From: a virus
Lineage: Duplodnaviria; Caudoviricetes
Length of the DNA stretch: 29,467 nt
Direction: 5' to 3' (one strand)
IMG/VR virus record: IMGVR_UViG_3300017746_000093
Location: 1 to 29,467 of that record
The notes under the pieces: generated by a model
What the model was told of the DNA's origin: nothing
What the model saw: only the letters and a program-made list of their open reading frames with translations
Database searches by the model: none
Position numbers and translations under genes: made by a program
Shown here: in pieces, positions 1 to 29,467 of the stretch
Layout: each line of letters opens with the position of its first letter
How positions within the stretch are numbered: the first letter of the stretch is position 1

Positions 1-911
1 AGATCAACATAATCAATTATAATTAAATCTGGTTTAGTTCCTAAATCCGTAACTTTACGGATGTGGGATTCAACTGTTGATATTGTTGCACGTCCTGTTG
101 GAAATTCTTTAATAATCAATTCACCTGGGATTTCAGGAATTATTTCTTCTATTTTTGACCTATTTTTAATAACTTGGTCTACTGGGATTTTACTGAAGAA
201 AGCATCATATCTTCTACCGACATACTCTTCACCTAACTCTAATGTGTAATGTAAAACATTATAACCCATTCTCACAGCATATCCTCCTAAAGCTACTAAA
301 CTCCATGATTTACCACCTCCTGGATTACCAAATATGAGACCAAAATCTCCATTTCCCAATCCACCTTGTAATATATCATTGATTCTTTCCCAAGGAGTTG
401 CAATAGTTGTTCTTGCATCTTCTCTAAAACGAGATTCAATATCTTTATTATATTCATGTCCTATATTTTTATCATTACCGGCTTTTAAAGCTGATTCTAC
501 TAAATGTTTAATCCCATCAAAATCTCCGGCTTTAAGCAAATCAACACTATTAAGTAATGCTTTTTTTAGTTGTTGGTTTTTACAAAATGTTGAAAATTCT
601 TCTCTAACATATTCTAAATCGTCATCAGATGACTCATAAGCTGCTTTTAACTGTTCTCTAATAGATAATCTTAAAACTTCATTATCAACTTTTTGCAGTT
701 CAACTTTTAGGATATCCATTGAAGGTGTAGTATGATATTTATCATAATACCTAATTATTTCTTTTATAATCCACTGGTGTGCCTGGTTATCCCAATATTC
801 TTCACTAATAATATCGTGTATATTAGTTAAAAACTCTTTATGGGTAAGTAATGATGATATTACTTTAATTTGGAAATGTGTACCATATTGATTTAAACTT
901 GTGAGGGTCAT
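1..911 (-). CDS. Replicative DNA helicase, DnaB/T4 gp41-like (3' end runs off window)
   Basis: Not in ORF track because there is no stop in the window. Manual translation from ATG at 911 (MTLTSLNQYG...) is open to position 1. It contains Walker A GNPGGGKS (~306-329), H1a YTLE and Walker B LIIIDYVD at the window edge. Confidence 0.9.
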   Translation of the reverse strand, partial: MTLTSLNQYGTHFQIKVISSLLTHKEFLTNIHDIISEEYWDNQAHQWIIKEIIRYYDKYHTTPSMDILKVELQKVDNEVLRLSIREQLKAAYESSDDDLEYVREEFSTFCKNQQLKKALLNSVDLLKAGDFDGIKHLVESALKAGNDKNIGHEYNKDIESRFREDARTTIATPWERINDILQGGLGNGDFGLIFGNPGGGKSWSLVALGGYAVRMGYNVLHYTLELGEEYVGRRYDAFFSKIPVDQVIKNRSKIEEIIPEIPGELIIKEFPTGRATISTVESHIRKVTDLGTKPDLIIIDYVD

Positions 912-933
912 ATAACTTTTATTTTATTTATTT

Positions 934-1959
934 TTATAACTTTAATTTTTCAAAAACATCTTTAACCCAAAACTCCACATTTCGGATCATACCACCTAAT
1001 TTATCTTCATTATAAAAGGCTATGAATTGGTCTGGAATATAATGATAGTCTTTGGATTTAACAATTTCAGATAAATATTTTTTATCATTTTCATCCAACA
1101 TAGGATTTGATAAATCCATTATTTTATAATTTTTCTCTAAATCATATATATTTTCGATTATCCTAGCATAAATAACATTTTCTTTAAATTTTCCTTCACA
1201 GATATTATATATATCATCTAATGACATATCTTTTTCACTTAATTCAGGGAATAACTTATAAAGCTTTTTTTCACCTAACCCTTTTACACCTTTAACTTTA
1301 TCAGAATTATCACCCATTAAAGTTTTATATAAGATAAAATTAGTAGGAGACATTTTGAATTTTTCTACTACTGTTTCTTCAGTATAAAATTCCTTTTCCA
1401 TAGGGCGGTACACAATTACATTCTCATTTACTAATTGTAGGAAATCTTTATCAGAAGAAACAATAAATACTTTATCTTTGGGTGATTGTGGAATAATATC
1501 TGATAAATAAGCAATAACATCATCAGCTTCAACTTTAGGTAATCCTATTGTTTTTACGGGTAATGTTTTTAAGTACTGGATTATTCTAACAATTTGATCT
1601 ACTTTAGCATCATCTTCATCATCTTTATTATCAAAAGCATCCCAATTAGTAATACGTTGTAAATCTCTTCCTGATTTATATTCAGGTAGTAAATTTTTTC
1701 TAGCATTTGCTGATCCAGCCCCATCAAATATTACATAAACTTGGGTAGGATCAACTCTTCGGATTTCAGCACCCAGTGAACGAAAAAATCCCCCTAAACC
1801 ACCAATATGAACCCCATCTGGGTTTACCATATTCATCATTGCAAAGTTCCTAAAGAATAGATTTAAACCATCTATCATTAATATTCTTTCTCCTTCTACA
1901 GTTTCCTTCCTGTTCTCATCAAGGTTATTGAGGAGTTCTAATAATTGTTTTTGTTTCAT
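934..1959 (-). CDS. 5'-3' exonuclease / flap endonuclease (Pol I N-terminal / T4 RNase H family)
   Basis: Motifs IDGLNLFFR, VIFDG, YKSGR, EADDVIAY, SSDKDFLQL and H3TH LMGDNSDKVKGVKGLGEK. Confidence 0.92.
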   Translation of the reverse strand: MKQKQLLELLNNLDENRKETVEGERILMIDGLNLFFRNFAMMNMVNPDGVHIGGLGGFFRSLGAEIRRVDPTQVYVIFDGAGSANARKNLLPEYKSGRDLQRITNWDAFDNKDDEDDAKVDQIVRIIQYLKTLPVKTIGLPKVEADDVIAYLSDIIPQSPKDKVFIVSSDKDFLQLVNENVIVYRPMEKEFYTEETVVEKFKMSPTNFILYKTLMGDNSDKVKGVKGLGEKKLYKLFPELSEKDMSLDDIYNICEGKFKENVIYARIIENIYDLEKNYKIMDLSNPMLDENDKKYLSEIVKSKDYHYIPDQFIAFYNEDKLGGMIRNVEFWVKDVFEKLKL

Positions 1960-1973
1960 TTAGATTATTTTTT

Positions 1974-2006
1974 ATGCCCGGAATATACGAAAAATACTCC
2001 AGGCAT
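1974..2006 (-). other. 13-bp stem-loop between recA and the exonuclease gene, overlapping a promoter
   Basis: Minus strand ATGCCTGGAGTAT-TTTTCGT-ATATTCCGGGCAT. It pairs fully only with two G:U wobbles on the mRNA strand and is followed by an A-run, not a U-run. Confidence 0.6.
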
Positions 2007-2010
2007 CAAA
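1982..2010 (-). promoter_or_regulatory. Putative host-RNAP (early/middle) promoter TTTG-N19-TATATT
   Basis: Same architecture as the copies at 3974, 5730 and 25466; intergenic, upstream of the exonuclease gene. Confidence 0.55.
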
Positions 2011-2012
2011 AT

Positions 2013-3089
2013 TTAATGTGGCTCGTCTGTATGAGAAGTAATATCAGTATAAGCTTGTTCTTCTTCTACTATCTGAAAGTCTCCACCACCTAGGATTTTC
2101 TTCCATTCATCTTTCATTTCATCCTTATATTCTTTTAAGGATTTATCAGTATCAAGTATAAACCCATGGGGGGTCATAACAATTTTACCTCTAGTAGTAA
2201 CACCATTAATATGGTTTTTATCAATTTGTAAATTAACTCGTTTAGCAAATTCAACCTGCTTACCATCTTTAATTGCTTTAATTTTAGATGTTCCAGCGTT
2301 TGAAATATTCCCAAATGTAACTACAAATGTTGAATCAAACCACATTGCAAACCCTCCTTTATTCATTAATTTAGGTTTACCCATAGGTGATTCTGCTTTT
2401 GCTGTCCATACTTTATTAATACACACAAGGGTATTAGTGTATGGGCTACTTTCTTTACGAGACAATACTATACGTTGGTTTACGCTATTACCAAATTGGG
2501 TAGACATTGCACCTGCATTCCACTCATTATTATTTTTATTTGATTTAATAGACATTTCACAAGGTACTGATCCTATTGAATCCCATAAGAATAATAAATC
2601 ATAAGGCAAATTACCTTTTTTCTGCTCATCAATTAAATCTAAAATAAAAACAGCTACATCTTCAATAGAATTAATAGTTTCTCTATCTACATAAATAAAA
2701 TTACCATTATAATCAACTATTTCACCTGTTTCTTTATCAACAACTTCATTTACTTCTAGTCCCATCTGCATAGCATGTTCCCAATTCCATTTCATCTCTG
2801 TAATAATAAATACAGGGAGTACTTTACGTTTTTGAGCTGATACAGCTGCTTCTAGTAATGCTGTAGTTTTACCTGTATCTGAATGACCTCTAAGTAAAAC
2901 AATATGTCCTGTTGGGATACCAGGGACTGAAGTAATTTCTTGATAAGCTTCAGAAAGAGGTATCCATTCTTGGTCTTTAAATTTAGCTTTAGATGTTAAA
3001 CCTTTTTTAGATTTAAACCCATCTAGGTTAAAATTTGCTTTAATTTCTGAGGAGACTGCCTCCGATAGTGATTTTTTCTTTCTTGCCAT
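2013..3089 (-). CDS. recA: RecA/UvsX-like recombinase
   Basis: PGIPTGHIVLLRG followed by Walker A GHSDTGKTT, catalytic Glu in IITEM, Walker B FLWDSIGS, LVCINKV and KGGFAMWFDS (RecA GGNALKFYAS equivalent). Confidence 0.9.
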   Translation of the reverse strand: MARKKKSLSEAVSSEIKANFNLDGFKSKKGLTSKAKFKDQEWIPLSEAYQEITSVPGIPTGHIVLLRGHSDTGKTTALLEAAVSAQKRKVLPVFIITEMKWNWEHAMQMGLEVNEVVDKETGEIVDYNGNFIYVDRETINSIEDVAVFILDLIDEQKKGNLPYDLLFLWDSIGSVPCEMSIKSNKNNNEWNAGAMSTQFGNSVNQRIVLSRKESSPYTNTLVCINKVWTAKAESPMGKPKLMNKGGFAMWFDSTFVVTFGNISNAGTSKIKAIKDGKQVEFAKRVNLQIDKNHINGVTTRGKIVMTPHGFILDTDKSLKEYKDEMKDEWKKILGGGDFQIVEEEQAYTDITSHTDEPH

Positions 3090-3099
3090 ATAACTTTAA

Positions 3100-3936
3100 T
3101 TAAAACGGTAAATCGTCAGTTTTATCATCATTAAATAAATCATCAAACTGTGCTGATTTAGATTTTTTTACATTTGTAGCTGTTGTATCTAATGAATAGT
3201 TAGATTTTTTAGTATCACTATCAAAAGCAACAGCAGGTTCTGAGACTATTGATCCTTCTTCTTCACTTCCTTCTGGAGCTAACCATTCTTGAAGAGCTTC
3301 TTTCATCTCATCATAAGTAAGTGGTTTAAATACTTTCATAGGATCAGCTTGGTCCTCTAAACATGATTTCACAACCTCAGAATCTTCTGCAATCGGGGAA
3401 GTTTTCATTGAAGGTCCAATTGATGTTTTGTTATATGGAGTACCTGTAACTTCAGGTCCTACAGTAGTTAATTTAATATCTCTACCTTGAGCCATATCAG
3501 TGTAATCACCAATTTCATCATCAGCAGCCATATTTAAAAATCCTTGATAAACTTCTTTACCAAACTGCCATAATTTAACTCCTTCACTTTCTTCACCTCT
3601 AACTACGATAGGAGCAAAAATACGTGTTTTTGGGTCTAACTTTTTAGCTAGTCTCCAGTTTTCTTTATCATTAGTCCCACGAAGTTGTTTAGCAAATTCC
3701 ATAATTGGATCTTTCTCACCCCAATTTGAAGGAGAAGCCATTACTCGCTTACTACCAATTCCATAATAGAATTTCATCTCTGTAAAAGGGAATTCTTTAT
3801 TGTACTTGTTAGGAACAACTCTTACGACTTGTTTACCTACTGACGGTTTCCAAAATAATTGTTTTCCTCCTCCTGAATTGTTAGAGGTTTGATTTTGCAT
3901 CTCTCCGAGACGCTTTTTAATTGCATTTAAATCCAT
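3100..3936 (-). CDS. Single-stranded DNA-binding protein, T4 gp32-like
   Basis: FWKP..GKQVVRVVP, GEKDPIME, GVKLWQFGKEVY, DYTD...GRDIKL and an acidic tail ending DDLPF; adjacent to recA. Confidence 0.8.
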   Translation of the reverse strand: MDLNAIKKRLGEMQNQTSNNSGGGKQLFWKPSVGKQVVRVVPNKYNKEFPFTEMKFYYGIGSKRVMASPSNWGEKDPIMEFAKQLRGTNDKENWRLAKKLDPKTRIFAPIVVRGEESEGVKLWQFGKEVYQGFLNMAADDEIGDYTDMAQGRDIKLTTVGPEVTGTPYNKTSIGPSMKTSPIAEDSEVVKSCLEDQADPMKVFKPLTYDEMKEALQEWLAPEGSEEEGSIVSEPAVAFDSDTKKSNYSLDTTATNVKKSKSAQFDDLFNDDKTDDLPF

Positions 3937-3973
3937 GTTTTATAACTTTTAATTTTAATTTAATAACGGTATT

Positions 3974-4002
3974 AATATAAGAACTTAGGTTTGGTATTCC
4001 AA
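3974..4002 (-). promoter_or_regulatory. Putative host-RNAP promoter TTGG-N19-TATATT upstream of the SSB gene
   Basis: Minus strand TTGGAATACCAAACCTAAGTTCTTATATT; overlapped by an inverted repeat at 3985-4007. Confidence 0.6.
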
Positions 4003-4003
4003 C

Positions 4004-4477
4004 CTAAAGTTCAATAATTTTGTGAATTTTCGTTTTTAGTTGTTTTAATTCATCATGTTGGGTGAGCAGAACTGTATTTCTATAATGTTGCCAGTCAATT
4101 GGAAATCTGGTGTCAACAACTCCCCCATTTAATTTTTTAATTAATTCATTTAGGGCATTTATAGTATACAATGTATTTGTATCTTTTTTTCTGTGCACCA
4201 TTATAGTATTAGGGGGCAAACCACCTGCATTGCCTTGTTCAATGTTGTAAGTACAAACATATTCATCATTACTTTTAATATGTAATACAAATATTTTATT
4301 GTACATTACATCATAGCTAGTAGTAATGTGGGATAATAACCCATCCAATTCTGCTAATGTTGTAAATGTGCAAAATAATTTATTATTCAAATCTGTTATA
4401 TTTAAGTTTTCGAACTCCTGAAAGTCGTCTACTGTATACATATTAACAGAATTATTTGAAATTGTAAGTGTCTCCAT
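4004..4477 (-). CDS. Hypothetical protein (true start may be ATG 4441 or TTG 4390)
   Basis: 157-aa ORF overlapping the PolA-like gene by 26 nt. Globular-looking core NNKLFCTF...HRKKDTNTLYTINALN. Confidence 0.7.
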   Translation of the reverse strand: METLTISNNSVNMYTVDDFQEFENLNITDLNNKLFCTFTTLAELDGLLSHITTSYDVMYNKIFVLHIKSNDEYVCTYNIEQGNAGGLPPNTIMVHRKKDTNTLYTINALNELIKKLNGGVVDTRFPIDWQHYRNTVLLTQHDELKQLKTKIHKIIEL

Positions 4478-5711
4478 AATTAGTTTTAATTTTTAATTTA
4501 TATTGTTTAAACAAATTTATAATACTTTCCATCACATCCTTTTCTTCTTTATCAAAATCAAAAAGAAAACTATCGTATGTGTAAAGTACTAATTTGGTCT
4601 TACAATTTTTTAATAGCTTTATTATTTCCCATAATATACAAACATTATATGCGGTCTCCAAATTTTGTAACAGATAATTTAAGAGTTTTTGAGGTTTCAT
4701 ATCACTTAACTCATCTTTGTAAAATATTTTTTTAGAAATAGGACATTCAATTGAGCCTTCATGTTGAAAACGATCCCACAAATCATCAGTATATACTGTC
4801 ATTTTTTTGAAAAACTCTAAATCTTTATATTGTTCAAACACCCCACCATACATTTGTTTAAATGTTAGTTCTTTAGCTTTTTTGTAATCCACTTTATACA
4901 TTTCTGCAAAGGCAGCGTGAATGTCTTCCTCCACAAAATCATAACCAACCAATTTAGCCAACAAAGTAGGATGATAAGCGGATATATCAATTTCAAACAA
5001 GCAATCATTACTTGCGATAAAACTTTCTCGACTGTCGTCATCTTTGGAAATAGCTGCATAATTTACTCCTTTAAATCTATTACTTGGTCTTCCTGTGAGG
5101 GTTTTGAAGTTGAATTGTGTGTAGGCATATTCTCCATCGATAGGGTGAAAGTACGATTCAAATTTTTCTCTATTAATTCGTATACCACTTCGCTCCACGG
5201 CGTTGAATACCACTGAGGCTTTTGTGTTGTAAAAGTCGTTGATTGGTTCATTTATTTTATTTTTTAAATCATGAAAAGTTTTTTCACAATATTCATAATG
5301 TTTTACTATCGGAATAATGCGGTTTATATCTATTTTATCACCCATCTTGCTATAGAAGTAGGAGTGGGTTTGTGTGTGTTCTTGTATATACGTACTCGAA
5401 TTGAGTGTTATGTCGAAGAGAGTTTTTAAAGGAAAATAGTGTAAAAATTCTTTTTTATCACGTACATATAACTTATTATATTTTGTTAATACGCGAGTAA
5501 TATTGTCTATATTAGTATTTAAAGTCTCACTATGCGAAATGGGTATTATAAATCCTTTTGTTGATAATAACGGACGAATATAAATAGCACAAACTTTATT
5601 TTGGGTTGGGTGTATTTTATTATTGTAGGGAATTATCTCTACAAATGCTTCTTTATAATTACTATTATAAAACCTTTTAAGTTGATCTTTAGACTCTACT
5701 AACCAAAACAT
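4452..5711 (-). CDS. Miniature, divergent family A DNA polymerase-like protein
   Basis: VERSGIRIN, TGRPSN, motif A FEIDISAYHP, motif B KKAKELTFKQMYG, NYLLQNLET and motif C LYTYDSFLFD. Degenerate 3'-5' exonuclease-like N-terminus; only 419 aa. Confidence 0.8.
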   Translation of the reverse strand: MFWLVESKDQLKRFYNSNYKEAFVEIIPYNNKIHPTQNKVCAIYIRPLLSTKGFIIPISHSETLNTNIDNITRVLTKYNKLYVRDKKEFLHYFPLKTLFDITLNSSTYIQEHTQTHSYFYSKMGDKIDINRIIPIVKHYEYCEKTFHDLKNKINEPINDFYNTKASVVFNAVERSGIRINREKFESYFHPIDGEYAYTQFNFKTLTGRPSNRFKGVNYAAISKDDDSRESFIASNDCLFEIDISAYHPTLLAKLVGYDFVEEDIHAAFAEMYKVDYKKAKELTFKQMYGGVFEQYKDLEFFKKMTVYTDDLWDRFQHEGSIECPISKKIFYKDELSDMKPQKLLNYLLQNLETAYNVCILWEIIKLLKNCKTKLVLYTYDSFLFDFDKEEKDVMESIINLFKQYKLKIKTNYGDTYNFK

Positions 5712-5729
5712 AACTATTACTTTATAGTT

Positions 5730-5759
5730 AATATAAAAAAAGGAAGTAGGGTATCCAAA
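5730..5759 (-). promoter_or_regulatory. Putative host-RNAP promoter TTTGG-N19-TATATT at the start of the replication block
   Basis: Minus strand TTTGGATACCCTACTTCCTTTTTTTATATT, 18 nt upstream of ATG 5711. Confidence 0.6.
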
Positions 5760-5775
5760 TTAAAATAACTTATTT

Positions 5776-6516
5776 TTAATTATAAGTATTTCGTTTTGGT
5801 TTGGTTGGTCTACGTTTAGCACTAAAGGAATTATTTGATTTTTTAACATTCATTAATTCTTCGGGGGCATAAAATTTTAAATAATCTTCCCTTAAAAACT
5901 CTCTTAAACCCTTTGTTTTAAAGAACTTTTCAGTTAGAAGAACAGAATTTCTATTAGTATTAGAAACATAATCTTCTTTTCCTTTTAAAGTCCATTGGAG
6001 TTTAATAGATTGGTATAAACGCCATTCCCATTTGTTATCTTTATTAAAAATACTATCATAAACCTCTTTATTTACTTCTACCCATTGAATCTCATTTCTT
6101 TTTACACAGAAATATCTAGTAAATACCCCTAAATCATAATCTTCTTTTGTTGGTTTTCTGTAAGTTATTTGAGGAATAAATCGTACTCCTTCTTGTAATT
6201 CACTAGAATTTAAATAATCTGCTATATCTTGCATCCCATCAACACTTTGATTTGGGAAAGGTGCAAAATCTGTAGTGACTGTTGTAAAAGAATAAGCATT
6301 ATTACTATCGGATGCTGCATATATTTGATCTTCTGAAGTATCTGAGTCTAAAAGAAGGAGATTTGGGGGGTCATTTTGTGTTTTTCCTGTATATTTTTCC
6401 CCAGTATATAACTCATAATAATAACCCACATAATCTTCATTAGTACCCTCTATCATGTACCTCCCCCCAGGAGTGTATTGGTTTGTTTTTATTTTATTAC
6501 TTGGTATATAAGCCAT
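5776..6516 (-). CDS. Hypothetical protein, last gene of the tail/baseplate module
   Basis: 246-aa ORF, Tyr-rich N-terminus (YVGYYYELYTGEKYTGK), basic C-terminus; assignment rests on position only. Confidence 0.7.
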   Translation of the reverse strand: MAYIPSNKIKTNQYTPGGRYMIEGTNEDYVGYYYELYTGEKYTGKTQNDPPNLLLLDSDTSEDQIYAASDSNNAYSFTTVTTDFAPFPNQSVDGMQDIADYLNSSELQEGVRFIPQITYRKPTKEDYDLGVFTRYFCVKRNEIQWVEVNKEVYDSIFNKDNKWEWRLYQSIKLQWTLKGKEDYVSNTNRNSVLLTEKFFKTKGLREFLREDYLKFYAPEELMNVKKSNNSFSAKRRPTKPKRNTYN

Positions 6517-6537
6517 TTTTATCTTTATTTATGGTTT

Positions 6538-9500
6538 TTATATTAAACCTTTTGATAATGCAAGGTTATAAGGAGTTTGTGGGTTTGTTGGGCTACCAAA
6601 CAATGAAGGTAAACCTCCATCAGGAACACCTCCTAAGTTTACTATTTCCATCTTGAAAAATGCATCTGTATATGCGGTATTGGTGGGTTTATGTAGCAGG
6701 CTAATAAGTTGTGCATTTGCTGCGGTTGTTTCTTGTAATGAAGGTTGTAACCACCCTCCCCCAGTTCCTGTATTTTCTTTGCTAGTATTTCCAGGTTGGA
6801 GTATATTCCCAGAATTAAATTTAAAACTAGGAGCAATACACCCAGCTAACCAGTTTTGAGCAACTGGGGCTTCATGAATTAATACATGCTTCCTTATGTA
6901 CCCATTACCATAAATTTGATTTGCTGCAAAATTACCTGCTTCGTTACCCTCTAATCGAAATGCTTTGTTATTATTTGCTTTTGGTTCTCCTTTTGGACGA
7001 CGGTAATTATTTCTAACAAGATAATTACCTGATGGTACACAACTAATATTATTTTGATTACCTAACCATGGTAATTCTACAGTTGCAAAAGTTGCTAACA
7101 CTGTTGTCTCATCCTCAGCAAATACCTCCATAATACCTAAAGTTTGACCATTTCCATATGTTTCAGGTGGTACTTGTCTATTAAACCCATAAATTCTTGT
7201 TAATCTTATTCTTAATTTTGCATAATTTTCATAAATTTCTTGTAATGTCTCATTACCTTCTGGGGGTTGGGGGAATCCTCCAGATTCTCCAGCAATGTAA
7301 ACTGGGGTGTTATCTTCTAAAGGAGGAGGTGCTTGTATTGGACCTAATGCTCTACTTTCAGGAACCGATAATGTTTCAAATTCAGTAGTCCACCCCGCAA
7401 CATCAATGTTATGATTCAACCCTGTTAATTGTAAACCAACTCCATCTTTTTCATAAGAAGGTGGAAGTATTTCATCATTTATTTTAAATTTTTGATAAAG
7501 TTTAGGCCCACTTATCCCATCCATTGTTAATTTTAAATTAAAAGGGAGGAAAAATGGAGCTGGGAGTTGGGGTTCACCTTCTGAATTGGAATTAGTGAGG
7601 ATTCCTAATGCTAAAGAAATGGCTTCAGACATATTATTTTTATAGGCATCTATTTCTTCCTTATTATATACGGATGTATCGTACATTGAATTAAATATTG
7701 GAGCCATAGCTACTAAAATATTAGCTACTTGTTTCTTTTTAGGAATAGTAGCATTAGAACCTGCAGCAAAAGATTCTAAATCTGGGGAACTAACCTTTAC
7801 AGGAGTAACTCTATCTATTAACCCAGCATTATAATTTGAAAAAGAAGTAGCATCAGCTGAAACTTGATTACCATTAGCTTGGGCGCCTATTGAAATCATA
7901 GTAGCAAAATCATTTGATAAATCTGCTGTGAGACTAACATCTCTTACAAAACTACCTTCTATTCCTGGTTTTACCCCATAGGCTATTAATTTGGTAAATC
8001 CTGTTTTTTCCTCATCAAACCTTTGAGGAATATCTTCTATAATTTTAATTTTTAAACCATCTTGAGATATTTTAAAACGAAATTTATTTATACTACCCAT
8101 AGACTCAATCATCATATCTGTTATATTTCCAAGAAAATCTAGTAGTTTAATATTACCATTTTCATCAGGTTTCATACTTGATAGTATATTACTTATTTCT
8201 TGGGTAGCAATATATACATTTGCAATTCTTCCTAAATATTGGCTTTTTACATTATTATAAAACCCACATTGTTCTTCAGACAAATTAGTATTTATTAGGG
8301 TATTTTTATACCCAATTACACCTCCAGATTCATCTTTAAATGAAAAATTTCTATAAGGTATAAGTAATTTTTGAGGTTCAGTTGAAATCTGCCCCGGAAT
8401 GTTTAGTATAAAATTATCATCATTAGGTAAATCTCTAAAATTCATATCAAATTCTAAATCAGGAATACCATACTCATCATAAAGAAATAAGTTTCTTTGA
8501 ACCCAAGCTAAAAGGAAACCAAATTTCATATACACCCTTGGGTTTTGATCAAGACCAGCATCCCCCCGTGAGTTTGTTAAAAAAAATAAAGCTCCTTTAA
8601 AAACTACCTGATCATCGCTTGATATATTATCGTTAAAATTAAATAATGTTGAATCTGAAAAACCAACTTGTTTCTTTTTAAATCCTTTACCTCCTAGGCT
8701 AGCGTATCCATCTAATATCCTTTGATATTCATTGAATAAAAAATTATCTAATAAAGATTTTGCTGCATTAGCTACTAAAACAGGAGCAAATTGTTTACCT
8801 GGAATTATTTTTGATGAATCTTTTTTTCTTATATTTTGGTACTCTTCTGTTTGTTTTTTAACAGATGCTGCTTCTTTACTTAATTCACCTGAAAATGAAA
8901 TATTTGATTTTAAGGATTCAAATACATCGCCTACGGCTGTTAATTGGATTTGACAATCATAACTCCCATCAGGGTTAAATTGCCAATTAAATTTAGTTAC
9001 TCTACCAAGAATAGCTTCATAATTTCCATTAGTTGTTCTTCTATGGTCTGAAATAAGACTTGATATTTGTGCAACTGTTTTGGTACCATTTAAAAATCCT
9101 GAAGCCGGTAAAGAAAGATTTGTATCTGCTGAGGTGAGTTCTTTATTATTATTTAAATATACACTATGACCAAACTCTAATAATAGAGTGTAACCTGGTC
9201 TCATGTACAAAACATCTATCAAGCTAAATTGTTTTTTAGAAAAACATTTTATATTAATTACAGTTTTACTTAATGCCCCATTATTATAATAAGTTATATT
9301 AGCGTTTGTTATTCCTGGTAATGGGACATATCCTCGTTCTGATATACCTCCCCAACCATAAGCTCCATTTAAACCACCATTAGACAATCCTGCTTCGGGC
9401 ATTGAAGATGATGAATTAATTGTTCCTCCTTGAAGAATGCAAGATTTTGCTAATTTTTCACCTGAAATATCATTTTCATTAATTCCAGATGCTACTAATT

Positions 9501-9705
9501 TTTTTAATACTGAAGATGATAATTCATTATTATCAGAACCTCTATTGGTTAAATTAACAGAACTCATTAATTTTAAGAAGGGTGCCTTAGTAGTAAAAGA
9601 TAATAAATCCTTTTCTGATATATTCCCATACTTTCCAAGAGCTTCCTGGCGGACTTCAATCTGGGTTTTGACGTAATCATCAAAAGGTTCTCCTAATATA
9701 TTCAT
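6538..9705 (-). CDS. Baseplate hub-like protein with C-terminal DUF5675-like His/Cys (putative peptidoglycan-acting) domain
   Basis: Follows the TMP, tube-like and LysM genes. Hub-like segments PGYTLLLEFG, GRVTKFNWQFNPDGSYDC, LKLTMDGISG and LNHNIDVAGWTT. C-terminal TVELPWLGNQNNISCVPSGNY...HVLIHE...LAGCIAP. Confidence 0.65.
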   Translation of the reverse strand: MNILGEPFDDYVKTQIEVRQEALGKYGNISEKDLLSFTTKAPFLKLMSSVNLTNRGSDNNELSSSVLKKLVASGINENDISGEKLAKSCILQGGTINSSSSMPEAGLSNGGLNGAYGWGGISERGYVPLPGITNANITYYNNGALSKTVINIKCFSKKQFSLIDVLYMRPGYTLLLEFGHSVYLNNNKELTSADTNLSLPASGFLNGTKTVAQISSLISDHRRTTNGNYEAILGRVTKFNWQFNPDGSYDCQIQLTAVGDVFESLKSNISFSGELSKEAASVKKQTEEYQNIRKKDSSKIIPGKQFAPVLVANAAKSLLDNFLFNEYQRILDGYASLGGKGFKKKQVGFSDSTLFNFNDNISSDDQVVFKGALFFLTNSRGDAGLDQNPRVYMKFGFLLAWVQRNLFLYDEYGIPDLEFDMNFRDLPNDDNFILNIPGQISTEPQKLLIPYRNFSFKDESGGVIGYKNTLINTNLSEEQCGFYNNVKSQYLGRIANVYIATQEISNILSSMKPDENGNIKLLDFLGNITDMMIESMGSINKFRFKISQDGLKIKIIEDIPQRFDEEKTGFTKLIAYGVKPGIEGSFVRDVSLTADLSNDFATMISIGAQANGNQVSADATSFSNYNAGLIDRVTPVKVSSPDLESFAAGSNATIPKKKQVANILVAMAPIFNSMYDTSVYNKEEIDAYKNNMSEAISLALGILTNSNSEGEPQLPAPFFLPFNLKLTMDGISGPKLYQKFKINDEILPPSYEKDGVGLQLTGLNHNIDVAGWTTEFETLSVPESRALGPIQAPPPLEDNTPVYIAGESGGFPQPPEGNETLQEIYENYAKLRIRLTRIYGFNRQVPPETYGNGQTLGIMEVFAEDETTVLATFATVELPWLGNQNNISCVPSGNYLVRNNYRRPKGEPKANNNKAFRLEGNEAGNFAANQIYGNGYIRKHVLIHEAPVAQNWLAGCIAPSFKFNSGNILQPGNTSKENTGTGGGWLQPSLQETTAANAQLISLLHKPTNTAYTDAFFKMEIVNLGGVPDGGLPSLFGSPTNPQTPYNLALSKGLI

Positions 9706-9708
9706 AAC

Positions 9709-10029
9709 TTATTTATTTAAAACATTATAATCGTCTACTATATTTACTATTTTCGTTGGGACTCTAATTTGTGATCCTACAGGTAAAGTAAAAGAACCCA
9801 TATTAATTTTATTAGGATTTGCAATAGAAATAATCCAATACAAATTAACATCCCCATAAAACTGGTTTGCTAAATTATCTAATCTATCCCCAAATTCTGT
9901 TTCAATCCAAAGATCAGTTTCTGAATTTGGAATAAGTGGATAAGTAACCCCATTATAATACTGAGTATTGGGGGTTCCAACGTATTGGTTTTTATTTCTT
10001 AATATTTTTACTCCATTATATCTATCCAT
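9709..10029 (-). CDS. LysM-like baseplate wedge protein (P2 gpX / T4 gp53-like)
   Basis: GDRLDNLANQFYGDVNLYWIISIAN...LPVGSQIRVP. Confidence 0.8.
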   Translation of the reverse strand: MDRYNGVKILRNKNQYVGTPNTQYYNGVTYPLIPNSETDLWIETEFGDRLDNLANQFYGDVNLYWIISIANPNKINMGSFTLPVGSQIRVPTKIVNIVDDYNVLNK

Positions 10030-12224
10030 TATTCCTCTGTAATTGATTGGTTATCACCATCAGATGGGGTATTAGGCTCATATGTAGGGTATTTGTCATT
10101 ATAACTTGTAAAAATACTATCTGATGAATCACTTATGCCACGAGCTAAAGATATAAACCTTTGATTTCCATTATTACTTCCTGCTTCGGTTGATAGAGGA
10201 TTATTTGCTAATGCTTCAGTTTCTTCTTTACTTGTACCTTCTGGTTTTGATGGTAAGAATGTATGAATAGGGGTAAATGAAAACCCGGTTACTTGAATAA
10301 CATGAGGGAGTTCTTGAACACTAGTATCACTTGTTCCTTCACTATTAATTGCAATTTCCCAAGGTGATGCTTCAGGGACTGTATAAGTTAATGATGTAAT
10401 AAATCCTGGTTGTTCATACACATAACCACCTATAGTTAATCTAACTAAATTACCTCTCATAAACCCTGATGAATTATAACTAGGAGCTAGAGTAGAAGCT
10501 AAATAGTTTAATTTTTTATACATAGGTATAAGTTCTGCTTTTGATTGGGCCGCTACAGTAAATGATAAATTCATAGTTCTATTAAACCCTCCATAATTAT
10601 ATAAGGTATCACCTCTTCCGGCATAGTTTACAGGATTCCAAGTAGATGAATAATTATCATCCATACTATCTATAAATGCTCTAAAATGCATATAAACAGC
10701 TTGACTTGGATTATTATTATTAATAGCTGCTATTCTAAATTTTACAGAGTCATTAATAGCCCTAGACCCATCAGCACCGTTTGTATGTACATACATAGGA
10801 TTTGCTGTCATTTTGTCTAAAGCCATGGATTGGCTTGCTGCTATTGAGTAATTCCATACGTTTTTAGACCCATCAAATGTTTCTTTAAACCCTCCCCCAG
10901 ATTTACCAGGCTGACCCATATTTAGTCTTGAATCAATATTTTTAGTTCTATAATTTGGGGAAACTGATAATACTGATGATTTTTGGCTTCCACCCTCAAA
11001 AGGTTTTAAGGGGTCTTCTGTAGGGGGTAAAATATCTTGAGTTGAAGCTGTATATAAATTTTTTCTAAAGTCTGTGGGATCTAACCCTGCTTGATTTCCC
11101 CCAATTACATTTGAACTGTCTGCTATTTGGGATAGATTATAAGTTCTTGAGTTGTTTTTATACAACACACTGGGATTTATTTCCACTGAGCCTGAAAATA
11201 AACTATTAACAGAAGTGGGGAAATTTTGTGTCCAACCTTTCTCTTTTCCTATTACAATAGCTTCCCCATTTACGTCATAAAATAAGCTATCAGAATTTGC
11301 AAAGAAAGCTTGATCCCCCATAGGGAAAGATTTGAGGTATTTGGAAGAAGCATATTCACCACCCCCACTAAAATCTCCTTTAACTAAACCTTGAATTTGA
11401 TCTGTCCATGTCCTTGCTGCTAGGCCTACTTGATAAGTTCCTGCTTCTATTCCACTACCATTTGCATTTGCTAATCCAGTTCTTTGATCTGCAAATCTAA
11501 TATTTGTTTTACCTATCCCTAATATAGATCCTGGTCCTCCACCATAGGAATAAATATTTTGATCATTATCTGTTCCTCTTTCATTAGCTCTATTATTAAA
11601 TATTACTAATTTATTACCATCAGAGGTTTCATTAAACTTTTTAGTAGCAGCTTCATAGGTGTTTAAACCTAATAAACTTAACCCCTCATCTAAACCTCCC
11701 GAAAATAATGAGCCTTCTACTACACCACTCATAGGAGAAAATGGATCTATACCTAATAAATTAGCATGTAACCCCAAACCATTACCTACAGCTTGTGCTA
11801 AAGTTGATATTGGAGTATAAACTCCTTGATTAATATTTCCCCCTCCAGTAGCTGCTAACCCATTAATACCATCTTCAAAATAATAATCTCTTGAACCAGC
11901 ATACCCTAAACCAAATGAAGCTGGGGTTTTTACAGATGTTCTAGATAAAATATTTTGTTTAACTATAAACCCAATCCCTGCAGATAAGTTTTTAGTATCT
12001 ATAAACATTTTAAATAACCTACTTACATCATCTACAGCATTGGTTACCATTTTTAACCCTCCTCTAACTATAAAATCAGGACCTGATCTTACAGGAAGGT
12101 CATCTGATTCTAAACCTTTAGGGATTTCTTTAGTGATGTAAGGTTGATTACTATCTCCCCCGCCACGTTTATCTCTTCCCCAAGGTAGATTAGTTAAATC
12201 TGTTTGGAAGTTAATTAAAGGCAT
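10029..12224 (-). CDS. Baseplate/tail-tube initiator-like protein with long N-terminal extension
   Basis: C-terminal tube-like domain FRAFIDSMDDNYSSTWNPVNYAGRG...RTMNLSFTV...LVRLTIG..PGFITSLTYT; located between the TMP and LysM genes; TAATG overlap with the next gene. Confidence 0.65.
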   Translation of the reverse strand: MPLINFQTDLTNLPWGRDKRGGGDSNQPYITKEIPKGLESDDLPVRSGPDFIVRGGLKMVTNAVDDVSRLFKMFIDTKNLSAGIGFIVKQNILSRTSVKTPASFGLGYAGSRDYYFEDGINGLAATGGGNINQGVYTPISTLAQAVGNGLGLHANLLGIDPFSPMSGVVEGSLFSGGLDEGLSLLGLNTYEAATKKFNETSDGNKLVIFNNRANERGTDNDQNIYSYGGGPGSILGIGKTNIRFADQRTGLANANGSGIEAGTYQVGLAARTWTDQIQGLVKGDFSGGGEYASSKYLKSFPMGDQAFFANSDSLFYDVNGEAIVIGKEKGWTQNFPTSVNSLFSGSVEINPSVLYKNNSRTYNLSQIADSSNVIGGNQAGLDPTDFRKNLYTASTQDILPPTEDPLKPFEGGSQKSSVLSVSPNYRTKNIDSRLNMGQPGKSGGGFKETFDGSKNVWNYSIAASQSMALDKMTANPMYVHTNGADGSRAINDSVKFRIAAINNNNPSQAVYMHFRAFIDSMDDNYSSTWNPVNYAGRGDTLYNYGGFNRTMNLSFTVAAQSKAELIPMYKKLNYLASTLAPSYNSSGFMRGNLVRLTIGGYVYEQPGFITSLTYTVPEASPWEIAINSEGTSDTSVQELPHVIQVTGFSFTPIHTFLPSKPEGTSKEETEALANNPLSTEAGSNNGNQRFISLARGISDSSDSIFTSYNDKYPTYEPNTPSDGDNQSITEE

Positions 12225-12233
12225 ATGTTGGTA

Positions 12234-12536
12234 TTAAAGTCCGGCTGCTCCTGCAGGTAAATTATTTGCGTATCTATTTACTGGTTCTTGGTATGAGTTG
12301 GCTGTCTCACCTAATTGTGAAGTAGATGGATTTGTATACCCCATAGCTCCAGCTCCAAAATTTGTATAAGCTGGGTTTTGTAAACTAGGATCTCCAATAT
12401 TAGAATATTGATTATGAAGTTGAGAATTACCTACAATACTAATAGCAGGATCAGTTAAAGGGTTAGAATTTGGAGATACAGGAACTCCTAAATTAGAACC
12501 ATTTGAGTTAAACATATTTTCAATTGAATTTGACAT
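12234..12536 (-). CDS. Hypothetical protein (late, tail module)
   Basis: 100-aa Asn/Ser/Pro-rich ORF with its own TAATATTTATAA motif upstream. Confidence 0.7.
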   Translation of the reverse strand: MSNSIENMFNSNGSNLGVPVSPNSNPLTDPAISIVGNSQLHNQYSNIGDPSLQNPAYTNFGAGAMGYTNPSTSQLGETANSYQEPVNRYANNLPAGAAGL

Positions 12537-12561
12537 AATTTTTTATTTTAATTGTTATTTT

Positions 12562-12574
12562 ATTATAAATATTA
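12562..12574 (-). promoter_or_regulatory. Putative late-promoter motif TAATATTTATAA
   Basis: Recurrent motif upstream of structural genes (see also 15273, 16935, 19592, 19876, 19925). Confidence 0.6.
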
Positions 12575-15256
12575 ACCTATTTTAGAAGATGCTAATACTA
12601 ATGATTTACCTACTTTAGCTCCATCTATAATAACATCACCACCTTTTTCTATAATTGATATTAACCTACTCATTTTAGCGTTTAATTCTACTAACTGTTG
12701 GTTAGATTGAGTTGTCCCTTGTTGGGAGGTATTACTTGTAGGTGATGAGGTTGCTGGTGGAGTTGATGGTGGTGTAGGGTTACTACTACTCATCATATTA
12801 GATATACCCGGAGCCGCCATGAAATCATCATTTGGGGAAAGTTCAAATAATCCACCCTCTTTTGTTGATATTTGTGTTCTACCATCAGCTGGAGAAAACA
12901 TATCACCTGCTGGTTCAGCGCTACTCATAGCAGCTACTACTGTTGCTATACCAGCAGCTATTGCAATTGCTCCAACACCTAAAGTCATTGCTGATGCACT
13001 GGTGACTGCTGCAACTGCTGCTATACCGGCTTCAATAGCAAGTGCCCCCATTGAAATTACAGCAGCTGCAATAGATGGTAAAATAGATACTACTAAAGCT
13101 GTTCCTACAATTCCAAAAGCTACAGCTAAACCTTGTACTAAAGGATCAGCTTCACTTAAAGTGTCAAAAAATGATTGTGTTGGGTCAAAGAATGAACCAA
13201 TTAATTCTCCTATAAGCATAAAGGCATCGACTATAGGTTGAAGGACAACCATTATACCTTCAATTACTTTTCCAAGCATTTTAAATGCTGGTGCTACAAA
13301 TTGAATTATTGCTGCTCCTATATCCATAATTTTACTGATTACAGGAATTAATGGGTCAGCTAGTTGAATAAATAAATCTGTTAACTTTTCAGTAATAGCA
13401 GTTAATTTTTCTTGTTGTGATACTGATTCTAGTTGATCTAATACTCCTGCTTCAGCTAATTCTTTCTTTTTCTTTTCTGTTAATTCACCGGCTGCTGATA
13501 ATCTATTATATTCAGCTTGGGCCTCACTCATTGTTTTAACATCACCCCCAAATGCTTTTTGTAGAGACGCAAGTTTTTCCTGTTCTATTAACATTTTAGA
13601 CATATCATCTCTAGACAACCCAAATGCTTTAGCCATTGCTTCTTGTTGGATTACATTCATTGCCCCAAACTCAGCAGCTGTACCTACTTCTTTTCTTAAT
13701 TCAGCTGCTAGTTTAGCTTGGTCACCTGCTAATGCTGCGGCTCTAGCTCCTTCTAAATTAAGTTGTTTACCTGTTAATAATTCAGCTTCCATTTCAGCTG
13801 CAATTGAACTTTCAAAATCTAATAACTTACTTTGAACACCTTCTAATTGAGATTGAGAAATACCTAACATTTTAGCTTGAAATACCTGGTTAGCCATTTC
13901 TTTGGTATTCATTTTATTATTTAATATTTGGGAAGCTGACATTTGACCAATACCTTCTTGAATGTCTTTAGCACTTAGTGAAATTGAATTTTGGGCATTT
14001 AATTCTTGAGTAACAGCTGTAACTTTTTCTAATTGATCTTGTATAGAAGTTCCACCTAACATTGCTTTTTCAGCAAATAATTCCATTGCATGTCCTGATA
14101 GACCTGTTCTTTTTTGTATTTCTGAAAATTCAGCTGCAAATTCATTTGAAAATTTAAGAGATGTTCCAAATATTTTATTTAATTCTATTTGGGCAGCTAC
14201 TACATCTTTAGTATTAGTTAACAGTTTACCACTTGTTACTCCTGAGTCAGCAATTTCTTGATTAAATTTACGTGCTTCTTCATATGATATTCCCTGACTT
14301 TTAGCTAATTGACCTGCAGATTGGTCAGCAGATTTAAAGGCTTTAATTACCATATTCAATGCTGTAGTTGCTAAAGCTATAGGACCAAATGCTTTAGCAA
14401 TGGCAGGTCCTAAAGATTTAAAACCTGCTTTGAGGGTTCCAGGGGCTTTTAAAGGTAATTCACCTACTTTAATTTGTTTAGCATTAACCCCAGCTTGTTT
14501 CATAGCTTCAGACATCCCTACACCTTCTGCTCTTAGCTGTTTATATTCACTTATCCCTTTATTTACAGCCATGTTTCTTTCAATTTCAGCTGCTCCATGT
14601 TCCCTAGCAGCTTCTGCTGCCTCTTTAAAAGGACCACTAAATTTACTTAATCCTGGGACTTTTTCCATTATTTCAGATAAACCACCAAAGGTTTTAACCC
14701 CTAAAGCTTTTGATATTCCTTCAGAACCTTTTGCAATTGAATCTATTTGTGTACTTGTTTTTTGTGCTTGTTTAGCTTGTTCTCCTAATGATCTAGCAAT
14801 TTCAGCATTTAATTTTCTACTTTCTATATCTCCTTCTAAAGACATTTTAGAAAATTTAGCTTGTTGTTGTTTTGCTAAAATAATATTTTTTTCTAAAGTT
14901 TGTTGTTGTTTTTTTAATTTAGAATTTGTTTGGGTCAGACCTAATTCATCTTTAGTAACTGCATAAGTGTCTTGTGCTATCTTTGTAATCTGGTTTGATA
15001 TATCTCTAGCTAATTTTTTTTCTGAGTTTAAGAATTTTTGTTGTTTAACTTGATCTTGGAGAGTATTTGCTATATCTTGCTGATCTGAAAGTACATCAGA
15101 ATTAATTCCTCTTCTTTTACTTAAAAGGTCAATAATTTGTTCTTCAAAAGATTTAGTTATGGACATCTCCTTATTAATATCCTTTTGATTGGATTTAGTT
15201 TGAGACATCTCATTATTGAGATCCTTTTGATTTTGTATGTCTTTTTGATCAGCCAT
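12572..15256 (-). CDS. Tail tape measure protein
   Basis: 894 aa, Ala/Gln/Lys-rich and helical, with LLDFESSIAAEMEAELLTGKQLNLE and hydrophobic segments near the C-terminus; directly downstream of tube and chaperone. Confidence 0.85.
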   Translation of the reverse strand: MADQKDIQNQKDLNNEMSQTKSNQKDINKEMSITKSFEEQIIDLLSKRRGINSDVLSDQQDIANTLQDQVKQQKFLNSEKKLARDISNQITKIAQDTYAVTKDELGLTQTNSKLKKQQQTLEKNIILAKQQQAKFSKMSLEGDIESRKLNAEIARSLGEQAKQAQKTSTQIDSIAKGSEGISKALGVKTFGGLSEIMEKVPGLSKFSGPFKEAAEAAREHGAAEIERNMAVNKGISEYKQLRAEGVGMSEAMKQAGVNAKQIKVGELPLKAPGTLKAGFKSLGPAIAKAFGPIALATTALNMVIKAFKSADQSAGQLAKSQGISYEEARKFNQEIADSGVTSGKLLTNTKDVVAAQIELNKIFGTSLKFSNEFAAEFSEIQKRTGLSGHAMELFAEKAMLGGTSIQDQLEKVTAVTQELNAQNSISLSAKDIQEGIGQMSASQILNNKMNTKEMANQVFQAKMLGISQSQLEGVQSKLLDFESSIAAEMEAELLTGKQLNLEGARAAALAGDQAKLAAELRKEVGTAAEFGAMNVIQQEAMAKAFGLSRDDMSKMLIEQEKLASLQKAFGGDVKTMSEAQAEYNRLSAAGELTEKKKKELAEAGVLDQLESVSQQEKLTAITEKLTDLFIQLADPLIPVISKIMDIGAAIIQFVAPAFKMLGKVIEGIMVVLQPIVDAFMLIGELIGSFFDPTQSFFDTLSEADPLVQGLAVAFGIVGTALVVSILPSIAAAVISMGALAIEAGIAAVAAVTSASAMTLGVGAIAIAAGIATVVAAMSSAEPAGDMFSPADGRTQISTKEGGLFELSPNDDFMAAPGISNMMSSSNPTPPSTPPATSSPTSNTSQQGTTQSNQQLVELNAKMSRLISIIEKGGDVIIDGAKVGKSLVLASSKIG

Positions 15257-15272
15257 CTAAAATTATATTTTG

Positions 15273-15284
15273 TTATAAATATTA
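15273..15284 (-). promoter_or_regulatory. Putative late-promoter motif TAATATTTATAA upstream of the tape measure gene
   Basis: Exact copy of the motif, 16 nt upstream of ATG 15256. Confidence 0.6.
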
Positions 15285-15291
15285 GAAGGCA

Positions 15292-15591
15292 TCATTTTCT
15301 TGATGCCTTCGTAACATAATTTGGAGATAGTTTTTGTTTTGGTTGAAGTGCTTGTTTAGGGATTTTTTGTTTAATATTACTATTTAAATCTATATTAGTC
15401 CCCTTCCCTTTAGAAGCTTTTTTCATTGCTTCTTGTTCTGCAGATCTTGCTTCGTGGATTTGCTGGTAGGTAAATCTCCGCAACCATATAGGCATACTAT
15501 AAACAGTATTCCAATCATAACCACCATTTCCATAATATACTATTTCATGGATGGTCTTGAAGAGATTGATCCTATAAGTCGCTGTCAGGCC
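15292..15591 (-). CDS. Frameshift extension ('T' part) of the tail assembly chaperone
   Basis: Frame open from 15606 to 15292 with no ATG until 15495: GLTATYRINLFKTIHEIVYYGNGGYDWNTVYSMPIWLRRFTY... Entered by slippage at the T7 run 15592-15598. Confidence 0.7.
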   Translation of the reverse strand, partial: GLTATYRINLFKTIHEIVYYGNGGYDWNTVYSMPIWLRRFTYQQIHEARSAEQEAMKKASKGKGTNIDLNSNIKQKIPKQALQPKQKLSPNYVTKASRK

Positions 15592-16318
15592 AAAAAAAGT
15601 TGACGGTCATCGGAAGGGTAAGATCCCTTTCGTTGCCGTCACTACTCACATGGTTGAAAGTTAAATCAATATCTGGTTGGAATTCTCTAATATATTCTCT
15701 AAATGCTCTTGAATCTCTAGCTAGCATATAATTATCTACAAATTCTCTAATAGTCTTTACATCACTATCACCATTTATAGAAGTAATCATATATTTTAAA
15801 CGAGTTGATAATTCAGGGGATGCTTTTTTATCTATCTTTTTTAAACCTTTTATTTCAGCTTTAATAGATTTATCATCTCTATTATTTAATAGTTTAAAAG
15901 TAATTTCAACCTTTGAGTGAGGTAGTGTAAATGAAAATTGGTTAGTATTTTTTTCAATTAATACTTCTTCATCGATAAAACGTTGTTCTAACTCTGATAG
16001 ATCTACAGTTACAGTTTCCCCATCATAATTAAAAGTATAGTCTTTACCATACCCTAAAACACGCGCTGCTACCATAATTGCATTTTTATCTCCTACAATT
16101 AAATCATCATAGTTAATTTTTGATACAATTAATGCCTTTAGTAACCTATCAACAACCGTTCCATCTTTAATGTAATTTTGATTAGTTAAAATATCTTCTT
16201 CTTTAGCAGTCATATATTTCATTTCAATGACTCCAGAAGATAAAGGATTGTCTTTAGAATAGACTAAACCTTTTGAGGGGAGGTCTACTTGTTCAGTGGG
16301 TAATTTTAATTCTTCCAT
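15572..16318 (-). CDS. Tail/baseplate hub assembly chaperone (T4 gp26-like)
   Basis: VDLPSKGLVY, MKYMTAKEEDIL, GDKNAIMVAARVLGYG, ending NFFWPDSDL; located between tube and TMP. Confidence 0.75.
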   Translation of the reverse strand: MEELKLPTEQVDLPSKGLVYSKDNPLSSGVIEMKYMTAKEEDILTNQNYIKDGTVVDRLLKALIVSKINYDDLIVGDKNAIMVAARVLGYGKDYTFNYDGETVTVDLSELEQRFIDEEVLIEKNTNQFSFTLPHSKVEITFKLLNNRDDKSIKAEIKGLKKIDKKASPELSTRLKYMITSINGDSDVKTIREFVDNYMLARDSRAFREYIREFQPDIDLTFNHVSSDGNERDLTLPMTVNFFWPDSDL

Positions 16319-16367
16319 ATAAATTTTATTTGTTATAACTTAATTATCATGTATACATACATAACAT

Positions 16368-16394
16368 AAAAAAAAGCTTGACCGAAGCCAAGCT
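16368..16394 (-). terminator. Intrinsic terminator after the tail tube gene, C(UUCG)G tetraloop
   Basis: Minus strand AGCTTGGC-TTCG-GTCAAGCT followed by a run of T. Confidence 0.9.
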
Positions 16395-16419
16395 ATTTTT
16401 AAAAAAATATTTATTGTTA

Positions 16420-16908
16420 TTAGAAATTTAATACGCAATAATCCATTCCGATTGTTAAGTCAATATTCATTGCTTCACCATCAGTGTCCCAATTCATATC
16501 GGCAAATGAACCATCTTTAATAAATGCACCTTTTATAATCCATTCACTAACTACATCACCTACAGGACCTAATACATCTATAGTTAAATCTTTTTTATAG
16601 AAATCACTATACCCATCTCTACCTGTTACTGATTCATGGTGTAATCTAACCCATTCCATTACTGCTTGAGCACCTGATGGTGTAATTGGATCAAATAACT
16701 GCATAGTAATATCATTCCATCTTAATTTACCTTTTACTTTTCTATAAGTATTGATATGATTTAATGTAATTTCATCTTGTGCAAAACCTAATCCACTAAC
16801 ACCCTTTATAATGTAAGATGGAAAACCATCAACATACATTATAAACCTATTAGCTACTTTGGGTTCAAAAGCGGTGAAAAATATTTCGTTTGGGTCTAAT
16901 ACTGCCAT
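16420..16908 (-). CDS. Tail tube protein (T4 gp19-like)
   Basis: FEPKVANRF, KGKLRWNDITMQLFD, MEWVRLHHESVTGRDGY..YKKDLTI, WIIKGAF; directly after the sheath. Confidence 0.9.
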   Translation of the reverse strand: MAVLDPNEIFFTAFEPKVANRFIMYVDGFPSYIIKGVSGLGFAQDEITLNHINTYRKVKGKLRWNDITMQLFDPITPSGAQAVMEWVRLHHESVTGRDGYSDFYKKDLTIDVLGPVGDVVSEWIIKGAFIKDGSFADMNWDTDGEAMNIDLTIGMDYCVLNF

Positions 16909-16934
16909 TTTATGTTTGTTTTATTTTTATTCAA

Positions 16935-16946
16935 TTATAAATATTA
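16935..16946 (-). promoter_or_regulatory. Putative late-promoter motif TAATATTTATAA upstream of the tail tube gene
   Basis: Exact copy of the motif in the sheath-tube intergenic region. Confidence 0.6.
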
Positions 16947-16959
16947 TATTTTCTAATTC

Positions 16960-19566
16960 TTATGCAGGAAATTCAGCTCCTGTTGGAAGAATATTGAAAT
17001 CTAGGTATATAAATTCTGCTGTTTTTGTAGGTTGAATGTATATAGCACCTCTCAATTCATTTCTATCAATTACGTCAGGTCCATTATTTGAATCGTTCAT
17101 TACAACTTTAAACGCGTATAAACCTTGTCTTTGTTGTACTGATTCTAGGTATGGATTAACTTGTGTTAAGAATATATTTCTTGTTGCTGCTGTATTTTGT
17201 TCAAATACTAAATTATCAGATATTTGAGAAATATAGTTTTTAAGGGCAATAAGCAATCTTCTAACATTAACTCTATCTAAAGCACTTGCTGTATTTTGTA
17301 ATGTTTTCTGTCCAAATACTACAACTCCTCTTCCTGGGAATGTTGCTATTGGATTTACTTTACCTGTATACAATGTATCTCTATTAGCTTGAGTTAATTT
17401 TCTTTCAGCTTGAATTACTTGACCTAATCCACCTCTATTAATACCTGCTGGAGCAAACCATGCTTCTGCTGTTCTATCATTGTTAGCATAAACTCCTGGA
17501 ATTAATGTTCCTGCTGGTACCCAAACTCTTTGTCCTGAATCTGGATCAGTTACCATACACCAAGGCCAATATGAAGCTGCATATGATGTATCTTGAGCGG
17601 CTGCTGTAGTACTTACTGCTGTTATTGATGAAGCATAAGCTTCAAGATCTAATACTACAATATTATCTCCTCTATTTTCAGTATTTGCAATTAAAGTATT
17701 TAATACTGAGCTATAATCTGATTGGTATAATCCTGGAGCTGAGATGAGATTATATTTAAAATCATCTTTATTAGCTAATATGTTAAAAGCTGTTGTATAA
17801 TCACTTCCTACTAATCCTTGAGTATCATTTCCAGTAATATATTGGTAATATTTACCAGTTCCTGTTAAAATGGTACCTACTGCATCTCCAAATGTTCCTG
17901 AAGCCGCTACTGGTATAGAAGCTGTGTATTGATCTTTTGCTATCCCACTATTATCTAAATAGTCTGGAGTTTTAAATTTAACTTCTTTTACTCTTACATA
18001 TCTTGAAGCATTAGCAAATGATCCTGTTGTTTGTAAATAAACATCTGTTCCTGATCCTCTAATTACTTGTTTTTGATCACCTATTATTCTTGAAATATAA
18101 TTTGAAGATTTTGGATCTAATGATACATTATTAAAGCTTTCTAGTACTGATTTTGATCTTGTATTATCATTACCTTGTCTAATAACTACACTAAATGTAC
18201 CTGATGATGTATTTGGAGAAACTATCTCCCATCTAATATTATCTGATGTACCATTTGTTAGGGCTCCTGTTGATGCTTCATCACCAGCACTATTCATAAT
18301 TATACCTTCACCCATTGTTTCTAATGTGAAAGCATTTTCATCTGTAATGTCAGCATCTACTAAAGTTACTACTAAGTCAGCTGTTGGGGTACCTATTTCT
18401 GCTGCCGCTACTGTTACTACATCACCTATAGCATATCCTGTACCTTCTGCTACAGTTGTTATAGATGCTACTTCTACTAATAAATCAGTTTCTGCTACAT
18501 CAATTATTACTTCTCCTGAGTTTTGGAGGTTTGCACTACCTAATGTAATGTCTATACCACCCGCAGCTGCTGATGCAAATCCCGCGGCAACTAAAGCTGC
18601 TTGAGAAACATTTACTACATCACCATCTGAATAACCAGTACCAATATTTTCAACTGTTAATACTGAAACATTTGTTCCATCTGATGTTACGTCAATTGTA
18701 GCTCCTTCTCCTCCTGCTGGAGATACTGTAGTAGCTAAACCAGTTGCTGGTGCTCCACCACCAATGTTATATGAAGCTCCGTTAGATATACTAAGTATAT
18801 TAGTACCATCATTTATTAATTGTCCAGTTCCTAATAATCCTCCTGCTATTGATAATTGGTCAGTATCTACATATCCTGATCCAGGATTTGTAATTGTTAT
18901 ACCAGTTACCGTTGGAGCAGTTGTTCCTGTTACTGTTACAGTAGCTATGGCTCCACTTCCATCAGTACCACCAGCATTTGTTAATGATACTCCAGGATAT
19001 ACTTCTGCCCCGGCAACTACAGTGTTTGTAGAAATTCCAGGCACAAGCTGATCAGCATCTGTTTTAATTTTTCCGTTAGCTGTGTTAGTTACTACTGTTA
19101 CGGTTAAACCAGTTCCTCCTGCTGGAGATACTGTTGTTGGTTTACCTACATAAGTACCTGCTGTACCATCACTACCTCCTGAAGTATAAGAACCAAATAA
19201 ATCAGTAGCTGGTGGAATATTTCCACTTTCTACGTCATTAAAAATTCTTGAAGAAGTTGCTGATGTAAAATCACCTGATGCTACTCTAGTAACAATTAAT
19301 GATGTACCACCGTTTGTGAAGTAGTTATATGCTGAAATTGATGTGAAGAAAGTATATTCATCCATCTGATTTACAGAACCACTCTCAAAAGTAGTACCAA
19401 AATTAGCTTGGTATTCACTATAAGTAGTTATAAGTTTTGGAATATTGACTTGACCTTTTACGGTTGGTCCTACTAGCGCTGCACCAGCCTGTATTGGTTG
19501 AGAAGTAATCTGGGATTGATCATTTTCTCTTGCTAATACTCCTGGGGAAATTAATGTTTCTGCCAT
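16960..19566 (-). CDS. Contractile tail sheath protein (T4 gp18-like) with ~295-aa insertion
   Basis: N-terminal SPGVLAREND, VGPTVKG, YFTNGG; C-terminal YWPW, WFAPAGINRG, VNPIATFPGRGVVVFGQKTL, RVNVRRLL, LVFEQN and IQPTKTAEFI. Confidence 0.95.
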   Translation of the reverse strand: MAETLISPGVLARENDQSQITSQPIQAGAALVGPTVKGQVNIPKLITTYSEYQANFGTTFESGSVNQMDEYTFFTSISAYNYFTNGGTSLIVTRVASGDFTSATSSRIFNDVESGNIPPATDLFGSYTSGGSDGTAGTYVGKPTTVSPAGGTGLTVTVVTNTANGKIKTDADQLVPGISTNTVVAGAEVYPGVSLTNAGGTDGSGAIATVTVTGTTAPTVTGITITNPGSGYVDTDQLSIAGGLLGTGQLINDGTNILSISNGASYNIGGGAPATGLATTVSPAGGEGATIDVTSDGTNVSVLTVENIGTGYSDGDVVNVSQAALVAAGFASAAAGGIDITLGSANLQNSGEVIIDVAETDLLVEVASITTVAEGTGYAIGDVVTVAAAEIGTPTADLVVTLVDADITDENAFTLETMGEGIIMNSAGDEASTGALTNGTSDNIRWEIVSPNTSSGTFSVVIRQGNDNTRSKSVLESFNNVSLDPKSSNYISRIIGDQKQVIRGSGTDVYLQTTGSFANASRYVRVKEVKFKTPDYLDNSGIAKDQYTASIPVAASGTFGDAVGTILTGTGKYYQYITGNDTQGLVGSDYTTAFNILANKDDFKYNLISAPGLYQSDYSSVLNTLIANTENRGDNIVVLDLEAYASSITAVSTTAAAQDTSYAASYWPWCMVTDPDSGQRVWVPAGTLIPGVYANNDRTAEAWFAPAGINRGGLGQVIQAERKLTQANRDTLYTGKVNPIATFPGRGVVVFGQKTLQNTASALDRVNVRRLLIALKNYISQISDNLVFEQNTAATRNIFLTQVNPYLESVQQRQGLYAFKVVMNDSNNGPDVIDRNELRGAIYIQPTKTAEFIYLDFNILPTGAEFPA
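18709..19134. repeat. 21-bp exact direct repeat inside the sheath insertion (18709-18729 and 19114-19134)
   Basis: tcctcctgctggagatactgt occurs twice, encoding TVSPAGG. Confidence 0.85.
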
Positions 19567-19591
19567 GTTGTTAAATTGTTATTATTTTGAT

Positions 19592-19617
19592 AATAAATAT
19601 ATGAAGTTTTGTTAAAA
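19592..19617 (-). promoter_or_regulatory. Late-motif variant TTTTAACAAA-N7-ATATTTAT upstream of the sheath gene
   Basis: Same upstream element and spacing as the copy at 19878-19902. Confidence 0.55.
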
Positions 19618-19619
19618 AT

Positions 19620-19871
19620 TTACTCTGTTGGAGAAAACTTACCACTTTCTAATGAAATAGTTCCGTTTCCATATTTTTCTTCTAATTCTTTCCCTATCTT
19701 CACTTCATCTTGTTTAAGGGTAATTAAATTAGATTTAATTTGTTCTTTCCTTAACTCCAAATCCATTACTTGGGCTTCGGTTTCACCTAAAACTATTACT
19801 AACTTATTATATTTTTCTTTTAATTCGGTTAGTGTTTGAATTTCTTCTTTTGTTAGAACTTTGCTTTCCAT
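19620..19871 (-). CDS. Small coiled-coil hypothetical protein
   Basis: 83 aa, Leu/Glu/Lys heptads, ending LEEKYGNGTISLESGKF; late motif 5 nt upstream of the ATG. Confidence 0.75.
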   Translation of the reverse strand: MESKVLTKEEIQTLTELKEKYNKLVIVLGETEAQVMDLELRKEQIKSNLITLKQDEVKIGKELEEKYGNGTISLESGKFSPTE

Positions 19872-19875
19872 CTTG

Positions 19876-19936
19876 TTATAAATATTAAAGTATTTGTTAA
19901 AATTGTATGCTTTTTTATTTCTTATTATAAATATTA
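19876..19936 (-). promoter_or_regulatory. Two tandem TAATATTTATAA late motifs (19876-19887 and 19925-19936)
   Basis: Both are exact copies; the second shares the TAA stop of the heptosyltransferase gene. Confidence 0.6.
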
Positions 19937-21133
19937 AAAACTTTTTAATAATTGATTGTTTATAGAATTTATTACTAAATCGGGTGTTATTGATTTAGTA
20001 CACTCAAACATCCTATCTGTATCTTTATGGTCAGGACACCACTCCCAATCCCCACCGTTTAACCTTATTCTATTAAAACATCCTGAGCATTTGTTTTTGG
20101 GAGGAGATATTCTTTCGCAATCTTCAAATTCACTATAGGCTTCACTAAATCCAGATATCATAACTACAGGTGTTTCTAAAGCCCAAGCTAACCAACTTAA
20201 ACCACTTCCAATACCTATAAATGCTTTAGCATTCATTATATCATTTGCTCTTTCACTTAGAGGGTGGTTACCTGTTTTATCAATAACCCCTGTTAAAGTA
20301 CCTCCTAATTTAGAATCATGCCACTTATCTCCTAAGGGTTCTTGGGTAATCATTACTACTTTGTAGCCTTTATTATTTAAATAATTTATTACAGTTTGCC
20401 ATCCATCTTTTCGATTCCAATACTTAACATGAGCTGAACCATGAGGTGCTATAACCACATAATCACCTTCTATAGTAGATCCTGTATTTTTAAATGTTAG
20501 TTTAGGTTTAATTTCTTTTGATTCTAGTCCTAAAATGCTATAGGCTGCCCCTTGTAATGGAATTTTTCTAAAGTCTAAAGGATTTCTATTATAATCAATT
20601 TTTTCTTCTTCATTATAATGCCACCCTACCTCATACATAGCATATAAATCCTTTTGGATAGTTCCAGGTTCAATAAATTCAATGTTTGAGTAATTTTCTT
20701 CAAACATTTTATTATGGAATGTTGATACAATTAATCTACATTTATGTTTTTTTCTAAATTCTTCGGCATATGGCATCCACGCTATAGTATCACCTAAAGC
20801 TTTTGAAGCAAAGTGTATATAAACTTTTTTATCCCCTGCATTAAATGTATGTTCTATTATTTCATTAGTTTCTAAATCTATTATTTTAATTAAACAATCA
20901 ATATGGTATTGTTTATTTAGTTTAGACCACATATTATTACTTATTTCGGTTTCATGAAGAAGTTTATTTGTGTTTCTATCGATAAACTGAACTTTATATT
21001 TTTTCTTTATATCCCCTAAAATTTCAATTTTAGCCCCATTAACAAAAGTGCTATAAATATTATTTGTGGGAAATAAAGATTTAATTGGTTTTTTAATTAA
21101 ATTATTATATTCTTTTACTAAAATTTCTTTCAT
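19934..21133 (-). CDS. Autotransporter O-heptosyltransferase-like protein (TibC/AAH, BAHT family; GT9-related)
   Basis: SKALGDTIAW (putative catalytic Asp115), KYW, FIGIGSGLSWLAWA, PVVMISGFS...EF, and a four-Cys iron-finger-like motif C349-x2-C352-x13-C366-x11-C378 (CSGC, WCPDH, FECTKSI). Confidence 0.85.
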   Translation of the reverse strand: MKEILVKEYNNLIKKPIKSLFPTNNIYSTFVNGAKIEILGDIKKKYKVQFIDRNTNKLLHETEISNNMWSKLNKQYHIDCLIKIIDLETNEIIEHTFNAGDKKVYIHFASKALGDTIAWMPYAEEFRKKHKCRLIVSTFHNKMFEENYSNIEFIEPGTIQKDLYAMYEVGWHYNEEEKIDYNRNPLDFRKIPLQGAAYSILGLESKEIKPKLTFKNTGSTIEGDYVVIAPHGSAHVKYWNRKDGWQTVINYLNNKGYKVVMITQEPLGDKWHDSKLGGTLTGVIDKTGNHPLSERANDIMNAKAFIGIGSGLSWLAWALETPVVMISGFSEAYSEFEDCERISPPKNKCSGCFNRIRLNGGDWEWCPDHKDTDRMFECTKSITPDLVINSINNQLLKSF

Positions 21134-21768
21134 ACCATTAAATAATCGTTAGTTGCGGTTTGTTTTAAAATTATTTTATATCCTAATTTTTCCAAATAGG
21201 AGACTGCTGTTTTTTTATTATCTTCTAACCATATTAGAGGTTTATATTTTAATATAGTTTCTTTCATACCCTCAAAAGCAGATAATTCATGGCCTTCTAT
21301 ATCAATTTTGATAAATTTAATAGGTTCAGGGAAAGAAATTGAATCTAAAGCCATAACTAAATTAGTAATATTACCATTAGGGACAACTTTTACTACTCCT
21401 GAGTTTTTTTCTTCTTCACCCCCAAAATGGACCATTGAATTATTACTTCCTACCCCCACATTAAAACAATGAACATCATTATACCTATCAGTATTAGTTT
21501 TTAATAGGTTATAATTTTCAAAAAAAGGTTCAAAAGCCCATATTTTTAAATCAGGAAAATAATGTTTAAATTGTACACAATGAGCACCTATATTAGCTCC
21601 AATATCTAACATTAATCCTTCTTTTGGAAAGTATTGTTTAAAACAGTTAAACAAATTAAATTCCCAAAAATCATTATATTTAACTATATCATCTGATATG
21701 CATTCAGGCCCCTCAAATATCATCATAGGGGTATTTTTTATACTAACTAAACGGGTATTACGTTTCAT
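21130..21768 (-). CDS. FkbM family SAM-dependent methyltransferase
   Basis: MLDIGANIG, WAFEP, IKFIKIDIEGHE and KPLIWLE. Confidence 0.9.
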   Translation of the reverse strand: MKRNTRLVSIKNTPMMIFEGPECISDDIVKYNDFWEFNLFNCFKQYFPKEGLMLDIGANIGAHCVQFKHYFPDLKIWAFEPFFENYNLLKTNTDRYNDVHCFNVGVGSNNSMVHFGGEEEKNSGVVKVVPNGNITNLVMALDSISFPEPIKFIKIDIEGHELSAFEGMKETILKYKPLIWLEDNKKTAVSYLEKLGYKIILKQTATNDYLMV

Positions 21769-22724
21769 ATATGATTTTTATATATTTTAATTAATTCTTT
21801 TGTTCTATTTAACCAAGATAAATTAGTAGCTGTTTCTAAACCTTTTTCTCTATAATCAGACCAAATATTTAAAATATCTTTTAAACCCTTATCCATTTCA
21901 AAAATATTACGGGGTGATCTCCAACATCCATGTAAATCAACTTCCATTTCCCAATCAGCAATAACAGGTAACCCAGCAGCTAAAGCTTCTAACATTGTTA
22001 AATTAGGATGTCCTGCTTCTAACATTGTAGGGTGGATAAAAATATCATGGTGGTGGTATAAATCAAGGAGTTTAGTATTAGGTGTATCAAATACCAAATT
22101 TAATTTAGGGTAGTTTAACATCCAAATGTGATTATTAAAAAAGTTTTTATTATTAGAAGGCCCAGCTATAGTAATTTCTAAATTATTAATCATAGCTAAA
22201 CCTAAACCATATTCAAATCCTTTTCTGTCAAAGGCTTCATCTCCCCCTAAACCATTATTAGCTAACATTAGTAACTTTGGGTTTGAAGGGGTTGGTTTTA
22301 TAATTTCTTTAGGATAAAACTCATCAATATTAACCCCATGAGAAAAATAAACACATTTAGGGTGATTAAAATAATCAACTAACCAATTAGCAGGCATTAA
22401 AGATATTAATGAACCTTCAATTGCCTCTAGATTTTCTTTGTATACATTGGAATTTGGACCATAATGTAAAACATGATGATCATGTAATTGGTAGATATAG
22501 GGTATACCCCTTTCTCTTAAACCTTTAGTTAAATTAGCCACATGGCAGTGTACAATATCAAACTCTCCAGGTTGGATTTTAGCTTCTAATTTGTGGGTAG
22601 AATTATGACCTAATAATGTTTGGTTTATTTCAAACTCCCAAATAATTTTTTCTATTGCTCCCCAATTTTTAGGGGGTATATTTAAACCACAAGCTGGGTC
22701 TACATGACATATATTTAATTTCAT
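21765..22724 (-). CDS. Glycosyltransferase, GT-B/GT4-like
   Basis: IPPKNWGAIEK, DIVHCH, HGVNIDEF, DRKG, DIFIHPTMLEAGHPNLTMLEALAAGLPVI. Confidence 0.85.
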   Translation of the reverse strand: MKLNICHVDPACGLNIPPKNWGAIEKIIWEFEINQTLLGHNSTHKLEAKIQPGEFDIVHCHVANLTKGLRERGIPYIYQLHDHHVLHYGPNSNVYKENLEAIEGSLISLMPANWLVDYFNHPKCVYFSHGVNIDEFYPKEIIKPTPSNPKLLMLANNGLGGDEAFDRKGFEYGLGLAMINNLEITIAGPSNNKNFFNNHIWMLNYPKLNLVFDTPNTKLLDLYHHHDIFIHPTMLEAGHPNLTMLEALAAGLPVIADWEMEVDLHGCWRSPRNIFEMDKGLKDILNIWSDYREKGLETATNLSWLNRTKELIKIYKNHI

Positions 22725-25438
22725 TAATCAGTAAATATTAAGGGGTTATCATTATCTTTATTTTTTTCAATCTGATCAACTAAACTAAATCCTGGGAGGT
22801 GTTTAGTATAAACTTTTTCAGCTATTCCCGATTTCATTTGTCCTATATTCATAATCCATAAATCCCAAGCTTCCCATTTTTTGTTTTCTAGTTTTTCTTT
22901 CCAATTACTTAAACTTTTATTAGGTATTAAATATGATTGTGCTGGTACAAAAGGTATCACATCACAATAAACGTCTTGATTTTTGTTACCTTTAATATTT
23001 GTAGATGTTGGGGGATTACCAAACCCAACTAAATCTAAACCTTCAGCAAGAGCTATATTATTAAATCTAAATAAAGAGTTGTATAATTCTTCAATGTCAG
23101 AATCTACAATAGTATCGCCTTCAAAAATTAAAATAAAATCATAATCTTTATTATCATCTAAACATATAGCATTTTTATGAGCTAAGTAACACCCATAATG
23201 ACCTGGAGTTAATTTTCCAAAACCATTTCCTATAGGAGCAGGGGTTAAAGATATATGTTCTGGTCTGTGGCAATTCTCTGATGGGGGTAATTCTTTCCAT
23301 ATTTTATTCACCCTCATATCATATATAATTCCCGTATTATTGCAGAATTCTTTTAAATTATTTATTGACCTTTGTTCTTTTTTATTATTTTTTGGGTCTG
23401 TTACTAAATGTAGTAATTTAATTTTAGGATTATATCTACTTCTATCTCCTTTCCAATTAAACATACCATTATCTGGCATTATATTTGAAAAATATTCTTG
23501 ATTTAATTCAAATTTATGGTATTTTACTGTTTCTCCTGTTACAGTATCTCTAACATCAAATGTAACTGTAAATAAATCATTCAAATCATATTTTATTAAA
23601 TCCCAAAAATGATACTTCCCTCTAACTTCTAATAACCTATTAATAATAGTTTCTCCATTCTTTTCTACAGTATAATAAATATCTTTGCTTTCTTTAGCAT
23701 TAGAAATAGTTATCCAGGGGCAAAAATGATTGTCAACATCCGTAGGAAGGATAGTATAATATTCAACCATTGAATAATCTTTAAAATCAAAATATTTTTC
23801 TACATCACTTTCAAATTTTTCTCTAGTTTCAATAAAACTGTTTTTATTATTTTTAAATATATGGTAATATAAATTCTCAATACCATTAGACTCAGCACCA
23901 TGTTTACCCATTAAACTATTATACTGGTTTTCATCTTCAATAAAATGGCAATGGTTTAAAATAGCTTCTGGTCTAGCTCCAAAAAAATATGTAAAATAGC
24001 AATTGCCTTCTTGTGCTATATTTTCTCCAAAATAAACATCATGATTATTTAATTTATTTGAAACATAATCTATATGGGATTTATCTTTTAATATATAATC
24101 AAAATTGATATAGTATAATTTTTTAATCCCTAGGTTTTTTGCAAATGTTGCTGGATTATAAAATGAAGTATAACAAGCTGGTCCATGATATCTATCATTA
24201 TCCTCACCTCTTAAATTAACATGAGTATCATATTGGTTTCCTCTCATCCAATACCCTGAATAAAATGTATGTTTTGTTAATAAATTATTTTTTTCATAAA
24301 ATACATAATCAACCATATCTTGGAGTTCTTTAGGAACTGGACAGTGTGCTGAAATTATTATTTTTCGATTACTTTCTTTTCTTAAAGCTTTTATACATTC
24401 TATAGTTGTATCTACAACAGCTTGGGTTTCTGGGTAGGTACAAACAACATATGCTTCTTCTTCCTCAAATATTTCAGCAGAATTATTAAATTGATTTTTA
24501 ATTAATGAAACATTTTTATCGAAATCATTAAAGTCTAAATAATTAATAGAATCATAGCTATCAAAATAATTTTGATAAACTTCTAAATTATATAATAGTT
24601 GTGGTATTTGGTATGATAGAGCTTCTCTAATAACTAGAGGCATTGTTTCTTTATCATTAGCTGTTCCCCTAGATGTAAATAAAAATAAATCCATTGATTG
24701 GTAGAAATTTTCAACATCTGTTCTTTCATCCCACCATGTTAAATTATCAGGTTTTTCTTTCATTAAGGGTTCCCAATACCATTTAAAGTTATCGGCTTGA
24801 TTTCCTACACTATGAAATTCATATTCAGGTAAAGCTCTTGCATACTCAAAAAATTCTTTTTGATTTTTTCTAGAAGTAAATAAACCAATGTGTAGAATAT
24901 GTTTTTTTGATGGGTCTAAGTTTAAGCGTTTTAAAGCACTTACTCTATCAGGGCGTAGGGTATATTCAATTGGATATTCTACTAATATTTTAGGTATATC
25001 TATGTTTTTATACTGATCTATTTGCCAGTTAGATACAAACATAAACTTATCAGGAAAGAAAAGTTTATTATCTGTATTCATTGAAGAATCATGAGAAGTC
25101 TCAACTAAAAAATAATCCCTATCTACAGAATATAATTTTCTAGCTATATTATCATCCATAAAATATTCAGGAATTTCTTCTAAATGAATGATATCAGGTT
25201 GAATTTTATTAATTATATTAAATAATTCTGTTTTATCTTCCCCAAATGTAAAAAGATTATTTTTAGGTAATAAGTTTTTTATTTTATTTTTTTGTACTAC
25301 TAGTTTACCCCCAGTAGAATCATTCCATTCAACTAAATAAATATTAAATTCTTCTTTTAATAATTCTATTTTTTTTGTTAAATATTGTGGAAGCCCCCCA
25401 GTTGATAAGTGGGGTGCAATGATTAAAATTTTTTTCAT
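22724..25438 (-). CDS. Multi-domain glycosyltransferase (GT4 + unknown GT-A-like + GT25-like)
   Basis: N-terminal APHLSTGGLPQY...RKNQ...DLFLFTS...ETMPLVIREA (EX7E); central IISAH...YINFD domain; C-terminal GHYGCYLAH...LIFEGD. Confidence 0.8.
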   Translation of the reverse strand: MKKILIIAPHLSTGGLPQYLTKKIELLKEEFNIYLVEWNDSTGGKLVVQKNKIKNLLPKNNLFTFGEDKTELFNIINKIQPDIIHLEEIPEYFMDDNIARKLYSVDRDYFLVETSHDSSMNTDNKLFFPDKFMFVSNWQIDQYKNIDIPKILVEYPIEYTLRPDRVSALKRLNLDPSKKHILHIGLFTSRKNQKEFFEYARALPEYEFHSVGNQADNFKWYWEPLMKEKPDNLTWWDERTDVENFYQSMDLFLFTSRGTANDKETMPLVIREALSYQIPQLLYNLEVYQNYFDSYDSINYLDFNDFDKNVSLIKNQFNNSAEIFEEEEAYVVCTYPETQAVVDTTIECIKALRKESNRKIIISAHCPVPKELQDMVDYVFYEKNNLLTKHTFYSGYWMRGNQYDTHVNLRGEDNDRYHGPACYTSFYNPATFAKNLGIKKLYYINFDYILKDKSHIDYVSNKLNNHDVYFGENIAQEGNCYFTYFFGARPEAILNHCHFIEDENQYNSLMGKHGAESNGIENLYYHIFKNNKNSFIETREKFESDVEKYFDFKDYSMVEYYTILPTDVDNHFCPWITISNAKESKDIYYTVEKNGETIINRLLEVRGKYHFWDLIKYDLNDLFTVTFDVRDTVTGETVKYHKFELNQEYFSNIMPDNGMFNWKGDRSRYNPKIKLLHLVTDPKNNKKEQRSINNLKEFCNNTGIIYDMRVNKIWKELPPSENCHRPEHISLTPAPIGNGFGKLTPGHYGCYLAHKNAICLDDNKDYDFILIFEGDTIVDSDIEELYNSLFRFNNIALAEGLDLVGFGNPPTSTNIKGNKNQDVYCDVIPFVPAQSYLIPNKSLSNWKEKLENKKWEAWDLWIMNIGQMKSGIAEKVYTKHLPGFSLVDQIEKNKDNDNPLIFTD

Positions 25439-25465
25439 AAAACACTTTTTTAAAACTATTTAACC

Positions 25466-25494
25466 AATATAAGTAAAAATTATAACATATCCAA
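25466..25494 (-). promoter_or_regulatory. Putative host-RNAP promoter TTGG-N19-TATATT for the glycosylation operon
   Basis: Minus strand TTGGATATGTTATAATTTTTACTTATATT; spacing identical to the copies at 3974 and 5730. Confidence 0.6.
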
Positions 25495-25498
25495 GCTA

Positions 25499-26203
25499 TT
25501 AAACATCATTTATGTTATCTATAGTAGAAGTACCTACATCATTAATATTATCTACAGTTACAAGCACACTTATTCCATTTAAGTAATTTGGATAACCCGC
25601 ATTATAATTTCCACTTACATCATTATTTGCAGGGGTTAGATTAACACCACCAAAAAGATTTACAGGAGCAGCACCAGGGTCTATATCAAAGTAATCATAA
25701 GTATTATTAATTACTACAAAATTAATATAACCTTGAGAATTTGCATCTGATATAGCAGTCGAATTGCCTGTAAGTGAAAATGGAGTGCTTACCCAAGAAG
25801 TAGATGAAGAATAAGTTTTGTTTACATTCCAACCACCACTTATGTTAAAGTCTGAGGCTGATAGAGTTGTACTAGCTGCATTACTATAAGCAAAACTTTC
25901 ACAAACTATACAATCAACTGCATTTAAACCTGCACTGCTAACATAATGGGATTGTAAATCAAAAGAAAGTGTTGTTATATTAGGAGCATAGGCTGATAAA
26001 TCGGCCCATCCAAATGTTCTACATATACGGTTTGTTGGTGCACCTCTTCCAGAAAAAACACCAACACCACAACTTGAAAAATTATTTATTGTTCCTTGGC
26101 TTACTGAAGTTCCTGTACTAAGGTTACGAACATTAGTCCATCCTGTAGTAACTTGCCCCAGGATTACACCAAATCCACTTGTTGCTTGAGTAAATGTCGC
26201 CAT
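25499..26203 (-). CDS. Hypothetical protein, probably virion/fibre-associated
   Basis: 234 aa, Ser/Thr/Asn/Gly-rich, beta-type composition, few charged residues; C-terminal T(V/I)DNINDV duplicated. Confidence 0.65.
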   Translation of the reverse strand: MATFTQATSGFGVILGQVTTGWTNVRNLSTGTSVSQGTINNFSSCGVGVFSGRGAPTNRICRTFGWADLSAYAPNITTLSFDLQSHYVSSAGLNAVDCIVCESFAYSNAASTTLSASDFNISGGWNVNKTYSSSTSWVSTPFSLTGNSTAISDANSQGYINFVVINNTYDYFDIDPGAAPVNLFGGVNLTPANNDVSGNYNAGYPNYLNGISVLVTVDNINDVGTSTIDNINDV

Positions 26204-26206
26204 TAT

Positions 26207-26776
26207 TTAAAACTGTTTTTTAGGTAAATAATATTCTTTATGGTTAAAATAACTATTTTGTGGGGGGTTAACATTATGGATATCATAAACAACATTAGAT
26301 ATTCCATAATAATTACTACTACTAGGTATATTATTCCACCAAGTAGCTTTTCCACCTTCATTCATTAGTGAAGGTAATGAATCTGCAAAATATTGCATAT
26401 TATCATCTCCATAAGTATCATAAAATAACCCATCATAAGTACTTAAAGTATCTTTTATATCATACCAATCTCCTTCTACTATAGTTACATTAGGTTTATC
26501 CGCTGCCCATTCATTTGCTTTAATGAGTATGTCTGGATGGTTTTCAATAATTGTATGGGAATTAATACTATGAGATTGAATATAATCAGCAGATATATGC
26601 ATTCCAAATCCTATTTCAAGAATATCCCCCCCTCCTTCGCAAGCATAGGCGGCAGATGCTGACATTAAAGTATCTTCCCAATCCATCATTACTTGATATT
26701 CATCGTTTACATCAAAGGGATGTGTAAATAATATTTTACTTTCTTCAAATGTTAAACTTTGGGATATATATTCCAT
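26207..26776 (-). CDS. SAM-dependent methyltransferase, GAMT/Rmt2-like
   Basis: VMMDWE..LM, GGDILEIGFGM, HTIIENHPD, VEGDW and YDGLFYDTY match the guanidinoacetate/arginine N-methyltransferase motif series. Confidence 0.8.
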   Translation of the reverse strand: MEYISQSLTFEESKILFTHPFDVNDEYQVMMDWEDTLMSASAAYACEGGGDILEIGFGMHISADYIQSHSINSHTIIENHPDILIKANEWAADKPNVTIVEGDWYDIKDTLSTYDGLFYDTYGDDNMQYFADSLPSLMNEGGKATWWNNIPSSSNYYGISNVVYDIHNVNPPQNSYFNHKEYYLPKKQF

Positions 26777-26788
26777 AATATTAAATTT

Positions 26789-29467
26789 TTAAGCAAGTTC
26801 AATCCAAGTATTATCAGGACATATATAATATAACCTATTAGATCCACTTACATATATTTCATACCCAACTATTCTAACAATATCTCCTGAGGTTGTTGGA
26901 GCTGAAGATTGTCCATTCCCAGCTGATGTAGTTGATAGATAAAAAGGTTCTCCACCTCCTAACCCCCATGATTTTGTTGTTCTAAACATTCCTCTTATTA
27001 AAACTCCATCTAATGTTGGGTTAGTACCTAAAGAAATACCCATTATTCCAGTTGAAGTAGCAACATCATCACCTTGGGCTTTATACCAAAATCCTTGATC
27101 CAAAACTAGAATATCTCCAAAAGCTGGAGTAGTTCCTCCATTACCTTTACCAGTAAATATAATTTCACCACTTTGGTTGTTTACTGCTGAAGGAACTGAG
27201 TATTCTATATTTCCTGAGTTACTGGTTCTATCTTGTCCTAATCTAAATGGATTATTAATACTAAGAGTTCTACTTGTATCTAGTGTATTTGAAGTAGCTC
27301 CATCAATTAACAAATCATTTTGAGTAGTGATTGTAATTGAAGCACCTGACCCACCTACGACACCACTTGAACCTGAAGTACCTGCTGAACCTGATGAACC
27401 ACTTGTATTACTTAATCCTGAAGTACCTGAGGTACCTGCTGAACCTGATCCTCCCGATACTCCACCAGCTCCACCTATACCACTTGACCCTGTTGAACCT
27501 GAAGTACCTGAAGTGTTACTTGTTGCACTTCCACCCCCAGTACCTACAACACCATTTGTACCTGATGAACCACTTGAACCTGAAGTATTACTTGTTTTAC
27601 TATTTCCAGCAGCACCTGCAGTACCTGAAGATCCTGCTGAACCACTTGATCCTGAAGTATTACTTGAAGCACTAGCTCCTGCTGCACCACTAGTACCACT
27701 TGAACCTCCTGAACCTGATGTTGCGCTTATGTTACTAGATCCTGCTACGCCTGCATTACCTGAAGTACCTGAAGAACCTCCTGAACCTGATGTTGCGCTC
27801 ACATTACTTGAACCTGCATTACCTGCATCTCCTGATGTACCTGATGATCCTCCTGAACCTGAAGTGTTACTTAAAGCACTTGCTCCAGCATTACCAGCAT
27901 TACCTGAAGTACCTGTTGAACCTGATGAACCACTTGTATTACTTGAAGCACTTGCTCCCGCATTACCTGAGGTACCTGAAGAACCTCCTGATCCTGAAGT
28001 AGCACTTACATTACTTTCTCCTGCTACACCTGCATTTCCACTTGTACCACTTGATCCTCCTGATCCTGATGTTGCACTTACATTACTTGAACCTGCTACA
28101 CCTGCGTCTCCTGAAGTACCACTTGATCCTCCTGAACCTGAAGTAGCACTTATGTTACTTGAACCTGCTACACCTGCGTTACCTGAAGTACCTGAAGAAC
28201 CTCCTGAACCCGAAGTGTTACTTAAAGCACTTGCTCCAGCATTACCAGCATTACCTGATGTACCACTTGTTCCTGAAGAACCATTTGAACCACTTTCTGC
28301 ACTTTCACCATTTCCACCTATAATACCAGTTGTACCTGATGAACCACTTGAACCTGATGTTGCACTTACATTACTTGAACCTGCTACACCTGCGTCTCCA
28401 CTTGTACCACTTGATCCTCCTGAACCTGAAGTAGCACTTACATTACTTGAACCTGCATTACCTGCATCACCATTAGTACCGCTTGATCCTCCTGAACCTG
28501 ATGTTGCGCTTATATTACTTGAACCTGCTACGCCTGCACCACCTGAAGTACCTGAAGAACCTCCTGATCCTGAAGTAGCACTTATGTTACTAGATCCTGC
28601 TACACCTGCGTCTCCTGAAGTACCACTTGAACCTCCTGAACCTGATGTTGCACTTACATTACTTGAACCTGCTACACCTGCGTTACCTGAAGTACCGCTT
28701 GATCCTCCTGAACCTGATGTTGCGCTTATATTACTTGAACCTGCATTACCTGCATCTCCTGATGTACCTGATGATCCTCCTGAACCTGAAGTAGCACTTA
28801 TCCCTGAAGTACCATCATCACCTGATGTACCTGAGGAACCTGAAGTGTTACTTAAACCTGATTGACCGGCATCACCATTAGTACCGCTTGAACCACTTGA
28901 ACCTGATGTATTACTTGAAGCACTTGCTCCCGCATCACCAGCATTACCTGAAGTACCACTTGATCCTCCTGAACCTGATGTTGCGCTTATGTTACTTTCT
29001 CCTGCTACACCTGCGTTACCTGAAGTACCTGAAGAACCTCCTGATCCTGAAGTAGCACTTACATTACTTGAACCTGCTACACCTGCGTCTCCTGAAGTAC
29101 CTGAAGAACCTTCTGAACCTGAAGTTGCGCTTAAAGCACTAAGCCCTGCTGTACCTGCATCTCCTGATGTACCTGAAGATCCTGAAGATCCTGATGTATT
29201 ACTAGATGTACTAGCTCCTGCTGTACCGTCATCACCTGATGTACCTGAGGAACCTGATGAACCGCTTGTATCACTTGAAGCACTTGCTCCCGCATTACCT
29301 GAAGTACCACTTGATCCTCCTGAACCTGATGTTGCGCTTATGTTACTTTCTCCTGCTACACCTGCGTCTCCTGAAGTACCACTTGATCCTCCTGAACCTG
29401 AGGTAGCACTTACATTACTTTCTCCTGCTACACCAGCATTACCTGATGTACCGCTTGATCCTCCTGA
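26789..29467 (-). CDS. Giant Gly/Ser/Thr/Ala-repeat fibre-like protein with globular C-terminal domain (5' end off window; at least 892 aa)
   Basis: The frame of ORF 26789..27802 stays open without stops to 29467, so GTG 27802 is internal. About 710 aa of repeats, then ~185 aa of non-repetitive sequence (WYKAQGD..STGIMGISLG..GVLIRG..PFYLSTTSAG..APTTSGDIVRIVGY). Confidence 0.85.
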   Translation of the reverse strand, partial: SGGSSGTSGNAGVAGESNVSATSGSGGSSGTSGDAGVAGESNISATSGSGGSSGTSGNAGASASSDTSGSSGSSGTSGDDGTAGASTSSNTSGSSGSSGTSGDAGTAGLSALSATSGSEGSSGTSGDAGVAGSSNVSATSGSGGSSGTSGNAGVAGESNISATSGSGGSSGTSGNAGDAGASASSNTSGSSGSSGTNGDAGQSGLSNTSGSSGTSGDDGTSGISATSGSGGSSGTSGDAGNAGSSNISATSGSGGSSGTSGNAGVAGSSNVSATSGSGGSSGTSGDAGVAGSSNISATSGSGGSSGTSGGAGVAGSSNISATSGSGGSSGTNGDAGNAGSSNVSATSGSGGSSGTSGDAGVAGSSNVSATSGSSGSSGTTGIIGGNGESAESGSNGSSGTSGTSGNAGNAGASALSNTSGSGGSSGTSGNAGVAGSSNISATSGSGGSSGTSGDAGVAGSSNVSATSGSGGSSGTSGNAGVAGESNVSATSGSGGSSGTSGNAGASASSNTSGSSGSTGTSGNAGNAGASALSNTSGSGGSSGTSGDAGNAGSSNVSATSGSGGSSGTSGNAGVAGSSNISATSGSGGSSGTSGAAGASASSNTSGSSGSAGSSGTAGAAGNSKTSNTSGSSGSSGTNGVVGTGGGSATSNTSGTSGSTGSSGIGGAGGVSGGSGSAGTSGTSGLSNTSGSSGSAGTSGSSGVVGGSGASITITTQNDLLIDGATSNTLDTSRTLSINNPFRLGQDRTSNSGNIEYSVPSAVNNQSGEIIFTGKGNGGTTPAFGDILVLDQGFWYKAQGDDVATSTGIMGISLGTNPTLDGVLIRGMFRTTKSWGLGGGEPFYLSTTSAGNGQSSAPTTSGDIVRIVGYEIYVSGSNRLYYICPDNTWIELA
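27340..29467 (-). repeat. Coding tandem repeat, 72-bp / 24-aa unit SATSGSGGSSGTSG(N/D)AGVAGSSN(V/I), about 30 degenerate units
   Basis: Read directly; includes a 63-bp exact duplicate at 27803-27865 and 28730-28792. Confidence 0.95.

Follow-up and report, generated by a model that had tools for sequence, protein, structure and literature searches.

A thumb-truncated family A polymerase with histidine at the steric-gate position, encoded beside a conserved small gene in an uncultured marine phage

The closest described relatives of the protein analysed here belong to divPolA1, a family of divergent polymerases named by Yutin, Tolstoy, Mutz, Wolf, Krupovic and Koonin (Virol J 2024;21:200, PMC11348598; preprint 10.1101/2024.04.26.591309), with gp001 of Flavobacterium phage vB_FspM_immuto (hereafter immuto) as its type member. 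In that account, which counted 14 phages for divPolA1, the family is given a truncated thumb and a dead exonuclease domain in which all three catalytic Asp residues are replaced; the replication genes downstream of it are said to be conserved, and a regular polymerase is encoded elsewhere. The authors further described the context of divPolA1 as conserved and the 'regular' polymerases of its carriers as sitting among functionally diverse genes (PMC11348598). A second group from the same paper, the divPolA2 of barbaviruses, is likewise a divergent PolA that occurs beside a regular PolB and lacks a standard thumb; its N-terminal globular domain is described as unrelated, its gene neighbourhood as variable and its fold as matching RNA polymerases (PMC11348598). 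A literature search by the family name 'divPolA1' found no assay of any member, and the terms gate His, motif C and ribonucleotides each occur zero times in the main text of PMC11348598. Because the family, its truncated thumb and its dead exonuclease are already published (PMC11348598), the novelty of the present locus is correspondingly lower, and for the window alone (the whole stretch of DNA that was analysed, 29,467 nucleotides) the finding is an ordinary one, namely another copy from an already described family. We therefore concentrate on how the locus compares with the described systems.

The gene is a 419-codon open reading frame on the minus strand (4452..5711, with the TAA stop codon at 4452-4454). 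By tblastn its product is 38.2% identical to immuto gp001 over 98% of the query (E 1e-86, in 4/4 immuto records), and gp001 is annotated as 'DNA polymerase family A'. Judged by this homology, the protein is a further member of divPolA1. The family is large, comprising 1125 clusters at 50% identity, and some 4400 IMG/VR stretches hold one motif C peptide pattern; a relative is encoded by 594 of the 600 that were examined. Matches to the gene came from 15 studies; among them, near-identical copies occur in 14 runs of marine or viral metagenomes, and one of these may be the source of the window itself.

Searched as a single sequence, the 419-aa polymerase had no Pfam, PHROG or PDB-sequence match. 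A family profile built from 136 diverse divPolA1 representatives matched 57 entries when compared with the PDB, all of them family A DNA polymerases, and the best was the Klenow fragment (E 3.4e-9). The Pfam family PF00476 was matched at E <= 0.01 by 21/60 representatives and its curated cut-off was passed by 7/60, with immuto's own divPolA1 copy scoring 43.9 bits. An AF2 model of the polymerase (pLDDT 97.0, pTM 0.94) aligned with the Bst Pol I large fragment over 387/419 residues (Z 26.8, rmsd 3.4 A; VIA-align), and the alignment with Pol I large fragments begins at residue 1 and includes the exonuclease-like domain. The best 50 VIA-align rows were all Pol I large fragments and the best 50 Foldseek rows were all family A DNA polymerases (E 1.1e-16). 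As modelled, the protein has the Pol I large-fragment fold, with palm and fingers mounted on an exonuclease-like domain. The profile and fold matches together bear out the assignment to family A that was made in a first-pass annotation of this DNA from its letters alone.

Set against the large fragments of Klenow, Bst and KlenTaq, the protein has equivalents of motifs A, B and C and of R668 and Q849, and lacks about 92 residues of the thumb and about 37 of the fingers. Between a conserved Gly (G176, within ERSGIRIN) and a conserved Thr (T206, within TGRPS) there are 30 residues here and 122 in Pol I, as counted from the printed alignment, in which profile positions 199-204 span Klenow-chain positions 234-324. 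What is left is a stub (aa 181-205; 5097..5171, minus strand) that corresponds to ~120 residues in Pol I and which, according to the model and the gap in the profile alignment, consists of loops and one 7-residue helix (181-187), the only helix at the thumb site. The first-pass claim that the thumb is essentially deleted thus agrees with both the alignment and the predicted structure. The fingers are trimmed as well, with 38 residues rather than the 53 of Klenow from D242 to K280 and 69 rather than 91 from K280 to Q349.

The N-terminal 3'-5' exonuclease-like domain (aa 1-152; 5256..5711, minus strand) is predicted to be inactive from the fold alignment and residue conservation. At the candidate Exo I positions, E25 is Glu in 39/136 representatives and I27 is Ile in 111/136. 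The domain is nevertheless under constraint elsewhere: H34 is conserved in 129, H60 in 134, E62 (as E or D) in all 136, K87 in 124 and N130 in 129 of the 136, and E6 and E140 are also conserved. The earlier impression that the domain is without clear acidic motifs is therefore right as regards the Exo I carboxylates but needs qualifying, since the polar residues E6, H34, H60, E62 and E140 are retained. The exonuclease-like domains of Bst and Taq are inactive, and the same is predicted for the window protein. Immuto divPolA1 shares with it the truncated thumb, an exonuclease-like domain predicted to lack the catalytic carboxylates, and the kept palm residues.

The active site combines strict conservation with substitutions at positions that are otherwise characteristic of the family A enzymes. 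The residues singled out in the first-pass annotation (G176, T206, R208, D242, H247, Y276, K280, F284, Y288 and D380) were each confirmed by script at the numbers given. In the alignment of the 136-member profile to Klenow, D242 pairs with D705, H247 with E710, Y276 with R754, K280 with K758, F284 with F762, Y288 with Y766, Q349 with Q849 and Y379-D380-S381 with H881-D882-E883; Klenow R668 also has an equivalent, and R208 and Q349 are primer/template minor-groove contacts. All of the elements concerned lie on the minus strand. The strand and helix of motif A (aa 237-255; 4947..5003), placed by profile alignment and conservation, carry the catalytic D242 (codon 4986-4988) and His247 at the Klenow E710 position (codon 4971-4973). 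Motif B, or the O-helix (aa 276-289; 4845..4886), holds Y276, K280, F284, Y288 and G289, and the motif C hairpin (aa 373-386; 4554..4595) holds Y379-D380-S381-F382, with D380 within the sequence YDSF (codon 4572-4574); both were placed by profile alignment and from the model. R208 (within TGRPS, like T206), D242, K280, E352 and D380 are kept by 136/136 representatives, Q349 by 135, Y379 by 133, Y288 by 132 and F284 by 125, in line with the original reading that the catalytic Asp residues, motif B and R208 are intact. Conservation this strong of the catalytic and O-helix residues makes it likely that the enzyme is active.

Glu710 has been termed, in at least part of the literature, the canonical steric-gate residue. 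Both this Glu and the Glu that follows the motif C Asp are typical of family A DNA polymerases, and both are absent here. The gate position is His in 134/136 representatives and Gln in the other 2; immuto's regular PolA carries Glu there. The position equivalent to R754 is variable, Tyr being commonest (88/136), followed by Ile (16), Arg (15) and Val (4). Tyr stands for H881, and directly behind the motif C Asp there is never a Glu but Ser (98/136), Ala (36) or Gly (2). At three positions (the gate, Arg754 and Glu883) the family departs from all the Pol I-type DNA polymerases compared. The replacement of E710 by His247 and of R754 by Tyr276, proposed from the single sequence, is upheld by the family alignment, as is the conservation among homologs of H247 and of the YDS triplet, with S, A or G at position 381 in 136/136. 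The altered gate and motif C are features of the whole family and not chance. The proposed likeness of YDSF to the HDSF of T7 RNA polymerase is real in that the T7 gene 1 product has HDSF at 811-814 (H811-D812-S813-F814), so that Asp-Ser-Phe follows the first motif C residue in both proteins; Phe382 is Ile in 31/136 representatives, however, and 'DSF' is therefore not fixed. T7 RNA polymerase also has no gate Glu, with Gly542 five places after D537. Given His at the gate, a variable 754 position and Ser or Ala at 883, synthesis of DNA only is an assumption on our part.

The polymerase heads a fixed order of genes that runs polymerase, p157, gp32-like SSB, RecA/UvsX-like recombinase, FEN and DnaB, and that recurs in immuto and in 50 IMG/VR loci. 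In the window these genes all lie on the minus strand. The gp32-like single-strand DNA-binding protein (3100..3936) matches PF08804 (E 1.8e-14) and phrog_1192. The RecA/UvsX-like recombinase (2013..3089) matches phrog_97 and phrog_8337 and, weakly, PF00154, and its immuto homolog is annotated as a recombinase. The 5'-3' exonuclease (FEN; 934..1959) matches PF02739 (E 1.2e-33), PF01367 and phrog_107; it resembles the N-terminal domain of Pol I, which carries this nuclease as a domain, whereas here it is a separate gene three genes downstream. The DnaB-like replicative helicase (3..911; phrog_19, E 2.9e-53) is cut by the left end of the window, and its homolog in immuto is annotated as a replicative DNA helicase. 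Upstream there are tail and lysin genes, an arrangement shared with immuto. No DNA-modification genes were found in the window, and a scan of positions 1-7000 for promoters and terminators gave no excess over shuffled sequences (35 vs 39.6 +/- 8.0 and 2 vs 2.4 +/- 1.6, respectively).

The gene directly downstream of the polymerase encodes an unnamed protein of 157 aa, p157 (4004..4477, minus strand), the start of which overlaps the 3' end of the polymerase gene by 26 nt. A survey of downstream neighbours placed p157 directly after the polymerase in 127/128 loci with room for it, with an overlap of the polymerase stop codon of mostly 7-22 nt (tblastn coordinates). In the sole locus without a p157 match (L126) the polymerase is followed by two small ORFs, and as the contig ends 740 nt on, it is no real exception. 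The pair stays together even where small ORFs, ~2.8 kb in all, lie between p157 and the SSB gene; the seven such ORFs in one locus (L026) have no Pfam match. In 103/105 loci p157 is more conserved than the polymerase itself. All 8000 of the 8000 candidates that were scored proved to be homologs, so p157 has at least 8000 relatives, none with a functional name. The protein had no match in Pfam or PHROGs and no usable match in the ESM Atlas, and the best of the PDB sequences (E 0.019) was unrelated. Its monomer model is poor (pLDDT 58.8), and a structure search over 48,161 chains returned, at best, generic ferredoxin-like domains with a Z of 5.8, within noise. The most conserved stretch (aa 91-135, pI 9.7) is the worst-predicted part of the model. 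Compared with full-length immuto PolA to see whether p157 might be a detached thumb, its profile reached a probability of 0.09%. Six longer ORFs, each a single-member cluster, contain p157 sequence: P0271 and P0275 join it to the polymerase, P0272 joins FEN, the C-terminal end of the polymerase and p157, P0274 joins p157 to the SSB, and P0273 and P0276 have no match to any further protein of the window. As such fusions may be frameshift or assembly errors, we do not count them as evidence. The tight linkage of two conserved genes points to p157 being an undescribed accessory subunit of the polymerase, and may bear on the first-pass idea that the polymerase is one half of a split enzyme.

Contigs from four marine RNA-seq runs match pieces of the polymerase and p157 genes, all but one without a difference, and a 770-nt contig among them spans 3900-4487, taking in the whole of p157 plus the final 33 nt of the polymerase gene. 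RNA libraries can yield contigs of DNA, and these matches therefore do not show transcription or co-transcription.

A small partner for a family A polymerase has a familiar precedent. T7 DNA polymerase belongs to this family and depends for its processivity on thioredoxin, a small separate protein, which binds a loop of the intact thumb. For p157 this can serve as an analogy only, as the thumb is missing here and p157 has no known fold relative.

The polymerase is probably not the only one of its phage, as the first-pass annotation had supposed, since relatives with long or complete records encode a regular PolB or PolA. In 5/10 related IMG/VR records, among them the sole record estimated to be at least 90% complete (estimate 96%), a PolB gene is found on the same strand as divPolA1, 19-26 kb downstream of it. 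Immuto also encodes a 778-aa PolA and Mel-JY01 an 855-aa PolB frame, so that a regular polymerase is present in 3/3 complete or near-complete relatives examined (immuto, Mel-JY01 and G006). Immuto thus carries PolA as its regular polymerase, whereas the uncultured marine clade of the window carries PolB. The window's own record, a fragment estimated to be 18% complete, gave no PolA or PolB match, and from its relatives we infer that this phage, too, has a second polymerase. A DnaG-type primase is encoded by immuto (gp091) and in 2/4 long relatives' records (G006 and G007), including the one estimated to be 96% complete. With an ordinary polymerase and a DnaG-type primase in relatives, neither a primase nor a replicase role is needed for divPolA1.

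The explanation that we favour, and regard as reasonably probable, is that divPolA1 is an active, non-proofreading and poorly processive DNA polymerase that serves as the second enzyme of a replication-recombination module, probably together with p157. It would make DNA by the usual two-metal mechanism. On its own, the polymerase would be expected to bind duplex weakly and to copy only short stretches, and p157 would act as its partner. The likely task is short-patch synthesis beside the phage's main polymerase. This might be gap filling at the ends of Okazaki fragments with the neighbouring FEN, the two acting as a split, Taq-like Pol I, or it might be the extension of recombination intermediates produced by the neighbouring recombinase and SSB.

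The conserved context of divPolA1, as opposed to the diverse context of the regular polymerases, would also be consistent with a role for divPolA1 as the core replicase. In this alternative, which we think doubtful but worth keeping in mind, divPolA1 and p157 form a two-subunit enzyme, with p157 supplying DNA grip and processivity in trans, and PolA, PolB or PolC is auxiliary. In its favour, divPolA1 opens the conserved module of SSB, recombinase, FEN and helicase genes, with the regular polymerases 19-26 kb away and, by the published account, in functionally diverse surroundings (PMC11348598). A further point is p157, which is always linked to the polymerase, exceeds it in conservation and has a segment (aa 91-135) that is conserved yet worst-modelled, as might be seen if this region folded upon binding a partner. 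In three singleton ORFs the two proteins are joined in one frame, although as single-member clusters these may be errors. A replicase without proofreading would, however, be unusual for a genome of ~150 kb, a regular polymerase has been kept in each of the three complete or near-complete relatives examined, and p157 resembles neither a thumb nor a known processivity factor. That the protein is instead a catalytically dead polymerase fold, retained as a scaffold for the replisome, is very improbable. Loss of the exonuclease site and thumb and the lack of a Pfam match would suit such a role, but the invariance in 136/136 of both catalytic Asp, the O-helix Lys and R208 would serve no purpose in a scaffold.

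Two further explanations concern the substrate. The predicted absence of proofreading, the reduced thumb and the trimmed fingers would suit a polymerase specialised for damaged or modified templates or nucleotides, whether for translesion-type synthesis or for copying modified phage DNA, and immuto has the 7-deazaguanine modification genes DpdA, QueC, QueD, QueE and QueF. We nevertheless consider this unlikely, as the window has no modification genes and the genes fixed in the neighbourhood serve replication and recombination rather than repair. We hold it to be distinctly unlikely that the enzyme uses ribonucleotides, be it as an RNA polymerase, as a primase-like initiator or in laying down or extending RNA or mixed primers. 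The near-invariant His in place of the canonical gate Glu favours this idea, as does the residue behind the motif C Asp, which is Ser or Ala and in no case Glu, recalling T7 HDSF; a role as an RNA polymerase has been raised for divPolA2 (PMC11348598). Unlike divPolA2, though, the window protein has an exonuclease-like domain and a fixed replication neighbourhood; it has 419 residues to the 883 of T7 RNA polymerase, and its N-terminal domain is exonuclease-like rather than a promoter-binding domain of the RNA polymerase kind. All 57 profile matches are to DNA polymerases, as are the 50 top rows in each of the two fold comparisons, with no RNA polymerase among them. Direct comparison of the family profile with T7 RNA polymerase (hhalign) gave a probability of 0.1%, a weak test because the true PolA of immuto, as a single sequence, reached only 0.3% although aligned in register. 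F284 and Y288, the counterparts of sugar-selecting residues of Pol I, are kept, and the bulky His may still block a 2'-OH. These matches, together with the DnaG-type primase of relatives, tell against the first-pass suggestion of a primase-like or RNA-synthesising enzyme.

A bolder possibility, decidedly doubtful at present, is that the conserved core DNA synthesis engine of very abundant marine myoviruses is not the swappable PolA, PolB or PolC but a two-subunit polymerase of divPolA1 and p157, in which p157 replaces the thumb in trans and the gate His relaxes or changes sugar selectivity, for example by allowing the enzyme to start from or insert ribonucleotides. DivPolA1 is a natural Pol I that has been stripped of its thumb and, by prediction, of proofreading and that carries a near-invariant His at the ribonucleotide-excluding position. 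It could be a compact enzyme for biotechnology, and as a Pol I reduced in this way, with this His at the gate, the family could teach us about the minimal Pol I scaffold and about an alternative setting for the choice of sugar.

As a single sequence, the window polymerase (419 residues; 4452-5711, minus strand) gave no match in Pfam, PHROG or the PDB sequences, and the motif reading offered by the first-pass annotation therefore needed testing. Among 1.84 billion cluster representatives searched, 1125 are relatives at E ≤ 0.001, 447 of them at E ≤ 1e-30. The best 150 of the 1125 are 383-471 residues long, bar some shorter, mostly partial entries, and 135 of these (30-56% identical to the window protein) were aligned with it. 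The resulting profile of 136 sequences matches 57 PDB sequences, every one of them a family A DNA polymerase, with the Klenow fragment at the top (E 3.4e-9); when 60 family representatives were scanned with PF00476, 21 matched at E ≤ 0.01 and seven scored above the cut-off. An AlphaFold2 model from the same alignment (pLDDT 97.0, pTM 0.94) comprises an exonuclease-like domain (residues 1-152), the strand and helix of motif A, an O-helix (276-289) and the motif C hairpin. It aligns with the Bst Pol I large fragment over 387 of 419 residues (VIA-align Z 26.8, rmsd 3.4 Å), and the best 50 matches are all Pol I large fragments in VIA-align and all family A DNA polymerases in Foldseek. Among 50,697 phage records searched by tblastn, six match: four of Flavobacterium phage vB_FspM_immuto (38.2% identity, 98% coverage, annotated 'DNA polymerase family A'), an uncultured 484-kb phage (29.6%) and Microcystis phage Mel-JY01 (28.2%). 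The immuto protein, which scores 43.9 bits on PF00476, belongs to the group named divPolA1 by Yutin et al. ('Jumping DNA polymerases in bacteriophages', bioRxiv 10.1101/2024.04.26.591309; PMC11348598), who describe conserved palm catalytic residues, a truncated thumb and replacement of all three exonuclease aspartates, and who report that the 14 phages carrying it have a regular PolA, PolB or PolC as well. The window protein is a further member of this family, described by computation in 2024. The earlier observation was borne out and its interpretation partly so: the protein is a family A enzyme with the thumb nearly gone and is probably not the phage's only polymerase, but the primase-like or RNA-synthesising reading found no support. 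Among the matches listed, the name divPolA1 occurs in the literature only in that preprint and paper. The terms 'steric gate', 'histidine', 'motif C' and 'ribonucleotide' are absent from the main text of PMC11348598, whose figures or supplements may show these residues.

The near-deletion of the thumb, first proposed from the roughly 30 residues between a conserved Gly and Thr, is seen in both alignment and model. That distance is 30 residues, compared with 122 in Pol I, and only five profile positions bridge Klenow-chain positions 234 to 324; since one short helix (181-187) is all that stands at this site in the model, the thumb is predicted to be a stub. The fingers are also shortened, with 38 residues from D242 to K280 and 69 from K280 to Q349, as against 53 and 91 in Klenow. 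A script check on the translated ORF found every residue number of the first-pass annotation exact, and its three proposed substitutions were paired in the same way by the profile alignment with Klenow: H247 with E710, Y276 with R754, and Y379-D380-S381 with H881-D882-E883. The remaining pairs are D242 with D705 in motif A; K280 with K758, F284 with F762 and Y288 with Y766 in motif B; and Q349 with Q849. R208, E352, K280 and the catalytic D242 and D380 are invariant in all 136 sequences, while Q349 is present in 135, Y379 in 133 (Phe in three) and Y288 in 132. Pol I has Glu710 as its canonical steric gate (PMC13369328), and the regular PolA of immuto also has Glu there; in divPolA1 the position is His in 134 sequences and Gln in the other two. 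At position 381, Ser is found in 98 sequences, Ala in 36 and Gly in two, and Glu never. Because they are conserved across the alignment, the changed gate and the absence of Glu next to the motif C Asp mark the family as a whole. Tyr in place of R754 does not, since position 276 varies (Tyr in 88, Ile in 16, Arg in 15, Val in four). T7 RNA polymerase does carry HDSF, as the first-pass annotation stated, at 811-814, and has Gly five residues past D537.

The claim that the exonuclease domain lacks clear acidic motifs held in part. Acidic residues are not kept at the candidate Exo I positions (E25, which is Glu in just 39 of the 136 sequences, and I27, Ile in 111), but E62, Glu or Asp in all 136, and E140 are conserved. 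Together with E6, H34, H60, K87, N130 and K137 within residues 1-152 (window 5256-5711), they may point to a role apart from that of a classic DEDD site, for instance as a binding surface.

The window, 29.5 kb from an uncultured virus, has about 30% G+C, and its minus strand carries nearly all genes. These begin with tail fibre, sheath, tube and baseplate genes, followed by those for a 1055-residue protein with a DUF5675-like end, a 246-residue protein, divPolA1, the 157-residue p157 (4004-4477), a gp32-like SSB, a RecA/UvsX-like recombinase, a 5'-3' exonuclease (FEN) and finally a DnaB-like helicase cut by the window end. The order of polymerase, small protein, SSB, recombinase, 5'-3' exonuclease and DnaB is also that of immuto. 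The long tail-fibre ORF (26789-29467, minus), which has collagen-like PHROG matches and continues beyond the window's right edge, has a G+C of 42-46%, against about 30% elsewhere; a 512-residue ORF antisense to it (27327-28865) is probably an artefact of repeat coding. Methyltransferase-like (phrog_8156) and glycosyltransferase-like (phrog_2170) genes lie among the structural genes (21130-22724, minus). The 1055-residue protein (6538-9705, minus; C-terminal DUF5675/phrog_1501 region) is probably a tail-associated lysin; its positional counterpart in immuto is gp033, an annotated carboxypeptidase of weak sequence similarity (23%). Among rows from 15 studies, 14 metagenome runs (marine, seawater or viral) contain near-identical DNA, and the window may itself derive from one of these runs. 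Four marine RNA-seq libraries yielded contigs that match stretches of the polymerase and p157 genes, all but one without a difference, which is no proof of transcription.

As to a separate polymerase, suggested earlier as a check, the window's own record (a fragment estimated to be 18% complete) has no PF00476 or PF00136 match. PolB is above the Pfam cut-off in five of ten related IMG/VR records (G001, G002, G006, G008 and G010), always on the strand of divPolA1 and 19-26 kb downstream of it; the matching place for the window would be beyond its left end. G006, the only related record at least 90% complete (96%), is among the five, and the records without a PolB match are fragments estimated to be 14-74% complete. 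The PolB of relatives looks split or interrupted (G002:C1:29434-30914, G001:C1:79158-79835, G010:C1:58577-60848): the match falls in two frames of ~570-580 and 318 residues in G002 and G010, and contains one TGA in G001 and G010. A regular PolA was not found in the ten records, the sole PolA-profile matches being sub-threshold ones on the divPolA1 gene itself in two of five records, nor was PolC in the five searched. Immuto also has a 778-residue PolA, adjoined by GroES and GroEL, and Mel-JY01 an 855-residue PolB frame. A DnaG-type primase is annotated in immuto and present in G006 and G007 (four long records searched). Immuto additionally encodes a 7-deazaguanine DNA modification set (DpdA, QueC, QueD, QueE, QueF and FolE; record 18607-37015).

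The p157 ORF starts 26 nt before the polymerase stop codon. Among 138 loci compared, in which a few contigs are represented twice, the polymerase is encoded in 132. The sequence extends far enough beyond it in 128 of these to hold the next gene, which is a p157 homolog in 127; the sole exception ends 740 nt past the polymerase. This adjacency is kept in one sub-clade (L023, L024, L026; e.g. L026:4661-7486) where ~2.8 kb of small ORFs, none with a Pfam match, parts p157 from SSB. In 103 of 105 loci, conservation is higher for p157 than for the polymerase (identity to the window proteins 56% vs 38% in immuto, 41% vs 28% in Mel-JY01). All 8000 scored candidates are p157 homologs, and none bears a functional name or Pfam domain. 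Its model is poor (pLDDT 58.8), with a fair ferredoxin-like core at residues 31-90; the most conserved, basic stretch (91-135) is predicted below 50, and no fold relative stands out in the structure search (best Z 5.8).

On balance we favour an active accessory DNA polymerase of the replication-recombination module, likely working with p157. The fold, two-metal site, O-helix and minor-groove contacts are kept, the thumb and Exo I carboxylates are missing, the neighbourhood is fixed, and relatives have an extra polymerase and primase. The Pol I thumb grips the duplex product and confers processivity, so divPolA1 on its own would be expected to hold DNA weakly and to add only a few nucleotides each time it binds; it would also lack proofreading. 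Given its FEN, recombinase and SSB neighbours, it might fill short gaps at Okazaki fragment ends with the separate FEN, like a split Taq-type Pol I, or extend the recombination intermediates that the recombinase and SSB produce. A core replicase to which p157 supplies a thumb in trans would fit the near-constant linkage to p157, but seems unlikely beside the extra polymerases of relatives. A polymerase for modified or damaged DNA is more doubtful still, and a ribonucleotide-using enzyme, for all the gate His, slightly more so again, the fold matches being to DNA polymerases; a dead scaffold is very improbable beside the invariant catalytic aspartates. For the accessory polymerase that we prefer, and for divPolA1 as a family, the features of remaining interest are the near-invariant sugar-gate His, the Glu lost from motif C and the small protein encoded alongside.
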